Of a stretch of DNA of 64,000 nt, positions 1 through 64,000 are shown piece by piece. The notes below the pieces were generated by a model, which worked only from the letters and a program-made list of their open reading frames with translations, ran no database searches and had not been told where the DNA came from. The translations under genes were made by a program, and so were the position numbers. Source of the DNA: Firmicutes bacterium UBA3738 (lineage in GTDB: Bacteria > Bacillota > Clostridia > Peptostreptococcales > Anaerovoracaceae). Numbering within the stretch: the first letter of the stretch is position 1; each line of letters opens with the position of its first letter. The DNA lies in assembly GCA_002372505.1 (NCBI GenBank), contig DFGY01000062.1, positions 28,322-92,321 of the forward strand, written 5' to 3'.

Positions 1-39
1 TCTCGCAAATGCTTTTCTTTTTGCATACGGAATAATCAT
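1..39 (-). CDS. 5' end of a gene running off the left edge (partial)
   Basis: Minus-strand ATG at 37-39 with GGAGGG (complement of 47-52) 7 nt upstream. Only 13 codons are visible. Confidence 0.3.
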   Translation of the reverse strand, partial: MIIPYAKRKAFAR

Positions 40-446
40 TTTCTTTCCCTCCAAGATTACTCTAATGACTTTTATTTATTCGCTTTTTTATTCCCTAAAA
101 AGCTATATGCTTTTCTGTGGGTCACTCACATTTTTACTATTCTGTGAGTTGATATTCTATTTGCTTTCTTTATGAATGCTCGTCCATATAAAAACAAAGA
201 TACACATGCCTTATCTGCACATCGTATCCCTTCTATTTCCCCCTTGCAATATTGAAAACACTCGTTTCCTTTTATAATTCGTATTTAGTGTATCATATTT
301 GTCAAATAATTAAAAGAAGTATTATTTGACTTTTTTGTTTGGTACTATGCTTGATATCGGTATGTGTCATTACCTTTTACTAACTTTGGTATACCTCTGA
401 TCCTCAGATAAAAAATGCTTGCCCTCGCTTGTTATATTAAGCAACA

Positions 447-470
447 GGAGATCCAATGATTTGGATCTCC
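447..470 (-). terminator. Hairpin downstream of the giant surface-protein gene
   Basis: Perfect 10-bp stem GGAGATCCAA / TTGGATCTCC with a 4-nt loop, 43 nt past the stop at 513. The T-tract is weak. Confidence 0.45.
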
Positions 471-512
471 TGAACTTGATTTAAGAGTAAGTTTTAATAG
501 ATTACTTCTGCT

Positions 513-3500
513 CTATTTCACAGTTACTTTGACTGTCTTGGCTATGCCGTTCTGAGCTATTACGTAGATCATCGCGGTGCCCTTTGTCTTGGCTGTAAGC
601 TTACCCTTTGCGTTTACTGTCACTACCTTCGGGTTCGTTGATTCGAAGCGGATATTTACGTGCTTTCTAACTTTGGTCTTCTTAGCCTTCTTTATTGTCG
701 CCTTGAGCTTTGTGCTCTTAACGAGTGCCTTAGGTGTGCTTCCGGCTTTGAGAGTGACTTTCGAAGTCTTCTTCCACTTTTTGATCTTCTTGCCGGCTTT
801 GTTGACCTTAGCTTTTGCTATCACGCTCTTCGGATTTGCCTTCTTCTTGCTGCCCTTTGTTGCTACGTGAACCACTTTGGAAGTCGATACCACGGTATCG
901 TTCTTATCGAGAGCAACCATGATGAACTTGTAATAAGTCTTCTTCTTGAGTTTCTTTCCGGCTATCTTCTTGACATTCAATGTATTCTTTGAAGCACCGA
1001 GCGTCTTGATCTTCTTAAACTTGTTCTTCTTTCCACAGGCGTTCCCGTAAATGACGTATTTCTTTGTTCCTTTTACTTTCTTCCATGTGAGATTTACACT
1101 CTTCTTTGTCTGCTTTGTTGACTTAAGCTTGAGCGGTGCGTATTTTGATCCTGCAGGATCCTTATCGCTCTTTGCTTTCAGTATAGCATTTTCAGCCACA
1201 TCTGCTGAAGCACCCTTTCCAACAGCTGTTCCGTCTTCGCCCTTCTTGCGTGTCTTATCGTCCTTCTTACCAGATTCTTTCTTACCTGGCTTTTTGGCTG
1301 CATCGTATGTTTCCTTTGCCTTCTTTATAGCAGCAACTGCATCATCAACCTGCTGCTGTGTAGATTTCGGGCTGTCCAATACAGCCTGTGCTTTTTCAAT
1401 GGCGTCATCTAAAGCCTTCTTTTCTGCCGGTGTTGTGTACCTGTCAGCAGGGTCAACATCCTTTCCGTCAGCGGATGTCTTAACTCCGTTTTCTGCATCC
1501 TTCGCTGCTTTGATAGCATTGCTAAGCGGTGTTGGATCGACCTTACCTGTGGAGCGTGTCTCAGTGTGGTCTTTATTATTAGCGCACACGCGTGTCTCTT
1601 CTCCTTCTGCACCGATGGTGGCAGGAGTAGTTTCTTTCCAGTCGCCCCATTCATGGTCTTTCCATATTGCCTTTACGGTCGTGTTTGCTGTTATGGTGAC
1701 TTTGTCTCCGGGTTGCTTCTTTTCGGCATCATTGGTGCCAACCTGAACTTCCCAGGCCTCCAGATCGCACTTTCCTTCCGGTGCAGTGAATGTGCTTTCA
1801 GGAAGCTCGTAGTCTGTATTCTCCTCTACTTCTTTGGCATCCATGTTTCCTGAACCGCCATTGGCATCAAATGATACCTTGTACTGATTTACATTCCATT
1901 TGGCAATCAGCTTCATATCATCTGTAACGGGAGTGGATTCGATATCCCACGGAGCACCATCCTCTGTAGTCCATTCGAACTCATGGTCTTCCTTTACCGG
2001 TTTTCTGACGTCGTCAGCTATTTTGCCGATAGGCTTGTTGTATTCAACATTCTGGCTTCCCAGTTCTTCTTCACCGTTGTAATAGGTTACTTTATACTCA
2101 CGGGGAACTACCTTCGCGTACAGGTGGATATTCTCAGCTATAGGTGTTGAGAAATCAAATGGGGTTTCTAAACTTTCATCCGTGAACCAGCATGTATCCG
2201 CAGTTTCTTTACTGTAGAGCTTATATGCTTTCAGCAGATCCAGGCCTGCAAGTTCATACAGATCTTCCGTCGGATCGTAAGCTTTAGAACCATTCTCCGC
2301 CTTATAGCTATCCTCATACACGCCTTCATCTGTCGGATCATTCTCATCAGGATCCCATTTCAGCGTGTACGTTACAGTGTGTTTATTCTCATCTTCACTC
2401 CATTTCGCATAAAGTGTTGTGTCTTCCGTCAACGCTGATGATTTCAGATACGGCTTTGTGCAATCCTTGTCCGTGAACCAACCGCCAAAGAAATATCCAT
2501 CTATTGATGGCTCATTATCAAGCTTCGTAGGTGTGCCACCGTATGCTACCTTTTCCTCTTCCGGAACGCCGGTTGCTGTTTCGCCTTCCGGTGCATTGCC
2601 ATCGTATTTTACTGTTACCTGAGCAAAGTTTGCCAGAATCGCAACATCTGCATCCGGCATTGTGAAGGAATATTTATTGTCACCTATCTTGTTTGGTGTG
2701 AACGATTCGCCAACCGATGAATCCGATTTGACCGGAATCGCCATAATCTCTTTTAGACCATATCCGTTCGCCGGTGTAACAGTCAAGGTAACGAGTTTTC
2801 CGTATTCTACTTCCTTGTAGCTGTACTTGTAACCTTTTCCTTCTTCTGTAACTTCATCAACTTCATCGCCTTCTTCTATTTTTATGGAACCGTTCGCGGT
2901 GGGCGCAACCTTTACTTCCGTTTGCTCTACCCCGTCTTCATCTACAAAAGATTCTTCTCCTAGAGTAAAGTCAATAGCCATGGCGGCTGCCGTGTACTTG
3001 TTAGCAGTCCACTTAGCATACAGTACCAGATTATCATTAACGGTCGCACCGAAATCGTAGGCATTGTTGCAAGCCTTGTCGGTGAACCAACCTTCAAAGG
3101 TATAGCCAGTAGCTGTAGGAACTTGCGGAACCTTCACCGACGCACCAGCTGGAACGTTTTGCTTTTCAGGTGCGCCGCCATGGCCATTCACGTTGAACTG
3201 CACGGAATACAAGTCACGTTTGTCCACATGACTTTCATCTTTTTTGCATACGCGCTGTTGCTCGCCCTTCTCATTACCTGAAGGCTCCTTGGTGGTAGTC
3301 CAATCGCCCCAGTCATGACCGGTTGCATTGATGAGGACATCTTCCTCTTGGACCTCGCTTTTACCTTCGGCGTCAGAGAAGTACTTGCCGCAATCTGTGC
3401 ATCTGTAGTGCTCTTTCCATCCGTAATTGTCACAAGTCGGATCTTTCGCATCGTAATGCATAAGGTCGTGTTCCGTGGCTGTAACGGTAAGCCATTCCGC

Positions 3501-5870
3501 CTTATTTTGGTCATTTACAGGGTAAACCTTATTACCCTCGTTATTAATAACGTACGGCCGTACTTTGTATGTGCCCGGCTTGGTGAACGTCACATCACCT
3601 GTGCTGCCATTTACCCGGATGCCTGAGCTTTCCGGCTCACGACTATCCCAGTAAACCTGAGTTTCCAGTATCTTGTCGTCACCATCGGTCACTTCATATG
3701 TAAATTCGTTATGCAGATTGATCGGCTTTTTATAATAGCCGGTATAGCTTCCTTCAGCAGTGACCTTCGGATCGTCCAGCCCAATATTCACAACTTGTAT
3801 TTTCACAATCGGGGTTTCGATATCCGATCCAGCTTCAGCGAAAACCTGACCTTCGGGATGATCTTTCGTCTTTGCTGTTGCACCCGGTTTGAATTTCCAC
3901 GTCATGTAGATTGTGCCGCCGGTCGTATTTTCCTTAGGTTTAAGCTCCTCACCTTCGATTGTAACAGGATCGTCAGACAGCAGGCTTCCATCATCTTCGA
4001 TTACACCATTTTCATCGCAGCGGTTCCATTCACCCCAGTCCGGATTGAATCCATAGAAAGCTACATTGTACTTGTTGTAGCCTTCCAATGGGAAAGAATC
4101 ACGATTCAGCGTGTTGTTGGTGTACAAAACATAATTCGTCTTCGGAGTCCTTACGGAGGCGAGATCGTACAGAGGATAGAGCTCATCCACATTAGAGCTG
4201 GTCTTATCCTGCTCGACTGAAACCTTTCCCGGTGTCTCGTAGAAGTAATTGGTTGACGCAAGACTTTTGAGATCAAACTTGTATTTGTTTAAGTAATTCT
4301 CCACGTCATTCCAGTTGATGCCATTGCTCTTGGTAAACCCGCTTCCGGTGCTGTGAGATTCGAAGGTGCGTCCGTTTGAAGAGTCGTAATTTGCAACCGA
4401 TTTGTTGGTAACAATGCGGCTGTACAGATCGTCAGTTGCGGCACACCCGTAGGATGTGTCTGTCTCATCCTTGGTATCGAACTTTATGACGAGGGACTGC
4501 TTATCGTAAATCGATGGGTTTATGCCACCGTCACCAGCCATACTGACGTCGCCACTTATAGCAAAGAGTGCCACCTTATAGCTTAGGATGACCGGCTGCT
4601 GATAGTTATGAGTGAAAGTGGTAGTTGTTGTCGTCTGAGTGGTATTTGTAGCCGTATGAGGAGGAAGCGAGATAGTAGTCTCAACTGCCTTGCTTACCTC
4701 TTTAGATGTGCTGTGTCCCATTTCGGCACCCATTGCACCGCCCATTTCCCAGGCAGCGCCCCAGTCCATACCTAATGAAAGGGTTGTTGACTCACTATCG
4801 GTGGATGAGCCCATACCAAACGTGTCGTCATCCCAAAAACTCGAATACTCGCTTGTCTCGGTTGTGCTCATACCAATATTAGCACCTATGTTTTGCTGCA
4901 TATTAAAGGATGCCAGACCGGAAAGCGTTGTGCTGGTCGTCTCAGTAACGGAATCTCCCAGCAAAGCGGAATGCATTATATCCTGCTGCTGATTGTTGGT
5001 GATGTCGCTAGAATTGTTGCCTTTTTTAGTTGTTTCGGCATTAGCCCCACAACTAACATATTCAAGATTTTTTGCAGCTACCGGCACAGGTTCAAAGTCA
5101 TAGAATGCTATACCGAAAGACACGTAATCATATTCTTTAGATGCGCCTTTGCAGTTTATGGAAGTCAAGATATTGGTAAAACCTGTCGTCGCAGTGTCGT
5201 CATCCAAGCCGCTAAGTCTGTCTTCGCCATTTTCATCCACGCCCAGGATTTCATCGACTGTGACAGGGCTGCTCTTTTGGATATCATAAATCGCCTGTCC
5301 CATCATTTTGCGTGCATCGGACAGTTTTGAGATCTGCTTTACGCCGGAGACGACAAACTGATCCCAGTTCTGCTCTCCCGCACGGGACGGGTACGTTTGC
5401 TTGAACTTGTCAGCAAGGCTATAGCAGCTCCAATTCTCATCTATGTACTTGCCATTTTCGCCATTTTCGCTTCTGACTCTGTTATAATAGGCATCAAATC
5501 CATCCTTGCTCATGCAGTCGCCATTGTTTAGATGGCCGTAAAGGTCGACCAGCTGGCCCGCCTGATCGCGGAAGATGGAGGTCGCGACTTCACTCCATTG
5601 AGGCAACAGCTTGTTCTTCACGATATTTTGAATGCTGCTGGCGTTTAGTGTGAATGTCGGCTTGCCGGAATCGTTCCCCAAGCTTTTATAGTTGAATTTT
5701 CCATCAAGCTTGAAGGAATCGATTCGCCGACCTTCGTCAAAAATCTTATCTTTCTGTTCCGTGGCTGTCATCTCGCCCGACTCTGTGTCAGCATATGCTG
5801 TAGACATCGGAGCTAGCATGATTGCCACGGCAACCAACATGACTAAAATCAGTTTTTGTCGATTTATCAT
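513..5870 (-). CDS. Giant secreted cell-surface protein (1785 aa) with Listeria-Bacteroides-type (Flg_new) repeats and a C-terminal lysine-rich Fn3-like + Big_2 module
   Basis: N-terminal signal peptide (MINRQKLILVMLVAVAIMLAPMSTAYA). Repeated GYTFEGWFTDK...LYAKW / GYFFGGWFTDK...LYAKW units. C-terminal LTWKKVKGTKKYVIYG segment and VTVNAKGKLTAKTKGTAMIYV Big_2-like end. Confidence 0.85.
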   Translation of the reverse strand: MINRQKLILVMLVAVAIMLAPMSTAYADTESGEMTATEQKDKIFDEGRRIDSFKLDGKFNYKSLGNDSGKPTFTLNASSIQNIVKNKLLPQWSEVATSIFRDQAGQLVDLYGHLNNGDCMSKDGFDAYYNRVRSENGENGKYIDENWSCYSLADKFKQTYPSRAGEQNWDQFVVSGVKQISKLSDARKMMGQAIYDIQKSSPVTVDEILGVDENGEDRLSGLDDDTATTGFTNILTSINCKGASKEYDYVSFGIAFYDFEPVPVAAKNLEYVSCGANAETTKKGNNSSDITNNQQQDIMHSALLGDSVTETTSTTLSGLASFNMQQNIGANIGMSTTETSEYSSFWDDDTFGMGSSTDSESTTLSLGMDWGAAWEMGGAMGAEMGHSTSKEVSKAVETTISLPPHTATNTTQTTTTTTFTHNYQQPVILSYKVALFAISGDVSMAGDGGINPSIYDKQSLVIKFDTKDETDTSYGCAATDDLYSRIVTNKSVANYDSSNGRTFESHSTGSGFTKSNGINWNDVENYLNKYKFDLKSLASTNYFYETPGKVSVEQDKTSSNVDELYPLYDLASVRTPKTNYVLYTNNTLNRDSFPLEGYNKYNVAFYGFNPDWGEWNRCDENGVIEDDGSLLSDDPVTIEGEELKPKENTTGGTIYMTWKFKPGATAKTKDHPEGQVFAEAGSDIETPIVKIQVVNIGLDDPKVTAEGSYTGYYKKPINLHNEFTYEVTDGDDKILETQVYWDSREPESSGIRVNGSTGDVTFTKPGTYKVRPYVINNEGNKVYPVNDQNKAEWLTVTATEHDLMHYDAKDPTCDNYGWKEHYRCTDCGKYFSDAEGKSEVQEEDVLINATGHDWGDWTTTKEPSGNEKGEQQRVCKKDESHVDKRDLYSVQFNVNGHGGAPEKQNVPAGASVKVPQVPTATGYTFEGWFTDKACNNAYDFGATVNDNLVLYAKWTANKYTAAAMAIDFTLGEESFVDEDGVEQTEVKVAPTANGSIKIEEGDEVDEVTEEGKGYKYSYKEVEYGKLVTLTVTPANGYGLKEIMAIPVKSDSSVGESFTPNKIGDNKYSFTMPDADVAILANFAQVTVKYDGNAPEGETATGVPEEEKVAYGGTPTKLDNEPSIDGYFFGGWFTDKDCTKPYLKSSALTEDTTLYAKWSEDENKHTVTYTLKWDPDENDPTDEGVYEDSYKAENGSKAYDPTEDLYELAGLDLLKAYKLYSKETADTCWFTDESLETPFDFSTPIAENIHLYAKVVPREYKVTYYNGEEELGSQNVEYNKPIGKIADDVRKPVKEDHEFEWTTEDGAPWDIESTPVTDDMKLIAKWNVNQYKVSFDANGGSGNMDAKEVEENTDYELPESTFTAPEGKCDLEAWEVQVGTNDAEKKQPGDKVTITANTTVKAIWKDHEWGDWKETTPATIGAEGEETRVCANNKDHTETRSTGKVDPTPLSNAIKAAKDAENGVKTSADGKDVDPADRYTTPAEKKALDDAIEKAQAVLDSPKSTQQQVDDAVAAIKKAKETYDAAKKPGKKESGKKDDKTRKKGEDGTAVGKGASADVAENAILKAKSDKDPAGSKYAPLKLKSTKQTKKSVNLTWKKVKGTKKYVIYGNACGKKNKFKKIKTLGASKNTLNVKKIAGKKLKKKTYYKFIMVALDKNDTVVSTSKVVHVATKGSKKKANPKSVIAKAKVNKAGKKIKKWKKTSKVTLKAGSTPKALVKSTKLKATIKKAKKTKVRKHVNIRFESTNPKVVTVNAKGKLTAKTKGTAMIYVIAQNGIAKTVKVTVK

Positions 5871-6215
5871 TTTCTCCTCCTTAATTTAATAACTTTACAA
5901 TCTTCTAAAATGTTCCTCTTGATTAATACATCTTGACTTAACTTGTACTTATAATTGTATCACTTTTTTTCAGTTCAAACAAATGATAATGCGGGAGTTT
6001 GATACGGGAGCTTGACAGTCGAAAAGCGAAAAAATTTGTCGCACATAAGAAAGGCGGTTAGGTACACATAGCGTGCCCAACCGCCCATTCGCGTCGCACT
6101 TGCATCTGACTTGCTTAGGTCTAGAACTTAGATCAGCCATTTTAGATTATATGAGCCCTTTCTCTTTGGCCAGGTCGTACTTGGCCGCCGCCAGGGAATC
6201 GGCTATTGCCATGGT

Positions 6216-6242
6216 GCGTTTCACGGGGACAGGCTTTTTGTT
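6216..6242. repeat. Dispersed 27-nt element, copy 1 (GCGTTTCACGGGGACAGGCTTTTTGTT)
   Basis: Exact reverse complement of the copy at 12477-12504. Confidence 0.8.
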
Positions 6243-6285
6243 GCACCAGAAAATGTCAAAAGATGAAAAGGGGTCAGACCCCCTG

Positions 6286-7011
6286 TCACCTTTTTTTCGG
6301 TGCCGGGTCGGTGAGCTCCGGAATGGCTCCTCCGGCAACTGCCCAGAAATATAGGCTGGCTACGCTGCAGTACGGTGAAAGTCTGCGGCGGTACTTTTCG
6401 AATTTTTTCTTGTCCAACTCGCGATGGCGGTAGACCATTCTCATTCCTCGGCGGATAGCCAAGTCGCCGTAGCTTAGAATGTCCGGACGCTGCAGGCAGA
6501 AGAGAAGCAGCATCTCCGCAGTCCACACACCGATTCCTTTAAGAGCGGAAAGCGCCTCAATGGCTTCTTCATCACTCATGTCTTTCAGCGCTTTGATGTC
6601 GAACTCGCCGGAGTGAACCTTCCCGGCAAAATCCTTGATGTACTCTACCTTCCGGAAAGACAGGCCGACTGATTGTAGCTCCTCGTTAGTCAGCGCACAA
6701 ATCTGATCGGCTGTGACCAGCGCTCGGGAACCCTCGACTGCTGCTGTTTCTGATGTATTGGGCTCTATTCCTGACTGCCCTCGTTTATCGTCCGAAAGCA
6801 GGTTGAGAAACCTGTTCCAAATTGTGACCTGCGCTTTTGTCGAAATCTGCTGACCTACAATCTGGTGTACCACAGACGTAAAAAGATCAGGCTCCGTGCG
6901 CCTCTTAATCGGCCCGACCTTATCTATTATTTCCGCAAGCTTCTTGTCCTTGCTCTTCAGATATTCAATTTCATTTTCGCCATATTTGAAATACATAACT
7001 TTATTATACAC
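6286..7011 (-). CDS. DNA-3-methyladenine glycosylase II family protein (HhH-GPD, AlkA-like)
   Basis: HhH motif LKGIGVWTAEM followed by the YGDLAIRRG Asp region. Length and layout are typical of AlkA-type glycosylases. The stop TGA lies inside a GGTGACAGGGGG hairpin. Confidence 0.8.
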   Translation of the reverse strand: MYNKVMYFKYGENEIEYLKSKDKKLAEIIDKVGPIKRRTEPDLFTSVVHQIVGQQISTKAQVTIWNRFLNLLSDDKRGQSGIEPNTSETAAVEGSRALVTADQICALTNEELQSVGLSFRKVEYIKDFAGKVHSGEFDIKALKDMSDEEAIEALSALKGIGVWTAEMLLLFCLQRPDILSYGDLAIRRGMRMVYRHRELDKKKFEKYRRRLSPYCSVASLYFWAVAGGAIPELTDPAPKKR

Positions 7012-7015
7012 GACT

Positions 7016-7042
7016 GCGTTTCACAGGGACAGGCTTTTTGTT
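7016..7042. repeat. Dispersed 27-nt element, copy 2 (GCGTTTCACAGGGACAGGCTTTTTGTT)
   Basis: One mismatch to copy 1. Sits immediately left of the 84-bp tandem array. Confidence 0.8.
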
Positions 7043-7056
7043 CCGCCCAGGTGTCA

Positions 7057-7440
7057 GCGCGGCATGTTTGTAATGTTTTTTAGGAGAAACATGTCGCTGA
7101 GGTCCCGCTCTGGCTGCTGGTCGATTGGCAGTCCTGGTTTTGCGACATGTTTGCAGTGATTTCTTAGGTGAAACATGTCGCTGAGGCCCTGCTCTGGCTG
7201 TTGGTCGATTGTCAGTCCTGACTTTGCGACATGTTTGCAGTGATTTCTTAGGTGAAACATGTCGCTGATGTCCTGCTCTGGCTGTTGGTCGATTGTCAGT
7301 CCTGACTTTGCGACACGTTTGCAGTGATTTCTTAGGACAAACGTGTCGCTGAGGTTCTGCTCTGGCTGATCTCCGGTTGCCTGCCCTGTCTTAGCGACAT
7401 GTTTGTGCTCGTTTTTGATTGCAAACATGTCGGCACGCTC
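7057..7440. repeat. Tandem repeat, about 4.5 units of 84 bp, each holding an 11-bp-stem hairpin
   Basis: GCGAC unit starts at 7142, 7226, 7310 and 7394 (period 84 each), with a diverged first unit from 7057. Arms are GCGACATGTTT / AAACATGTCGC around an 18-nt loop. Confidence 0.9.
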
Positions 7441-7465
7441 TTGTCTTGGCTATCCGCCGCCCACT

Positions 7466-7509
7466 CAAAAGAGACAGGCTGTTTCAAAAGACCTGTCCCT
7501 GTGTAGCGC
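7466..7509. repeat. Dispersed element, inverted and extended copy (GAGACAGGCTGTTTCAAAAGACCTGTCCCTGTGTAGCGC)
   Basis: The right end CCTGTCCCTGTGTAGCGC is close to the reverse complement of copy 2. It also contains a GACAGG...CCTGTC inverted repeat. Confidence 0.7.
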
Positions 7510-7658
7510 TCTATGGAACGCTCCTTATTCCGCTCGGCGAAGCCCGCTGCTGCCCGCCGGCCCCAACCCCAGCCGGCGAAGGCAGCTATAGAGCGAGGCT
7601 GAGCCGTAAGCGGAATCCAAGAGCCCAGTTGAGGGCGATTGGATATGCATTGCCAAAC

Positions 7659-7702
7659 CAAAAGAGACAGGCTGTTTCAAAAAGCCTGTCCCTGTGTAAC
7701 GC
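7659..7702. repeat. Dispersed element, second inverted and extended copy
   Basis: CAAAAGAGACAGGCTGTTTCAAAAAGCCTGTCCCTGTGTAACGC, near-identical to 7466-7509. Confidence 0.7.
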
Positions 7703-7715
7703 TGTCAGATGTTGG

Positions 7716-7749
7716 CAAAAGGTGACAAGAGAACCGTCCCCCTGTCATC
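7716..7749 (-). terminator. Rho-independent terminator of tyrS
   Basis: Minus strand reads GATGACAGGGGGACGGTTCTCTTGTCACC followed by TTTTG. The hairpin starts at the stop codon. Confidence 0.7.
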
Positions 7750-9079
7750 AAATCTCGACGATGTGCTTTTTCTTTTTGCCTTTTTCGACGAGGAGTTTGC
7801 CGTCTTCGAACATGTCGGTTGTGACGGTGGCTTTGCGGTCGGTGATTTTCTGGCCGCCGATGGTGACGCCGCCCTGGTCGATGGTGCGGAAGGCTTCGCT
7901 GTTGGAGTCTGCCAGACCCAGCTTGTTCAGTAGGGCTGCGACGCCGTAGCCTTCGCCTTCAAATTCGGAAGCGTCCATCTTTGTGGTGGGCATGTTTGCG
8001 CTCATGCCACCGCCGCCAAATGCAGCGCGGGCGCCTTCCTGGGCTTTTGTTGCTTCTTCTTCGCCGTGTACCAGCTTGGTTACTTCAAAGGCCAGTACTT
8101 CCTTGGCGTGATTTATTTCCTGACCTTCCAGTGCGGAGAGGCGGTTAACCTCGTCCATGGGAAGGAATGTGAGCATTCTCAGGCACTTGTTTACGTCTGC
8201 GTCCTCTACGTTTCTCCAGTACTGGTAGAAGTCGTAGGGGGTAGTCCTGGAGCCGTCCAGCCACAGTGCACCGGCCTGGGTCTTGCCCATCTTCTGGCCT
8301 GTGCTGGTTGTGAGCAGAGCCATGGTCATGCCGTATACCTGCTTCTGGCAGGCCTTACGTGTCAGCTCGACGCCGGCGATAATGTTGGACCACTGGTCGT
8401 TGCCGCCGAACTGCATCTTTATGTCGATGTCGCGGGCCATTACCATGAAGTCGTAGCCCTGCATGAGCATGTAGTTGAATTCGAAGAATGAGAGACCGTT
8501 TTCTCTCGCCATTCTCTGCTTGAATGCCTCGGCCTGAAGCATTGTGTTTACGTTAAAGTGTGTGCCGATTTCGCGGACGAATTCGACGTAGTTGAGGGGT
8601 CTGAGCCACTCTGCGTTGTTTACGGAAATGGCCATGCCCGGCTCGGGAGTTTTGTTCTCTTTGCCCGGCTGGTATACGCCATTGTTGCCTTCATACTTCC
8701 ACTCGTCGTCGAAGTCCAGGAAGCGCTCGAAGAGCTTCTTGAACTGGGCGCAGTTGTCGTCGATTGTCTGTACGTCCATAACCTGGCGCATGTCGGTTCT
8801 GCCGGAAGGGTCGCCTACCATGCCGGTGCCGCCGCCCAGAAGAACTACAGGTGTGTGGCCGTACTTCTGCATGTACATCATGATGATGATCTGCATGAAG
8901 TGTCCTACGTGAAGGCAGTCCGCTGTCGGGTCGAAGCCTATGTAGAATTTGATTTTCTCTTTTCCGAGAAGGTCTCTGATTTCCTCTTCATGGGTGCACT
9001 GCTCAATGAAGCCGCGCTCCATGAGGACGTCGAAAACGTTTTCTTTATCGCTTACGCTATCGGGAATAAAGTTTTTCAT
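7748..9079 (-). CDS. tyrS: Tyrosine--tRNA ligase
   Basis: Class I motifs HVGH (..CLHVGHFMQ..) and KMGKT (KMSKS equivalent), plus a C-terminal S4-like domain. ATG confirmed at 9077-9079. Confidence 0.93.
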   Translation of the reverse strand: MKNFIPDSVSDKENVFDVLMERGFIEQCTHEEEIRDLLGKEKIKFYIGFDPTADCLHVGHFMQIIIMMYMQKYGHTPVVLLGGGTGMVGDPSGRTDMRQVMDVQTIDDNCAQFKKLFERFLDFDDEWKYEGNNGVYQPGKENKTPEPGMAISVNNAEWLRPLNYVEFVREIGTHFNVNTMLQAEAFKQRMARENGLSFFEFNYMLMQGYDFMVMARDIDIKMQFGGNDQWSNIIAGVELTRKACQKQVYGMTMALLTTSTGQKMGKTQAGALWLDGSRTTPYDFYQYWRNVEDADVNKCLRMLTFLPMDEVNRLSALEGQEINHAKEVLAFEVTKLVHGEEEATKAQEGARAAFGGGGMSANMPTTKMDASEFEGEGYGVAALLNKLGLADSNSEAFRTIDQGGVTIGGQKITDRKATVTTDMFEDGKLLVEKGKKKKHIVEI

Positions 9080-9140
9080 TTATCTGTTTTGCCCGGCGCT
9101 ATTGCCGGAGCAAATTCTCCTTTCTATTTTTTGCTATAAC

Positions 9141-9770
9141 TTACTTCGTGCCGTAGAGTCTGTCGCCTGCATCTCCCAGTCCGGGGACGATGTAAGCGTT
9201 CTCATTTAGGCGCTCGTCCTTGGCTGCTATGTAAATGTCGATGTCCGGGTGGGCTTCCTGCAGAGCCTGGATTCCTTCGGGAGCTGCAATGAGGCACATG
9301 AATGTAATGTTCTTGCCCCCCAGCTTCTTGATGAAGTCCACTGCTGCTACTGCACTGCCGCCGGTGGCCAGCATTGGGTCAACTACGAAGATTCTTCTGC
9401 TGGTCAGGTCCTCGGGCATCTTGCAGTAATAGTCGTGAGGCTCGTGAGTCACCGGGTCGCGGTAAAGGCCTACGTGGCCGACTTTCGCCGTGGGAATGAG
9501 CTCCAGCAGTCCTTCCACCAGTCCCAGGCCTGCTCTTAAGATCGGCACGATGGCGATGGATTTGCTGGGAAGCATCTTCACCGTAGTGGGACAAATGGGT
9601 GTCTCGATTTCCTTTTCTTCCAGATCCAGGTCTCGGAGGGCCTCATAGCCCATGAGGAGAGAAATCTCCTTAACGAGCTCGCGGAAATCCTTTGTGTTGG
9701 TTTCCTTCATTCTCAGCATTGCTGTCTTGTGCTGGATTAACGGGTGATCAGATACATATACTTTTCCCAT
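9141..9770 (-). CDS. upp: Uracil phosphoribosyltransferase
   Basis: [16 protein letters not shown]-terminus, PRPP-binding [12 protein letters not shown]-terminal [15 protein letters not shown]. Confidence 0.95.
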
Positions 9771-9791
9771 AAGTCTTCTCCTTCCTTGTGC

Positions 9792-10226
9792 CTACATTTC
9801 GTCGAGCATGTCAGTGCGGTTCTTGTGTCTTCCGCCTTCGAACTCAGTATTCAGCCAGGCTTCCAATATTTCAAGAGCCAGTGTGGTCTCTGTCAGGCGG
9901 CCGCCCAGAGCCAGCATGTTGGCGTTGTTGTGCTGCCGGGAAAGCTTGGCCATTTCCACGGAAGTGCACAGGGCGCACCTGATTCCTTTGACTTTGTTGG
10001 CGGCAATGGAAATGCCTATGCCGCTGCCGCAGACGACGATTCCCCGGTCAGCCTTGCCTGAGGCAACCATCTCCGCGCACTTTTTTCCAAAAAGGGGATA
10101 GTCAACGGACACGGGGGAATCCGTACCGCAGTCTATCACCTCCACATCTTTCGAAAACAAATAACCTATGATTATTTCCTTTAGTTCAAAGCCGCCATGA
10201 TCGCTGGCGACGGCTATTTTCTCCAT
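9792..10226 (-). CDS. rpiB: Ribose-5-phosphate isomerase B
   Basis: IAVASDHGGFELK and GIVVCGSGIGISIAANK motifs; 144 aa. Confidence 0.93.
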   Translation of the reverse strand: MEKIAVASDHGGFELKEIIIGYLFSKDVEVIDCGTDSPVSVDYPLFGKKCAEMVASGKADRGIVVCGSGIGISIAANKVKGIRCALCTSVEMAKLSRQHNNANMLALGGRLTETTLALEILEAWLNTEFEGGRHKNRTDMLDEM

Positions 10227-10272
10227 CTGTCGCTACTCTCTTTCGTTTACGGGGCACCTGCCGGCGCCCTAA

Positions 10273-11286
10273 TTATACCTTAGCAATATTGTATCCTGCG
10301 GACTTGAGCATGCGGTTCATTACCGCGAAGCCAACGCCGTTCACGTCGCTTAGGGCTCCTGCCAGAATGATGTCCACGCCCTGCTTGTCCATATCTCTTA
10401 ATTCCGCGAAGAAGCTGTGGGCCGCTTCGATGAAGTCCTGCTCTTCGAAGAATAGAATTCCTACTTTGTTGCCCAGCTTTTCGTTGAGGCCGCGGAGGCG
10501 GTTGATTTCCTTCTTTACTGCCTCGCGCTCACCTTCCACAATGAGCATCTCCGCCTTGGGGGCATAGTGCTTGTACTTCATTCCGGGGGACTTGGGCTTG
10601 AATTCGTCGCCACGCTCTTCCATGTCCCTCGGGTCCACGTTCAGTGTGGGGTCGTAGCCGACTTCCTTGCCGATGGCAGCTTCCACCTGCTCGGCTGTAA
10701 TGATTCCCGGTCTGAGAATCATGGGCTTTTCCGCGGACATGTCAAGAACCGTGGACTCGATGCCCACTCTGCAGTCGTCGCCTTTTAGAATGATGTCCAC
10801 CTTGCCGTTGAGGTCGTCGATTACGTCCTGAGCTCTCGTAGGGCTGGGCTTGCCGGAAAGGTTGGCGCTTGGGCCTGCCACGGGTACGCCGGATGCCTCT
10901 ATGAGGGCGCGGGCTACTTCGCTATCGGGAAGGCGCACGCCTACTGTGTCCAGGCCGCCTGTAGTCTCGTTGGGGACGCCTTCTTTGCGCTTCACGATTA
11001 TGGTAAGGGGGCCGGGCCAGAAGTTGTCGATTACGTTTACTATGTCGGCGCTGAGCATGGGGGTCAGCTGGCCGATGTCGGAAGCTCTGGCAATGTGGAC
11101 GATCATGGGATTGTCGCTGGGTCTGCCTTTGGCTTCGTAGACTTTCTTTACTGCCACGGGATCCAGTGCGTTGGCGCCCAGGCCGTAGACTGTCTCCGTG
11201 GGGAATGCAACGAGGCCGCCGTCAGCCAGGACCTTCGCCGCCAGTTCAATGTTTTCCTTGGTCGGTTCTAAAATTTTCGTTTCCAT
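10273..11286 (-). CDS. tsaC: L-threonylcarbamoyladenylate synthase (long Sua5/YwlC form)
   Basis: FPTETVYGLGANA motif and a C-terminal Sua5 domain. The ywlC-rpiB-upp neighbourhood is conserved in Firmicutes. Confidence 0.9.
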   Translation of the reverse strand: METKILEPTKENIELAAKVLADGGLVAFPTETVYGLGANALDPVAVKKVYEAKGRPSDNPMIVHIARASDIGQLTPMLSADIVNVIDNFWPGPLTIIVKRKEGVPNETTGGLDTVGVRLPDSEVARALIEASGVPVAGPSANLSGKPSPTRAQDVIDDLNGKVDIILKGDDCRVGIESTVLDMSAEKPMILRPGIITAEQVEAAIGKEVGYDPTLNVDPRDMEERGDEFKPKSPGMKYKHYAPKAEMLIVEGEREAVKKEINRLRGLNEKLGNKVGILFFEEQDFIEAAHSFFAELRDMDKQGVDIILAGALSDVNGVGFAVMNRMLKSAGYNIAKV

Positions 11287-11397
11287 TTTAAATCTTTCTC
11301 TTTGCTAAATAATTTTCCGATTGCGCTTCGTTCACGCATCGCTCCGAACATTATATCACAATTGGAACGCCATACAACTGCGAGAATAAAAAAGGGG

Positions 11398-12441
11398 TTA
11401 ATCCTTTGCCAGGTCATAGTACAGATCCGGGTCAGCGTACATTACGTGAGGCTCGAATCCTCTGGTGAGGTAGTGCTGGATTCGAGCGCGACGCAGGCTC
11501 AATTTAACTCTTTTATATTTATATTTAATTTCATCGATGGAGCCGCCTCGATATTTTTTTTCAATCTTCACCCTCCCCTTTGCGCTGCCGCTCTTATAGA
11601 ATTTATACTTGTATTTATCATCATAGTCTTTTACCGTCAGGTAAGGCATTTCAAAGGGATCCAGGTGGAGACTGTCCTTTACCTTGTATTTTCGATTGTA
11701 TTGCTGATTATATTTTTCATAACCGCCAAACTCGTAATCCTTATATTTCCCGTATCTATATATTTTGTTTTTCTTGACTTTGTATTTAAGCTTCACTGCT
11801 GCATACTTTAATGGCTTTTTGTTTTTTTCGCCGAAACGGTTCCTGTAACTTGTATTTGTAATTCTCGTAAGCCAGCCGCGCTTATTATACTTAGCCGTGC
11901 TTTTTAGCCACAACCTGCCTTTCCAATCGTAGTGACGCATTTCGGTCATTTTGCCTTTTTTGTACTTGAATGTATACCGCACGCCATCTACCAGATTTCG
12001 ATATTCCTTCAACCTGCCGGTCTTTGTGAATACATACCTTTCCTCAAGAATGTATTTCTTCTTGCTCTTGTTGTAGCTACCCTTTGTGACTGTTCTACCT
12101 TTGTTTGAGTAGGTAAATTTATCGGGGGATTTACCGGTTTCCTTCGCACGGGTAAGGCGTCTTTTCCCTCCGTAATAGTAATTAATTGTAATCTTGCCGA
12201 AAAAGTATTTAAACCGAATCAGTTCCCCGGTCTTCTTATATTTGAATTCACGTATTTTTTCAAACTTATCCTTCACGGAGCCCCTGTAGTACTCCTTTGT
12301 CATAACCACTCTGTACCCGGCGGACTTGGCCTGGGCCGTGTCCGCTATGCCGGGAATGCCCGCCGGCATGCCAAAAATCAGCGACATGGTAATCGCCGCC
12401 GCCATCACAATGGTGAGTAAACGTTTACTTGCTTTTCTCAT
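11398..12441 (-). CDS. Secreted, highly basic K/Y-rich beta-hairpin-repeat protein (paralog A)
   Basis: Signal peptide MRKASKRLLTIVMAAAITMSL. The ATG at 12441 with a GAGAGG RBS is preferred over the TTG at 12456. Recurrent xTGxL / YxKxG units (KKTGELIRF, TKTGRLKEY, NKRGWLTRI). Paralogous to 12506-13528. Confidence 0.75.
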   Translation of the reverse strand: MRKASKRLLTIVMAAAITMSLIFGMPAGIPGIADTAQAKSAGYRVVMTKEYYRGSVKDKFEKIREFKYKKTGELIRFKYFFGKITINYYYGGKRRLTRAKETGKSPDKFTYSNKGRTVTKGSYNKSKKKYILEERYVFTKTGRLKEYRNLVDGVRYTFKYKKGKMTEMRHYDWKGRLWLKSTAKYNKRGWLTRITNTSYRNRFGEKNKKPLKYAAVKLKYKVKKNKIYRYGKYKDYEFGGYEKYNQQYNRKYKVKDSLHLDPFEMPYLTVKDYDDKYKYKFYKSGSAKGRVKIEKKYRGGSIDEIKYKYKRVKLSLRRARIQHYLTRGFEPHVMYADPDLYYDLAKD

Positions 12442-12476
12442 ATCAATACCTCTCAACTATGTGCCTCTAACTAGTG

Positions 12477-12504
12477 AAACAAAAAGCCTGTCCCCGTGAA
12501 ACGC
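12477..12504. repeat. Dispersed 27-nt element, copy 5 (reverse orientation)
   Basis: AACAAAAAGCCTGTCCCCGTGAAACGC. Confidence 0.8.
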
Positions 12505-12505
12505 T

Positions 12506-13528
12506 TTACTCAGATGCCAGATGTTCGTACCACACCTCGTCGGTCATCATTATCGCTTCATCAAAGTAGCCTGTCAGGTAGTGCTGGATGCGGGCTCTGC
12601 GGTCGCTCATCTTCACTTTCTTGTATTTGTATTTAATCTCATTGTAAAAGCTTTTTCCATCGTAGCTTTTCACACTCTTTACAAGTCCGCGGAAAGCGCC
12701 ATGTTTGTAGAATTTGTATTTGTATCTCATATCGCCATCTTTCACCGGCAGGTATGGCATTTCAAACGGGTCGGTGTAGAGATTTCCTCTTACCTTGTAC
12801 TTCTTGCGATATTTTGTGGTTACTTTATAGGTGCCGCCCTCGCTATATTCCTTATACTTGCCGTATCGATACACATACTTTTTACCGATCTTGTATGTGA
12901 ATCTGGCCGACACTTCTTTCCTTGGCTTCTTGAACTTTGTTCCACCAAAGAACCTGTAATAGGTATTGCTAAGCTTTGTGAGCCAGCCGCGCTTGTTGTA
13001 TTTTGCTCTATTTTTCAGCCACAGCTTGCCTTTCCTATCATAATGGCGCATCTCCACCAATCTGCCTTTTTTGTATCTGAGCACATATCTCTCGCCACCT
13101 ACCACATCATGATATTCCTTCACCCTGCCGGTCTTTGTGAATTTATATTTTTCAACAATACGGAATTTTTTATCGTGCTTATAGTAATATCCGCACTTTA
13201 CAGTTCTGCCGCCACCTGAATAGAAGAATTTTGTATCGGGAATGCCTGCATCTTTCAGCCTGATGATACGTCTCTTTTCCCCATAATAGTATTTGATTAT
13301 TTCTTTCGACACATAGTCATAGTCACGAAACCAGGTCAGCTCGCCTGTCTTCTTGTACTTTCTCACATACTTTTTATAAAATTTTCCCCTTGGCGTATCC
13401 CTTTTATATTCGTGGGTAACCAGGAATCTGGTCTTCTCGGACTTGGCTGCCGCCTTTTCCCCGAAAACCCCGGGCACGGTTATTGCCAGAGCCATTGCCA
13501 GTATTACCAATATGATTCTTACTTTCAT
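12506..13528 (-). CDS. Secreted, highly basic K/Y-rich beta-hairpin-repeat protein (paralog B)
   Basis: Signal peptide MKVRIILVILAMALAITVPG. Colinear similarity to 11398-12441 (YKKTGEL, YYYGxKRR, FTKTGRxKEY, MRHYDxKGxLWLK, KYNKRGWLT, DPFEMPYL, RRARIQHYLT). Its ATG overlaps the upstream stop (ATGA at 13525-13528). Confidence 0.8.
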   Translation of the reverse strand: MKVRIILVILAMALAITVPGVFGEKAAAKSEKTRFLVTHEYKRDTPRGKFYKKYVRKYKKTGELTWFRDYDYVSKEIIKYYYGEKRRIIRLKDAGIPDTKFFYSGGGRTVKCGYYYKHDKKFRIVEKYKFTKTGRVKEYHDVVGGERYVLRYKKGRLVEMRHYDRKGKLWLKNRAKYNKRGWLTKLSNTYYRFFGGTKFKKPRKEVSARFTYKIGKKYVYRYGKYKEYSEGGTYKVTTKYRKKYKVRGNLYTDPFEMPYLPVKDGDMRYKYKFYKHGAFRGLVKSVKSYDGKSFYNEIKYKYKKVKMSDRRARIQHYLTGYFDEAIMMTDEVWYEHLASE

Positions 13529-14508
13529 TTTCTCACCACCACCTTACACCAGCCTATGAACATGGGCGTCTCATCTTCCACTTGGTCGAATACACCGATA
13601 TATCTTGTGCCCGTTGCAATAGCCTCTATTATACCGGTCCACTCGCCATCTTCTTCTTCGAATCTGAGAACTGTGTCATCATTTGAACCATCGCCAAGCA
13701 ATAGGCTCGGGTCATTTTTATATTCATCCAGCTCCGCCTTCGTTTCACATATGACTGTGTAGATATACGTTCCGCTAATAAGATAGTCAAATATATCCAG
13801 ATAATCATAATCCTCGTCACCTAACTTTAGCTTTTCCGTCTTGCCATTGGCCTCGAACTCCGGGGGGATCACTTTGATTCTGAGATAACCTAAGTGCCTG
13901 GTCTCTTTCTTGTATATTTCCTTTACGGCAACTTTGACTGTGCCGACTGTCCTGGCTACGATAATTGTGCCCCCGGCAGTGACTGTCAGGCGGCTTTTGT
14001 CCATGGAAGTGAATACGTACCTGGCCTTGGGTAGTTTGTTCTTAATGTAGAAATCGAGATTGTCGCTCTCAGGATTACGCGCTCTATATATTTCAATCGT
14101 GTCTTTATCCAGGGTGGCATTTAAAACTCTGATTGTGAGAATGGCCTTTCTGGTCTTGCCCTTGTAGCGCTCCTTTATTGTAATCTTCGCCCTGCCGGCT
14201 CTGACGCCGCGTATTACGCCCTTCTTGCTTACCGTCGCAACTTTTTTGTTGCCGGACCTGTAGGTGTATTTCGCTTTGGAATGGTAATATCTGATGGCGT
14301 ATATGGCGCTGGTCTTTTCATCCCGTAGAAGTGTGTCGACCTTGTAATCCAGCTTGAGGGTGCGGGTTTTTGACTTGGCCAGGGCCGTGTCCGCCTGGCC
14401 GGGAATGCCCGCTATGCCGGGAGTGCCCGCCGGCATGCCAAAAATCAGCGACATGGTAATCGCCGCCGCCATCAAAATGGTGAGTAAACGTTTACTTGCT
14501 TTTCTCAT
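13525..14508 (-). CDS. Secreted protein with Big_2-like domains
   Basis: Signal peptide almost identical to that of 11398-12441. ATVSKKGVIRGVRAGRAKITI-type Big_2 signature. The ATG at 14508 is preferred over the TTG at 14523. Confidence 0.75.
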   Translation of the reverse strand: MRKASKRLLTILMAAAITMSLIFGMPAGTPGIAGIPGQADTALAKSKTRTLKLDYKVDTLLRDEKTSAIYAIRYYHSKAKYTYRSGNKKVATVSKKGVIRGVRAGRAKITIKERYKGKTRKAILTIRVLNATLDKDTIEIYRARNPESDNLDFYIKNKLPKARYVFTSMDKSRLTVTAGGTIIVARTVGTVKVAVKEIYKKETRHLGYLRIKVIPPEFEANGKTEKLKLGDEDYDYLDIFDYLISGTYIYTVICETKAELDEYKNDPSLLLGDGSNDDTVLRFEEEDGEWTGIIEAIATGTRYIGVFDQVEDETPMFIGWCKVVVRK

Positions 14509-14544
14509 ATCAATACCTCTCAACTATGTGCCTCGAACTAGTGA

Positions 14545-14570
14545 AACAAAAAGCCTGTCCCCGTGAAACG
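14545..14570. repeat. Dispersed 27-nt element, copy 6
   Basis: AACAAAAAGCCTGTCCCCGTGAAACG, part of the duplicated leader. Confidence 0.8.
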
Positions 14571-14642
14571 GGTTATTCCGTTGCCAGGTGACAGGGGGGA
14601 CGGCTCTTGTCACCATTTGCTAATTTCTATCATCCCCATAAC

Positions 14643-15665
14643 TTATATCGCTGCAAAGTCCTGCACCCAGTAGCAAGCACCTTTATGCATGTATCCGGCT
14701 ATTCCCACGCAGTTGAATTCTTTGTTAAGCATGTTACGCCTGTGACCCTGACCGTCAAATGATTCATTGGTCTCTTTCCAGTCCTCCGTGGCTTCATTTA
14801 TATCAGTCTGCCAGGCCGCAATATTTTCACCCATGGCATAGCATCCACCCGGAAATGCGCTAAAGCAACTTCCGCCATCCGGTCTCGTGTGGCTGAATTT
14901 CGTTGCAATCTCTTTTGCGCGAATGCGCGCCGTTTTTTCAAGGGCCACATTTTTGGCGAGGGGCTGAAGAGTAACTTCCCCCGCTTTATTGAATGAAATT
15001 TTGTTTTTGTTATCTTTGGCCCAGAACCATACCCCGGGACTGGTTCTGAAATTATTAAGTGAATCGTAACCGGCCGATACATCTATAAATCCGTTTACAA
15101 ACAACTTGCATTGTACCGACTGTCCACGGTTTTTTGCTGTAATAGTCACAATGCCCGGTTTCTTTGCAGTGATTGTGCCGTTCGATACTGTCGCAACTTC
15201 GTTATCGCTTGACTTCCAGATAACCGTGCCAACAGCGTTTTTTATTCTAATAGCCTTCGGCTTGCCATTTTCCATGGTCAGTTCACTTTTCTCCAGCTTT
15301 ATTCTCTTAATGGTAATGGACTTTACAGCACTGAATTTACCTTTCTTTTTTCCGTTTACTGCACGAACCTTAAACTGCGTCTTTACATCGTATTCAACCG
15401 TTGAAGATAGAACCCTCTTTGACTTCGGCAGTGTTTTTATGAGCTTCCACTTTGCGCTTCCGGACTTTCTGTATACCTGATACTTCTTCACATTCTTCGA
15501 AAGCTTCTTCCATGTGACTTTAACCTTATTGGTGCTCACGCACTTGACCGTCTGGATCTTAACCTTGCCGGGCTTCTTTACCGCCGCTGACGCTTCTCCC
15601 GGAATGAGCAAGCCCGCGCACAGTACCATAGATAGCATTAGTGACACTATTATTCTTCTTTTCAT
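14643..15665 (-). CDS. Secreted CAP/SCP (YkwD-like) domain protein with N-terminal Fn3-like and Big_2 domains
   Basis: Signal peptide. KVKVTWKKLSKNVKKYQVYRK (Fn3-like). ATVSNGTITAKKPGIVTI (Big_2). C-terminal HTRPDG...GENIAAW...GHRRNMLN...VGIAGY (CAP). Confidence 0.8.
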   Translation of the reverse strand: MKRRIIVSLMLSMVLCAGLLIPGEASAAVKKPGKVKIQTVKCVSTNKVKVTWKKLSKNVKKYQVYRKSGSAKWKLIKTLPKSKRVLSSTVEYDVKTQFKVRAVNGKKKGKFSAVKSITIKRIKLEKSELTMENGKPKAIRIKNAVGTVIWKSSDNEVATVSNGTITAKKPGIVTITAKNRGQSVQCKLFVNGFIDVSAGYDSLNNFRTSPGVWFWAKDNKNKISFNKAGEVTLQPLAKNVALEKTARIRAKEIATKFSHTRPDGGSCFSAFPGGCYAMGENIAAWQTDINEATEDWKETNESFDGQGHRRNMLNKEFNCVGIAGYMHKGACYWVQDFAAI

Positions 15666-16175
15666 AGATGATCTCCTCCCGCTTCGCTATTTAGGAACTA
15701 CTATAACTAGCTTTTCAATTAATGTAATTATAACTTATAAACATCTCCTTGTCATTCAAATGGAATACTTATCCCTTTGACGAGGATGTGGGAGTATGTG
15801 ACTTCGATATACGGCATTTTTACGAAAAATTCTATTGGATAGCATGCCTGACGGCAATCCGTATTCAGCTTTCTTTGCTTCTTATTATTTTTTCACTTCT
15901 TTTATTGCTGAAGAAATTGTGAAAATTGTTTTAACGTTTTTGGGTTTCGCACCGCAAACCAGTCTGATTCCAAACATGGTTGTTCACTTCAATTCCCTGT
16001 GGTCGTTGAAAGTACTTTCACTCCTCATACCTTATTGTATTTGTTGAAAGTTTTTTCAGCAACAGCTGCCACTAAACTTTATTCTTGCAATATCGGACTG
16101 GTAAATTAGCTTCGCAGACTCAGTAAAATGTTGAAATCTTTTTTACACAATGCCTCATATCTCCATTTGTGAAAC

Positions 16176-16430
16176 CTAATTACAGAATCGCTTGTTTTGA
16201 TATGAATATAAAAAGATGACAGGGGGGCCTGTCATCTGGATTCCTTCGCCGTCTGTAGTTACTGTCTCAGTTGTTTTAACACCGAGTTTCAATTCTTTTG
16301 CCACATCCTTATCCACGGCACTGACCTTACAAGTACTAAACATCAATATCAGTACCAACAAACCAACAAGTGCCATTATTGGCATCATATTCTTCATCTT
16401 ATCTAACGTTATTGCTTTAATGTAATTCAT
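16176..16430 (-). CDS. Small hypothetical membrane/secreted protein (84 aa)
   Basis: Strong RBS GGAAGGAG before the ATG at 16430 and a hydrophobic N-terminal segment. A perfect terminator hairpin (16215-16236) lies inside the 3' end, so the real product may be shorter or the ORF may be untranslated past that point. Confidence 0.45.
   Translation of the reverse strand: MNYIKAITLDKMKNMMPIMALVGLLVLILMFSTCKVSAVDKDVAKELKLGVKTTETVTTDGEGIQMTGPPVIFLYSYQNKRFCN
16210..16236 (-). terminator. Rho-independent terminator ending the 16.9-16.2 kb transcription unit
   Basis: GATGACAGG-GGGG-CCTGTCATC, a perfect 9-bp stem, followed on the minus strand by TTTTT. Confidence 0.7.
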
Positions 16431-16491
16431 AGTAGGTCTCCTTCCATATTCAATTCTCCGTTATTTCTATCTTCTGGCAAACCCATAGCCG

Positions 16492-16914
16492 TCAGAGCTT
16501 TTTTATTTGTCTTGTCTCATTCTGAAAGTCGATCTCGGCCCCCTCTTCAGCTACTGCCAGTTTTATGAACAGCTTTTCTTTTTTGCCGATTTTAATATCG
16601 TGCACATGATGGTACAATTCCATCAGCGTCCTTTCCCACATAGCAAAGGAAGCATGCTCTAAATAGCTCTTGTTCCTTATTTTCATGATAATATTGCCAT
16701 TAGTCTCCATTTCAGCCTTTTCTCCGACCGCCATGATGCCCAGTGCTTTTTTCCCTTCACCCACCGATAATCCGGTATTCCCGGTTGCTTCATCCATGAG
16801 CCATCTGCCCGCTTCTTCAGAGTCGGTAAACTCTCTCCATTTTTCTTCATCTGCGCCATTCATTATTACCTTAAGAGTTTCGGTGACTTTTACTGTTCCT
16901 GTTTTTTCGCTCAT
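16492..16914 (-). CDS. Hypothetical protein (140 aa)
   Basis: ATG at 16914. Preceded by the shared operator plus an extended -10 (TGTATAAT). No recognisable motif. Confidence 0.65.
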   Translation of the reverse strand: MSEKTGTVKVTETLKVIMNGADEEKWREFTDSEEAGRWLMDEATGNTGLSVGEGKKALGIMAVGEKAEMETNGNIIMKIRNKSYLEHASFAMWERTLMELYHHVHDIKIGKKEKLFIKLAVAEEGAEIDFQNETRQIKKL

Positions 16915-16978
16915 ATTATTTTTCCTTTCTTGTTGCTATTGGATCATCTTTTCTATGATTGAATTATACAAATACAAA

Positions 16979-16995
16979 GCTCAATTTTTTGAGCA
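16979..16995. promoter_or_regulatory. Operator palindrome site 1 (GCTCAA-N4-TTGAGCA), 10 nt upstream of a TATAAT facing the 140-aa gene
   Basis: Minus strand reads TGCTCAAAAAATTGAGC-TTTGTATTTG-TATAAT. About 35 nt are shared with site 3. Confidence 0.7.
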
Positions 16996-16996
16996 T

Positions 16997-18526
16997 TTAC
17001 CGGTTATTCGTTTTTTCTTTCAGATATTTCCGCACGATTTCTACATCCTCCGGCAATGCAGGGCGATTGTATTTCTGCACCATCTGCCTGATGCAATATG
17101 CCCCTCTTTCGCGCCCGAATTCGATGGTATATTCACGCCCATCTATGTCCCAGTGAAAAATTGCTATTTTGTCATTACGCACTTTGCTCCTATAGTTAAA
17201 CACACAATTGTGTTGTCTTTCTCCTTCATCATATAGTGCAGGCGTACTGTCGATCATTTTGAAGTCGTCAGGCAGCAGCTCTTTCAGTTCAAGAAACTTG
17301 CTGTCTTCTGCCAGCAAGGGCTGTTTGAACTCTGCTTCATTTATCTGAGCATAGCGAACCATCTGATCCCTTGCAGCGTCATGGGCATTTTCCAGAGCAC
17401 GTGGCCTGGTTTTTCGGAGAGAGATGAGTTCTCCCGTATCTATACAAAGCTCTCCGTAGTCTCTTGCAATGAATTCGAACCTTTTGAATATTCTTTTCGG
17501 TATATCTTCAGCTGTCTCGAACAATCTGTTAGCATAATATCGTACTAAAAAATCTGACAAAGCCCACTTGATCATTACAGGGTCTGAAAAGTTCTTCACA
17601 CCGGCGCCAATCCATTCCATGAATTCATCCTTCGGAATCGATAGAAGCAATCCCCAGTCAGCCGGCTTTATGAATTCAGCAACCTTCGTCACATACCAGG
17701 AATAATTCATGTTTTTTCTGTTGTAGTTGATCATTAAAGGCTGTTCTGATTCGCCTCTGATCAGTTCATCCGGCGTTCTGTATTTACATGCGTCGTGAAT
17801 CTTGATGGGGTTTGCGAAGTAGTGGTCACTTCTTATTGTCCTTGCAACATCTTTAAGTATCTTCTTTTCTTCGCCCAACATCATAAAGATGTCGGCCAGC
17901 ACATTTCTGAAACTTTCATTGCGCATGAGCAACCTGTTGAGAAATGAAGTGAATCTGAAATAGTAAAAAGTGTTATTGAATCCACTCCAGTACAGTTCAC
18001 CATCCTCTCTTAAATGCATGTTCAATACTGGTCTGTACGTTGTCTTGACTTTCATGGCCGGCTTACCATATGTGCTGCGAAATTCAATCCCTGTTATGGG
18101 ATGGAATACAAGCGTTATGTAATCCATATAGCCGGAAGGCATCTTTTTCTTTTTCAGAGCTACAAGCATATCAAGTTCTAACATCTTCTTTTTTTCCACT
18201 GACTCATCGTAATAATTCATGTATATGTTGTGTGGTGCTCCGGCTTTTTTGAAAAAATCACTTTCCAGACTTGTCCAATAGTCATAATACCAGTCCCATC
18301 TTTCAGTATTGTAAAAGTAGTCGACATTGCTTTTGCGACCGCCGAATACATATTTCGAATCATGATGGTCATAGTATCTTGACACTATTTCTTTTACTGT
18401 ATTTATATCCATTTCAGCGCTCACTTTCTCTTTGATCTTTACTATCGGATTCTTTCTTGTTCTTACTGTCTGTCTCTTTGTCCTGATCCAATATGTCCAG
18501 GATGTCGCCACATGGGGTTTCTCCAT
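16997..18526 (-). CDS. PcfJ-like domain protein (509 aa)
   Basis: The C-terminal DEGERQHNCVFNYRSKVRNDKIAIFHWDIDGREYTIEF resembles the PcfJ-family C-terminal motif (EG..xHCV..Y...G...I). This is a recognition-level call. Starts 3 nt after the upstream stop. Confidence 0.55.
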   Translation of the reverse strand: MEKPHVATSWTYWIRTKRQTVRTRKNPIVKIKEKVSAEMDINTVKEIVSRYYDHHDSKYVFGGRKSNVDYFYNTERWDWYYDYWTSLESDFFKKAGAPHNIYMNYYDESVEKKKMLELDMLVALKKKKMPSGYMDYITLVFHPITGIEFRSTYGKPAMKVKTTYRPVLNMHLREDGELYWSGFNNTFYYFRFTSFLNRLLMRNESFRNVLADIFMMLGEEKKILKDVARTIRSDHYFANPIKIHDACKYRTPDELIRGESEQPLMINYNRKNMNYSWYVTKVAEFIKPADWGLLLSIPKDEFMEWIGAGVKNFSDPVMIKWALSDFLVRYYANRLFETAEDIPKRIFKRFEFIARDYGELCIDTGELISLRKTRPRALENAHDAARDQMVRYAQINEAEFKQPLLAEDSKFLELKELLPDDFKMIDSTPALYDEGERQHNCVFNYRSKVRNDKIAIFHWDIDGREYTIEFGRERGAYCIRQMVQKYNRPALPEDVEIVRKYLKEKTNNR

Positions 18527-18529
18527 ATA

Positions 18530-19456
18530 TCAATTCAAAGCCACCTTTGCGATGCTGTTTACGATGTGCTCGCTGCGTTCTCTTATAAGCCGCGCCGCGG
18601 TACTGAAAAATGTTTTCCAGTCTTCATCATTATCGGGATATGGTATTTCCAGCGAATGCCCCGGGAAGAACGGTATTGGCAGATAGTTTTCATCGACCAT
18701 AGACAGCAGCATATTCTTCTCAACAAATGTTCTCCAGCATCCGAAGTGATCCAGCCATGCTTTGGCATACGATATCTCTCTTTTGCCTTCATCCCGGCTC
18801 TTTATACAAAACAGTTTCCTGAGCGGATCGGTATCCGGTATCGTCTGATCCCTATTCGGATCGTGACTGGTGTGGATATCATAATACTCTTTGATTGCCA
18901 TGAGGCAAAGATCCGTCTGGTCATAAGCCGCAAGATAATCAGGTGCTCCGGTGTAGCCTGTCCTTGCGCAGTTGAATCCTCTGGGCACCGGCATGAAGTT
19001 GCCGATAGTATGGCTTACTGCGAGGAAATCCATCGCACCGGCTTTTTCAAGTCTGGCACGACACTCTTTCGAGAATTCTCCCTCTGCTGACAGCAGCTGA
19101 TAAGTGCCTGTCTTTTTTCCGCAAGACAGCCCGAGAAATTTCTTTAACGGTGACCATGCAGATGTAAGCGTATCGCTGAATTCCGCGAGATTCTCAGCTT
19201 CTCTTCTTACCGGGAATTCATCGAGGATCTGCTTTGAATAATCAGAGCTGTCACAGTCAAACAGCCTTATCTCACTGGATGCGCAGATATTGCCCATGAG
19301 CCAGTACAGACATATCTTCTGCAGCGGATCCAGTGCATCCCAGTCACTGCCGATGCTATCCTTTATATCACAGACATGATCGAGCCATCTCATCATCTCG
19401 CCACCTATCTCGTTTTTCACATCGTATTGTGCATTAATTTTTTTGTTGTTTTTCAT
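18530..19456 (-). CDS. Hypothetical protein (308 aa)
   Basis: ATG at 19456 with an AAAGGAAAA RBS. Tightly packed within the operon. No recognisable motif. Confidence 0.65.
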   Translation of the reverse strand: MKNNKKINAQYDVKNEIGGEMMRWLDHVCDIKDSIGSDWDALDPLQKICLYWLMGNICASSEIRLFDCDSSDYSKQILDEFPVRREAENLAEFSDTLTSAWSPLKKFLGLSCGKKTGTYQLLSAEGEFSKECRARLEKAGAMDFLAVSHTIGNFMPVPRGFNCARTGYTGAPDYLAAYDQTDLCLMAIKEYYDIHTSHDPNRDQTIPDTDPLRKLFCIKSRDEGKREISYAKAWLDHFGCWRTFVEKNMLLSMVDENYLPIPFFPGHSLEIPYPDNDEDWKTFFSTAARLIRERSEHIVNSIAKVALN

Positions 19457-19502
19457 TGTTTTTTCCTTTCTATTCTATCTCTTACGAACCACAATAACTT
19501 GT

Positions 19503-20048
19503 CTATCTGGAACCCCTTATTTCTTGCATTACCCCTATCGACTCTTTTGCCTTGTCAAAATCCAGGGTTCCACAGATATATCCGACTATGGAGTAGCACA
19601 GATCGCCCATCATATGCGGGCAAAAGTTTAGAATGTACCACATCGTATCAGTGAAATATTTCTCTAGCATTTCATATCTGATAAGCGTTCCGCTGTATAC
19701 GTCTTTGTTTTCTTCATCGTATATAATCGTGCGGTCATACAGCGTATCCATCTGATATGTTACATTGCCATTTATATAATTCATGATGCGCGCCGCTCTC
19801 TCATCGCCATGCCCGTCTTCAGCCTCTATTGGCTGGCAATAGTATGTCTGGCAATACATGTGTTCATCTTTGAACCTGATGCTTGTCTCGACCACTTTGC
19901 TGATCACATTGTCATCTTCAGTGGCAAAATACAGAGTATCAATATCCTCCATATCTTTCAGACAGCCGTCTTCATTCAGCGGTCTGTACCCTATATTTGC
20001 TTTTTTGAAGTAATCTTTTACAAGCGACAGTGCTTCTTTCTTGTTCAT
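19503..20048 (-). CDS. Hypothetical protein (181 aa)
   Basis: The ATG at 20048 directly abuts the stop of the small upstream ORF (TAAATG). No confident family assignment. Confidence 0.65.
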   Translation of the reverse strand: MNKKEALSLVKDYFKKANIGYRPLNEDGCLKDMEDIDTLYFATEDDNVISKVVETSIRFKDEHMYCQTYYCQPIEAEDGHGDERAARIMNYINGNVTYQMDTLYDRTIIYDEENKDVYSGTLIRYEMLEKYFTDTMWYILNFCPHMMGDLCYSIVGYICGTLDFDKAKESIGVMQEIRGSR

Positions 20049-20192
20049 TTACATCTCCCCTCTCATCACTTTGTTCAGATTATTTATGGCGATTTTCCTT
20101 ATTTCTTTTTTTATTACTTTTTCGTATTCTGCGTTGCCTTTCTGTGTTTTGACATGATTAAGTTCGAATAACAAGCTTTTCATTTTGCTCAT
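20049..20192 (-). CDS. Small basic ORF (47 aa; MSKMKSLLFELNHVKTQKGNAEYEKVIKKEIRKIAINNLNKVMRGEM), not in the supplied ORF track
   Basis: Translated by hand. Strong RBS AAAGGAGG 7 nt before the ATG at 20192. The stop TAA is immediately followed by the ATG of the next gene. Confidence 0.5.
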   Translation of the reverse strand: MSKMKSLLFELNHVKTQKGNAEYEKVIKKEIRKIAINNLNKVMRGEM

Positions 20193-20239
20193 ATGAGATA
20201 CCTCCTTTCGTAATTTCTGATTCAATTATATCTATGCGA

Positions 20240-20257
20240 TGCTCAAAAAATTGAGCA
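20240..20257. promoter_or_regulatory. Operator palindrome site 2 (TGCTCAAAAAATTGAGCA), 10 nt upstream of a TATAAT facing the minus-strand four-gene operon
   Basis: Minus strand reads TGCTCAATTTTTTGAGC-ATCGCATAGA-TATAAT, then the RBS and the ATG at 20192. Confidence 0.7.
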
Positions 20258-20361
20258 TTGATATCTTTTTTGGGAGATTATTATTAAATTTTTTGAAACG
20301 GCGGCATCAAAGCACATATTTCGCATATCGCTTAATAAAAGTGCAGGAACTGCTGGATTTA

Positions 20362-20370
20362 TGCTATAAT
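20362..20370 (+). promoter_or_regulatory. Extended -10 (TGCTATAAT) for the HipA-like gene
   Basis: TGnTATAAT lies 30 nt upstream of the ATG at 20400 and is followed by RBS AAAGGAGGAG. Confidence 0.5.
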
Positions 20371-20399
20371 ACTGAGAACATCGGAAAGGAGGAGCGCGA

Positions 20400-21419
20400 A
20401 TGAAACTGCACATAATGTCCGCAGATAATGAAGTGGCGGTGTTGACTGATTCAGGTCTCACCATTATTGATCCTGCGCTCTGTCCTATGTTCATCAAGAG
20501 AACAAACGATGTCCACACATGGATCAGTAGCAGAGCTATAGAGGGCGTCCGTTCGAATTCCCGCATACTGAAAAAAGTCCATGGGCTGTCTCGTTTCGCT
20601 TCTGACTACGATACTGCTATGGCTTACAATGCGGCCTGCGTCACGGATAACTTCTGGGTCCGCACAGGATCCGAGACATGGGACGATATCCGGTTCACTA
20701 ATGATATCTACTTTCGCATGGCTCTGGACAGTGACAACGAAATGATAGGCAAAGCTCCTTCAAGAACGCCGGAGCTTACCAATATCGGCACACAGGAAAA
20801 AGGCTGGCGCCTCATCGGTGATGAATGGTGGCTATACAAAAGAGAGCCGGACTTTCAGCAAAAGGCAGAAATCCTGACATACCGCATTGGCCGGTTGCTG
20901 GGTTTTGATATGGCGCACTACGAGATGGATGGCGACTATATCCGCACTCTCGATTTCACAAAAGGCGAATATAATCTCCAGCATGCTGACGCTGTAATGC
21001 ACGGCAAGCTGGAAGATGATTATGAATATAATTACGATAAGCTGATGGCAATGGGTCCGGCACTTGCCTCACAGTATCTGGACATCATTTACCTTGACTC
21101 ACTGATGAACAACGTTGATCGCCATCTGAAGAATTACGGCTTTCTCACTTCGCAGGAGGATGGCAGCATTATCAAAATGGCGCCAAACTACGATAACAAC
21201 ATGAGTCTGTACGGATACCCCGGATGTCTTGGCAGTGACCGGTGCGGCGGATTGATGAAGTTCTTTACAGATTTCCTGACAAACAAAGGCATCAAATACG
21301 AGACACCCGAACTGAAAAAAAATGATCTGCTGGATCTTTGCAAAGGATTTGACAGGCCGGAAGAACTGGTCCGCTACATAATGGCCGGACAGGAAGTCGT
21401 GCAGCAATGTTGTGTGTAA
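20400..21419 (+). CDS. HipA-family serine/threonine kinase-like protein (short, 339 aa)
   Basis: GTQEKGW (HipA P-loop-like GxQxK motif), catalytic-loop NNVDRHLKNYGFL (compare HipA DxHxKN), and APNYDNN. Confidence 0.7.
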   Translation: MKLHIMSADNEVAVLTDSGLTIIDPALCPMFIKRTNDVHTWISSRAIEGVRSNSRILKKVHGLSRFASDYDTAMAYNAACVTDNFWVRTGSETWDDIRFTNDIYFRMALDSDNEMIGKAPSRTPELTNIGTQEKGWRLIGDEWWLYKREPDFQQKAEILTYRIGRLLGFDMAHYEMDGDYIRTLDFTKGEYNLQHADAVMHGKLEDDYEYNYDKLMAMGPALASQYLDIIYLDSLMNNVDRHLKNYGFLTSQEDGSIIKMAPNYDNNMSLYGYPGCLGSDRCGGLMKFFTDFLTNKGIKYETPELKKNDLLDLCKGFDRPEELVRYIMAGQEVVQQCCV

Positions 21420-21540
21420 AATCAAAACACACTCCAACTGTTGCAGGTAATTGTACTCTTTTCACATTATCCATTTTAGGTTAAGAGTGCTTTGCCAAAT
21501 AAGTTTGATCTCCGACATATAACGGAACGAAAGGGATAAT

Positions 21541-22776
21541 ATGAAAATGAAAGATAAATGGTTCGAACGAGGTGGATTTCTTTATGATATAACGAAGGAG
21601 TATGGGCGGTTAAGGAAAAAGGACATCAAGGACATCATAGATAATCCAAATAATAATAAATCTGATCTTGATTTTTATGAAATCCTTTTTCTTAATAACC
21701 TTGATAATGTCGCCAAAAATTTTATTACTCGTAGAATCCCCAAAAATGTTAACTCTGTGTCTATTTTTCATACGTGCTTTAATTGGAAGAGTCAAAATAA
21801 TAATGAAAAGAAATTACCTATTATTGATGAATTAAAATCATTTGCAAACACAAACTTTATATATAAACTTCCGGGTGATTGGGATACGGATAGATTGTTG
21901 AGATATTCTTTTCGATGGGATGCTGCACCTAATTATTGGCCACATGTTGAACAACTGCGTTATTCAATTTGTGAAATTAAGAAAAACTATCCACAATATA
22001 ATTATAATAATTGGAATGCAGTTGCAACAAAATCAAGCAGCGCAGAAAAATGGATTCTAAAGGGCAATAATAAAGACACTAGTATGGAAATAGAACTCTC
22101 CTCAGATATATGTACCGGCAAATCTATTGTGGCCGATATTAGTATTATCCCTAGCATGACAAAAAATATTGGACCGAAAAAATTAAAGGAATACATATCT
22201 GATAATGTCAACAAGTTTTATTATCTTGAACCTTTTCTTAATGTGATGTACACATGTGGAAATATGACAACAATACCAAATATAAAAGGATCTAATAAAG
22301 GCGGAGGCAATGATCGCTGGGACGCAAAACTACAAAATATTAAAGACTTTATTGTGGAAGGCAAAGGGAAAAAAATAGGAATAACTTTATACGAAATCTA
22401 CAATAAGAAAAACGAACCCTGGAAACAATACGTCATCGAGCATTATATGAACGACTATGTAAACAAAGACTGGAATGTAAAAAATATTCAATCACCAGAG
22501 GTTGTGTTACAGAAAGATGAAGAACCATCAGCTCGCGGAAACGAAGAAACCTTTTATATAAACGCTGCTAAACTCATCATCCAGCGTGGTTACCGTATAT
22601 ACTATCAATACGAACGAGATAACGAGGGAAAAATCAAATATAAAGATGACAAGCCAGTCAGAAACAAAGACCTCTTCAATGAGGATCTATCTTTCATATG
22701 CAAAGCCAAAGATGAATTGCAAGAAGCATTTAAAGCAGTCGGGATTCCGGAAAACAAACTAGATATAATAGAATAA
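21541..22776 (+). CDS. Hypothetical protein (411 aa), markedly AT-rich gene
   Basis: The ORF has an AAAGGGA RBS. The first 60 nt hold 20/60 G+C by hand count. N/K/I/Y-rich with no recognisable motif. Confidence 0.65.
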   Translation: MKMKDKWFERGGFLYDITKEYGRLRKKDIKDIIDNPNNNKSDLDFYEILFLNNLDNVAKNFITRRIPKNVNSVSIFHTCFNWKSQNNNEKKLPIIDELKSFANTNFIYKLPGDWDTDRLLRYSFRWDAAPNYWPHVEQLRYSICEIKKNYPQYNYNNWNAVATKSSSAEKWILKGNNKDTSMEIELSSDICTGKSIVADISIIPSMTKNIGPKKLKEYISDNVNKFYYLEPFLNVMYTCGNMTTIPNIKGSNKGGGNDRWDAKLQNIKDFIVEGKGKKIGITLYEIYNKKNEPWKQYVIEHYMNDYVNKDWNVKNIQSPEVVLQKDEEPSARGNEETFYINAAKLIIQRGYRIYYQYERDNEGKIKYKDDKPVRNKDLFNEDLSFICKAKDELQEAFKAVGIPENKLDIIE

Positions 22777-22777
22777 C

Positions 22778-22806
22778 CGGTGGTCACGTAGCTTGCATGA
22801 CCACCG
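22778..22806. terminator. Bidirectional terminator hairpin between convergent genes
   Basis: CGGTGGTCA-11 nt-TGACCACCG, a perfect 9-bp stem, between the stop at 22776 (+) and the stop at 22839 (-). Confidence 0.6.
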
Positions 22807-22838
22807 ATTAGAGAGCACAGAGTATCCTTTGAAAACTC

Positions 22839-23993
22839 TTACTTTTTCCCCTCTTTCATAACCCCATACATCTCAGCCATCTGTTTGATCCTGTTTTGTA
22901 TTTCTTCCCTGACTTCCTCAGGTTCCAGGACTTCCATCTTTTCTGCATGCTGAAGAGCGAAGTTTATCATTCCGTAAGGAGAACACAACACTTGGACCAG
23001 ATCGTAGTTCTTGTCGTTCTTATCAGGTCCGAGATATTCGTACTTGTCACCAAAAGCGGCGAACAAAAAATTGTATTCAGGCTCGATGGATTTCCCGTAC
23101 TGATCTTTTTTACTTAGTACTCTTAGCGTCATGTACTGCGGCTTATCGTAAGACATACCAAGATGTGTAAGTGTATATTCCGAATCCCAATGCTGAGGCA
23201 TATTTTCGACTTCTCTCTTAGGTATCCGTTTCGATTCTGTTTTGCTTACATCCGACATAAGATCCACGCGCAGTATATATGTGTTCTTGTATTTTTCGTT
23301 TGCTGCCAGCAGATAGTATTTCCCATCATTGGCCACAATATAGTACGGACTGGCAATCCTTTCATAATTACCCGCAGGAGCCAGTTTTCTTTCACGTGTG
23401 TACCCGTTGAATCTATATTTGATCTGGACATTTTCATCTATAGCCTGTTGTATCGTCCTGAGGTTGTCTCTCAGCTGCTGTATGTCATATTTCGGGGTCT
23501 CATATATCTTGCAGACATTACTGGCGCTTGCTTTGTAGTGTTTAGAAGCGAATTTTTCTTCAAGTGTCTTTATCAGTTTATCCGCTCTTTCCGGTTCCAT
23601 GGTACGAGAGAAGTTTATGGCTTCTACCATACTGCTGATATCTTCATGAGAAAACTCGGGATTATAATACAGATTACTCACTTGAAGATAATCTTTTTCA
23701 AATTCTTCTGTATCACCAGCTTCCCCGTACACAGCTTTGTAATCATCAAAAACGATTCGCCAGTCATCGTCCGGAAGAGGTATATCATTCTCATCCAGAT
23801 TCATTGCATCTGCAAGATTAACAAGAAATGTATGCACCGTAGTCCGGTTGCCCAGGTTAATATTCTTTCCTTCGAAATACTCTCTTATATCCTTTAGATT
23901 GATTTTGTGATCCGGATCCGGATCCGTATTTTTCTTAAGATACTCCAGAAACATAATAGTGCGTCTGGTCTGATTTATCTTTTCCCCTTTCAT
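22839..23993 (-). CDS. HTH + WYL-domain transcriptional regulator (BrxR/CapW/PafBC-like architecture)
   Basis: N-terminal winged-helix-like region (RRTIMFLEYLKKNT...LKDIREYF). Central WYL-like core (ASPYYIVANDGKYYLLAANEKYKNTYILRVDLMSDV). Strong RBS GGGAGGA. Divergent from the AAA+ gene and shares operator site 3. Confidence 0.6.
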   Translation of the reverse strand: MKGEKINQTRRTIMFLEYLKKNTDPDPDHKINLKDIREYFEGKNINLGNRTTVHTFLVNLADAMNLDENDIPLPDDDWRIVFDDYKAVYGEAGDTEEFEKDYLQVSNLYYNPEFSHEDISSMVEAINFSRTMEPERADKLIKTLEEKFASKHYKASASNVCKIYETPKYDIQQLRDNLRTIQQAIDENVQIKYRFNGYTRERKLAPAGNYERIASPYYIVANDGKYYLLAANEKYKNTYILRVDLMSDVSKTESKRIPKREVENMPQHWDSEYTLTHLGMSYDKPQYMTLRVLSKKDQYGKSIEPEYNFLFAAFGDKYEYLGPDKNDKNYDLVQVLCSPYGMINFALQHAEKMEVLEPEEVREEIQNRIKQMAEMYGVMKEGKK

Positions 23994-24054
23994 AATGATC
24001 CTCCCTGAAACAAAGGCTTGTGGATTTTTCGCCTCTTTATATTATATCATGTAC

Positions 24055-24071
24055 GCTCAAAAAATTGAGCA
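24055..24071. promoter_or_regulatory. Operator palindrome site 3 (GCTCAAAAAATTGAGCA) in the divergent WYL / AAA+ promoter region
   Basis: Plus direction reads TTGAGC-ATTGTATTTG-TATCAT. Minus direction reads TTGAGC-GTACATGA-TATAAT. Confidence 0.7.
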
Positions 24072-24127
24072 TTGTATTTGTATCATTATAGCATAATCTA
24101 CATTTCAAACAATCAGCGGAGGGAAAA

Positions 24128-26179
24128 ATGATATTAAAAAAAATTGAATTTGAAATAGCCAGCAAGGAAATATCACAAGCTGTATCCGGCAGATTCGATA
24201 ACGACTATTCAAAGCGTGTAGAATACATCCGTTTGCTGGGAAGTCTGAATGAGCAGCTGATGAAATCATTCAAAGGATCCGGTAATACTTTTTTTGCGGC
24301 GCTGACTAAAGGAGTGGATAACAGGATGTCTGCCATTTTAGCTTATGACATCAAAACCCACACTGAACAGGAATGCATATCGATCATTTCAAAAGTTATA
24401 GGCAAAGCCAAGATACTTTCCTGCCGTGAAATCACGATCACGGACTTTTCAGCGAAGCTGGGAGAGGTAGAAGGTATTCCAACAAACTCCATTATTCACA
24501 CACTTGGTCTGGACATATATGCCACTGCTTCCCTTTTTCATAGTCCTGCGTATGAAATATCTGAAGACATCAAGGACAAGAAAAGATACCCTAAAGAAAA
24601 GTGTCTTATGGAAGCGAAAAAAATCATGGCATCAAAAAGTTTTTTGGATGAAATAAGCCGGATCTATTCAAGGAAAAACACAAGGAAATACTACGGCCAC
24701 CCTGTGCACTATTACATTTCTGCCGGCTCCTGCGGAGCTGCAAAAGATATCACTGATATTCTAATTACAGCACTTCTGCACAACAACAGACTTCCCGGGG
24801 GCCGAGTCACAACAGTCAGCAACATTACTGATAAAGCATCGAAAGAAGTCAACTTCAAAAACATATTTCCGTCATGCCGTGGCGGCACCGTGATCGTAGA
24901 TCTTTCAGCGGAATACGAGATAAACAACTACGCAACAGGATATTTATCAATTGCAAAGGAACTGGGTAATCAGCTCGGCAAATACGGAAATGATACCCTG
25001 TTCATTTTCGTCGACATATCCGGCAGCTCAGTGATACGCGGCGAGACTCTGACAGGGATCCTGGCAAACGGAGATATAATTGAGATCGAAGAGGGCTACG
25101 GCGACTACCGGCAGGCAGTTTCATATCTCCGTGATCTGGCGCAAAGAAGCGAATTCAGTCAGTACGCCGACGATGATCTGCAAACTTATCTTCCCGAAAA
25201 AGAATCATATAATGTTTCTGATATTTTTTTCGCTTACGAGAGATGGTACGGCAAGGGGCTCAAAACTCATATTTATCCTGCTTATGCCGAAATAGATACA
25301 TATCATATCGAGGCCGAAAAACCGAAGAGCAGACCCTATGACAAACTGATGGAAATGATCGGGCTCGATGATATAAAAAAGACCATTGACCGGGTCATAG
25401 ATTCATCAAAGATCCAGACTATACGGCATGACATGGGATTATCGTCCGTCGTTACCCTTCCCCATATGATGTTCTACGGCAATCCCGGCTCTGCGAAAAC
25501 CAGCGTTGCCAGGCTGATGGCTCAGATTCTCAAAGAAGAAGGGGTTCTAAAAAGCGGCCATCTCGTCGAATGTTCCCGAAGCGACTTGGTCGGAAAGTAT
25601 GTGGGATGGACCGCTCAAATAGTAGAAGACAAATTCAAATCTGCCAAAGGTGGTATACTGTTCATAGACGAGGCTTATTCCCTTGCCGATGGCAGCAATA
25701 CTTACGGACAGGAAGCAATCAATATGATAGTTCAGCTGATGGAGAACTACAGAAACGATGTTCTGGTCGTCTTTGCAGGATATCCGGAGAAAATGAAAGA
25801 CTTCATCCGCACCAACGAAGGTCTGAAGAGCAGGATCGCCTTTCATCTGCATTTTAAAGATTATGACCCTGAGGAGATGGTCAGCATACTCAAGCTGATG
25901 GCCAAAGAAAAGGAATTGAATCTCACTGCAGGAGCACTAAATAAATGCAGATCCGTTTTCGAAGAAGTCTGCTGTCTCTCTGATTTTGGCAATGGAAGAT
26001 ACGCCCGGAATCTCCTAGAACAGGCTCAGATGAATCAAGCGGAAAGGCTCTTTCGGATCGGCGAACCAAAAGAGATTACAAAAGAAGATATCAAGTTGAT
26101 AAAAGCATGCGACATAGAATCCGTGAAGCAGATGGGCAATGAACCTGAAAAAATCAAAAAAATTGGATTCAGTATATAA
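24128..26179 (+). CDS. AAA+ ATPase (SpoVK/CbbX-type C-terminal module) with a long N-terminal region holding a degenerate second NTPase-like module
   Basis: Walker A GNPGSAKTS and Walker B GGILFIDEAYSL in the C-terminal module. The N-terminal YYISAGSCGAAKD...GGTVIVDL looks like a decayed P-loop/Walker B pair. Confidence 0.8.
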   Translation: MILKKIEFEIASKEISQAVSGRFDNDYSKRVEYIRLLGSLNEQLMKSFKGSGNTFFAALTKGVDNRMSAILAYDIKTHTEQECISIISKVIGKAKILSCREITITDFSAKLGEVEGIPTNSIIHTLGLDIYATASLFHSPAYEISEDIKDKKRYPKEKCLMEAKKIMASKSFLDEISRIYSRKNTRKYYGHPVHYYISAGSCGAAKDITDILITALLHNNRLPGGRVTTVSNITDKASKEVNFKNIFPSCRGGTVIVDLSAEYEINNYATGYLSIAKELGNQLGKYGNDTLFIFVDISGSSVIRGETLTGILANGDIIEIEEGYGDYRQAVSYLRDLAQRSEFSQYADDDLQTYLPEKESYNVSDIFFAYERWYGKGLKTHIYPAYAEIDTYHIEAEKPKSRPYDKLMEMIGLDDIKKTIDRVIDSSKIQTIRHDMGLSSVVTLPHMMFYGNPGSAKTSVARLMAQILKEEGVLKSGHLVECSRSDLVGKYVGWTAQIVEDKFKSAKGGILFIDEAYSLADGSNTYGQEAINMIVQLMENYRNDVLVVFAGYPEKMKDFIRTNEGLKSRIAFHLHFKDYDPEEMVSILKLMAKEKELNLTAGALNKCRSVFEEVCCLSDFGNGRYARNLLEQAQMNQAERLFRIGEPKEITKEDIKLIKACDIESVKQMGNEPEKIKKIGFSI

Positions 26180-26181
26180 AA

Positions 26182-26199
26182 TGCTCAATTTTTTGGGCA
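26182..26199. promoter_or_regulatory. Operator palindrome site 4 (TGCTCAATTTTTTGGGCA, one arm mismatch), 10 nt upstream of a TATAAT
   Basis: TTGGGC-ATACGGTCGC-TATAAT, then RBS AAAGGAG and the ATG at 26265. Confidence 0.6.
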
Positions 26200-26264
26200 T
26201 ACGGTCGCTATAATTAACATTGAAAGTTGATTTCATAGCATTCTTAAATAAAGGAGCATTCGAA

Positions 26265-26642
26265 ATGAGTAACAAAAGAAAATACGAACCTATCGAGACT
26301 TATCGCTACAATAATGTTTGTAAGAATTGCAAAAACATCTATTATTATTTTAAAGACGAAGAATATGCTATAATTAAATGCGAGCATAATGTGGCGACCT
26401 GCCTGCTCAACGGAGCCATGCAATTTGTTTATCGGAAACCCGGAGAAGAACTAATCAAATCTGAAGTGCCCCTGCATATTTGTAAGAATTGCAAAAACAC
26501 ATATTATGATTTAGAAGACGACGGATATGTTCTTAAATGCAGGCATAATATGGCAGGCTGCCTGTCCAACGATGCCACGCATTTTGTTTACCGGAAACCC
26601 GGAGAGGAAATCGCCAAATCCGATGTGATTCTATCCGAATAA
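26265..26642 (+). CDS. Small Cys-rich protein with two tandem zinc-ribbon-like repeats (125 aa)
   Basis: Internal duplication: CKNCKNIYYYFKDEEYAIIKCEHNVATCL..FVYRKPGEE versus CKNCKNTYYDLEDDGYVLKCRHNMAGCL..FVYRKPGEE. The ATG at 26265 with RBS is preferred over the TTG at 26220. Confidence 0.7.
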   Translation: MSNKRKYEPIETYRYNNVCKNCKNIYYYFKDEEYAIIKCEHNVATCLLNGAMQFVYRKPGEELIKSEVPLHICKNCKNTYYDLEDDGYVLKCRHNMAGCLSNDATHFVYRKPGEEIAKSDVILSE

Positions 26643-26681
26643 TTCGTATATTGTTATAAATGATAAGGACAGGGAATTGAA

Positions 26682-26960
26682 ATGTTTGATAATAAAGTAA
26701 TCAAGAAAATAATAGCTTCAGGATGTGATGAGTCTTTTATAGAGGATGTGCATTCTTTATTCGATATTGTTCGATGTGATGACTGCCATACCCAAAAAGA
26801 AAAAGAACTCATCGTTTACAATTGTAAAAGCACTGTGGAAAGAATCAATGCTGTGGCAGAAGAGAAAGGCTTTGAAAGGTTTTATACAAAAGATGAACAC
26901 ATCGATTTTGAGAAAGATTTAAGAGATTATGTATTGGGCGTAGTCAAGCAAATGATGTAA
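26682..26960 (+). CDS. Hypothetical small protein (92 aa)
   Basis: ORF in the same operon; contains CDDCH and further Cys residues. No family recognised. Confidence 0.55.
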   Translation: MFDNKVIKKIIASGCDESFIEDVHSLFDIVRCDDCHTQKEKELIVYNCKSTVERINAVAEEKGFERFYTKDEHIDFEKDLRDYVLGVVKQMM

Positions 26961-26981
26961 TAATTCAGGAGATCAAATGAT

Positions 26982-27614
26982 ATGGAGAAAAAGATTCTGG
27001 CTTTGACAAAAGACGGAAAGTTAGCATTTTGCTCAGCAAAACCAGATGGTAGATGCAAAGACAGGTGCGATCACGCAGACCACCAAAAGTTTTATCAGAC
27101 AGCTCAGGATTTTATAACGCAATTAGGCATGAACGGGATCAAGCTTGAGAAAGATGATGAAATAAAGAGAGCTGTGTATTTAAAACGGAATATTGAAAAT
27201 CTGCACTTTCCAACAGATTATCATAAGAAATTGAAAGAAGATATCAGTTGGATAAAATATATCATTACTAACAATCCGGCACAGGAAAAGAACTCGAGAA
27301 TAATAAAAAACTATTATGAGTTCATTTACAAGTCTGATGCACTATTTGCAGTAATAGGCTATAGCGCATCAGGTATTAAAGATAAGCAAGAACAATATAA
27401 GCAGATAGATAGCAAGCGAAGAGATTTTCATAATGCCACACTTGGAGCTTTTGCTTCTATGGTTGCAGATTGCAAGCAAAAAATCGGTATAGATATTTAT
27501 GACAAAGATTATAAAGAGATATTAAAAGCACAGAGTGAATACGGAGGGGAACGAACCAGGGTCGCCAACTATCTGTATGATGTCATCAAATATTATAATG
27601 ATGTTGACGATTAG
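26982..27614 (+). CDS. Hypothetical protein (210 aa) with an N-terminal Cys/His cluster
   Basis: CSAKPDGRCKDRCDHADH cluster near the N-terminus. RBS AGGAGA upstream. Confidence 0.6.
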   Translation: MEKKILALTKDGKLAFCSAKPDGRCKDRCDHADHQKFYQTAQDFITQLGMNGIKLEKDDEIKRAVYLKRNIENLHFPTDYHKKLKEDISWIKYIITNNPAQEKNSRIIKNYYEFIYKSDALFAVIGYSASGIKDKQEQYKQIDSKRRDFHNATLGAFASMVADCKQKIGIDIYDKDYKEILKAQSEYGGERTRVANYLYDVIKYYNDVDD

Positions 27615-27647
27615 CTTTATTCAATCTTTTTTTAATCCATCTTGAAT

Positions 27648-27785
27648 GAAAAACAGGGGTAATTAGGGGGTATATTATGGATTTCCGCCAAAATGAAAAA
27701 TCCTCGGAACGCTTGAATTTCCAAGGATTTTTTTATGGTCGGAGAGACAGGATTTGAACCTGCGGCCACCTGACCCCCAGTCAGG
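27648..27785 (-). repeat. att-like copy C: the 3' 50 nt of tRNA-Pro (27736-27785, identical) plus a copy of its terminator/flank
   Basis: 27736-27785 is identical to 44395-44444. 27648-27735 is near-identical to 44307-44394. Confidence 0.9.
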
Positions 27786-27821
27786 GTGAGACCGTCGTGA
27801 TTTCAATGCTTTCAGCGATTG

Positions 27822-27856
27822 TTTCCACCACGATTTCCACCACAGTTTCCACCACT
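27822..27856. repeat. Three direct repeats TTTCCACCAC (period 12-13), arm-type-site-like
   Basis: Copies at 27822-27831, 27834-27843 and 27847-27856, 36 nt right of core copy C. Confidence 0.8.
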
Positions 27857-28014
27857 AAATTTTTCCAAATGTATAAATATGCGCGATTCCGGATAGTGCA
27901 AAGCGATCTCTACATTAGCGATTTTAATAATATGCAGTAAACATCAGCTTACCAATTACACTAAGCATTCCATTTCTATTTCAAATACATATGAGTCGCT
28001 CATCAATATCTATA

Positions 28015-29640
28015 TTAAAATCTAAAGGGCTCTTTTTTACGACCAGCCGCAAAATCGATTTCTTCGAAAAGAGCGCGACATTTTTCATATTGCGATAGCT
28101 TCAGTTGTTCTATAACATCATCGACATATTTTTCACCATGTTCGAGTTTTATCAATCCCTTAATATACTCTGCTGCCTCATGATAGATTTTTCTGCTTTT
28201 TTCTCCAGTAAGCGAAGAAAAGAAACTATTTGTAAAAAACTTTTTCAATTCAGGCTCATACTTCTCTGCAAGAAAATCTACATTTCTTATTATTTCAAAT
28301 CGACTCCCTTTCTCATTAAGCAAATTGAACAGCTTTTCTTTTTCGTCAGTGAATCTATACAACGTTACCAGATGGCCAAGATTTTTCGTGAGCTTTTCTA
28401 TTCTTTTTTCACATTCTGATAACCAGCCTGCATCCTTTAAATGTTGCAGCGGAACTGTATCATTATTGTTCAGATAATCATATAAATAGTACTCTTTCAA
28501 GATTTCTTTATCACCACATTTTTCATACAACTTATTTAACAAGAATGGAATGTACTGTTTGTTGTATAGTGGTTTTTTATTTATTTCTTTCGATATGGCA
28601 CAATAAAGCCCTTTGACATCAGGTGCACTCTCTATGCAAAAGCAGATATACTCTTTGTACTTTGCATTTTTGATCATAGTACTTACCATGTCATCCATTT
28701 CGGGCTTTTCAATAATGCAAATTGCAATAAGCACATTTGATTTTGGGCACGTATTTCGAATCCCCATTGATTTCAAACGAGCGAACCGATCATTCAAACC
28801 GGTTACATATTGTTTCTTCTGTTCTTTGGATAAATGCTTTGATAAATGCTCTGCGATCCATCGATAATCATCATACACCGCCAGATCATCTTTCATGAAA
28901 AGTTCATTCAAATCGCTTCTATATTCTTTATTTCTCCATAGAGATGATATTTTTCTCTTTTCCACATCGCTTAGCATAGGCTGAGAATAGTCTTTCCATT
29001 CACTGTCATTATCTCTCTGTAGAAGGATCAAGCGAGAATTCAGTTTGTCTAATAGAACACTGGCTCCATTTTTATTGCCGATAAATTCTGAATACCTATG
29101 CTTCAGATATTTGTTGAAAGTCTCTTTTTTGTCTTTCATCAATTCAACACGAAGAATCATCCTTAATTCTTCCGGTGTCATATTGTCTAGAAAATCATCC
29201 AGTAGCTCATCATAATACAAAATGCCAAATCCTTCATTCAACAATTTTGTCAGAGAACTATTACAAATCCTGCTCTTATCCAGTGAATATTCCATTTCTC
29301 TTTCTTCTTCATAATAGTCATGGTTGGTCTCCCTGCAATCATCATAGTCTTCATAATAGTCAGCCTTTTCCGGAAAGGCGGCCATCCATAATGCTGCCAT
29401 ATGCTTGCACATATTTCCGCTTTCCGCATACGGACAATCACAACTGGATTTAAGTGGTTCATTTATTTTAATTGTCACTGAATAGGGCTTGTCTTCGCTT
29501 CCCTCAACCAGTCCTTTGTATTCATAAGTATCTGTTTGCTCTATTTCCAGCACAAAATCGCGAGAATAATAATCATATCCTCTGGCTACGATTCTTTCAT
29601 CAAAGTAACTCATATAGCTATTGACTTTTTCTTTGGTCAT
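28015..29640 (-). CDS. SWIM zinc-finger domain protein (541 aa)
   Basis: N-terminal CDCPYAESGNMCKHMAALW (CxCxnCxH SWIM signature). The rest is helical and K/E/Y-rich. RBS GGAGAG. Confidence 0.75.
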   Translation of the reverse strand: MTKEKVNSYMSYFDERIVARGYDYYSRDFVLEIEQTDTYEYKGLVEGSEDKPYSVTIKINEPLKSSCDCPYAESGNMCKHMAALWMAAFPEKADYYEDYDDCRETNHDYYEEEREMEYSLDKSRICNSSLTKLLNEGFGILYYDELLDDFLDNMTPEELRMILRVELMKDKKETFNKYLKHRYSEFIGNKNGASVLLDKLNSRLILLQRDNDSEWKDYSQPMLSDVEKRKISSLWRNKEYRSDLNELFMKDDLAVYDDYRWIAEHLSKHLSKEQKKQYVTGLNDRFARLKSMGIRNTCPKSNVLIAICIIEKPEMDDMVSTMIKNAKYKEYICFCIESAPDVKGLYCAISKEINKKPLYNKQYIPFLLNKLYEKCGDKEILKEYYLYDYLNNNDTVPLQHLKDAGWLSECEKRIEKLTKNLGHLVTLYRFTDEKEKLFNLLNEKGSRFEIIRNVDFLAEKYEPELKKFFTNSFFSSLTGEKSRKIYHEAAEYIKGLIKLEHGEKYVDDVIEQLKLSQYEKCRALFEEIDFAAGRKKEPFRF

Positions 29641-29664
29641 TTTTTCTCTCCAGAAGATTTGTTT

Positions 29665-30972
29665 TCAATCTTTCAAGCATCCTACAGGAATCACTTTTAC
29701 TCCATTTTCTGTTGTATAAGCCATTGGAGCATTCCCACATATTATGATAAGGAGCGATGGCTCTCGATATTCTATCCCCGGATGCGCTTCATTCAACCTG
29801 GCCTTTTCATTATGTTCACGTATAACCTTAGTAAATTTTATCAAGTTCTCTTCCGCTGCCGGCACAGCATTTGATCCTGTTTTTATTTCAATCAAGGCAT
29901 AACGCCCATCGTTTAACTGCAGTACTGCATCTGCCTCAAGCCCATTGCTGTCGCTATAATGCATCAGTCTGGCATCGTGTGCTTGTGCAAAAACAAGAAG
30001 GTCCCTAAGCACCATATTTTCGAAGGCATGACCAAACAAATCAAGATCATTATTAAAATAGTCCGGAGATACACCCAACGAAGCCAGCGCGATAGACGGA
30101 TCAATGAATATATGCTTCTTTGCAGCTCTAATCGATGTCTTTGAACGTATTTGTGGTGTCCATGCATCGATATCCTTTAATACGAATAATTTTTCAAGAG
30201 CTGTAATGTATGACGAAATTGTGACATCCGACATGTCATGATTTGACCGAACATCCGAATATATATTCTTTCTCTTCGCAAGTGTTGCCATATTTCTGGC
30301 ATAAGACCAAATAATCGTCCTAGCCCATTCCTGATTTCGTTTCACATCATCGATCGTACTAATATCCTTTAGATATATTTGTTTAAAATAATCTCTTGCA
30401 ATTTCAAGCTTTGACGCATCCGAAGAGAGCGCCAGGCATCTTGGCCAGCCACCCCTGCAGACCGCAAAAAACAACTCCTCTAACTTTGTATTACACTTCT
30501 GCCCATCAATAATAAAGTCTTCATCGTCAAACAGTTTCTTCAACGAAATCGAGCCATTCGATTCTCCTGTCTCATACAAGGTCATTGGATACATCATAAT
30601 ACTTGTAATCCTTCCGGTGCCTGTATGCGGTGTATCCACATCTTTGCTGGTTGAACCTGTAAGATAGTATTCCCCAACAGACTCCGGCTCATCATCACAA
30701 GCTTTTCTTATCGCGCCCCATATTTTAGGAGCATCTTGCCATTCATCAAAAAGAATTGGCTTTTCATTATTCAAAAATAGTTTGGGCGAGGTGTTTGCAA
30801 CAGCCAGATAGCCTTCTCTCCTTTCTTCGTCCTGAAACTCTATAATTGTCTTGCAGCGTTCCTGTGAAGTACGCGTCTTGCCGCATCCTTTTGGCCCAAT
30901 TATATTTATCGCATTAAACGCTTCTTTTTTCTTATCGATCTCTGAATCTACGATTCTTCGTATATAGTCCAT
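29665..30972 (-). CDS. AAA_14-type ATPase with a C-terminal DUF4143 (PD-(D/E)xK-like) domain
   Basis: Walker A GPKGCGKTR, Walker B ILFDEWQD, C-terminal DGRYALIEIKTGSN (D..ExK-like). Confidence 0.8.
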   Translation of the reverse strand: MDYIRRIVDSEIDKKKEAFNAINIIGPKGCGKTRTSQERCKTIIEFQDEERREGYLAVANTSPKLFLNNEKPILFDEWQDAPKIWGAIRKACDDEPESVGEYYLTGSTSKDVDTPHTGTGRITSIMMYPMTLYETGESNGSISLKKLFDDEDFIIDGQKCNTKLEELFFAVCRGGWPRCLALSSDASKLEIARDYFKQIYLKDISTIDDVKRNQEWARTIIWSYARNMATLAKRKNIYSDVRSNHDMSDVTISSYITALEKLFVLKDIDAWTPQIRSKTSIRAAKKHIFIDPSIALASLGVSPDYFNNDLDLFGHAFENMVLRDLLVFAQAHDARLMHYSDSNGLEADAVLQLNDGRYALIEIKTGSNAVPAAEENLIKFTKVIREHNEKARLNEAHPGIEYREPSLLIIICGNAPMAYTTENGVKVIPVGCLKD

Positions 30973-31035
30973 GCACTTTCATTCTCCCTTTCATATGTCT
31001 ATTATTCCACAGACAAGGCGAAACATCAAGTTGTG

Positions 31036-31106
31036 TTTTGTGTTTTTCGACTATTTTGTTTTGTGTTTTTCGACTATTTTGTTTTGCGTTTTTCGACTAT
31101 TTTATT
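31036..31106. repeat. Three tandem 23-bp direct repeats (TGTGTTTTTCGACTATTTTGTTT) upstream of the ATPase gene
   Basis: CGACTATTTT occurs at 31048, 31071 and 31094 (period 23). Confidence 0.85.
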
Positions 31107-31150
31107 TTGCAAGTTGTCAAAGTAGGTTTTCCAAGGATTATTGATGGCCT

Positions 31151-31252
31151 AAGAGACAGGATTGGCAGCCTGCGGCCACCTGACCCCCAGTCAGTACTTA
31201 GTTGCTTATTTTTCAATGGCTATACGGTTTATGGCAACCTATATGGCAACCT
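31151..31252 (-). repeat. att-like copy E: degenerate tRNA-Pro 3' fragment plus type-2 arm (TATGGCAACC x2)
   Basis: AAGAGACAGGATTGGCAGCCTGCGGCCACCTGACCCCCAGTCAG, followed by TACTTAGTTGCTTATTTTTCAATGGCTATACGGTTTATGGCAACCTATATGGCAACC. Confidence 0.8.
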
Positions 31253-31428
31253 AATAATTGACGGAATTATCAAATGCTTATTATGTTGATTATTATTGAA
31301 TTGACAGCATCCAAAATCAAATGATTCAAATTCAACCTATGCAAAATACACAAAGAGAACAAAAGGACATGGTACAAACAGTATTTCTATAAAGTGCGTT
31401 TACAAAAAAGTAAAATAGCATGACAGAA

Positions 31429-31464
31429 AAATGAGGCGGAAGTTTTTTCGGATCCGCCTCATTT
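31429..31464 (-). terminator. Rho-independent terminator of the membrane-protein gene
   Basis: AAATGAGGCGGA / TCCGCCTCATTT, a 12-bp stem, followed on the minus strand by a TTTTTCTG tract. Confidence 0.7.
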
Positions 31465-31524
31465 GCTTTTAAACTTAATAGTCGTTAATATGTCTCGCTG
31501 CAATGCGTCCTGTGCGGGTGCTGC

Positions 31525-32166
31525 TTACAGCATATTCTTTGTCTGACTCAGCACCTTAAGGAAAAGGATGTAAGCGATCACAGATACAACTGCGATAACG
31601 ATGGCGATTATACCTGCTATTACCACCATTTCTTTTGCACTTATGAATGCCAGTACGACTCCCAGCAGAATGGATACGACATACAGCGCCGTGATTAATT
31701 TTACCGTGCTGGAAGCCAGTTTTTCAACATGTTCATCTCCTACTCTCTTTGCCAGAAAACCGCAGCCCTGGATGATATATATGGTTACCATAAGGTTGCA
31801 GAAATTGCTAAGTACGCCGGTTATATCTTTTGCCATCTCGTTATTTCCAAAGAATCCGGCTACAAACGCAACTACCAGTCCGCCTATCAGAAAAGCCATT
31901 GCTTTTTTGAACTCGGGTTCTTCCTTGGATGCTCTGCTTATACCGACGACCTGGAATATGAAAGCTAAAACCACAGCAGCCAAGCCTAGTATCGCTACCA
32001 ATCCTATTCCGGCCATTCCGCCTTCTGTAATATTCGTTGCACCTCCGTTAGTAGCGGATATTACAATGATCACGCTTGAAACTGCTGCCAGAATAATCGC
32101 ACATATACTCAGGATCTCACCGATGTAGATCAATCCGACGCCTTTTTTTGCACTATTCAATTCCAT
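31525..32166 (-). CDS. Polytopic membrane protein (about 6 TM), unknown function
   Basis: Hydrophobic throughout. The ATG at 32166 with RBS AAGGAAG is preferred over the GTG at 32175. Confidence 0.7.
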   Translation of the reverse strand: MELNSAKKGVGLIYIGEILSICAIILAAVSSVIIVISATNGGATNITEGGMAGIGLVAILGLAAVVLAFIFQVVGISRASKEEPEFKKAMAFLIGGLVVAFVAGFFGNNEMAKDITGVLSNFCNLMVTIYIIQGCGFLAKRVGDEHVEKLASSTVKLITALYVVSILLGVVLAFISAKEMVVIAGIIAIVIAVVSVIAYILFLKVLSQTKNML

Positions 32167-32611
32167 TTTTACCACTTCCTTTTTTTTTCGTTATTTTCGA
32201 ATCCTTGATGCAGGCATTTAACGATGCCTTCAAACTCGTTTGATAGTTATATTTTATAATTCCACTAGTATTTTAACACATATTCTCTTCATTAGCCACT
32301 TCTTGTTGTTAGACGCTGCGGGAAAAAGGGAAATTTATCAAGTTAACACCAAAAGAAAAAAATGAAAAGAGCATTGACGGAATGAAGATATACACTGAAG
32401 AACAGGAGGTGCGTATGAATCGGTTGCACAACTTGCAGCTGCTTTTTCTTCGGTGGGGATCAAATGCCGGGATATCCACCATCCCAAACCACTCTTTTCG
32501 TCAAGAAACAGTAAAAAGTCAATTGCCCGAGTCATTTGACAATAAGAGAATTGCATTGATACAATATATTTTATATATGAATTAACAACAGCAGCGGAGG
32601 AGTTTTACGAT

Positions 32612-35600
32612 ATGAATGACACGAAAAATATAAGATGGCACTTGATACTGGTCGCCTTTGGTATTTTGCTGGGAGTGATGATCACGCTTCTTGGCGGTAT
32701 CACAGGATCTGTTGCTCATGCCGAAGATGGTGACAAAGCTGACCGCACGATCATCTATTATAATGATGGCGCTTCTTCCGAAGAAACCAATATGGCGTGC
32801 AGTGACATGCTGATGGAGGCGATGGCTGCCAAATTTGACAGCAAAAAGATCCGCTTTATTGTGATGACAGGAGGCTCCTTGAAATGGCATCTGGATCCCA
32901 GATATCTACGCGACAAGAATGGCGAAGCGGATAAGATCGATGCGATCAGCACCGAATACAATCAGGTCTGGGAGCTGTTCGGTGCCACTGATACCAGCGA
33001 AGGTTACATGAAATTGATCGATGGTGACGGCGTAACGGGCGTTGAAGTCAAGTCCGAAGATGAGCTGATGAATAATCCGAACACGTTAAAAACCTTCATC
33101 AATTTTGCGAAAAATTATGCTCCGGCTGAAAAATATGATCTTATCATGCTCGACCACGGCAGCGGTCCGGGACATGGTTATGGTTTGGATGACCATGATA
33201 CGGTAAATCCGAATAAAAAATTGCATGTCTATGAAATGCGTCAGGCTATTTCCGAGTGTGATGTGATTCAGCAAGGCGGGAAATTCGATATGATCTTTCT
33301 TGAGTGCTGCATGAACGGAAATTTTGAGACACTTCTTGCTCTGCAGGATTATGCGGACTATTTTATAGGCTCTCCTGATGTTGACCCCATAAATTCTGTG
33401 GAATATACGGACGTACTGAACTATCTGAATGAAAATCCTGCCATGGACGCGAAGTTACTTGGCAAAAAAATGGTGGATGTCTTCCATGATTATTTTGAAA
33501 GTCATATGGAGGAGAGATCCCTTGGCAAAGCTGTCCAATTATCCTTGGTTGACACGGCAAAGTTTAAGGATAGCGGGATCCTGAATCGAATGCAGCAAAT
33601 CGCCGAGACGCTGAGATCGGAGGCCGCCGGTAAAAGATTTTATGATGAGATCCGTTCCTCACAGGATGATTACAGAACATATTATAGTTATTTGCAGGAT
33701 ATGAGTACCCTGGCAGAGCAGCTGGGGATCAATATAAAGGAGTCTGATTTTCAGAATCCAGAAATGAAAAACAGTTATACGGATGATGCGATCCAGGTTC
33801 AAAACATATTAGGAGATACGGATGTCATCTATTCTAAATATACTAGCGATTCCAGGAAAGATGATGTGATATTCGGAAGAGACGAACAGGGAAAGATAAC
33901 AGTAAAAGTCGAAAAAAACCCGGCAGGCGGATTGAATATCTTTTTCCCAAACATGCACATGAGCAATATCCCCGCTGAAATAGTGCACTATATTGATGCA
34001 ATGAAGAAACTTGCAGACAAGTTGGCGGAGGATCCTAATGATGATCCTAAGGTCGAGGCTTTTATCACGACCTACAGGCAGGCAGTCATAGATTACGCGC
34101 TGATCTACGAGATCGGTACAGCTGTTTCCAATATCGTGGACAGCGAAGGTTATGACGGAACCGTTGATTTGAACAAAATCAGGGAATACTTCGAAGCAGA
34201 GGATCAAAAATTAGTGGACCAGGGATTAGAAAGCGAAAATCAATGGGGTTCGATCTCACATATCATCGATGAAAGTGATAGAAAAGATTCAGGGTGGCTT
34301 AACGAGATCATCGAGATCCAGAAGAAAGAAGTAATAAACCCAAAGAACGTTGCGATCCGGAAGACAGACAAGGATTATCTCATCGATATTACGAACACAC
34401 CTCAGAAGATCATCGGCGTTCCTGAGCTTCGTTTAAGCGCAAAGATATCGCATCAGTCTTCTGAAGAAGGATTTGATTTCTTGTATCCAGATCCACTGAT
34501 CGTATATACAGGCGAGCTGGCAGCGGATGCTATGCAGGACGTCAGCTCTTTTGAAGAATTTATTGGCGGAAATCATTCTGCTTACAGGGTCCCGCTGCAT
34601 GACGGGCAGTGGTATGCGGTAAAAGATTCTAATGGAAAAATACACCCTGCGAGCATCGCGTCAGATCGGTCGGTTTATGCAGCGTTTAAGTTTAAAGACG
34701 GCACAAATAAAGGTGGAGAGCTGCATTTTGACGCACAGGGGAAGGCAAAACATATTTATCTCGATGGTGATACAAAGCCCATCGACCTTGAGATCTACAA
34801 AGATCCCGTGAAAGTGACGCTGATGAATCACTCCAGTAATGCGGGAATGGTTTCCGGGGAATTTGAGATCAGCGGGACAAATTCCAGATTGGTAAGAGCA
34901 CCTTATAAAGATCTGAATATCAAATCTGTTGATGCCAAGCTGTATATCTGTGATATTTACGGAGTGGGACACGAGATCGCGCTTCCGGATTTCAGAACAA
35001 AGGCAACCATAACGACCGCGCCAGTCGGTAAGACCGGGCTGACTTACACAGGTAAGGCTCAGGCACTTGTCAAAGCAGGAAAAGCCAAAGGCGGCACGAT
35101 GCAGTACGCGCTTGGTAAAAATGCGAAGGACGCGCCGACTTCCGGATGGAGCGCATCCATACCGAAAGGAACAAAGGCCGGAACATATTACGTCTGGTAC
35201 AAGGTCGCAGGCGATAAGAACCATATCGATACTGTACCGAAATGTATCATAGTAAAGATCTCAAAAGCCATCACTAAAGTAACAGTCAATGCAAAGGCTG
35301 TCACTGCAAATACAGTAGCCAAGATGGTGGCAAAGGGCAAAAATGCCATGACCATTTCCTGGTCGGTGGTAAAGAATGCCGACGGATACGATGTGTTCTT
35401 CGCACGCTGCAACCACCACGGCAAGAAAATAAAAATGAAAAAGGTAAAGACCTTTAACAGCAACACGAAAACGAGCTACACAAAGAAAGGTCTTAAGAAA
35501 GGCGCATCTTACAAGGCTAAAGTCAGAGCCTTTGTCAAGGTAAAGGGCAAGAAAAAGTACATCATGACCAGCCCGGCAATGCACGCATTCGCAGGTAACG

Positions 35601-35887
35601 GAACAAAGAGATACACCAACGCTAAGAGCGTCAGTGTGAAGAAAAACAGCATCACACTGAAAAAGGGCAAGACCTACAAAATCAAAGCCACAGTGAAAAA
35701 AGCAAATAAAAACAAGAAACTCATGCCCGCGAAGCATATGAAGAAACTGCGCTACAGTAGCATGAACAAGAAAATAGCAACAGTTTCCAAGACCGGCATA
35801 ATAAAAGCCAAAGCCAAAGGCAAATGCATCATCTACGTTTACGCCCACAACGGCATCGGCAAACTGGTTAACGTAACAGTCAAGTAA
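32612..35887 (+). CDS. Secreted clostripain-like (peptidase C11) protein with a C-terminal lysine-rich Fn3-like + Big_2 module (1091 aa)
   Basis: Signal/TM segment. LDHGSGPGHGYGLDD (catalytic His region) and FLECCMNGN (catalytic Cys region). C-terminal MTISWSVVKNADGYDVFF and ATVSKTGIIKAKAKGKCIIYV. Confidence 0.8.
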   Translation: MNDTKNIRWHLILVAFGILLGVMITLLGGITGSVAHAEDGDKADRTIIYYNDGASSEETNMACSDMLMEAMAAKFDSKKIRFIVMTGGSLKWHLDPRYLRDKNGEADKIDAISTEYNQVWELFGATDTSEGYMKLIDGDGVTGVEVKSEDELMNNPNTLKTFINFAKNYAPAEKYDLIMLDHGSGPGHGYGLDDHDTVNPNKKLHVYEMRQAISECDVIQQGGKFDMIFLECCMNGNFETLLALQDYADYFIGSPDVDPINSVEYTDVLNYLNENPAMDAKLLGKKMVDVFHDYFESHMEERSLGKAVQLSLVDTAKFKDSGILNRMQQIAETLRSEAAGKRFYDEIRSSQDDYRTYYSYLQDMSTLAEQLGINIKESDFQNPEMKNSYTDDAIQVQNILGDTDVIYSKYTSDSRKDDVIFGRDEQGKITVKVEKNPAGGLNIFFPNMHMSNIPAEIVHYIDAMKKLADKLAEDPNDDPKVEAFITTYRQAVIDYALIYEIGTAVSNIVDSEGYDGTVDLNKIREYFEAEDQKLVDQGLESENQWGSISHIIDESDRKDSGWLNEIIEIQKKEVINPKNVAIRKTDKDYLIDITNTPQKIIGVPELRLSAKISHQSSEEGFDFLYPDPLIVYTGELAADAMQDVSSFEEFIGGNHSAYRVPLHDGQWYAVKDSNGKIHPASIASDRSVYAAFKFKDGTNKGGELHFDAQGKAKHIYLDGDTKPIDLEIYKDPVKVTLMNHSSNAGMVSGEFEISGTNSRLVRAPYKDLNIKSVDAKLYICDIYGVGHEIALPDFRTKATITTAPVGKTGLTYTGKAQALVKAGKAKGGTMQYALGKNAKDAPTSGWSASIPKGTKAGTYYVWYKVAGDKNHIDTVPKCIIVKISKAITKVTVNAKAVTANTVAKMVAKGKNAMTISWSVVKNADGYDVFFARCNHHGKKIKMKKVKTFNSNTKTSYTKKGLKKGASYKAKVRAFVKVKGKKKYIMTSPAMHAFAGNGTKRYTNAKSVSVKKNSITLKKGKTYKIKATVKKANKNKKLMPAKHMKKLRYSSMNKKIATVSKTGIIKAKAKGKCIIYVYAHNGIGKLVNVTVK

Positions 35888-35936
35888 TCAAAGGATGTAA
35901 TCAGTTGATTCAGAAATTAAAACTCAAAATCTAAAA

Positions 35937-35956
35937 CAGGACGCTTTCGCGTCCTG
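35937..35956 (+). terminator. Terminator of the clostripain-like gene
   Basis: CAGGACGC-TTTC-GCGTCCTG followed by CTTT. Confidence 0.65.
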
Positions 35957-35966
35957 CTTTAGATAT

Positions 35967-36145
35967 AGGGGGGTATATTATGGATTTCCGTCAAAAAGAA
36001 AAAACCTCGGAATGCTTGAAATTCCAAGGATTTTTTGATTGTCGGAGAGACAGGATTTGAACCTGCGGCCACCTGACCCCCAGTCAGTACTTGGCTGCTT
36101 ATTTTTCAATGGCTGCACGGTTTATGGCAACCTATATGGCAACCC
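35967..36145 (-). repeat. att-like copy B: terminator-flank copy + tRNA-Pro 3' 47 nt (36041-36087) + type-2 arm (TATGGCAACC at 36123 and 36135)
   Basis: Direct alignment to 44320-44441 and to the arms of copies D and E. Confidence 0.9.
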
Positions 36146-36187
36146 GTGTTTTCAGTCGAACAATACTCAAAACCTTGTCATATATAT

Positions 36188-36772
36188 TTATAAATTAATT
36201 CCGGTCAAGTCAGATATTTCGCTCTTATCCCAGTTTTCATTTTCCCAAAAGAAAAATTCTTCTTTTCTCTTCTTAAATATCCTGAACGGTTCATCTGTAT
36301 TATCATAAATATGCAGTACATCGCAAACCTTTATTAACTCTGGAATAAGCGCAAGTGACTTTTGATACCTGCTGCGAATCTTGTCTTCGGGAACACCATG
36401 ACCTCCGGATTGCTCTCTTGATTCCACACGGAAAACATTAATGCTGGGATCTGCAGTCAACACAAATATACAACGTACAAAATATCCTTGTTCCTTTGCT
36501 CTTTTGATAAGTTCTAAATTCCGTTCTGTAGACAAGACAGTTTCAAATGTAAAATCGATTCCCTGCTTTAGGGAATCCTCTCTTAATGATTCAGCAATCT
36601 TAGCAGCCTCAATATCGCTGCAATGTGTTGTTTTCTTTATTTCATCAGCATTAATATATGGCTCAATTATCTTTGCTAATTTAGTGATTGTAGTTTTTCC
36701 GCTTCCGTTGGGTCCGGCAAAAACAATCAACTCTGGACACTTCTGATTATTCGGCATATTTTCTGCTCCCAT
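36188..36772 (-). CDS. Zeta-toxin/PezT-family P-loop kinase
   Basis: Walker A GPNGSGKTT near the N-terminus; about 190 aa; overlaps a small upstream ORF. An alternative ATG lies at 36757. Confidence 0.7.
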   Translation of the reverse strand: MGAENMPNNQKCPELIVFAGPNGSGKTTITKLAKIIEPYINADEIKKTTHCSDIEAAKIAESLREDSLKQGIDFTFETVLSTERNLELIKRAKEQGYFVRCIFVLTADPSINVFRVESREQSGGHGVPEDKIRSRYQKSLALIPELIKVCDVLHIYDNTDEPFRIFKKRKEEFFFWENENWDKSEISDLTGINL

Positions 36773-36938
36773 CCGGGTATTCTAAATACGCCTTCTTTTT
36801 TTCCTTATCGTATCCGGCAATTGGTGCGCCTATGGCTCTTTTAATTTCGTTATCTATCTGAATCGCTTTTTTAAATCTTTCTGTTAGCTCATCATCTGAT
36901 ATTCCACACATGGAATCAAGTTCATTAGATTCATTCAT
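36747..36938 (-). CDS. Small acidic protein, putative cognate antitoxin (63 aa from the ATG at 36938)
   Basis: Overlaps the toxin start. GGAGGG RBS 7 nt before the ATG at 36938; the longest ORF extends to 36971. No family recognised; the call rests on position. Confidence 0.5.
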   Translation of the reverse strand: MNESNELDSMCGISDDELTERFKKAIQIDNEIKRAIGAPIAGYDKEKKKAYLEYPDGSRKYAE

Positions 36939-37051
36939 CTCGTTTCCCTCCATTACTTGATTATATAGCATTTATTTACCCTGCACAATTACTATGATTT
37001 AGAAACAAGCAAAAACCCTTGGAAAAAGTACATTTTTCAACGGTTTTATTC

Positions 37052-37158
37052 TGGTCGGAGAGACAGGATTTGAACCTGCGGCCACCTGACCTCCAGTCAG
37101 GTCTTGGCTGCTTATTTTTCAATGGCTGCACGGTTTATGGCAACCTATGTGGCAACCC
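37052..37158 (-). repeat. att-like copy D: tRNA-Pro 3' 50 nt (one mismatch) + type-2 arm
   Basis: 37052-37101 matches 44395-44444 except for the T at 37092. The arm TCTTGGCTGCTTATTTTTCAATGGCTGCACGGTTTATGGCAACCTATGTGGCAACCC follows. Confidence 0.9.
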
Positions 37159-37200
37159 GCCATGTTTGTGCAGATTGGAATATCCTTATATCAGGAATTG

Positions 37201-38934
37201 TCAACCGGCCAGCTGATTCTTGATTAGGCTCCTGTATACTTCATTACCTTTATACAGTTCGTCATGGGTGCCCATTCCAACTAGCCTTCCGTCATCCATA
37301 ACGATTATTCTGTCCGCCGACATGATGGTGGAAAGTCTATGGGCTATCATTACAACAGTCTTATCCTTTAGCTGCACTGCCAGTATCCTTTGCATGTACA
37401 GTTCATTTTCCGCATCGAGATTCGACACCGACTCATCCAGTATCACTATCGGTGCATCCCGAAGTAGCGTCCGTGCTATTGCAACTCTTTGCTTTTGGCC
37501 ACCTGACAGCTTGAATCCCCGCTCTCCGGTTACGGTGTCATAACCTTCCGGAAGTTCCATGATGAAGGTGTCTGCGTTAGCCTTCGCCGCAGCCTCTCTC
37601 ACTTCTTCCTCACTGGCCTCCGGGCGACCCAACCTGATGTTCTCGGCAATGCTGGTATGGAAGAGATATGTCTCCTGAGAAGCGGCGCTGACCATGTGTC
37701 TCAGCTCCGCAACACTGTACTCTCTTATGTCACTTCCGCCTATTGTTATGGCTCCCTCTACAGGATCCCAGTATCTCAGTATGAGATTTGCGCAGGTGCT
37801 CTTTCCCGCTCCGGAATGGCCTACCAGCACAACGGTTTCCCCGGGGACTATGTCAAAGGTCACATCGTGCAGAACGTCGGGGGAGCCGGCCTCGTAACAA
37901 AAGCGGACATTTTCAAATCCGATTCCCACGCTGCCTATATCCGCCTTCTTGCTACCTTCGTCCTTAATTGCAGGCTCTTCCTCCAGCAGATTTCTAACCC
38001 TGTTTGATGCCGCGAAAACCACTCCCAGTTCCTGAGCCACGGTGGTCAGTTCCAACACCGGTCCCAGTATTACCGTTGACAGCATTACCGCAACAGGATA
38101 CATCACCGTTTCCATTCTTCCGTTAACAACCAGCCAGGCAGACAGGATCATCACTGCAACGGTGAACAGTCCGCAGATTATCTGAGTCGCCATGGACTGG
38201 CCGCCCTTTAATCTGCCATATTTATACTGCTCTTTATATAGTCCATCCATGGAATCATTTATTTCTTTCATTCTGCGGCCTTCAGCCCCCAGCATCACCA
38301 GTTCTCTTATGCCCTGTATGCTCTCAACCATGATCACATTGGATTCAGCCAGGGACTCTCTTACACCGGCGCCCTGTTCCTCCGCTCTTTTTCCCATCTT
38401 GTACGGGACAGCCATCAGGCAAAGAGCGGCAGCAGCAACGAGAAGAGACAGCAGAGGATTAACAAACAACAGCGCTCCCATTATCAGAACCGTCAGCAAT
38501 ATGGCGATGAGGAAACTGCTGAAAGTATGGGCAAGAAATATTTCCAATATCTCCACATCCGCCACAAAGGCCTGGCCGATTTGACCGGTCTGTTTTCGCA
38601 GCGTGTATGCCGGGGCAATTTCCCCCAGTTTGTTATATATGTCAAGCCTGAAATTTCGGATTACTCTAAAAGCCACATCATGGGCAAAATACATTTCGCC
38701 AAAATGACCTGCCGCCCGCAGGAGAATGCAAAGAACCAGACCTCCCACCAGCAGACCGATGTTTTCCGGCTGTCCTTTCCCCACTACCATTCCGGCAATA
38801 TAGGAAGTAAGGCCGGCAATCCCAATTACGGATCCCTGCTTTAAAAAGGCGCTTATCATAGCCAGTGTCATCTCCCCGCTGTATGGCTTTATATTCCTGC
38901 AGAGATTTACTATGTTCTTTTTTCTATCGGACAT
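37201..38934 (-). CDS. ABC transporter, fused permease/ATP-binding (exporter-type half transporter)
   Basis: N-terminal 6-TM domain. Walker A GHSGAGKST, signature LSGGQKQR, Walker B IVILDE. Confidence 0.9.
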   Translation of the reverse strand: MSDRKKNIVNLCRNIKPYSGEMTLAMISAFLKQGSVIGIAGLTSYIAGMVVGKGQPENIGLLVGGLVLCILLRAAGHFGEMYFAHDVAFRVIRNFRLDIYNKLGEIAPAYTLRKQTGQIGQAFVADVEILEIFLAHTFSSFLIAILLTVLIMGALLFVNPLLSLLVAAAALCLMAVPYKMGKRAEEQGAGVRESLAESNVIMVESIQGIRELVMLGAEGRRMKEINDSMDGLYKEQYKYGRLKGGQSMATQIICGLFTVAVMILSAWLVVNGRMETVMYPVAVMLSTVILGPVLELTTVAQELGVVFAASNRVRNLLEEEPAIKDEGSKKADIGSVGIGFENVRFCYEAGSPDVLHDVTFDIVPGETVVLVGHSGAGKSTCANLILRYWDPVEGAITIGGSDIREYSVAELRHMVSAASQETYLFHTSIAENIRLGRPEASEEEVREAAAKANADTFIMELPEGYDTVTGERGFKLSGGQKQRVAIARTLLRDAPIVILDESVSNLDAENELYMQRILAVQLKDKTVVMIAHRLSTIMSADRIIVMDDGRLVGMGTHDELYKGNEVYRSLIKNQLAG

Positions 38935-40660
38935 TTTTAATCTCCTCCTGGGCTTTTACGAGTTCATGATATATGCCATCCGCGGCAATCAGCTCTTCGT
39001 GGGTTCCCTGCTCTGCCACCCTTCCGCCATCCATTACGATTATGTTGTCCGCATTTCGGATGGTGGATAATCTATGCGCAACGATTACAGCAGTCTTTCT
39101 TCCCGACAGCTCGTCGATGGCCGTCTGGATCAGCTTTTCGCTTTCAGCATCCACACTGGCTGTGGCTTCGTCAAAAATGAGAATCGGTGAATCTTTCAGT
39201 ATGGCTCTGGCTATGGATATTCTCTGGCGTTCGCCTCCGGAAATAGTGAGACCACGCTCACCCACTTCCGTGTTGTATCCCTCCGGAAGCTTTTGTATAA
39301 AATCATGAGCTCCGGCCATCACCGCCGCTTCTCTCACCTCTCTGTCCGTGGCCTCGGGGCGAGACATTCTGATGTTTTCAGCGATAGTTCCGTGGAACAA
39401 AAAAGTGTCCTGAAACACTGCGCCGATGCACCCTTGCATATATCCAAGACTATAGTCTCTCATGTCCATTCCGTTGATGGTTATTTTGCCTTCATCGGGA
39501 TCGTAGAATCTCATGATCAGACTTACAAGGGTGGATTTACCGCAGCCGGATCTGCCGACTATTGCTGTTTTGCTGCCGGCAGGTATTTTCAAAGAGACGT
39601 TTTTAAGAACATCCTCATTTCCCGTATATGAAAAAGAGACATTTTCAAGTTCAATTTCGGGCCTGTCTCCAATCCCAGATAAGGCCGCATCTGTCTTATC
39701 CTGGATTTCAGGTTCCGTGTCCATTAAGGCAAACAACCCTTCTGCAGTTGACAACCCCAAAAATGAGGAGTGCCAGTATCTGTTCAGATCAAACAGCGGG
39801 CGGGCACACTCAATGGTCAAAAAGAGGAATACGGTTATAGCCTGAGGCTCCATCATTCCCGCGTTCGCTCGCAGCGCCGCCACAACCACAGTCATGGAAG
39901 AAGTGACCGATGTCAGCACCAGCATTATGGATGCGTTTGACAGAGAAATCCCGGTGTTCTTTATGGATCTCTTCCAAAAAGAAGTCGCTTCCTTTGTCAG
40001 ATTCTCCCCCATGGTCTTTTCCGCATCAAGGGTTTTAAGTGTGGTTATTCCCTGCACTGCATCGATATACTGGGCCGTAAGCCTTGAATAGTCCGTCCAG
40101 TAATCGCCGATGTTTTTCTCAACTACAGGTATCGTCACAATAGGCACCAGAACGCATAGCACCATTGCAGCTATCAGAATCCATGATGTAACCCCATCAT
40201 ATCGAATCAAATAAAAGAATGAAAAAATTCCAACAGAAAGGACGGTAAAGACCTGGGGCACAAAGCTTACATAAAAGTGTTCCAAAGCCTCAACCCCGTC
40301 CAGCACCAGGGAAGTGAGTTCGCCGCTGCGGCGCTGATTCATCTGCCCCGGCCCAAGTCTGAACATGTGCTCAAGGACCTTCTTCCTTATTATCCCTTTT
40401 ATCTTCTGAGCCATGGTCTTTGTGTATGTCTCGCTCTTCATCATAAGAAGGCTCCTTATGATAATAGCCAGCACAACAACCACAAGGGAAGTTCCTATTT
40501 GTCTCATGTCCATCGAAGTGAACATGAGATTTACAACCCTTGCCATAAATACCGCTTGAGCAAGATAGGTAGCAGCAATTGCTATCCCCATCAAACTCTT
40601 TCCCGCTATTTCTCTTTTGATGTCGCTGAGAAAAGTCAGCAGTCTTACATACACATTCAT
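38924..40660 (-). CDS. ABC transporter, fused permease/ATP-binding (heterodimer partner)
   Basis: Walker A GRSGCGKST, signature ISGGERQR, Walker B ILIFDE. Overlaps the downstream partner by 11 nt. Confidence 0.9.
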   Translation of the reverse strand: MNVYVRLLTFLSDIKREIAGKSLMGIAIAATYLAQAVFMARVVNLMFTSMDMRQIGTSLVVVVLAIIIRSLLMMKSETYTKTMAQKIKGIIRKKVLEHMFRLGPGQMNQRRSGELTSLVLDGVEALEHFYVSFVPQVFTVLSVGIFSFFYLIRYDGVTSWILIAAMVLCVLVPIVTIPVVEKNIGDYWTDYSRLTAQYIDAVQGITTLKTLDAEKTMGENLTKEATSFWKRSIKNTGISLSNASIMLVLTSVTSSMTVVVAALRANAGMMEPQAITVFLFLTIECARPLFDLNRYWHSSFLGLSTAEGLFALMDTEPEIQDKTDAALSGIGDRPEIELENVSFSYTGNEDVLKNVSLKIPAGSKTAIVGRSGCGKSTLVSLIMRFYDPDEGKITINGMDMRDYSLGYMQGCIGAVFQDTFLFHGTIAENIRMSRPEATDREVREAAVMAGAHDFIQKLPEGYNTEVGERGLTISGGERQRISIARAILKDSPILIFDEATASVDAESEKLIQTAIDELSGRKTAVIVAHRLSTIRNADNIIVMDGGRVAEQGTHEELIAADGIYHELVKAQEEIKNVR

Positions 40661-40749
40661 TTAACCAAAATACCACAAACACAGAGACAACGGATGCCGT
40701 GAAGGCAGCATCCGTCATCATTAATAATGAACACTAATATTTGTTTACT

Positions 40750-41748
40750 CTATTCAAACAGGTCAGGATAGAATGCCTTTGCCAGTTTTTCAACAGTGTA
40801 TGCCATTCTGTCTCCCGGCAGAACGCTTTCCAGTTCTATTGTGGCAAACTTGTCCTTCTTTACGCAGTCAAGCTTTGACAAAACCGGGTTTGTTTTTATT
40901 TCCTTTTTCTTTTCTTCAACTGACGGTGAATCGTAGTCGTGGATGAGAATTACATCAGGCTCTCTCTTGATGGCTTCTTCATAGCTGACTGTGATCCAAT
41001 CCTTTTCAGTCTGATCTTCAAAGACATTCTTTCCGCCGGCAAGGCCGATAAGAAGTGTTTCAAAGTTTGTTCCGGAACATGTGAATACTCCATCGTTACC
41101 GCTGTCATATACCAGAACCTTAACGGGCTCCTGATCCTTAACCTTGTCTTCTACTGCCTTTATTCTGTCCTGCTGGCCCTTTATGAATTCTTCAGCCTTA
41201 TCTTCGATCTGGAAGATCTTGCCGATTGCGCGAATCTCTTCATACTGGTCTTCAAGACTCTTTGCCTGGTTAACCAGCACGTTCATTCCCTTCTTTTCAA
41301 CTTCTTCGATTACCAGGCCTTCTTCACCGATTTCCCAGTCAAGGGTATAGATAAAGTCCGCACCGGATGAGAGAATTGCCTCTCTTGTTGCTGATGAATG
41401 ATTCAGTTCTTTGATCTTATCAACTTCTTCTTTATATTCATCAAGAGGTCCTCTTGAGTGGTTAACAAGGGATCTGCCTATTACCTTGTCACCAAGGCCG
41501 AGAGCAACAAACAGTTCTGTACAGTTTGGTCCCAGTGTAAGAACCTTTTCAGGCATCTTTTCAACCACTACGTCTCTGTCGTAGTTCTTGACCTTTACAG
41601 GATATCCTGCCGCATCCCCTGCCGCAGAAGTGCTGGCTGAGCCGGCATCGGAGCTTGCCTTGTCTGCATCGCTGCCGCCACAGCCTGCAAATGTCATCAT
41701 GGCCATTGCAAGGCACATTATCAGTGCAATCAGTTTTCTTTTCTTCAT
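40750..41748 (-). CDS. ABC importer substrate-binding lipoprotein (Fe-siderophore/cobalamin type)
   Basis: Lipobox TFAGCGG. Size and neighbourhood (FecCD permease, FecE-like ATPase). Confidence 0.8.
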   Translation of the reverse strand: MKKRKLIALIMCLAMAMMTFAGCGGSDADKASSDAGSASTSAAGDAAGYPVKVKNYDRDVVVEKMPEKVLTLGPNCTELFVALGLGDKVIGRSLVNHSRGPLDEYKEEVDKIKELNHSSATREAILSSGADFIYTLDWEIGEEGLVIEEVEKKGMNVLVNQAKSLEDQYEEIRAIGKIFQIEDKAEEFIKGQQDRIKAVEDKVKDQEPVKVLVYDSGNDGVFTCSGTNFETLLIGLAGGKNVFEDQTEKDWITVSYEEAIKREPDVILIHDYDSPSVEEKKKEIKTNPVLSKLDCVKKDKFATIELESVLPGDRMAYTVEKLAKAFYPDLFE

Positions 41749-41815
41749 TCTTGTTACCTCTTTTTTGTCCTTTCTTCTTTAAAAATAATTGACTCTTATT
41801 TATAATTCAGCACAC

Positions 41816-42679
41816 TTAATGTGAATGTTCGTGCGCATCACCATCATGTTCATGCTCTATAGGCTGAGCCCAGTCATGTGCATGTTCTTCGGTATGACCC
41901 ATTCCACCTCTTTCTTTGTCCGGAATGAATGTGATGTTCAGCCGTCCGGTCTTTGAATTCATCTCTGTGGCACATTCAACTCCGTAGACTTCTTTAATTA
42001 TTTCCGGGGTGAGCACTTCCTCCGGCTTGCCCTCATAGCGCACCTGACCCTCGTCAAGGATATACAGTCTGTCGCAGTAAAGAGCCGCCATATTAAGATC
42101 GTGGATGGCTGCCAGCACCGTGGCATTTATGTGTCTGACGAAGTCGAATATCTGCATCTGGTAGCTGATGTCCAGATGATTCGTGGGCTCGTCCAGCACC
42201 AGAAAATCGCATTCCTGAGCCGTTGCTCTGGCGATTATCACTCGCTGCTTTTCACCGCCGGAAAGGTGCAGATAGTTTCTCTTTGCCATGTGCTCCATTC
42301 CAACATGAGCAAGGGCGTGTTTAATTATTTCCTTGTCTTCTTTTGTGTCGATGTCGAACATCCTTTTGTGAGGTGTTCTGCCCATGGCCACGATTTCCTC
42401 CACCTTGAAGTTAAAAGGAACATCGTTTTCCTGACCCACAACAGCCATTCTCAGCGCCGACTCTTTGTGGGTCATAGTCAGCAGATTCTCCCCGTCTATG
42501 ATTATCTCGCCTTTATCCGGCGTCAGGGCTCTGTAGACATTCTTGAGAAGTGTGGACTTGCCGCTGCCGTTTGGTCCGATGAGCCCAACGAACTCCCCTT
42601 CTCTGACCTGTATGGAGACATTGCTGATCGCATCCTTTTCCCCGTAGGAATAATCAAGATTTTTTACTTCCAATTTCAT
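41816..42679 (-). CDS. ABC importer ATP-binding protein (FecE/BtuD-like) with a His-rich C-terminal tail
   Basis: Walker A GPNGSGKST, signature LSGGEKQR, tail HTEEHAHDWAQPIEHEHDGDAHEHSH. Confidence 0.9.
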   Translation of the reverse strand: MKLEVKNLDYSYGEKDAISNVSIQVREGEFVGLIGPNGSGKSTLLKNVYRALTPDKGEIIIDGENLLTMTHKESALRMAVVGQENDVPFNFKVEEIVAMGRTPHKRMFDIDTKEDKEIIKHALAHVGMEHMAKRNYLHLSGGEKQRVIIARATAQECDFLVLDEPTNHLDISYQMQIFDFVRHINATVLAAIHDLNMAALYCDRLYILDEGQVRYEGKPEEVLTPEIIKEVYGVECATEMNSKTGRLNITFIPDKERGGMGHTEEHAHDWAQPIEHEHDGDAHEHSH

Positions 42680-42691
42680 GACTATCCCTCC

Positions 42692-43717
42692 TTACACAAG
42701 ACCCTTGTTACTGCGTCTTAACATATATATGAATATCGGGCCGCCGATGATGGCAGTGAGTATACCCACGGGAAGTTCCTCCGGCGCTATGATTATCCTG
42801 GCCACCGCATCAACCCAGATAACCAGGATCCCGCCGAGAAGCGCCGCTATGGGCAGCACTTTTCTATGATCCCCTCCTACAAGAAGCCGGGTGAAGTGCG
42901 GCACCATAAGACCTACAAAGCCAATGGTTCCGCTGACTGAAATGGTAACGCCGGCGATGAGAGAAGCCACCAAAACCAGTTCCTTTTGCATGCGCCTTAC
43001 ATTTACGCCCAGTGCTCCGGCACTTTCATCTCCCAAAAGCAGAAGATTGAGCCCTCTGTAATTCAGCATCAGCCATGTGATGCAAAGTGCAAGAATTATC
43101 AGTGGAAGTTTAAGGTATGCCCACTTGGCACCGGCCAGTGATCCGGACATCCAAAACTCCGCATTGTGCAGTCCCAGTGCATTTGGCGCCCCCAGTTTTA
43201 TGACGCTGGTTACGCCATCCATTATCATGGAGATAGCCACACCGGAAAGCAGCAGATACGTTACATTTATACGACCTCTGACTCTCGATAGAATATAGAC
43301 AAGTGTGATTGTAATGGCCGCGCCTATGAATGCGCTGATGGCCAGTCTGTATGTTCCAAAGAATGCGAATGCCCCAAAGAGCATGCACAGAGTTGCAAAG
43401 GCCGCAGCTCCTGATGATACGCCCAGAATAAATGGATCCGCCAGATTGTTTCTCACAAGTGCCTGCATGGTAACGCCGCAGACAGCGAGAGATGCGCCAA
43501 CAACCATTCCAAGACAGACTCTTGGCATTCTAAGGGTCCAGACCACATCCTCCGCCACCGGTTCCCAGTCATGAACAACACTGTCTGAAAGTCCGGGTAT
43601 GTGACTGATGAGTATCTTTGCAGTGGTTGCCGGATCCACGGAAACAGGCCCAATGCCCGTTGCCGTTAATATGGTAATAACACTCAAAATCATCAATAGG
43701 ATGACCACGAGTTTCAT
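42692..43717 (-). CDS. FecCD-family ABC importer permease
   Basis: Polytopic, with a typical FecCD C-terminus (GILTAIIGGPIFIYMLR). The start at MKLVVILL (43717) is preferred; the longest ORF reaches 43795. Confidence 0.85.
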   Translation of the reverse strand: MKLVVILLMILSVITILTATGIGPVSVDPATTAKILISHIPGLSDSVVHDWEPVAEDVVWTLRMPRVCLGMVVGASLAVCGVTMQALVRNNLADPFILGVSSGAAAFATLCMLFGAFAFFGTYRLAISAFIGAAITITLVYILSRVRGRINVTYLLLSGVAISMIMDGVTSVIKLGAPNALGLHNAEFWMSGSLAGAKWAYLKLPLIILALCITWLMLNYRGLNLLLLGDESAGALGVNVRRMQKELVLVASLIAGVTISVSGTIGFVGLMVPHFTRLLVGGDHRKVLPIAALLGGILVIWVDAVARIIIAPEELPVGILTAIIGGPIFIYMLRRSNKGLV

Positions 43718-44276
43718 CTTGACTTCACCGAATTCGTTTTTAAAAAAATTACTTTTCAAAGTTTGCCCCCTTATGCTTATCTCTCTTTGTACCATGCTAT
43801 TTTACACGGCTCTTCCGGATGAACAAGCCCCCCGGGGGGGTTATTGAAAGCAAAAACTCAATAGTTCAGATCTAATCTCTTCTTCCGTATCCCTTATTAT
43901 GTTCAACAGTTCCCCGGCGGAGATTCGCATGGCGCCTCTCATCCATGCATCCTGCTGTACCAGGCGGTCAGAGAAGACAACATATATTCGTCTATCTTTC
44001 TCGGCTTTCGCCATCTGCCCGATTTTCACATCAGCGAGTTCTCCTGCTGCAGTGTATATTGCATCCACGCCGGTATAGCTTTCCCTGCTGCCTTCTCCCG
44101 GCACCTTCTATCCCTTGTGATGTTATTCTAAAATTGCGATGCTTTTGAGCATATCTTCCCTTTGGCATAATCCTGTCATGAATAGCATCGAAAAATGGTA
44201 ATAGCGTGATATGAGCCGCCCGAGAAAACAGCATTCATGCAAAAAATGAATATATATTCATTACGGATTTCTGGAT

Positions 44277-44299
44277 TTTGCCACCTTATTTGCCACCAC
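44277..44299. repeat. Two direct repeats TTTGCCACC(AC), period 12, arm-type-site-like
   Basis: Copies at 44277-44285 and 44289-44299. The motif is nearly the same as TTTCCACCAC at 27822-27856. Confidence 0.75.
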
Positions 44300-44354
44300 G
44301 GTTAGGGAAAAACAGGGGTAATTAGGGGGTATATTATTGATTTCCGTCAAAAAG

Positions 44355-44391
44355 AAAAATCCTCGGAATGCTTGAACTTCCAAGGATTTTT
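44355..44391 (-). terminator. Terminator of tRNA-Pro
   Basis: Minus strand reads AAAAATCCTTGGAA-9 nt-TTCCGAGGATTTTT followed by CTTTTT. Confidence 0.75.
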
Positions 44392-44394
44392 TGC

Positions 44395-44471
44395 TGGTCG
44401 GAGAGACAGGATTTGAACCTGCGGCCACCTGACCCCCAGTCAGGTGCGCTACCAAACTGCGCCACTCCCCG
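44395..44471 (-). tRNA. tRNA-Pro (anticodon GGG), CCA encoded
   Basis: Folded by hand as a 77-nt cloverleaf. Acceptor CGGGGAG/CTCTCCG, D arm GCGC-AGTTTGGTA-GCGC, anticodon arm CCTGA-CTGGGGG-TCAGG, variable TGGCC, T arm GCAGG-TTCAAAT-CCTGT, then A-CCA. Confidence 0.92.
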
Positions 44472-44594
44472 GCAATTTTGGTTATTCATGTTTGCTGCGC
44501 TGATGCGTAGTCTTTTATTCGCATGTAATAGTTTAATGTATGTTCGCCCTAAAATCAATGTTTTTTTGTCTTTGTGTTGTAACCTGGTAGTCTA

Positions 44595-44984
44595 TATGGT
44601 CAAAAAAGCACAAAAAATGATAATACCGACTGCTTCTGCTTAGTTCACCTGCTTCCGTACGCTTCCATCTTCTGCTACCTTGTACATGTGGGAGTTCTTA
44701 CTGTCCTGCACCTAATGCTTTGTCGACAATTATTACTTCTTACTTCCCACGACTGCTCCGGCACCTTGAAGTTTTCACTGTACCAATACCGTTCGTCTTC
44801 GCGACGAGGGCGTGACTTTAAACTCTTCAGTCGGCACTATATTTGTGATGTTGAGCTATTCACCTGGTGGCTCCACCTCCCTTCATTCCGGAACTCCATC
44901 CTCCGGTGAATCTTCTTTTCTCTTTTCTCTATTGCTTCTTCTATATCATCGAGGGCTTGCGCCCTACGTTTAATCCTTCCTTGT
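44595..44984 (-). ncRNA. Candidate structured non-coding RNA upstream of tRNA-Pro; class undetermined and 3' end uncertain, possibly co-transcribed with the tRNA
   Basis: No minus-strand ORF of 60 aa or more between 44472 and 45090. Purine-rich on the minus strand. GNRA-capped hairpin GGGC-GCAA-GCCC (44952-44965), CGUC-GCGAA-GACG (44794-44806) and CCGGA-9 nt-UCCGG. Long-range complementarity CCGACTG/CAGTCGG. Confidence 0.35.
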
Positions 44985-44990
44985 GTGATT

Positions 44991-45019
44991 ATATTAACAC
45001 ACCAATTTGGCTATTGCAA
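44991..45019 (-). promoter_or_regulatory. Sigma-70-like promoter for the candidate ncRNA
   Basis: -35 TTGCAA (45019-45014), 17-nt spacer, -10 TAATAT (44996-44991, overlapping TATAAT at 44993-44988). Confidence 0.45.
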
Positions 45020-45090
45020 GAATTATCTGAAATTTCTTTATGTTTATTTATGTTCGAATTCTACTGTAGTGGTAGGTGATATTCTCGCGC

Positions 45091-45124
45091 AAAAAGATGA
45101 CAGGAGAACCGTCCCCTTGTCATC
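45091..45124 (-). terminator. Rho-independent terminator of the acyl-CoA synthetase gene
   Basis: Minus strand reads GATGACAAGGGGACGGTTCTCCTGTCATC followed by TTTTT. The stop TGA is the first part of the stem. Confidence 0.75.
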
Positions 45125-46889
45125 TTTTTTGTTTGGCGATTTCTTCTTTTTCCAGGACGGTGTAGGCGACTTTGCCGACGAGGGTCTGGGGGAGTTCTTT
45201 GCGGTATTCGAATTCGTAGGGCATGGCGTAGCGAGCGATGTTCTTGCGGCAGTGTTCTTCGATGTCTTTCTGTACTGCGGCTGTGGGCTCGATGCCGTCT
45301 TTAAGCACTACGAAGGCTTTGACCTTTTGCATTTTGTATTCGTCGGGGACGCCGATGACTGTGCTCATGAGGACGTTTTCGTTGGCGTCGATGACGTTCT
45401 CCAGCTGGGATGGGTAAATGGAATAGCCGGAGGATACGATCATTCTCTTCAGGCGCTGCTTGAAGTAGATGAATCCTTCCTCGTCCATGACTCCCAAGTC
45501 GCCGGTGTGTAGCCAGGTAAGGCCGTCCGGGTGCTTCTGCAGTGTGGAGGCTGTCTCCTCCGGTGCGTCCAGGTATCCCTTCATGACGGAAGGGCCGCTG
45601 ATGCAGATCTCACCTTCCTCGCCGAAGTCCACTTCCACCTTGGTACTGGGCTTGACAATTTTGTAGTATGTGTCCGGGAATGGAATCCCGATGCTGCCTA
45701 CTTTATGGTAGTCCTTGGGCGTCAGGCAGCTGGCTGTTACGCATTCCGTAAGGCCGTAGCCTTCTCTGACCTGGACGTTGGCGCCGTGAGCGTGAAGGAA
45801 GTCGTCGACTTTCTTTTTGAGTTCCACGGACAGAGAGTCGCCGCCGGAGAATACGCCCTTCAGGCAGGAAAGATCCAGGCCCTCGACTTTCTTACTACGC
45901 AGCAGAGCTTCATATAATGTAGGAACTCCTGCGATATAGTTTGGTTTCACCTGTCCCAGCAGCTTGGCGTAGGTTTCTACGCTGAACTGAGGCACCAGGT
46001 GGCACACACAGCCTGCAATGAGCATGGTGTGAATGCCGACCCCAAGGCCGAAGCCATGGAATACAGGCATAATAGAAAGCATTTTCTCACCGGCTGTAAT
46101 GATACGGCTGGCTGCCCCGGTCTGCATTCCCAGAGCGTTAAAGTTTAGGTTTGTAAGAAGGATGCCCTTCATGGTACCTGTGGTGCCGCCGCTGTAGAGA
46201 ATTGCGGCAGCCTCGCTGGCGTGCTTTGCCACGTGGTACTCCCCATGGTAAGAGCGACCCATCTCAATAAATTTTTTATACTTAACAGTCCCTGCCTCAT
46301 TGGGGACCTTCTTGATTTTACGTCCTTTTGTGAGTTTGAAGCCTAGCTTCAGAGCTCCGGTTATTTCATCGCCTATTGACGCTGCGATAATAGTTTCAAG
46401 GGCCGGAGCCGCCTCCTTAGCCTTTCTGACCTTGGGATAGAAGGCATCCAGAGTGAGGATGGCCTTGCTCTTGGAAAGGTTCAGGAAGTACTCAATTTCC
46501 TTCTCCGCAGACAGAGGGTGCACCATGTTCGAAATGGCCCCTACCATATTGATTGCGTAGAACATAATGATGGCCTGGGGAGTATTGGGCATGCAAATGG
46601 TCACCTTGTCCCCTTCATTTATGCCGATGGCCTTGAGAGCTCTGGCGCACTCTTCGATGCGGACGATGAACTCTGCGTAGGTGGCACTGGTGTTCATAAA
46701 TTCATAGGCCGTGTAATCGGAATAGTTCTCCGCGTTGCGAATGATGAGGTCTACCATAGAGCAGTCAGGATACTCCAGATGAGCCGGCACCTTTTCGTCG
46801 GCGCCGTACCAGGGAGTCCTGACCTCTGTCTGTGGTTGCTCAAGCTTTGTATTGTCTATGTGTGCAATTTTCTTCTTCTTAGTAGTCAT
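45120..46889 (-). CDS. AMP-dependent acyl-CoA synthetase/ligase (long-chain-fatty-acid--CoA ligase-like)
   Basis: AMP-binding motifs YSGGTTGTMKG and REGYGLTEC; 589 aa. Confidence 0.9.
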   Translation of the reverse strand: MTTKKKKIAHIDNTKLEQPQTEVRTPWYGADEKVPAHLEYPDCSMVDLIIRNAENYSDYTAYEFMNTSATYAEFIVRIEECARALKAIGINEGDKVTICMPNTPQAIIMFYAINMVGAISNMVHPLSAEKEIEYFLNLSKSKAILTLDAFYPKVRKAKEAAPALETIIAASIGDEITGALKLGFKLTKGRKIKKVPNEAGTVKYKKFIEMGRSYHGEYHVAKHASEAAAILYSGGTTGTMKGILLTNLNFNALGMQTGAASRIITAGEKMLSIMPVFHGFGLGVGIHTMLIAGCVCHLVPQFSVETYAKLLGQVKPNYIAGVPTLYEALLRSKKVEGLDLSCLKGVFSGGDSLSVELKKKVDDFLHAHGANVQVREGYGLTECVTASCLTPKDYHKVGSIGIPFPDTYYKIVKPSTKVEVDFGEEGEICISGPSVMKGYLDAPEETASTLQKHPDGLTWLHTGDLGVMDEEGFIYFKQRLKRMIVSSGYSIYPSQLENVIDANENVLMSTVIGVPDEYKMQKVKAFVVLKDGIEPTAAVQKDIEEHCRKNIARYAMPYEFEYRKELPQTLVGKVAYTVLEKEEIAKQKR

Positions 46890-47754
46890 ATCCCGGATCC
46901 TCCTTCACCGGAAGCTCCAGGCATTCCGGATGTTCAATATATTCCTTTAGCAATTTGACGCATCTGGCAAAGTAAAAGCCGTCAGCGATTCTTTCGTCCA
47001 GCGTAATTCCAAAGTTTACGACATCTCTGATTTCAGTCTCGCCGTCCTTGTTCAGCACCGGCGCTTTATGAATCTCACCGATAGTCACCATAATGGAAGT
47101 GGTGCCGTAGTTGTTCAGATGATGATAAGGTGCGTCGCACTTTACGCTGCCCAGGTTGGACAACATAAGGGTGGCGTAGTTGGAATCGTCCTTGGTAATG
47201 GACTCAGGCACCCAGCCGTGAAAGTCCATGATTCTGAAGGCCTGCATGAAGAGCCTCTGGCCGAAGCGTGGCAGCTTCATGTAGAAGTCAAAGGCGGAAT
47301 CAATTCCTACAGGCTTGCCGTCTCTGAGATCGCTGGCGTCGCCGATAATGGTCTTGCATGTGTCATTCAAAGTCTGATTTTCATCTATGGGCATGACCAG
47401 GAGCAGCTCCTCGGACTTGTCCTCGAACTTGCGCCTTACCACGAAGGCCATGGTGATTTCGTTTCTGTCGTAAATCCTCCGTCCCTGAATGAATCTGTTG
47501 AGCAGCGGTCTGTGGTAGATCAGCTTGCCCAGGGCGTGGACAAAAAGATGGAAGGGGGTCATCTTAAACTCAGCACCCTCTCCATTGTGTTCTTCTACGT
47601 ATTTCAACACATTGGTAACATCGAACTGTTCCTGGATATATACCTCTGCGTCGCATCTGTTGGGGAATAGATTAGTCATTATGGCATGGAGTCCGTCTAT
47701 GTCACGGACACGCGTACCGTCCTTTCGGTCACCCCACCTTTTCTTCTTCTTCAT
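46879..47754 (-). CDS. 2-oxoacid dehydrogenase E2-type acyltransferase catalytic-domain-like protein
   Basis: The C-terminal ITLDERIADG aligns to the E2/CAT DHRxxDG motif, with Glu in place of His. The ATG at 47754 with RBS AGGAAGGAAAG is preferred over the TTG at 47799. Overlaps the downstream ligase gene by 11 nt. Confidence 0.7.
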   Translation of the reverse strand: MKKKKRWGDRKDGTRVRDIDGLHAIMTNLFPNRCDAEVYIQEQFDVTNVLKYVEEHNGEGAEFKMTPFHLFVHALGKLIYHRPLLNRFIQGRRIYDRNEITMAFVVRRKFEDKSEELLLVMPIDENQTLNDTCKTIIGDASDLRDGKPVGIDSAFDFYMKLPRFGQRLFMQAFRIMDFHGWVPESITKDDSNYATLMLSNLGSVKCDAPYHHLNNYGTTSIMVTIGEIHKAPVLNKDGETEIRDVVNFGITLDERIADGFYFARCVKLLKEYIEHPECLELPVKEDPGYDY

Positions 47755-47883
47755 TTTGATTGTTCTTTCCTTCCTAAAAGCTGTCGAAAATCTTTCCAAG
47801 ATATATTATCAATGAACACAAGGAAATACAAGTGTAGTTTTTTTCCTTTGTACATACTGCCCTCCCCGTGATATAATGTCTGC

Positions 47884-49878
47884 ATGTTAGAATCACTTGA
47901 TAAATCCGGGCAGGGAATAATGGAGGCGCTGGCCACACTGTTTGACTCATACCCGGCACTGGCTACATACTATACGACTGCCGCAAGGTGGATCTTTGTG
48001 GGACTGGCTGTTTTTATTCTTGGAAAGACGGCTCTGTCTCTTTTGGCGAGAAGAAATCCATCGGAAATCTGGGCCTATCTCCGCCTGCCTGATGGCAGCG
48101 TAAGGCCTCTCACCCACTGGGAAAACGTTATCGGGCGCGCACGGAGCTCCGATATTGTAATAGATGTAATGACCGTGTCCAGGAATCACGGCACCTTGAG
48201 CCGTGACCAGTACGGCAACTGGCGGTATAACGACCTGGGCTCCAAAGGGGGATCCCTCATTAATGGAAGGTCCGTGTACCAGTCCACTCCCGTGGAAATG
48301 GGCGACACCATTACCCTTGGAGGCGCAGACTGCATTCTCGTACCGCCCAGCCTCAAAGAAAAACAAGAAAACATCAAGCAAAGATTAAGGAGCACAAGGG
48401 GCGTCCTCCCCTGGTCTCCCATCATTGCCATTACCATATTTCAGATAATGACAGTCATGCAACTCTTCGCATCAAAAGGCAGCAAGCTGCCCTTTACGGT
48501 GCTGCTGTCATTCCTGCTGCTCACCATAGTAATGTGGGCATACTGCATATTCCTACGAATAATGAGTAACCGGGCCTTTGAAATGGAGGCCATCGCCTTT
48601 TTCCTATGTACTCTCAGTCTGGCTGTGGTATCCACATCGGAGCCGGAGTCGACATTTAAGCAGTTCATTGCAATAGTAATAGGAATAATTATCTATACCG
48701 TCATGATGTTCTTCATAAGGAACCTGGAGAGAGGCGTGAAAATCAGGAACCTGCTCATGATTATCAGCGTGGCTCTGCTGCTCTTTAACGTGGTCTTCGG
48801 GGAAGAGCGAAACGGCGCCACAGCATGGGTCAGCATCGGCGGCTACAACATGCAGCCATCGGAGCTTGTAAAAATCGCATTCATATTCATCGGCTCCGCC
48901 ACCTTGGATGAACTATACGAAAAGCGGAACCTGACTGTATTCATGATATTCTCTATATTCTGCCTGGGATGCCTGGCTCTCATGAACGACTTCGGTACTG
49001 CTCTCATATTCTTCGTAACCTTCCTGATTATTTCATTCCTCAGGAGCGGAGAATTCACAAAGCTCATACTTGTCCTTGGAGTCTGCGCCGTCGGCGGCCT
49101 AATGGCCATACGATTCGTAGGGCACATTGCCAACAGATTCGCCACCTGGGGACATGTGTGGGATTATCCTGATGCAGGAGGCTTCCAGCAGGTAAGGGCT
49201 ATGTCAGCCGGCGCCAGCGGCGGCCTGGCGGGAGTAGGCGCGGGAAATGGCTGGTTCAAAAGCATTTTCGCATCTAACGCCGACCTAGTATTCTGCTACA
49301 TCCAAGAGGAATGGGGTCTCATCATCGCCATACTGGCGGTGCTGGCAATTATAATTCTCGGACTATACGCGGTACGCTCAATTAAATCCGGGCGTTCCAC
49401 TTTCTATACAATTGCGGCTTGCTCCGCTACGTCACTGCTCATATTCCAGTCCACACTCAACGTACTGGGTACTGTGGACGTACTTCCCTTTACGGGAGTC
49501 ACACTGCCCTTCGTATCCAACGGCGGAACCAGTATGATGTCCAGCTGGGGACTGCTGGCCTTCCTTAAGGCGGCTGACACGAGACAGGGCGCCAGCATAG
49601 CCGTAAAAGACGATTCAGAAGATAACGATGAACTCTTCATCGAAGACTATATCGCCATGGCAGACGAAGAGGCCTCGGAGCAGAGACTGGCTCAGGCCCA
49701 AAAGACACAGAGGACTCGCAGTCCTCATGGACAGTCTCAGCCCGGCCCGCAGACCCGCAGCACCAGACCTGCACCCAAGCAGCGTCAGCCGGAGCAGGGC
49801 AGGCCGAGGAATCCAAACCTGCGTCAGGGCGATGTTGAAATTACTGATTTTTCACAGCTGGAGGACGATGATCTATGA
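47884..49878 (+). CDS. FHA domain fused to a SEDS-family (FtsW/RodA) peptidoglycan polymerase
   Basis: FHA core NVIGRARSSDIVIDVMTVSRNHGTLS...GSKGGSLINGRSV. Ten-TM SEDS body. Disordered Q/P/R-rich tail. An alternative start lies at 47920. Confidence 0.85.
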   Translation: MLESLDKSGQGIMEALATLFDSYPALATYYTTAARWIFVGLAVFILGKTALSLLARRNPSEIWAYLRLPDGSVRPLTHWENVIGRARSSDIVIDVMTVSRNHGTLSRDQYGNWRYNDLGSKGGSLINGRSVYQSTPVEMGDTITLGGADCILVPPSLKEKQENIKQRLRSTRGVLPWSPIIAITIFQIMTVMQLFASKGSKLPFTVLLSFLLLTIVMWAYCIFLRIMSNRAFEMEAIAFFLCTLSLAVVSTSEPESTFKQFIAIVIGIIIYTVMMFFIRNLERGVKIRNLLMIISVALLLFNVVFGEERNGATAWVSIGGYNMQPSELVKIAFIFIGSATLDELYEKRNLTVFMIFSIFCLGCLALMNDFGTALIFFVTFLIISFLRSGEFTKLILVLGVCAVGGLMAIRFVGHIANRFATWGHVWDYPDAGGFQQVRAMSAGASGGLAGVGAGNGWFKSIFASNADLVFCYIQEEWGLIIAILAVLAIIILGLYAVRSIKSGRSTFYTIAACSATSLLIFQSTLNVLGTVDVLPFTGVTLPFVSNGGTSMMSSWGLLAFLKAADTRQGASIAVKDDSEDNDELFIEDYIAMADEEASEQRLAQAQKTQRTRSPHGQSQPGPQTRSTRPAPKQRQPEQGRPRNPNLRQGDVEITDFSQLEDDDL

Positions 49879-51245
49879 AGAAACTAGAGAGAAGAGCAAT
49901 ACTGTGCCTGGCCCTCGTCCTCGTGCTCCTCGGAGGTATCGGCTACTACGTGACCAGACTCGTAGAGTATGGCGGCGACTGGGTCAGCTACCCGGCCAAC
50001 AAGCACATTTACAATAACGGCTACATTGCCAAGGGAGTAATCTACGATCGCAACGGCAAGCTCCTGGTGAAGAACAATTCCGAGGGCAAGAAGGTATATA
50101 ACGACACGGAGGGAATACGCCGCGCCACAGTTCATGTGGTGGGAGATAAGGTCGGAAACATTGCCACCGGTGCCAACATTGTCTTTGCCGACAAGCTGGT
50201 AGGCTATAACTTTATCGACGGCACCTACACCACCAACGACAAGAGCCGTGAGCTTTACCTTACCATTGATGCAGACGTGTGCCGCACAGCCAACCAGGCT
50301 CTGGATGGAAGGGACGGCACTGTTGGCGTATACAATTACAAGACCGGCGAGATCATCTGCATGGTCAGCTCGCCTAATTACGATCCCAACAATCCGCCGG
50401 AGGTCAGCTCCGACGACGACTCGGGGATCTACATAAACAAATTCATCAGCAACCGCACGGTGCCCGGCTCCACATTCAAGCTCATTACCGCCACGGCGGC
50501 CATTGACACCATGGATGATTACGAAGACTTCACCTACACCTGCAAGGGCTTCGAGCAGTACGGCAAGGCCAAGGTTGACCGGGTTAAGTGCGCTTATCCT
50601 CACGGAACTGTGGATATACAGAAGGCACTGGAGGTGTCCTGCAACTGCGCCTTCGGCAAGCTGGCCTCGGAAGTAGGCCAGAAAAAGATGGAGGAATACA
50701 CACAGAGAGCAGGTCTTCTGGGCAGGTATTCCATTGACGGAATAATGACTCTGCCCAGCTCCATAGAATTTACCAGCGGCGGCGTCAGCCTGGCATGGGC
50801 AGGCATCGGTCAGTACCACGACCTGGTGAACCCCTGCTCCATGATGGTCTACATGGGAGCTATCGCAAATCACGGTGAGGCGCCCATTCCGAGAATTCTG
50901 TCCAAGATGAAGCTGCCTAGCGGCCTTCCCGGCAGCGTAGGCGACACTCAGATGACGGATGAGCTTATTAACGCCGACACGGCGAAGACTCTGGCCCGCT
51001 ACATGCGTCTTAACGTTGAGAACAACTACGGGTCATACAACTTCCCGGATCTAAAACTCTACGCCAAGTCCGGTACAGCCGAGCTGGGGGACGACAAGTC
51101 TCCTCACGCCTGGTTCGTAGGCTTCATCAAGAATGAAGACTATCCCTACGCCTTCGTCTGCCTGGTTGAGAACGGCGGACGCGGTGCGGAAGTAGCCGGC
51201 AACGTTGCCAATCAGGTGCTTCAGAAAATTATAGGCAACGATTAA
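49875..51245 (+). CDS. Class B penicillin-binding protein (transpeptidase)
   Basis: STFK (PGSTFKLITA), SCN (VSCNCAF) and KSG (AKSGTAE) motifs. ATGA overlap with the SEDS gene. Confidence 0.9.
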   Translation: MKKLERRAILCLALVLVLLGGIGYYVTRLVEYGGDWVSYPANKHIYNNGYIAKGVIYDRNGKLLVKNNSEGKKVYNDTEGIRRATVHVVGDKVGNIATGANIVFADKLVGYNFIDGTYTTNDKSRELYLTIDADVCRTANQALDGRDGTVGVYNYKTGEIICMVSSPNYDPNNPPEVSSDDDSGIYINKFISNRTVPGSTFKLITATAAIDTMDDYEDFTYTCKGFEQYGKAKVDRVKCAYPHGTVDIQKALEVSCNCAFGKLASEVGQKKMEEYTQRAGLLGRYSIDGIMTLPSSIEFTSGGVSLAWAGIGQYHDLVNPCSMMVYMGAIANHGEAPIPRILSKMKLPSGLPGSVGDTQMTDELINADTAKTLARYMRLNVENNYGSYNFPDLKLYAKSGTAELGDDKSPHAWFVGFIKNEDYPYAFVCLVENGGRGAEVAGNVANQVLQKIIGND

Positions 51246-51301
51246 TAATTGTGATACAATGTCCGAGGAAAAATACTTTATAATTTTCACCGGAGGTATC
51301 A

Positions 51302-52339
51302 ATGAAACGCAAATCTAGCAAATCCAATGTAGCAGTCATAGTTTTAGTTATAGCTATAATAATAGCCGCAGGTGTACTTGTTTATGTCCTGGCATCAAAT
51401 TCCGGCGACAAAAAAGAGGAACCTGCAAAGAAAGTAGAAAAGGAAGTGGTCAAGAGCGACATCAATCCCCTGACAGGCCTCAAGCTCACAGGAGACGAGC
51501 TCACAAGACCCTTCATAGTATCCACGGGTAACGATAACGCAGCTGCCCGTCCACAGTCGGGACTGTCCCAGGCTGACATTATGTACGAAGTACCCATAGA
51601 AGGCGGCGGCAGCAGATACGAGCCCATCTACTACTCACAGCAGCCCGGACTGGTTGGTGAAATAAGGAGCATCAGACCTTACATCATCAACATCGCCAGA
51701 GAGTACAAGGCAGTCCTGGTTCACAACGGCAAGAGCCCTCAGGCCAAGAAACTGTTCCACACAATCGACAGACTTTCCACAGCCGGACACTTCGATATAT
51801 TCCACCACGAGGACAGACCACCGGAAGGCAACTTCTTCTCCAGTGGCGACCTCATTGTAAAGAGAATGAAGAAGAGAGGATTCTACAAGCCTCAGGAGCT
51901 GAGAACATTCCAGTGGCTGGAAAAGGATGCGGCTCCCGAAGGCAAGGACATGAAGGACGCAACCAACATCACAGTTAACTACGCAGACTTTACATACAAC
52001 ACATTCAAGTACGACCCGGAGACAAAGCTCTACACCAAGTATGTAAACGACGAGACCATGATAGACTACAACAACCAGAAGGCCATTACCTGCGCCAACA
52101 TCCTGGTTCAGGAAGTCCCCTTCAAGACCTACGACGAGCAGCGTCTCAACATCGACATGACCAAGGGCGGCAAGGCCACCATGTTCACACAGGGTAAGGT
52201 TGTAAAGGGCAAGTGGTCCCGCAAGGATCTTGACTCACCGACTATATTCTCCGACGGAGACGGAAAGGAATTCAAGATGACGCCGGGTAACACCTGGGTA
52301 CAGTTAATCGATAGCACGGTAAAATTCGAATACAAATAG
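51302..52339 (+). CDS. DUF3048 (YerB-like) domain protein
   Basis: N-terminal anchor, then RPFIVSTGNDNAAARPQSGLSQADIMYEVPIEGGGSRYEPIY, typical of DUF3048. Confidence 0.75.
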   Translation: MKRKSSKSNVAVIVLVIAIIIAAGVLVYVLASNSGDKKEEPAKKVEKEVVKSDINPLTGLKLTGDELTRPFIVSTGNDNAAARPQSGLSQADIMYEVPIEGGGSRYEPIYYSQQPGLVGEIRSIRPYIINIAREYKAVLVHNGKSPQAKKLFHTIDRLSTAGHFDIFHHEDRPPEGNFFSSGDLIVKRMKKRGFYKPQELRTFQWLEKDAAPEGKDMKDATNITVNYADFTYNTFKYDPETKLYTKYVNDETMIDYNNQKAITCANILVQEVPFKTYDEQRLNIDMTKGGKATMFTQGKVVKGKWSRKDLDSPTIFSDGDGKEFKMTPGNTWVQLIDSTVKFEYK

Positions 52340-52362
52340 AGCTTACAAACAGAGAGCAAATT

Positions 52363-52611
52363 ATGAAACATACATTTATTCCATCTGGCGTTTGTTCCAG
52401 AAAGATTGACTTCGAAATTGAGGACGGAGCAGTCAAAAATATAGAATTCACAGGAGGCTGCGACGGAAATCTGAAGGCCATCAGCATTCTTGCAGAGGGA
52501 ATGCAGGTTGATGAAGTAATAGAAAAACTGGCCGGCAACACCTGCGGTCACAAGGACACATCGTGCGCAGACCAGTTTACTATGGCTCTCCGTCAGGCTC
52601 TCGCCGAGTAA
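52363..52611 (+). CDS. TSCPD-domain small protein (TIGR03905-like, 4-Cys)
   Basis: GVCSRKIDFEIEDG..I..IEFTGGCDGN......NTCG.K.TSCADQ pattern. Confidence 0.8.
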   Translation: MKHTFIPSGVCSRKIDFEIEDGAVKNIEFTGGCDGNLKAISILAEGMQVDEVIEKLAGNTCGHKDTSCADQFTMALRQALAE

Positions 52612-52613
52612 AT

Positions 52614-54227
52614 TTATTTACCGAATACAACTCTTACAGTATGTCTTTTAGTAACCTTCTTAAAGACATACTTATTTTTTAGCTTCTTTTTCTTGCCGTC
52701 GATTTTCACGCTCTTGATTTTGTATCCGGCCTTGGGAGTGATATTTACAACGAACTTCTTGCCGTACTTGACTTTGGTTGACTTTGTAATAGAGCCCTTT
52801 CCTCTTTGCTTTGTCTTAACCAGGAATTTCTTTATGCATCTATCTGCCTTGGCGATGTAGCTTTCCGCCGTTAGCTGGAGTTCTTCCACATCGTACTTTT
52901 CAACCTTGTTCATTGCGGCGACGCCTTTTTTAATTACGGTCTTTACCTTGCCCTGGGAATATTTTTTCTTGTTTTTCTTTTTTGTGTAGGACTTCAGCTT
53001 CTTCGTCGTGCTCTTCTTAAGGTCGTTAAATTCCTTCTTGGCCTTGGGCACGGTTTTAAGATTTTTCTTGAGCTCGGCAATGACGCCGTACACTTCGTAC
53101 TTCTTGGTGGCACTTTGTATTATGCTCTTTGCCGTCTGGAAATATGATTCCACCAGAGTCCATTTAGCTGCGGAATAATTGTACTGGCTGTAGCCACTGG
53201 TAAGGGCATTGTACTCCTTCGCAACCTTGAGGAAGTCGTCCATGGTCATATCCGGGCAGCTGACGCCTGTCTTCTTTATGAGGGCGGCCAGCTGCTTGTC
53301 TCCCGCCCTGTATATTGCATCCACATCTTCTATCTTATCAAGAGTGACTGTCTTGAATTTTTGGATATTCTTTTTCAGCTTATCCTTGTTAGCCTTGCTC
53401 CCCACCATATCCAGCTGCTTGTCCACGTAGATATTGAGTCTATCAATTACCTCTAGGCGTGCCATTTCGACCTGGTCTTTATTGTAAATGGGCTCACCTT
53501 CTGCTTCCACCAATATCCAGCCCTCTTCATCTTCTTCGGGAATGAGAGGAATGAGAATGCTTTCTTCATCTTCGCCGAAGGAAAATTTTATTTCCTCGAA
53601 CCAATCCGGGACGGTTGCGGATACAGCCTGAGCCAGCTTGGAATAAATCTCCTCAGCCAGAATCATGTAGTCTCTGAATGTCTTTATTTCCTTGAGAGCC
53701 TTGTTGGCCTCGTAAATTAAATTCTGAATTTTACCCCAGTAAAAATCGTTAAAGTCCTTTCTGTTAAGCAGTGATTTGTAAGTCTTAATCTCCTTGCCCA
53801 GATCCCTCTTCATTACTTTAAGGTCGCTTTTGCTCTTAGCGTAATGCTTTATCAAGGAGCCCAGTCTGGCCATGAGGTTGATTTCCTCTTCGATTTTCGG
53901 AGACAGATTTACGAAGATTCCATCGGTGGTAAACAGCTCCTGAGGAGTCTTCGCCGACTCTATCATTTTTTGGGATCTATTATATGAATCCTGAATTTCC
54001 TTCCACACATCAGCGCAGTAGAAAGACTTGTCCTTCACATATTCCTCGTAGGCTTCGTCCAGGAATTCCATCACGAACCCCTTGTCCTCCTTCAGGGAGT
54101 CATTTGTAGGCATAGCCTTGGTATTGGCTATTCTCATTCCCCCGGAGGCATGAGCCTCAGCTCCGAAAGCGGGAGTGAGGGAACAAACAAGACATGCCGC
54201 AAGTACAATTGAAATTATCTTTTTCAT
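52614..54227 (-). CDS. Secreted hypothetical protein with a lysine-rich C-terminal Ig-like domain (537 aa)
   Basis: Signal peptide MKKIISIVLAACLVCSLTPAFGAEAHA. Helical K/E-rich body. Lies 16 nt downstream of the S8 protease gene. Confidence 0.7.
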   Translation of the reverse strand: MKKIISIVLAACLVCSLTPAFGAEAHASGGMRIANTKAMPTNDSLKEDKGFVMEFLDEAYEEYVKDKSFYCADVWKEIQDSYNRSQKMIESAKTPQELFTTDGIFVNLSPKIEEEINLMARLGSLIKHYAKSKSDLKVMKRDLGKEIKTYKSLLNRKDFNDFYWGKIQNLIYEANKALKEIKTFRDYMILAEEIYSKLAQAVSATVPDWFEEIKFSFGEDEESILIPLIPEEDEEGWILVEAEGEPIYNKDQVEMARLEVIDRLNIYVDKQLDMVGSKANKDKLKKNIQKFKTVTLDKIEDVDAIYRAGDKQLAALIKKTGVSCPDMTMDDFLKVAKEYNALTSGYSQYNYSAAKWTLVESYFQTAKSIIQSATKKYEVYGVIAELKKNLKTVPKAKKEFNDLKKSTTKKLKSYTKKKNKKKYSQGKVKTVIKKGVAAMNKVEKYDVEELQLTAESYIAKADRCIKKFLVKTKQRGKGSITKSTKVKYGKKFVVNITPKAGYKIKSVKIDGKKKKLKNKYVFKKVTKRHTVRVVFGK

Positions 54228-54242
54228 TTTATCCCTCCTCTC

Positions 54243-56669
54243 CTATTTCTTCTTTGCCTTTGGGACCTTTACTTTAACTACGTTGGAGAAGCCGTACTTG
54301 CCCGCCTTTCCATTGCGCACGTATCTGGCTCTGACCTTGTAGTAATAAGTCTTGCCCTTCTTTACTTTCTTGTCTTTGTAAAGGGCCTTGTTAGCCTTTA
54401 CCGTTTTGACTACTTTGTATTTTCCCTTTTTCTTTGTGGCTCTTAGTATGTCGTAGCCTTTGGTCTTGGGAATCTTCTTCCACTTAAGGGTCACAGTCTT
54501 CCTGGTCTTTTTCTTGACCTTGAGTCCGTAGTCACCTTTGCCTTTGTAATTCTTCTTGGTGATAACCAGCTTTTTCTTGTAGGTGGTAATGCTGCCGCCT
54601 TCTTCAGAATCCCAGCTGACCATTGCGAAGATGTATACGCCGCCGGCCTTCTTGGCTTTGACCTTTCCGTTCTTGTCCACGCTTGCCAGCTCCCGGTTGC
54701 CTGACTCCCACTTCACCTTGTAGTCCGGCATAACCTTTCCTGTGGAATCTTTGACACTGGCTGCATAGTTATATGTCTCTCCCACGCGCAGCCATGTGCT
54801 CCACTTGGTGATCTCAATTTTTGCAGGGGGCCTAATTACAGTGATCTGCACCTTCGCTTCTTTGCCGTTGTATGTGCGGGCGGAAACTGTAGCCGTGCCG
54901 ATACCTCTGGCTGTCATGAATCCCTGGTCGTCTACGGTTACAACGTTCCAGTCTGAGCTGCTCCAGTACACCTCCGTGTTGGTTACGGTCCTGTTAGGCT
55001 CCAGCCTTACTGCGCTCATGAGCTTGGATGAGGTCTCTCCCAAGAATATGGTTCTGTCCTTTTCATCAAGGTCTATTGTGATGCTCTGGGGGTCCACGCT
55101 CTGTCTTACCTGGACCTCACAGGAATCGGTCTTGCCTCCGGCTGTGACTCTGATAGTCGTACTGCCTGGCTTTCTGCCCTGGACGATGCCTTTGTCGGAG
55201 ACTGTTGCTATGGAAGGGTCGTCGCTGGTCCATGTTACCTTGGCGTTGCTGTTGGCGGGAAGAATAAGGGTCTCAAGACCTACGCCTTCGTCGTAGTATT
55301 TAACGTCTCCGCCGTAAAGGGTGTTGTCCGTATTCTCTACTTCGACTTCTACTATGGGCTTTGCCTTATCCTTCTTTATTTCAATTCTGTCCACTGCACT
55401 CGTAGGCGCCATCTTTGCTGCCTTGACGGCCGCCAGAGCATCAATCATGCCGTAGCCCAGTTCGTTGTTTTCGTAATAATTTGCACTGGCGCCTTTAGGG
55501 GTCTTTACCGCTGTGGCGCAGATTATATTCCTCACCTGAGCAGGTGTAAGATCCGGATTTACATCAAGCATAAGGGCGCATACTCCGGCAACGACGGGTG
55601 ACGCCATGGACGTACCTGTCATTTTGGCGTAAAAGTTATTGGGGATTGTGCTTGTAATATTTGTCCCCGGTGCGGAAATATCTTTGGCCCAACCGTAGTT
55701 TGTATATCCTTCTCTGTAGCCTTCCTGGTTGATATTGCAGACGCTTATTACCTCTTTTATATCCGATGGGTCTGAGTACTCGTCCCAGTCATCGTTACCT
55801 GAGGCTGCTACGAATACGACGCCCTTGTCGTAATATGCCTGCTTGATAATGGAATTGTTGATGCGGTCCCTTACGTCGGCACCGTAGCTCATGTTTATTA
55901 CCTTGGCTCCGTTCTTAACGGCGTAGTTCATGGCTGTAATGAGATTGTAGGTGGTCATGGTGTATCCATCTTCACTGTTGGCCACAACCATAATGTCGCA
56001 CAGATCGTTCTTGGTGCCGCTGGCAACGCCGGCTCCACCTTTACCGTTGCCGTAGGTGGCTCCGATTATTCCCGTAACGTGGGTGCCGTGACTGCCTGTA
56101 TCTTCATCTCCATCTGTTATCTTGCCGGCCACGGAGCGCTTGTAATGGCTCACGTTAGCCTGCAGATCCTCGTGATGGGTGTCTACGCCGGTGTCCAGGA
56201 CGGCAACCTTGGTCGTCTGCTTCTTTGCAGACTCAACCTCCGCCCAGGCCTGACGTACATTAATCATATCCATGTGGTACTGATATCTTTTCGCCGTCTT
56301 ATCCGAAAGATAAGGATCGTTGGCCTTCACTTTATATACGAAGTTGGGCTGGGCATAGAGTACCTTCTTCTCTCCTTCTACCTTGCTCATTGCCTGATCA
56401 AGAGACTCGCCCCCTTCTACTGTGGCCAGGGCAATCTTTTCGTCTCCCACTTTGGCCACATCATCTAAGGATGCGTCATTGCGATCCAGTATTTTGTCAA
56501 TTTTCTTGTTGGAAACGCCTTCATCAAAGACTACCAGCATTTCCCTCTCATCAAAATTAATCCCTGTGGCATTTTCCTCGGCTGCGAGGGATGAAACCGG
56601 CGCAGACCATGTGGCTACAATTACCGCCAGGGACAGGGCAAGGGTTCTTTTTAATATGCTACTTTTCAT
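54243..56669 (-). CDS. Secreted S8 (subtilisin-family) serine peptidase with Big_2 repeats and a C-terminal lysine-rich Fn3-like domain
   Basis: Catalytic triad motifs VAVLDTGVDTHHEDL, HGTHVTGIIGA and GTSMASPVVAG. Big_2 (ATVSDKGIVQGRKPGSTTIRV). TVTLKWKKIPKTKGYDILR. Confidence 0.92.
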   Translation of the reverse strand: MKSSILKRTLALSLAVIVATWSAPVSSLAAEENATGINFDEREMLVVFDEGVSNKKIDKILDRNDASLDDVAKVGDEKIALATVEGGESLDQAMSKVEGEKKVLYAQPNFVYKVKANDPYLSDKTAKRYQYHMDMINVRQAWAEVESAKKQTTKVAVLDTGVDTHHEDLQANVSHYKRSVAGKITDGDEDTGSHGTHVTGIIGATYGNGKGGAGVASGTKNDLCDIMVVANSEDGYTMTTYNLITAMNYAVKNGAKVINMSYGADVRDRINNSIIKQAYYDKGVVFVAASGNDDWDEYSDPSDIKEVISVCNINQEGYREGYTNYGWAKDISAPGTNITSTIPNNFYAKMTGTSMASPVVAGVCALMLDVNPDLTPAQVRNIICATAVKTPKGASANYYENNELGYGMIDALAAVKAAKMAPTSAVDRIEIKKDKAKPIVEVEVENTDNTLYGGDVKYYDEGVGLETLILPANSNAKVTWTSDDPSIATVSDKGIVQGRKPGSTTIRVTAGGKTDSCEVQVRQSVDPQSITIDLDEKDRTIFLGETSSKLMSAVRLEPNRTVTNTEVYWSSSDWNVVTVDDQGFMTARGIGTATVSARTYNGKEAKVQITVIRPPAKIEITKWSTWLRVGETYNYAASVKDSTGKVMPDYKVKWESGNRELASVDKNGKVKAKKAGGVYIFAMVSWDSEEGGSITTYKKKLVITKKNYKGKGDYGLKVKKKTRKTVTLKWKKIPKTKGYDILRATKKKGKYKVVKTVKANKALYKDKKVKKGKTYYYKVRARYVRNGKAGKYGFSNVVKVKVPKAKKK

Positions 56670-56820
56670 TCTGTCCTCCCCAACTCATAATCTAACTTAC
56701 TATTATTACATCTACTTTATCATACAGACTGCATATTGACAACAAATTCACAGGTTGATTTTTGGACATTTTACGCTATTATTGTAGATATAAGGATGGA
56801 TGAATATAAGGACGGTAATT

Positions 56821-58044
56821 ATGAAACGCGCACTTGTGCTCAGCGGCGGCGGCAGCCGGGGCGCCTATCAGATCGGCGTCTGGCAGGCCATGCGAGAGCT
56901 GGGAATGGATATAGATATAGTGACAGGAACCTCCGTAGGCGCCATAAATGCGTCTATGGTTGTTACCGATGCCTTCGACACGGTGCGTGAGCTGTGGAAG
57001 GACGTTGAGACAAACATGATCTTCGACCTGGATAACGAAAGCCGCTATAACGAGGCGAAGACGGAGATTGTGAGAAACACCCGGGGCTTCATGGGAATGC
57101 CTGTTGCCGAGGCCTTAAGCTACGCAAAATACACAGTTACCCAGGGCGGAGCCGGCTCAGATGGTCTCCTGGGAATAATAGAAAAGTATCTGGATCTGGA
57201 TGTCTTCTACTCTTCCCCTGTGGAGTTCGGACTGGTGACGGCACAGCTGCCTAAGTTCAAGGGACACTATCTGTTCAAGGAAGATATCCCGAGGGAAAAG
57301 CTTCATCGCTACATTCTGTCCAGTGCATCCTGCTTTCCCGCCGCCCGGTACATGAAGATAGACGGCATGCGCCTGGTGGACGGAGGCTACGCCGATAACC
57401 TGCCAATAGATATGGCCATGGAAAAAGGCGCAACGGACATGGTAGCCGTAAACATGGAGGCCATAGGAATCGTAAAGGAAGAAAGCCTTGAGCGGGCAAA
57501 GAGTAAGCTTAATAGTTTCACCTACATAACCAGCCCCTGGGAGCTGGGGAATTTCCTGTGCTTTGACCCGGACACCAACAAGCGCAACATTATACTGGGC
57601 CACTTTGACGCCATGAAGGCCTTCGGAAAGCTGGATGGCCATTACTATACCTTCGAGAAAGGCGCCATACCCAAAAGACTGCTAGGCAGAGCCGATGCTG
57701 CGGCTAGAATATTCCAGCTGGATTATCTAAAGACCTACACTGCAGACGCACTGAACGATGCCCTTGCAGCCAAGGTGAAGACCGCCGTCGCCGCCAGGGA
57801 GCGCCAGGTGGAAAAGCTGCTGCCCATCGGCCGCATGATGCCCAAGTCCTCTGCCAACCAGCTGGTGGCAGCCATGAGGAATCGCTTCTCCCAGGACATT
57901 CTCACCTGCGTCATTGCAGCGGATCTAAAAGAAAAGGAGGCACGCAGTGCCTTCCTCGGTAAATACTTATTCCATAGACTTAAGACTGAAGTTCTCGCAG
58001 CGGCCTATCTTTTGAGCGACTACGACCTGCGCAGACTAGTCTGA
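56821..58044 (+). CDS. Patatin-like phospholipase
   Basis: GGGSRGAYQIGV (oxyanion hole), GTSVGA (GxSxG), LVDGGYADN (Asp of the dyad). The ATG at 56821 with an AAGGA RBS is preferred over 56800. Confidence 0.88.
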   Translation: MKRALVLSGGGSRGAYQIGVWQAMRELGMDIDIVTGTSVGAINASMVVTDAFDTVRELWKDVETNMIFDLDNESRYNEAKTEIVRNTRGFMGMPVAEALSYAKYTVTQGGAGSDGLLGIIEKYLDLDVFYSSPVEFGLVTAQLPKFKGHYLFKEDIPREKLHRYILSSASCFPAARYMKIDGMRLVDGGYADNLPIDMAMEKGATDMVAVNMEAIGIVKEESLERAKSKLNSFTYITSPWELGNFLCFDPDTNKRNIILGHFDAMKAFGKLDGHYYTFEKGAIPKRLLGRADAAARIFQLDYLKTYTADALNDALAAKVKTAVAARERQVEKLLPIGRMMPKSSANQLVAAMRNRFSQDILTCVIAADLKEKEARSAFLGKYLFHRLKTEVLAAAYLLSDYDLRRLV

Positions 58045-58585
58045 GATTGTACTCGCAAACCTTTGCCACGGGAGTCTTTTCCAATGCGTGAGCTATGGCC
58101 ACGGCAATGGCTATTCCCACTGTGAACTGTAAAATGTTCATGGGCACTCCTGCAAGAGGCACTATGAAGCTGCCGTACATAAGGCTCTCTGCAAAGTAGT
58201 AACCGGCTACCATTAGTACGCCGCCTATTACCATGCCTACAGCCTCCATAGCCGCAAAGCCGGCTCCTTTAAATTCCTTCTTCATGGCCCACTCTATGAA
58301 GAGTCCAACCGACGCCGCCATAAGGCCCTTGGCCAGGAATGTGACGGGAGCGTATATGGCATATCCGCCCATTAGGTCTGCTAAAGCCGAGCCGATAGCT
58401 GCAGCCAGGGCGCCGTATCTCCAACCAAGCACCAGTACCGCCAGGAATATCATGCAGTCTCCCAGGTGAATGTAACCTTGGGTGGCCGGCACGGGGATTC
58501 TTATGATGAAGGTCATGAGCATTATCAAGCTGCTCATGAGGGCCGTTATTACAAGTTTGTTTATTCTCTTATCTGCTTTTCTCAT
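57980..58585 (-). CDS. ECF-transporter S component-like membrane protein
   Basis: About 6 TM; RIPVPATQGYIHLGDCMIF...ALADLMGGYAIYAP is typical of ECF S components. Divergent from a MocR-type regulator, so a vitamin B6-related substrate is only an inference. Confidence 0.7.
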   Translation of the reverse strand: MRKADKRINKLVITALMSSLIMLMTFIIRIPVPATQGYIHLGDCMIFLAVLVLGWRYGALAAAIGSALADLMGGYAIYAPVTFLAKGLMAASVGLFIEWAMKKEFKGAGFAAMEAVGMVIGGVLMVAGYYFAESLMYGSFIVPLAGVPMNILQFTVGIAIAVAIAHALEKTPVAKVCEYNLRLVCAGRSRSKDRPLRELQS

Positions 58586-58711
58586 TGTCTGTACCTTTGT
58601 ACCTTTCTTTATTCACCGCCCTTTCCCGGGCTGTGTACATTCTACGCCTCATGTGTTATTATTAAAATACACAATTTATATTATTTTTATATATACAGAT
58701 GGAGAACAGCA

Positions 58712-60088
58712 ATGAAAGCAATAATGCCTGATTTCGATAAAGAAAGTGGCGCACCGCTGTATTTACAGCTCTTTGAATATATCAAGGACGCCATACTGTC
58801 CGGAGAGACTGTATACGGAGAAAAACTCCCTTCTTTAAGAAATCTGTCAGAGTCCCTATCCATTAGCATTACCACGGCGGAGCAGGCCTACGCCCAGCTG
58901 GAGGTTGAGGGCTACATAGCCAGCAGGCCCCGCTCCGGATATTTCGTCAGGGACATATACCAGCCCCGGTCCCGGGAGGATGGTCGGGGAGCCGATGTGG
59001 ACACCATTCCCGCAAGCCTTGAGGCGCCTGCCATTGAGGAACCGGATATGGTCTTTGACCTTTCCACCTTCGACTTTGCCAAGTGGAAGAAGTGCGTCTC
59101 CCGGGTGCTGACGGACTACCAGAGCAATCTGCTCTTCGAGGGGGATCCTCAAGGGGAAGAGCTGCTGCGCTACGAGGTGTCCAGATACCTTTACTCCTCC
59201 CGCGGAGTCAGATGCAACCCGGACAGCGTCCTCATTGCCGCCGGTACTCAGCAGATTACATCTATTCTTGCCACCATGCTCAGGCAGCTTAAAATCGATC
59301 ACGTATCCGTGGAGGAGCCGGGCTACCAGCCGGTAATTACCAGCTTTGCAAACCGGGGCTTTGCTCTTTCCCACATTCCCGTACGGGCTGACGGCATAGA
59401 CATTGAGCGCCTGCCGGGGAACATCAGAAGCGCCGTCTACACCAGCCCTTCCAATCAATTCCCCACCGGCGCCGTCATGCCTATACGCCGCAGATACGAG
59501 CTGTTGGAATGGGCAACGAAGAACGACAGCTACATAATCGAAGACGACTACGACAGCGAGCTGAGATACATAGGCAAGCCTATTCCCGCTCTTCAGGGGC
59601 TGGACGCAAAAGACAGAGTCATATACCTGGGCTCCTTTTCTTCCACCCTCTTCTCGGCGATTAAGATCAGCTACATGGTCATGCCGGCAGCACTGCAGGG
59701 CACATTCCGCACCATAGCCGGCCAGTACACCCAGACCTGTTCCAAGACGGAGCAGCTGGCTCTGGGTCTCTTCATGGAGCAGGGCTCCTACCAGACGGGC
59801 ATAAAGAAGCTGCGTCGCTTAAACGGGCAGAAGCTGCAGGCGGTCATCGCCGCCTTTTCCGGGGCGCAGAGAGTAGAGACCGTAAACACTCACTCCGGCA
59901 TAAACATTATCCTGAAGGTTAAAACCCGCAAAAGCGGGGTAACATTACAAAAGGAGGCGGAAGAGCTGGGACTTCTGGCCGTGCCTCTGAGGGAGGAAAA
60001 AGGCGTGCAGCATATGAATTTTTATTTCAGCCAGCTCCCCCTTTTGGAAATACCAAAGCTCATTGAAGCCTTGCTGGAAAAATGGTAA
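58712..60088 (+). CDS. MocR/GabR/PdxR-type regulator (GntR HTH + aminotransferase-like domain)
   Basis: N-terminal APLYLQLFEYIKDAILSGE..LPSLRNLSE (GntR wHTH) plus a class I/II aminotransferase-fold domain. The ATG at 58712 with a GGAGA RBS; the upstream ORF extension is rejected. Confidence 0.85.
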   Translation: MKAIMPDFDKESGAPLYLQLFEYIKDAILSGETVYGEKLPSLRNLSESLSISITTAEQAYAQLEVEGYIASRPRSGYFVRDIYQPRSREDGRGADVDTIPASLEAPAIEEPDMVFDLSTFDFAKWKKCVSRVLTDYQSNLLFEGDPQGEELLRYEVSRYLYSSRGVRCNPDSVLIAAGTQQITSILATMLRQLKIDHVSVEEPGYQPVITSFANRGFALSHIPVRADGIDIERLPGNIRSAVYTSPSNQFPTGAVMPIRRRYELLEWATKNDSYIIEDDYDSELRYIGKPIPALQGLDAKDRVIYLGSFSSTLFSAIKISYMVMPAALQGTFRTIAGQYTQTCSKTEQLALGLFMEQGSYQTGIKKLRRLNGQKLQAVIAAFSGAQRVETVNTHSGINIILKVKTRKSGVTLQKEAEELGLLAVPLREEKGVQHMNFYFSQLPLLEIPKLIEALLEKW

Positions 60089-60125
60089 ACTATTTTCAGA
60101 TGTAGATATTGGGAAGGAAAAAGCC

Positions 60126-60890
60126 ATGGCAAGCAACAAAACCACTACTCTCACACCGAAGCTGGTGAAGAGTGCACAAAAGGATAATCCTTTTGCGAAG
60201 CTGACGGATATTGTCTACCAGATTCTCGAATCACAAATATTGTCTATGCAGCTCCCACCGGGGACCAAGCTGCGTATTAATTCCATAGCCGAAGGCCTGG
60301 ACGTATCGGCAACGCCTGTCCGCGAGGCCATTGAAGAGCTGGAGGAAATGGGACTTGTAATCAGTTCAAAGTCCGGCACCAAGTACAAGACCTACGCAGT
60401 CTTCGACATTGACGACAAGGAAGTGGCCGATCTTTTCACCGTGCGCAAATCCATTGAAAGCACGGCGGCTTACCTATGCGCTCAGCGAAACTGGGAGGTG
60501 GACATCCAGTCACTGGAGAATCACCTTGAGGACTTTCACAATCTGTCCCAGAAATATATAGACGGCGGAGCCACCATTGAGCTCAGCGAGACGGACATTT
60601 CATTCCACAGAGCCATCGTAAGGTTCACGGACAACAGGCATCTTTACGAGATTTACGATTCACTGAGCAAGCAGCTCCAGTACCTGTCCATCAGAACCTG
60701 CGAATTTATGAAGGGTGCACCCAGAAGGGAAGACCTGCATATGCTCTACGTCCAGCACAAGGCCGTAGTCAACGCAATAAAAATGGGCTTCCCCGAACTA
60801 GCCAGGGAAGCCATGGTGTCTCATGTGGATTTCTGCGCGGAAAACTGTATTAAGAACCGCTATATTTTGGAGAAACAGTTGTCCGTTTAG
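60126..60890 (+). CDS. GntR-family regulator, FadR subfamily (FCD domain)
   Basis: VYQILESQILSMQLPPGTKLRINSIAEGLDVSATPVREAIEELEEMGLV followed by a helical FCD-like C-terminus. ATG at 60126. Confidence 0.85.
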   Translation: MASNKTTTLTPKLVKSAQKDNPFAKLTDIVYQILESQILSMQLPPGTKLRINSIAEGLDVSATPVREAIEELEEMGLVISSKSGTKYKTYAVFDIDDKEVADLFTVRKSIESTAAYLCAQRNWEVDIQSLENHLEDFHNLSQKYIDGGATIELSETDISFHRAIVRFTDNRHLYEIYDSLSKQLQYLSIRTCEFMKGAPRREDLHMLYVQHKAVVNAIKMGFPELAREAMVSHVDFCAENCIKNRYILEKQLSV

Positions 60891-62272
60891 TTGTCGGAAC
60901 TGTTTTGATCGGGCTCGTTATCGCTCGTTTGGCTGTCGCCCGATTGATTGCTGTCCGAGCCGGAGTCCGAATTTAAATATTTAGAAATGAACTCGTCTGT
61001 CATAGTTTCGTACTTAAGCTCGGCGAGTTTTTCTTTTGCGATTTCTTCGGCGCCTTCGTTATATTCTTCTTTAAAGAGCTCGTCGAAGGTCTCCTGAGTC
61101 ACGTTATCTTCGTCGGTGAAGATCCTTCTGATGCAGAGAACCTTGCGGTATCTGCAGTCGTCGGTGATTTTGACGAAGTTGTCTGTGGCATGAATCATCT
61201 TGTTGTCGCCCATATAAATTCCCACGTGGCCCGGATAAAGGACCAGGTCGCCGGGCTGCGCATCTTCGTATTCCACTTCCTCGCCTATGTTTTCCTGGGA
61301 GTAGGATGTGCGGGGAATGGTGATGCCTACCTTTTCGTAAAGGCGCATGGTGTAGCCTGAGCAGTCAGTGCCTTCTCTAAGGTCTGTGCCGCCCCAGACG
61401 TACTTCGTGCCGAGGAATCTTGTTGCGTACTGCACAAGGAGCTCGCCCTTGTCACGGGTGCTCAGCTTTGTGCCTTCATATATGACCTTGGTTACGGCCT
61501 CGTCGGTTACTTCCTGATCCAGGACCTTGCTGCCAGCGTACTCGCCGTTCTCCATGACCACGTCTTTTACTACGTGCTTGGTGCCGTCCCTTCCTGCTTC
61601 GGTGACCTTCTGCTCGCCTCTTACCAGCTCGTCGGTCTCGATAATTTTAACCTTGCGCTTTACGGTCTTGTCTTCTTCGACTACCTGATTAATCGAAACA
61701 GTAATCGGTGCCTCCTCGGCAGGACTGACCGCGTCTGCCGTATCGCTGCTCGGCGAGGATTCGTTTTCAGCTGCAGTCTGAGCTTCCTCCGATGCCGTTT
61801 CTTCTTCCACTGCTTCTTCTGCCGCTCTATCCGCCGCCTGATTCATCTTGTCGATTTTCTCTACGGCTTGCGGTGCCGTCAGGACTTCGGACTGTCTGTA
61901 GGCTGCCATTGGTGCTCTTTCAACGGTGACAATGTTCTTTACAGTGGCGTCCTGCTGCATTTTGATTGAGTCGCAGTATTTGATTCTAAGGCCCAACTCC
62001 ACCAGATCACCAGTTTCCTTGTCTTTGACGATGGCCAAAGCCCGGCCGTCGGATTTAACCAGCCATGGCTGCTGATTTATCCTCGTGATGCTTGCCGTTG
62101 CCTTGTGAGCTCCGGCATATTTAGCCTTGGCGTAGGCTGCGTCAAACTCCATGTTGCCTATCGCAACATATGCGCCCATGATTACGGCCGCCAGAAAGAA
62201 TGCCGATAGCAGTATATTCAGTTTTCCATCTTTGCCCTTTACAAAATCGGCAAATAGACATTTCTTTTCCAT
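60887..62272 (-). CDS. Cell-wall hydrolase with G5 and NlpC/P60 domains
   Basis: N-terminal TM anchor. G5-like segment (KVKIIETDELVRGEQKVTEAGRDGTKHV...KVIYEGTK). NlpC/P60 TDCSGYTMRLY...PGHVGIYMG. The ATG at 62272 with RBS GAGAGGAA. Confidence 0.85.
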   Translation of the reverse strand: MEKKCLFADFVKGKDGKLNILLSAFFLAAVIMGAYVAIGNMEFDAAYAKAKYAGAHKATASITRINQQPWLVKSDGRALAIVKDKETGDLVELGLRIKYCDSIKMQQDATVKNIVTVERAPMAAYRQSEVLTAPQAVEKIDKMNQAADRAAEEAVEEETASEEAQTAAENESSPSSDTADAVSPAEEAPITVSINQVVEEDKTVKRKVKIIETDELVRGEQKVTEAGRDGTKHVVKDVVMENGEYAGSKVLDQEVTDEAVTKVIYEGTKLSTRDKGELLVQYATRFLGTKYVWGGTDLREGTDCSGYTMRLYEKVGITIPRTSYSQENIGEEVEYEDAQPGDLVLYPGHVGIYMGDNKMIHATDNFVKITDDCRYRKVLCIRRIFTDEDNVTQETFDELFKEEYNEGAEEIAKEKLAELKYETMTDEFISKYLNSDSGSDSNQSGDSQTSDNEPDQNSSDN

Positions 62273-62427
62273 ATTATAATAATTCCTCTCTGCTAATAAC
62301 ATCCCGAAGCAAGTCGATGCGCATCCATGTTTCAGGACTTTTATTTTACTCCAACACATCCGGAAAAGTCAATGAAGCAGATTTGATATTAGATATCGAA
62401 TTTCCTCGTTTATGCTATAATATTCAC

Positions 62428-62715
62428 ATGGCTAACGATTCAGAAAAAACTTTTCATTATGTATATATTCTCGAGTGTAGCGACGGCTCTCTCTACACCG
62501 GATGGACTACGGATCTTAATGCGCGGATTGCAACGCATAACAGTGGCAAGGGCGCCAAGTATACTCGCTCACGCCTTCCTGTGCGCCTGGTTTACCATGA
62601 GACCTTCACGGATAAAATCGCCGCACAACAAAGGGAGCGCGAGATAAAGAAATTATCCCGCGCCAGAAAGCTTGAACTCATTTCGCGAAACAGTAAACCT
62701 GTCCCCGTGAATTAG
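62428..62715 (+). CDS. GIY-YIG nuclease-family small protein (UPF0213/YazA-like)
   Basis: FHYVYILECSDGSLYTGWTTDLNARIATHNSGKGAKYT. ATG at 62428. The last codons run into the dispersed CCTGTCCCCGTGAA element. Confidence 0.85.
   Translation: MANDSEKTFHYVYILECSDGSLYTGWTTDLNARIATHNSGKGAKYTRSRLPVRLVYHETFTDKIAAQQREREIKKLSRARKLELISRNSKPVPVN
62695..62711. repeat. Dispersed element, partial copy 7 (AAACCTGTCCCCGTGAA)
   Basis: Matches the core of the 27-nt element. Confidence 0.6.
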
Positions 62716-63914
62716 TAAGACACGTACCTCCCTTCTATTGGGCCTGTGTACACTTCACTTCGGAAGCCCCAGAGCGGAGCTATAGTGCTATCCATCCCCA
62801 TGCCTCCTCCATATGTGAGTTCAATATATTCGTTCTTTATTATCTGAACTTCAACCTCGACATACGTATCATAAGCTATCCGTCTGTTTATTTTTTCCGT
62901 TCCGTAATCCTCTCTTATTATTCCATAAGTAATGTGTACGTTCCCTCTCTCTCCACTTATTATCAATTCATATGGCATTTTTGCCAATGCTTCTATGCTT
63001 TTCTTGACGTCTTCAGGTATATACCTTTCAACAAACATTTTATAGTTGCCATCGTAGTCCATACTAATAGAATAGTACTCTTGTTGCTTTGCGATAAAGG
63101 ATACGACCTTGCACAGGTGCTCCCTGTTTTGTTCCATAAGTATGACTGCCATCGTCTCTATCGTTGGATTTTGCAATTCCTTCTCCGGTGGTCTTGCAAA
63201 TTCATCCACCAATGCATAGTCGTCTACCTGTACTTCGATTTTCTTGCTGTTCACTCCGTTCTGAGCTTTGGCATATACGTAACATTTGCCTGAATCTATC
63301 GGTATTACTGTTCCGTCCTTCTTTACAACTGCAATTTTCTTGTTGGTAGTGAACCATCGTACTTTTTTGTTGAATGGTCTCTTCCCCTTCTTTTCGGGAT
63401 ATACCTTCGCGTATATTTGATTATCCGCCTCTACACGAAAACTACTTGGTCTATACTTTGGATTGCAGAACAAGTCCACTTGCACCTCATCTTGATCCAC
63501 ATACACTCTTTTGGGATTTGTTATTTTCCTGTTATTGTTCTTCCAGTTTATACAGCAAACCGAATAGCTCAGCTCACTTCTTCCATACTTTCCTTCGCTT
63601 CTGACTACATAATGGTGAACCTTATGCTTCTTTAGCTTTTTATCTAGATAGTAGTTCTTCTTTGTTGTAGCTATCTTTACTGCTTTCTTCTTTGTATGAC
63701 TATACCTATATACTATGTATCTCATCGCAGTCTTGTCTTTTTTCCACGAGACTTTGATACAGCTCTCGCTTATACGCTTCGCATGCAGACCACTAGGTGC
63801 CTTTTGCATACCAGCTTTGGGCGCATCTACAGCATAGCCGTTTGGCGCAAATATTGCTACGAATGATATGAATAAAATGATAAAAAAAGGTTTGATAATA
63901 ACTTGTTTTTTCAT
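62712..63914 (-). CDS. Secreted protein with Fn3-like and Big_2-like domains
   Basis: Signal peptide from MKKQVIIKPFFIILFISFVAIFA (ATG at 63914, RBS AAGGGGG). CIKVSWKKDKTAMRYIVYRY (Fn3-like). IAVVKKDGTVIPIDSGKCYVYA (Big_2-like). Confidence 0.75.
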   Translation of the reverse strand: MKKQVIIKPFFIILFISFVAIFAPNGYAVDAPKAGMQKAPSGLHAKRISESCIKVSWKKDKTAMRYIVYRYSHTKKKAVKIATTKKNYYLDKKLKKHKVHHYVVRSEGKYGRSELSYSVCCINWKNNNRKITNPKRVYVDQDEVQVDLFCNPKYRPSSFRVEADNQIYAKVYPEKKGKRPFNKKVRWFTTNKKIAVVKKDGTVIPIDSGKCYVYAKAQNGVNSKKIEVQVDDYALVDEFARPPEKELQNPTIETMAVILMEQNREHLCKVVSFIAKQQEYYSISMDYDGNYKMFVERYIPEDVKKSIEALAKMPYELIISGERGNVHITYGIIREDYGTEKINRRIAYDTYVEVEVQIIKNEYIELTYGGGMGMDSTIAPLWGFRSEVYTGPIEGRYVSY

Positions 63915-64000
63915 TCTACTCACCCCCTTTTTAATACTTATATTCCCTATTGTAGAAATATAACAAACTCTGTCACTTGAAATCATTTCGCGAAACAGTA

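Follow-up and report, generated by a model that had tools for sequence, protein, structure and literature searches.

The question raised by this locus is whether two adjacent genes, enclosed by partial tRNA copies, form a compact defence module. The DNA analysed (64,000 nucleotides of Firmicutes bacterium UBA3738, hereafter the window) harbours a cassette which the initial annotation had proposed to be such a module, made of an AAA_14/DUF4143 ATPase-nuclease and a SWIM zinc-finger protein. Our results point, with a good deal of confidence, to a different explanation: two independent accessory genes brought side by side in an integrase-less islet that was acquired horizontally and belongs to a tRNA-Pro att array.

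Organisation and borders of the cassette

The ORF coordinates (Table 1) agreed with the initial description of two co-directional genes 24 nt apart, both encoded on the minus strand. In line with a cassette of just these two genes, no further ORF of at least 120 aa was present between att copies C and E. Copy E is the upstream boundary and copy C the downstream boundary, located 171 nt past the stop codon of the SWIM gene; both are direct partial tRNA-Pro(GGG) 3'-half repeats accompanied by arm-like repeats. The short gap, the common strand and the lack of a terminator between the ORFs indicate an operon in the window, and the two genes are probably co-transcribed.

Table 1. Coordinates of the cassette genes, control elements and att-related features in the window.
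Feature	Position	Strand	Remarks
att copy C	27719..27843	.	partial tRNA-Pro 3' half; GTGGTGGAAA x3 repeats precede
SWIM finger + acidic linker + alpha-solenoid protein	28015..29640	-	541 aa; rare Bacillota family
Intergenic spacer	29641..29664	-	24 nt; GGAGAG RBS; without terminator
AAA_14 + DUF4143 (PD-(D/E)XK) ATPase-nuclease, PADLOC PDC-S01 type	29665..30972	-	435 aa; Pfam and PADLOC
Promoter-like site	31001..31029	-	TTGATG, 17-nt spacer, TG-AATAAT; consensus match only
Three tandem 23-bp repeats	31031..31109	-	AAAACAAAATAGTCGAAAAACAC (coding strand); immediately ahead of the -35 box
att copy E	31129..31253	.	partial tRNA-Pro 3' half, variant GCTGCCAATCC, plus GGTTGCCAT direct repeats
Intact tRNA-Pro(GGG)	44395..44471	-	anchor of the att array

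Att sites of the tRNA type are typical of tyrosine integrases. No tyrosine integrase was found on the whole contig and no recombinase within the cassette; the 13 PF00589 matches of the genome, possible candidates for a cognate integrase, all lie on other contigs. No Resolvase/Recombinase (large serine recombinase, LSR) match was detected among the ORFs neighbouring the SWIM gene of the window. The cassette was absent from 30 relatives and is therefore considered accessory DNA; the SWIM protein was not found in these relatives either. The arrangement resembles CIME-type cis-mobilisable elements, in which direct partial tRNA copies likewise enclose DNA with no recombinase inside, and the att variant of copy E also flanks an ATPase-only cassette in another metagenome. 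By contrast with CIME-type elements, the window contig has no cognate integrase. The islet may be mobilised in trans.

The ATPase-nuclease belongs to PDC-S01

The domains claimed for the ATPase were corroborated by Pfam, with AAA_14 (PF13173) at residues 20-134 (4.6e-14) and DUF4143 (PF13635) at residues 202-365 (6e-32). DUF4143 has been placed in the PD-(D/E)XK superfamily (PMC3424549). Walker A (GPKGCGKT), Walker B (ILFDEW) and the nuclease motif D348...E361-I-K363 (ALIEIKTG) are intact, as initially described, and an alignment of the eight DUF4143 ATPase paralogues harboured by this 2-Mb genome demonstrated that the Walker A/B and D...ExK motifs are kept in most of them. Judging from these domains, the protein would by itself act on nucleic acid as an ATP-gated nuclease.

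PADLOC, whose use the initial annotation had recommended, identified the ATPase as PDC-S01 (COG1373), a catalogued phage-defence candidate family (profile PDLC04790, 1.9e-57, residues 1-383 against profile positions 8-385 of 422), with the same two Pfam domains and intact catalytic residues. The initial statement that nothing here was recognisable as a named system consequently holds for the pair, but not for the ATPase, whose match to PDC-S01 is full-length. NCBIfam has no model for the ATPase or for the SWIM protein, and a literature search combining 'AAA_14' and 'defense' retrieved nothing relevant. PDC-S01 was originally defined through its embedding in defence islands; it is a single-gene candidate combining an ATPase and a PD-(D/E)XK domain, and ranks fourth among the commonest defence candidates, with experimental validation pending (PMC12988326). 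The anti-phage role of the window ATPase is accordingly a catalogue prediction.

Homologues of the ATPase are abundant: the database in which the SWIM protein has 34 contains at least 7,944 of them at E<=1e-60. The three nearest relatives examined (86%, 77% and 75% identity) are, like PDC-S01, stand-alone genes; none has a SWIM neighbour and they have no neighbour in common. The 86%-identical gene (locus L092, in another metagenome) is followed at 68 nt 3' by an att copy of the same variant as copy E, and then by a CoA-transferase gene. Another close homologue within the 75-86% set resides in an ICE, adjoining a tyrosine integrase and ParA/ParB, and one stands alone among housekeeping genes.

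The window ATPase differs from PDC-S01 as catalogued in having the SWIM-solenoid gene 24 nt downstream and in carrying three 23-bp direct repeats before its promoter, a feature kept in its sub-family. These repeats were conserved upstream of the ATPase homologues in L092 and L093; in the window, the promoter-like site that they precede is followed by the RBS GAAAGGGAG. At the nucleotide level, the window and L092/L093 are homologous from position 31109 to 29665/29667, a stretch that covers the repeats, the promoter and the ORF only and stops at the ATPase stop codon. We also considered the repeats as possible binding sites moving with the SWIM gene and rejected this, as they go with the ATPase gene. 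From these comparisons, the ATPase is apparently a self-contained unit needing no obligate partner gene.

It might be argued that neither gene is related to immunity, the DUF4143 ATPases forming a multi-copy family of a selfish or housekeeping kind, with the SWIM gene as unrelated cargo. The eight paralogues in a 2-Mb genome, the homologue among housekeeping genes and the lack of experimental validation of PDC-S01 (PMC12988326) are in line with this, but the definition of PDC-S01 by defence-island embedding (PMC12988326), the presence of the ATPase in cargo positions of an ICE and of att cassettes, and the dominance of Abi, TA and PDC genes among the neighbours of the SWIM family (see below) make it quite improbable.

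The SWIM protein combines a zinc finger with an alpha-solenoid

The second gene encodes what is predicted to be a SWIM-finger/alpha-solenoid binding protein. Residues 53-84 of the 541-aa protein match the Pfam SWIM domain (2.5e-5), and the finger of this domain (CxC-x8-CxH) has four residues, C67, C69, C78 and H80, that are invariant in 31 family members. In the AF2 model (pLDDT 83.8), an N-terminal beta/SWIM module is followed by a disordered acidic linker (approximately residues 100-145) and by helical repeats, the C-terminal ~400 aa forming an all-helical solenoid. Pfam, the invariant residues and the model thus bear out the canonical CxCxnCxH finger and the long helical region initially described. 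No catalytic domain was recognisable by Pfam, in the AF2 model or by Foldseek, which makes the SWIM protein unlikely to be the sole effector and suggests that it may need a partner. Foldseek comparison of the model with the PDB returned generic ARM/HEAT/TPR/importin-like folds only (best E 8e-3, TM ~0.2), and a sequence profile of the protein gave no match in the PDB.

Among the closest catalogued systems is the single-gene SWIM candidate PDC-S62 of PADLOC, which has a similar length (566 profile positions) and a comparable ~100-aa N-terminal module with the SWIM finger, matching 29 of the 31 SWIM family members (best E-value 4.7e-12). However, the window protein aligns to profile positions ~16-118 of 566 only (7.3e-10), and its ~400-aa solenoid is unmatched, as it is in those 29 family members and in remote relatives. 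Consequently, the family to which it belongs differs from PDC-S62, with the finger module in common. Partial matches (L061-L089) were evaluated as true PDC-S62 members and rejected, since these short SWIM-only proteins are just 105-273 aa long. The N-terminal CxC..CxH finger is also shared with SWIM-SNF2 helicases (B. subtilis YwqA type) and with short stand-alone SWIM proteins; the helicase/stand-alone type constitutes the commonest SWIM proteins of the order, with ORFs of ~1,080-1,110 aa. Unlike the helicases, the window protein has an alpha-solenoid and no helicase domain.

In GenBank phages and PLSDB plasmids, matches to the SWIM protein were confined to its N-terminal finger, and IMG/VR contained no relative of it. 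A phage or plasmid origin of the SWIM gene was dropped because none of these collections holds a full-length homologue. The literature search found no work tying a SWIM zinc finger to a phage defense system.

The SWIM gene follows many different genes

The gene neighbours of the SWIM family were analysed in 56 full-length loci. The family is rare (~30 clusters at 50% identity) and is found in neighbourhoods rich in defence and TA genes, where its gene comes last, preceded by a wide variety of defence or mobile-element genes. Of 42 non-identical contexts, 41 had an upstream gene running in the same direction, the median gap being 47 nt (<=50 nt in 21 contexts; 185-938 nt at some loci). These upstream neighbours fall into 24 distinct protein clusters, including an LSR, AbiLi/AbiLii (1e-97), PDC-S05 (RhuM) and PDC-S63; AbiE, Abi_2, PemK, Fic, GNAT, NUDIX and DUF285-LRR are other neighbours. 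In the SWIM tree, the clade closest to the window alone has three partners (PDC-S01, AlbA_2 plus a 90-aa protein, and PDC-S63).

Such a position might mean that the SWIM-solenoid protein, indifferent to the identity of its partner, serves recognition or regulation for whichever effector precedes it, here the PDC-S01 ATPase-nuclease, so that the pair would be functional though unconserved. The tight co-directional spacing, the prevalence of toxin, NTPase or nuclease-type defence genes upstream and the pure binding architecture of the protein, devoid of any enzyme domain, speak for this. Yet AbiEi/AbiEii and AbiLi/AbiLii are already complete systems by themselves, the LSR, GNAT, NUDIX and DUF285-LRR genes are not defence effectors, the wider gaps are harder to accommodate, and near homologues of the ATPase occur in three independent contexts that have no SWIM gene; we consider this explanation rather unlikely. 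We would give little credence to the broader idea that the SWIM-solenoid family, and possibly SWIM proteins widely, close defence operons and small recombinase elements as a partner-agnostic 'last gene', a catalytically inert scaffold plugging into the upstream effector. Its application to the window, with the scaffold supplying a repeat-domain sensor in trans to the PDC-S01 ATPase-nuclease, is similarly doubtful.

Alternatively, the SWIM-solenoid protein could serve mobile elements, as an end-binding, directionality or maintenance factor encoded close to the att site of small elements, with the ATPase as ordinary cargo. An LSR gene was present upstream in 18 of the 56 loci (15 adjacent, 3 more nearby), with a nearly fixed gap of 7-36 nt in the 15 adjacent cases. 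Loci L009 and L058 consist of a minimal two-gene LSR+SWIM unit, and in L010 an element running from the LSR to the SWIM gene splits a Mn-catalase/cotJC gene, the second half of which restarts 28 nt past the SWIM stop codon. The SWIM gene of the window is likewise the att-proximal last gene, adjoining copy C. Nevertheless, about two thirds of the loci lack an LSR, many of them with 10 kb of upstream sequence, some (L005) carry additional cargo downstream of the SWIM gene, and full-length homologues are missing from the phage, plasmid and IMG/VR collections. Moreover, the att sites of the window are of the tRNA type, with neither an LSR nor an integrase nearby. A mobile-element function consequently appears improbable for the SWIM-solenoid protein.

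SWIM and DUF4143 genes are not a conserved pair

Whether the two families co-occur elsewhere was the check that the initial annotation had put forward for its two-gene module, and the families were not significantly co-localised. Using an HMM built from the eight paralogues of this genome and the L012 protein, a DUF4143 gene was detected within 10 kb in only 1 of the 56 SWIM loci (L012), three genes off and with two other systems in between. A tblastn search with the ATPase against all SWIM loci retrieved nothing, not even the Pfam-annotated DUF4143 gene of L012, because the sequences are too divergent. At a broader scale, a survey of 151 genomes from the same order located 59 SWIM-domain places, distributed over 50 of them. 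Outside this genome, no SWIM-DUF4143 adjacency was observed in the 151 genomes, and two SWIM places had a DUF4143 gene within 10 kb, compared to a rough chance expectation of ~1. In this genome itself, the distance between a second DUF4143 gene and a SWIM-SNF2 helicase gene (C17) is 0.8 kb.

The partner of the SWIM gene is not constant throughout a clade, as would be expected of a SWIM + DUF4143 system; there are three different partners within the closest clade and 24 partner clusters overall. As the pair is not co-localised elsewhere (1/56 loci, 0/3 nearest ATPase contexts, no adjacency in the order) and homology ends at the ATPase stop codon, reading the cassette as a two-gene module is unsupported. 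A loose association between SWIM and DUF4143 genes, for example through shared residence in defence islands, is likely, and a lineage-specific functional coupling of the two proteins may exist in the window.

The explanation that we favour is thus that of two independent accessory genes. The first would be a self-contained PDC-S01-type unit in which the three 23-bp repeats and a promoter of its own precede the AAA_14/DUF4143 fusion; the second, a member of a rare Bacillota family, would have landed behind it. No strong promoter of its own was detectable for the SWIM gene, which is probably read through from the ATPase promoter.

Implications

The cassette is not a new compact defence system as proposed, and it should be kept off lists of two-gene candidates. 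It does provide a clean example of PDC-S01, among the most abundant of defence candidates, moving as a self-contained unit, one that includes a conserved 23-bp repeat leader, likely a control region. The finding of the same att variant around an ATPase-only cassette elsewhere supports the view of integrase-less islets as exchangeable units. A rare SWIM-solenoid family is also delineated here: its gene nearly always comes last, on the same strand as the very different defence, TA or recombinase genes that precede it. If this positional rule reflects function, it would hint at a general accessory role in immune operons.

Organisation of the cassette

The two co-directional genes that the initial annotation placed 24 nt apart between att copies C and E were both recovered as minus-strand ORFs. 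The spacer between the gene of the ATPase (P0001) and that of the SWIM protein (P0002) carries a GGAGAG ribosome-binding site, and no terminator-like hairpin was found between them. No strong promoter proper to the SWIM-solenoid gene was obvious, and this gene is probably expressed here via read-through from the ATPase promoter.

Features of the cassette and of the tRNA-Pro array (window positions)
Feature	Position	Strand	Remark
P0001 ATPase ORF, 435 aa	29665-30972	-	ORF call
P0002 SWIM ORF, 541 aa	28015-29640	-	ORF call
Promoter-like site (TTGATG, 17 nt, TG-AATAAT)	31029-31001		upstream of P0001; consensus match
Three tandem 23-bp repeats	31031-31109		directly before promoter-like site of P0001
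Partial tRNA-Pro(GGG) 3' half, copy C	27719-27843		one cassette boundary
Partial tRNA-Pro(GGG) 3' half, copy E	31129-31253		other cassette boundary
Further partial tRNA-Pro copy	36022-36146
Further partial tRNA-Pro copy	37035-37159
Intact tRNA-Pro(GGG)	44395-44471	-

Recombinase genes were absent from every inter-att cassette of the window array; the remaining cassettes encode a C11 peptidase, a zeta toxin and ABC transporters. There was no tyrosine integrase across the whole contig, compared to 13 on the rest of the 2.0-Mb MAG. GC content was 34-40% in this region and 45-55% in the flanking core genes. None of 30 relatives (3 from the same genus, 15 from the family and 12 from the order) has either the 3.3-kb cassette DNA or the SWIM protein. 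Short direct repeats precede each att copy: GTGGTGGAAA three times at copy C (27860-27895), and GGTTGCCAT(A) twice at copies E, B and D (31215-31250 at copy E). These repeats resemble two distinct kinds of arm-type recombinase binding site.

The ATPase belongs to PDC-S01

P0001 harbours AAA_14 and DUF4143 domains (Pfam) and, as first described, intact Walker A (GPKGCGKT), Walker B (ILFDEW) and PD-(D/E)XK residues (D348; E361-I-K363), catalytic motifs common to most of the genome's 8 paralogues. DUF4143 has been placed in the PD-(D/E)XK superfamily (PMC3424549). In PADLOC, P0001 matched PDC-S01 over its full length (1.9e-57). This single-gene candidate, in which an ATPase is joined to a PD-(D/E)XK domain, ranks fourth among the most common defence candidates in prokaryotes, and its experimental validation is pending (PMC12988326). 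In rumen genomes, PDC-S01 is the most frequent individual locus (PMC13356809). With at least 7,944 proteins at E<=1e-60, the P0001 family is very large, and many homologues of 71-86% identity occur across Lachnospiraceae, Eubacterium and Spirochaetales. The ATPase belongs to a known, catalogued, unvalidated candidate family. From its domains, P0001 would be an ATP-gated PD-(D/E)XK nuclease with nucleic acid as its target. That neither gene of the cassette has any immune role is improbable.

We analysed the contexts of three of the closest P0001 homologues, and none had a SWIM gene beside it. P0038 (86% identical, locus L092) is followed after 68 nt by an att copy of the copy-E variant, then by an IS30-like remnant and a CoA-transferase gene. 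P0042 (77% identical) lies within an ICE-like element, with a tyrosine integrase on one side and ParA/ParB on the other, and P0061 (75% identical) stands by itself, with housekeeping genes around it. The att copy of L092 (1676-1769), from another metagenome, consists of a partial tRNA-Pro half that contains GCTGCCAATCC/GATTGCCAATCC, with CATTGCCAT-like repeats in front of it; thus, the same att family accompanies the ATPase without the SWIM gene.

Nucleotide homology of the window with L092 (80%) or with L093 (71%), the locus of a 77%-identical ATPase, spans 31109 to 29665/29667. This block takes in the 23-bp repeats, promoter and ATPase ORF, ending at the ATPase stop codon, which indicates that the mobile, conserved unit is the ATPase gene plus its leader. 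The SWIM gene falls outside this unit, and the PDC-S01 unit would be autonomous. The 23-bp repeats (core CAAAAYAAAATAGTCGAAAAA) are kept in three unrelated contexts (window, L092:165-250 and L093:4768-4850), directly upstream of the promoter of PDC-S01 genes 77-86% identical. They are part of the ATPase gene unit, as its candidate control region (an operator or UP-like element), and do not count among the att elements or iterons of the cassette.

The SWIM protein family

The SWIM finger followed by a long helical stretch was confirmed. Pfam recognises only the finger in P0002 (residues 53-84), and C67, C69, C78 and H80 are invariant among 31 relatives. In the AF2 model (pLDDT 83.8), the N-terminal beta/SWIM module is joined through a disordered, Asp-, Glu- and Tyr-rich linker (about residues 100-145) to approximately 400 aa of helical repeats. 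Foldseek with this model gave only generic ARM/HEAT/TPR resemblance (best E 8e-3), and a PDB sequence profile search with P0002 gave no match. This architecture of finger, acidic linker and solenoid suggests a nucleic-acid- or protein-binding scaffold, not an enzyme.

Only the first ~100 residues of P0002 match PDC-S62 of PADLOC (profile positions 16-118 of 566), as also in 29 of the 31 relatives and in remote homologues; consequently, the P0002 family is a different one, with the finger module in common. The full-length family is rare (34 clusters in a set of 5.8 billion proteins; about 30 representatives at 50% identity among 1.84 billion) and was absent from phage, plasmid and IMG/VR collections. 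For the N-terminal module on its own, relatives number in the thousands, and most of them are short proteins.

The SWIM gene changes partners

Metagenomes and GTDB genomes yielded 56 full-length loci of the SWIM family, which belong to uncultured gut Bacilli and Clostridia, with one Anaerovoracaceae MAG. With an HMM of 9 divergent DUF4143 ATPases, a DUF4143 gene within 10 kb was detected at only one of them (L012), where an MNT-like and an Abi_2 gene stand between it and the SWIM gene. Across 151 genomes of the same order, SWIM-domain matches occurred at 59 places in 50 genomes, mostly SWIM-SNF2 helicases (about 1,080-1,110 aa); these 50 genomes have DUF4143 matches at 91 places in 22 genomes. 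Outside the source genome, no SWIM place was adjacent to a DUF4143 gene. Two lay within 10 kb of one (G096:C4, 5.8 kb; G029:C84, 8.7 kb) against a chance expectation of about one, roughly estimated from copy number and genome size, and hence there is no enrichment. The source genome has a second SWIM/DUF4143 neighbourhood (G000:C17:5209-10988). Within 6 kb it encodes a SWIM-SNF2 helicase of 1,218 aa (+), a protein of 237 aa (-) and a DUF4143 ATPase of 450 aa (-), with 0.8 kb separating the SWIM and DUF4143 genes; we treated this as island clustering. The interpretation first proposed is supported in part: each gene singly is of defence-island type, but a two-gene module is not supported, since the two families showed no significant co-localisation elsewhere.

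The ORF immediately upstream of the SWIM gene was co-directional in 41 of 42 non-identical contexts (median gap 47 nt), and these ORFs fall into 24 different protein clusters. Upstream genes include AbiLi/AbiLii (1e-97 and 6e-22), AbiEi/AbiEii, Abi_2, RhuM/PDC-S05, PRiA4/DUF6933/PDC-S63, PemK, Fic with SocA, NUDIX, GNAT, PBECR4 and a Schlafen/AlbA_2-HATPase_c_4 ATPase with a 90-aa protein. In a maximum-likelihood tree P0002 clusters with the proteins of L001-4 and L013 (support 100/100), and the three lineages of this clade have three upstream partners (PDC-S01; AlbA_2 plus the 90-aa protein; PDC-S63). Elsewhere in the tree, very close SWIM proteins also have unlike partners. A partner-agnostic adaptor, functionally coupled to whichever gene stands upstream, is conceivable given this positioning but unlikely.

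Related ICE-like backbones have different occupants in the same slot: L001:5700-8908 holds the closest SWIM homologue with the AlbA_2 ATPase and 90-aa protein, and L093:6754-9358 the 77%-identical PDC-S01 gene. Both continue with a 46-aa ORF, a protein of ~180-207 aa, ParA, ParB and a SpaA-type adhesin, which indicates a cargo hotspot where defence genes can be exchanged. A convergent 112-aa ORF without Pfam match is conserved downstream of the SWIM gene in 9 loci (among them L005, L006, L008, L014, L016, L017 and L055); in L005/L006 this ORF and the SWIM gene are separated by an inserted 784-aa AEP-TOTE/ResIII/DEAD protein.

A large serine recombinase (LSR, ~520 aa) stands directly upstream of the SWIM gene in 15 of the 56 loci (L009/L058, L025-L027, L030, L033-L038, L046, L047 and L056) at a nearly fixed gap of 7-36 nt, and 3 more loci have cargo in between. 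A Fic gene just precedes the LSR in about 11 of the 15, and in L009/L058 the stretch from the Fic gene to a sortase/SpaA gene contains only a 58-aa ORF, the LSR and the SWIM gene. At L010:2426-8037, a CotJC-type Mn-catalase gene beside cotJA/cotJB is split by a 5-kb element containing a 51-aa ORF, a large serine recombinase, AbiEi, AbiEii and SWIM. The N-terminal fragment ends at 2650 and the C-terminal fragment resumes at 7648, 28 nt past the SWIM stop codon. The insertion resembles a skin-type element that intervenes in a sporulation gene and carries defence cargo. The LSR linkage and the L010 insertion both suggest a mobile-element end or directionality factor, a role that we consider slightly less probable still than that of an adaptor.

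We consider it likely that the cassette is an att-flanked islet devoid of an integrase in which two independent accessory genes are juxtaposed. The only unusual element is the positional behaviour of the SWIM family, which is uncharacterised.

Follow-up and report, generated by a model that had tools for sequence, protein, structure and literature searches.

The stretch of DNA that separates an acyl-CoA synthetase gene from a tRNA-Pro gene on the minus strand of the window (the whole 64-kb stretch of DNA analyzed here) raises the question of whether it is a decayed protein gene, a leader of the tRNA gene, a relic of a mobile element or a gene for a non-coding RNA (ncRNA) in its own right. A first-pass annotation, made from the sequence by eye, had favored the last of these possibilities and described an ORF-free, purine-rich, hairpin-dense region of about 500 nt. 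We argue below that the region very probably contains a free-standing gene (44602-45030, minus strand) for an ncRNA of ~380 nt which represents an uncatalogued family of gut Anaerovoracaceae (Clostridia) and would act in trans as a folded scaffold. Judged from its sequence and that of its relatives, the window RNA is a real structured ncRNA of a new family with a narrow distribution, and its expression is predicted.

The Locus and the Extent of the Predicted RNA

The features that delimit the predicted transcription unit are as follows.

45120-46889, minus strand: acyl-CoA synthetase gene, the upstream neighbor (Pfam AMP-binding and AMP-binding_C)
45099-45117, minus strand: terminator-like hairpin of the acyl-CoA synthetase gene, the upstream limit of the unit (terminator scan)
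45020-45030, minus strand: upstream motif TCAGATAATTC (family consensus TCAGAAAAYTC), directly 5' of the -35 hexamer (aligned copies)
44988-45019, minus strand: sigma-A-type promoter, -35 TTGCAA at 45019-45014, 17-nt spacer, -10 TAATAT at 44996-44991 after TGT (sequence)
44602-44985, minus strand: predicted ncRNA transcript of ~380 nt, its ends placed by the promoter and the U-runs
44602-44617, minus strand: two U-runs (UUUUUU GUGC UUUUUU, 44617-44612 and 44607-44602) directly after the closing helix, the putative transcript end (sequence and alignment)
44530-44558, minus strand: promoter-like site for the tRNA gene, TTGATT-17-TAAACT, weaker and read by eye
44395-44471, minus strand: tRNA-Pro (GGG), the downstream neighbor, outside the RNA (ARAGORN; Rfam tRNA model, 63.8 bits)

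The interval from the synthetase terminator to the tRNA contains no complete minus-strand ORF of at least 60 aa, in agreement with the first-pass annotation, and the sole longer minus-strand ORF (44334-44558, 74 aa) crosses the tRNA gene. The core 400 nt (A142 G112 T78 C68) are ~64% purine, so that the region was also rightly called purine-rich. With respect to size, the structured RNA stands and the length of about 500 nt does not: the RNA covers ~380 nt (about 44985-44602), and the remaining 130 nt (44601-44472) are spacer.

Homologs of the RNA and Their Distribution

Between contigs of the same species, identity is 100%, and the closest relatives of the acyl-CoA synthetase encoded in the window show only ~70% identity. 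An nhmmer search with the window sequence alone detected a collinear match of ~450 nt in the loci of the two closest relatives, P0003 and P0004 (E = 1e-6 and 3e-4), on the same strand and slightly further downstream, where it follows a DUF134/NifX-like gene pair and directly precedes a tRNA-Lys(CTT) gene. With the NifX-like protein as a synteny anchor, five further contig groups were recovered. A profile search identified full-length copies in L087, L090, L100, L101, L119, L118, L112, L113, L114/L117 and L111 (E = 1e-55 to 1e-111), and incomplete copies at the contig ends of L106-L110. The full-length copies are invariably located on the strand of the upstream genes, and the RNA lengths across family members range from about 347 to 394 nt. 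Altogether, the homologs fall in about six lineages of gut Anaerovoracaceae. The window copy (44988-44608 by the nhmmer family profile, E = 5e-55) is the most divergent member, with 185.7 bits vs. 214-372 for the others.

Neither the profile nor the covariance model of the long arm (see below) detects a copy in any other examined locus, or a second copy within the 64-kb window. Likewise, searches with blastn, nhmmer, nhmmer --max and the arm covariance model gave nothing similar in the synthetase loci sampled at one genome per GTDB species (80 loci, up to 66% identity), and the loci of closer synthetase homologs (P0002, P0006, P0011 and P0015) contain different downstream genes and no RNA copy. 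The pattern AGTGAAAACTT-N(118-148)-TCGGTATTATC gave two chance matches in JGI metagenomes, neither of them homologous; there were no matches to the window and L087 copies in phage and plasmid collections (blastn), or in IMG/VR viral contigs scanned with two patterns.

The proteins that flank the RNA in L087, L100, L101 and L119 share their 90% clusters with proteins from Hominibacterium faecale and Ihubacter massiliensis, two cultured species of the family Anaerovoracaceae (Peptostreptococcales, Clostridia). Given this shared cluster membership, cultured carriers of the RNA are likely to exist.

The genes around the RNA vary. Upstream, there is the acyl-CoA synthetase gene in the window, the DUF134-NifX pair in most relatives, and an inserted Mem_trans gene in the L112 group; no DUF134 or NifX gene is found anywhere in the 64-kb window. 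Downstream, a tRNA gene on the same strand is present in four lineages, tRNA-Pro in the window and tRNA-Lys in the three others (L087, L090 and L100); the adjacency to a tRNA gene noted in the first-pass annotation is thus real and recurs. In L111, the RNA is followed by a second RNA promoter copy. A tandem arrangement of RNA copies is suspected in one species. The constancy of the RNA amid changing neighbors on both sides argues for a trans-acting product rather than a cis-regulatory element. Beyond the tRNA, there is a truncated YacP-like gene in the window and integrase or ICE-type genes in relatives.

This context could also be read differently, namely, that the conserved sequence is a DNA-level element or the relic of a mobile element at a tRNA integration hotspot, with no functional transcript. 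Such a reading is compatible with the variable neighborhood downstream of the acyl-CoA synthetase gene and with the integrase, ICE-type and truncated genes just mentioned. However, the element lies on the 5' side of the tRNA, i.e., the chromosomal side, is linked to upstream chromosomal genes across lineages, resembles nothing in the phage, plasmid or viral collections, and retains a promoter, a U-run and strand-specific G-U pairing. We therefore regard a mobile or purely DNA-level origin of the conservation as highly improbable and proceed with the RNA gene.

Promoter and 3' End

The first-pass annotation had assigned to the region a promoter of its own, TTGCAA-17-TAATAT, which is indeed present. 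In the window, it has 8 of 12 consensus matches, below the threshold of the consensus scan, and is therefore not listed by the scan; an alternative -10 hexamer, TATAAT (44993-44988), would have a 20-nt spacer. The homologous promoter of the relatives is TTGCAA-17-TATAAT with an upstream TG and scores 10/12 by scan in L090, L087 and L100. The promoter is conserved in all 11 copies, on the same strand throughout, and the window version is a slightly degraded form of the family promoter. Among the 11 aligned copies, the upstream motif shows one differing position (T for A in the window) and one Y position (C/T). The 17-mer TCAGAAAAYTCTTGCAA, which combines this motif with the -35 hexamer, occurs solely at the RNA copies across 128 loci, and once in the window, with 1 mismatch. 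A sigma-54 reading of TTGCA was considered and rejected, given that there is no GG at -24 (by eye) and that a good -10 hexamer is located at 17 nt.

At the other end, the 3' strand of the closing helix (…UCGGUAUUAUC) is immediately followed by a U-run in all copies. According to a consensus scan, the window, L090 and L087 have no classical terminator, and with its helix strands ~200 nt apart, the closing helix makes for an unusual termination signal. In L100, there is an extra canonical terminator 15 nt past the U-run; by eye, its close relatives L101 and L119 share this hairpin, and L087 has a different one. Between the RNA end and the tRNA, the scan detects a promoter-like site in L090 (TTGACA-17-TAAACT, 10/12), L087 and L100, which corresponds to the weaker site in the window. 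The first-pass annotation, having found no strong terminator before the tRNA, had allowed for co-transcription with it. The conserved helix and U-run at the end of the RNA, together with the canonical terminator of one homolog group and the promoter-like sites of the tRNAs, speak against that possibility: given that the arrangement of helix and U-run is found in every homolog, obligatory co-transcription with the tRNA is unlikely, and the RNA is most likely its own transcription unit rather than a tRNA leader. Transcription would start at the strong sigma-A-type promoter with its family-specific upstream motif, and would end where the long-range helix of 13-16 bp meets the U-runs. The window RNA is predicted to be transcribed and stable.

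Conserved Secondary Structure

The structural elements of the window RNA, in 5' to 3' order of the transcript, are listed below.

44950-44968, minus strand: 5' hairpin CG-AGGGC-GCAA-GCCCU-CG with a GNRA loop (GGGC-GCAA-GCCC, 44964-44953), from the minimum free energy (MFE) fold
44882-44910, minus strand: second hairpin of the 5' domain, UUCA-CCGGAG...UUCCGG-UGAA (CCGGA...UCCGG, 44906-44888), from the MFE fold
44866-44877, minus strand: hairpin GGUG-GAGC-CACC followed by an invariant AG (in the family, GGUGAGUCCACCAG), from the alignment
44828-44840, minus strand: long-range closing helix, 5' strand AUAGUGCCGACUG (CCGACUG, 44834-44828), pairs with 44632-44620
44788-44815, minus strand: UCAC (pairs with GUGA, 44648-44645), then the short arm GCC-[CGUC-GCGAA-GACG]-GGU (hairpin at 44806-44794), from the window fold
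44657-44783, minus strand: long irregular arm, from the unconstrained MFE fold of the window RNA and covariance model R1
44783-44780 with 44660-44657, minus strand: long-arm helix GUAC/GUAC
44764-44761 with 44685-44682, minus strand: long-arm helix GUGC/GUAC
44750-44745 with 44693-44688, minus strand: long-arm helix GUGGGA/UCCCAC
44718-44708, minus strand: apical hairpin of the long arm, GCAU/GUGC
44620-44632, minus strand: long-range closing helix, 3' strand CAGUCGGUAUUAU (CAGUCGG, 44632-44626), pairs with 44840-44828

All helices on which the first-pass annotation based its description of the region as hairpin-dense are present, displaced by at most 1 nt. The MFE of the window RNA is lower than that of shuffled sequence (z = -2.85 for 44590-44990; z = -3.15 for 44607-44989 in the sense orientation vs. 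-1.10 for the antisense), and the unconstrained MFE fold recovers the family helices. In six lineages, the z-scores of the sense strand are between -3.2 and -5.7, and the sense strand beats the antisense in five of these. The structure includes many G-U pairs, for which the opposite strand would give A-C mismatches.

A consensus fold of 11 transcripts obtained with RNAalifold (alignment A5) consists of a variable 5' hairpin region, the invariant GGUG…CACC hairpin, and a 3' domain closed by a long-range helix of 16 bp. The 5' hairpin is present at the same position in every lineage with a different sequence, and the A/G-rich linker that precedes the second 5' hairpin (about 44949-44911) is specific to the lineage of the window. 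The equivalent of the second hairpin in the homologs (helices 1-2) has 86-89% of cells paired. In the following hairpin, GUG/CAC plus CCACCAG are invariant among the 11 copies, and with no variation, the pairing itself is not probed by substitutions. The closing helix, which has 13 bp in the window and 16 pairs in the family, has 99.4% of cells paired; substitutions affect both sides in 3 of its pairs and one side in 6. Part of its 3' strand, GGUAUUAU, is invariant in the family. The short arm corresponds to helices 5-7 of the family, of which helix 6 has 4 pairs changed on both sides; the window version is shortened by a 19-nt deletion. The invariant nucleotides cluster in loops and junctions (CCACCAGAA, the GAAA / GUAAAGACGGAA internal loop and AAAGGUG), and the internal loops of the long arm are conserved and purine-rich.

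In this first topology, 94.6% of the cells of 62 pairs form standard pairs, and 13 pairs are changed on both sides; none of 500 shuffles reached the observed value, and in slid controls only 35-48% of cells were paired, with 2-7 pairs changed on both sides. The long arm can be drawn in more than one way because there are two ACUUUA copies that could serve as the partner of UAAAGU (A5 columns 250-255). The alternative, "long-arm" topology has 63 pairs, 15 of them changed on both sides (4 vs. 1 in the helix concerned), and also appears in the unconstrained MFE folds of the window, L090, L118 and L111. The two topologies fit about equally well. Across both, with 62-63 modeled pairs, ~94% of cells are paired vs. 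35-50% in slid controls. For the long arm, covariance model R1, which comprises 127 positions and 28 pairs, detects each of the 11 copies, with E-values from 1e-13 to 2e-32 and a score of 69.8 bits for the window (E = 1e-13), and no other sequence. In the alignment fitted to R1, 86% of cells are paired, compared with 29-45% in slid controls, and 9 of the 28 pairs are changed on both sides; one helix, Px, is weak (75% paired). These pair statistics come from 11 sequences of about six lineages, some of them closely related, with 8 distinct rows in the arm, and are partly circular in that the structures were derived from the same alignments that were used for counting. Several of the most conserved helices are invariant and hence silent on pairing.

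Taken at that value, the substitutions indicate that base pairing is maintained by compensatory changes, and the comparison with relatives that the first-pass annotation had suggested as a check supports its proposal, with homologs in about six lineages and helices kept by compensatory changes. According to the resulting model, the first ~110 nt would form hairpins that vary in sequence between lineages, followed by a conserved 3' domain of ~230 nt closed by the long-range helix, inside which there would be a 3-bp CAC/GUG clamp, the short arm and the long irregular arm. The internal loops of the latter would carry the most conserved, purine-rich nucleotides.

The position of the closing helix invites the alternative that the RNA is a cis-acting leader or attenuator, in which a ligand- or tRNA-sensing domain controls a P1-like closing helix and terminator, and hence read-through into the tRNA. 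As in riboswitch expression platforms, the helix encloses a multi-helix domain with a U-run directly after it; UAAAGU has two alternative ACUUUA partners, and a same-strand tRNA gene is located downstream in the four lineages with sequence. Nevertheless, a helix of 13-16 bp does not require a ligand to form, the tRNAs have promoter-like sites of their own (read by eye in the window and detected by scan in three homologs), a second terminator, of the canonical type, precedes the tRNA in one group, the identity of the tRNA varies between Pro and Lys, and in L111 the RNA promoter recurs as the next element. Furthermore, riboswitch and T-box covariance models match nothing in the window, L090 or L087, and the gene arrangement differs from that of a riboswitch or T-box leader, the downstream gene being a tRNA of varying identity with its own promoter-like site. 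We know of no precedent for the regulation of tRNA genes by such leaders and consider an attenuator unlikely; a free-standing RNA gene accounts better for these features.

Coding Potential

The longest sense ORFs of the family members, 29-56 aa, are of the length that composition predicts (p 0.2-0.8). Substitutions do not show a 3-nt periodicity on either strand (p 0.21-0.98), most indels are not multiples of 3, and indels of 1-2 nt break the frames. In the frame of the relatives' ORF, stops in the window leave 12 codons.

A few observations could nonetheless be taken to suggest that the conservation reflects coding constraint, i.e., that the locus is a gene for a small protein, a decayed protein gene, or a dual-function variant of the RNA. 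Five lineages other than that of the window have ORFs of 43-56 aa, which all overlap the same portion of the 3' domain; some of the resulting peptides share K(V/A)K(T/A)LGTEV, and the antisense strand contains ORFs of 73-97 aa in the window, L112 and L111. However, apart from their chance-like lengths and the lack of codon periodicity on both strands, the start codons and N-terminal frames of these ORFs differ between lineages, with no Shine-Dalgarno sequence before the starts (by eye); frameshifts caused by indels of 1-2 nt occur within the "ORF", L111 uses another frame, and the window has stops. The compensatory changes fit RNA helices instead. A protein-coding function is thus very unlikely, and we rejected the small-protein hypothesis on the grounds of chance ORF lengths, broken frames and the lack of 3-nt periodicity. 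A unit that extends from promoter to U-run in about six lineages, with compensatory changes and no coding signature, agrees with the candidate large ncRNA with its own promoter that the first-pass annotation had proposed.

Relationship to Known RNA Families

Large RNAs of the ROOL and GOLLD classes have been reported beside tRNA genes (PMC5737381), and the first-pass annotation had raised the possibility that the RNA belongs to one of them. At gathering thresholds, Rfam 15 models detect only tRNA in the whole 64 kb. At E <= 10 with permissive filters, there is no ROOL, GOLLD, OLE, raiA, HEARO, 6S, RNase P, tmRNA or SRP match in the window or in two divergent homologs (L090 and L087), so that membership in ROOL, GOLLD or any of the other families named in the first-pass annotation is not supported. 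The matches listed at E <= 10 are at chance level and inconsistent between members (for example, RAGATH-17, 22 bits vs. a cut-off of 102 bits, and group-II-D1D4-3, E = 1.1), and ARAGORN detects no tmRNA.

The comparison with individual families points in the same direction. Like ROOL, the window RNA is a stand-alone, ORF-free, multi-helix RNA gene of gut or rumen Firmicutes located beside a tRNA gene (PMC5737381). ROOL, however, has 581 nt, six junctions and three pseudoknots, is often found in prophages and spans several phyla, whereas the window RNA has ~380 nt, one main junction and no supported pseudoknot, shows no prophage context and no match in the phage or viral collections, and belongs to a family confined to a single bacterial family. 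GOLLD is likewise a large bacterial RNA that often lies near tRNA genes (PMC5737381) but is larger and more complex than ROOL and frequently located in prophages, in contrast to the chromosomal window RNA, which is roughly half the size of ROOL. A location beside tRNA genes or in prophages is a matter of context and is not a defining property of ROOL or GOLLD.

The raiA motif and OLE resemble the window RNA as free-standing structured RNAs of a few hundred nt from anaerobic Firmicutes, with a strong promoter, which would suggest high expression, and conserved nucleotides in loops and junctions. They differ in that neither model matches the window RNA, whose family also has a much narrower phylogenetic range; there is no raiA, OapA or similar partner gene near the window RNA. 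The raiA RNA itself is described as abundant in one report (PMC12968392).

With RNase P, 6S, tmRNA and SRP RNAs, the window RNA shares a strong consensus promoter, a long terminal helix by the 3' end, purine-rich composition and a location among tRNA genes. In the window RNA, however, the closing helix connects the 3' end with the middle of the molecule instead of with the 5' end. Moreover, the sequence blocks that we take to be universal in these four housekeeping RNAs are absent from it.

A very divergent member of one of the known large RNA families (ROOL, GOLLD, OLE, raiA, HEARO, 6S, RNase P, tmRNA or SRP) could share the tRNA-side context reported for ROOL and GOLLD (PMC5737381), and the size class and strong promoter of the window RNA resemble those of stable housekeeping RNAs. 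Such an assignment is extremely unlikely, considering that three divergent members have no match to these families at E <= 10, that the other listed matches are at chance level, that ARAGORN finds no tmRNA, and that an RNA of ~380 nt with one main junction contrasts with the 581 nt and six junctions of ROOL and the still larger GOLLD. By contrast, the locus has the generic features of a free-standing ncRNA gene, i.e., a conserved promoter and 3' end signal, compensatory substitutions and no conserved reading frame. Its closest analogs are ROOL and GOLLD with regard to context and raiA and OLE with regard to the kind of RNA, and we rate it, on comparative grounds, as a new family within a known kind, the large free-standing structured bacterial RNAs. 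The sequence strings of the family were not found among 8 million papers or in the first 200 of the 408 supplementary files of the catalog of structured RNAs from the human microbiome (PMC8040213); it may have been listed earlier without a name.

Proposed Function

We propose that the RNA would act in trans as a folded scaffold that is recognized via its conserved loops, the partner being most likely a protein, or possibly other copies of the RNA itself. The combination of a strong promoter, a long terminal helix, a multi-helix fold of ~380 nt and invariant nucleotides in loops and junctions favors such a role, and by analogy with the RNAs discussed above, a stable trans-acting scaffold is our best guess. 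Among the genes linked to the RNA, there is no candidate for such a partner. Antisense pairing in the manner of base-pairing small RNAs, control of the downstream gene and a CsrA-type sponge appear to fit less well. The sponge was dropped as unsupported: the GGA count is about that expected from composition, and few GGA motifs are conserved across all lineages (by eye).

Bacterial ncRNAs longer than ~300 nt with conserved multi-helix folds are rare; historically, such RNAs have emerged as ribozymes or ribonucleoprotein cores and, more recently, as self-assembling RNA cages; RNA-only assemblies have lately been shown for ROOL, GOLLD and OLE. Against this background, we tentatively raise the possibility, which we consider less probable than not, that the window RNA is the founding example of an undescribed, Anaerovoracaceae-specific class of large RNAs with a complex fold, in which the conserved purine-rich loops and the long closing helix would serve a sophisticated role, as a ribonucleoprotein core, a ribozyme or an RNA-only assembly rather than an ordinary regulatory small RNA. 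If it is merely a lineage-specific small RNA, the gain would be modest, a better annotation of gut Clostridia genomes. Given that cultured carriers are likely, direct experiments would be feasible, including expression analysis, knock-out, partner pull-down and structure determination. The family would also add a third, unrelated large RNA gene beside tRNA genes, making this recurring, unexplained association easier to study.

Genomic neighborhood of the RNA

A gene pair and the divergent PBP and FtsW/FHA genes form the left flank of the locus that encodes the predicted ~380-nt structured RNA; among the closer relatives that were compared, most have this flank conserved. In the window, the first gene of the pair overlaps the start of the second by 11 nt.

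46879-47799 (-), 2-oxoacid dehydrogenase acyltransferase-like protein gene
45120-46889 (-), acyl-CoA synthetase gene

On the other side, the adjacency of the RNA and a tRNA gene is kept despite the changed identity of the tRNA, i.e., Pro(GGG) in the window vs Lys(CTT) in three loci of relatives that carry copies of the RNA.

tRNA genes downstream of the RNA
Window, 44471-44395, Pro(GGG)
L090, 7157-7232, Lys(CTT)
L087, 8112-8187, Lys(CTT)
L100, 4205-4280, Lys(CTT)

Directly 3′ of tRNA-Pro in the window, there is a short ORF with a match to the NYN_YacP profile.

43841-44104 (-), 87-aa ORF

Given that the match is partial, spanning only positions 61-138 of 166 (E = 4.5e-13), this ORF is a truncated fragment of a YacP/Rae1-like gene, which hints at a past rearrangement at the tRNA junction.

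The next-closest relative (P0002 species, placed by acyl-CoA synthetase homology) has no RNA at the corresponding locus, L084. In place of the RNA, a tandem repeat with a 30-nt unit (3.8 copies, 79% matches) is present upstream of tRNA-Pro(GGG); this tRNA is followed by a gene for a phage-type integrase.

L084, 8426-8540 and 9001-9077, tandem repeat and tRNA-Pro(GGG) region

In the species represented by contig L111, a second copy of the RNA-specific promoter, TATCAGAAAACTCTTGCAA-17-TATAA (L111:1748-1816), is located ~100 nt past the first RNA copy and starts at the contig end. Five further contigs of this species (L106-L110) all end at RNA position ~125. Together, the second promoter and the shared break suggest that the RNA gene is tandemly duplicated.

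Variable and alternative structures

The 5′ domain contains a linker of ~40 nt, almost pure A/G, that is found in the window lineage only.

44911-44949 (-), A/G-rich linker, GAUGAUAUAGAAGAAGCAAUAGAGAAAAGAGAAAAGAAGA

In the full-length minimum-free-energy fold, the linker is paired with the U-rich 3′ tail; in relatives, a structured hairpin occupies its place.

Within the long arm, in the stretches at columns 250-265 and 353-376 of the alignment of 11 transcripts (window ~44783-44767 and ~44680-44657), the UAAAGU strand has two ACUUUA copies available as a partner. The choice between them yields two mutually exclusive topologies, either two hairpins, one of them GAAA-capped, or a single long arm. 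Both ACUUUA partners mirror the C-G change seen in the L112 group, so that a conformational switch is possible.
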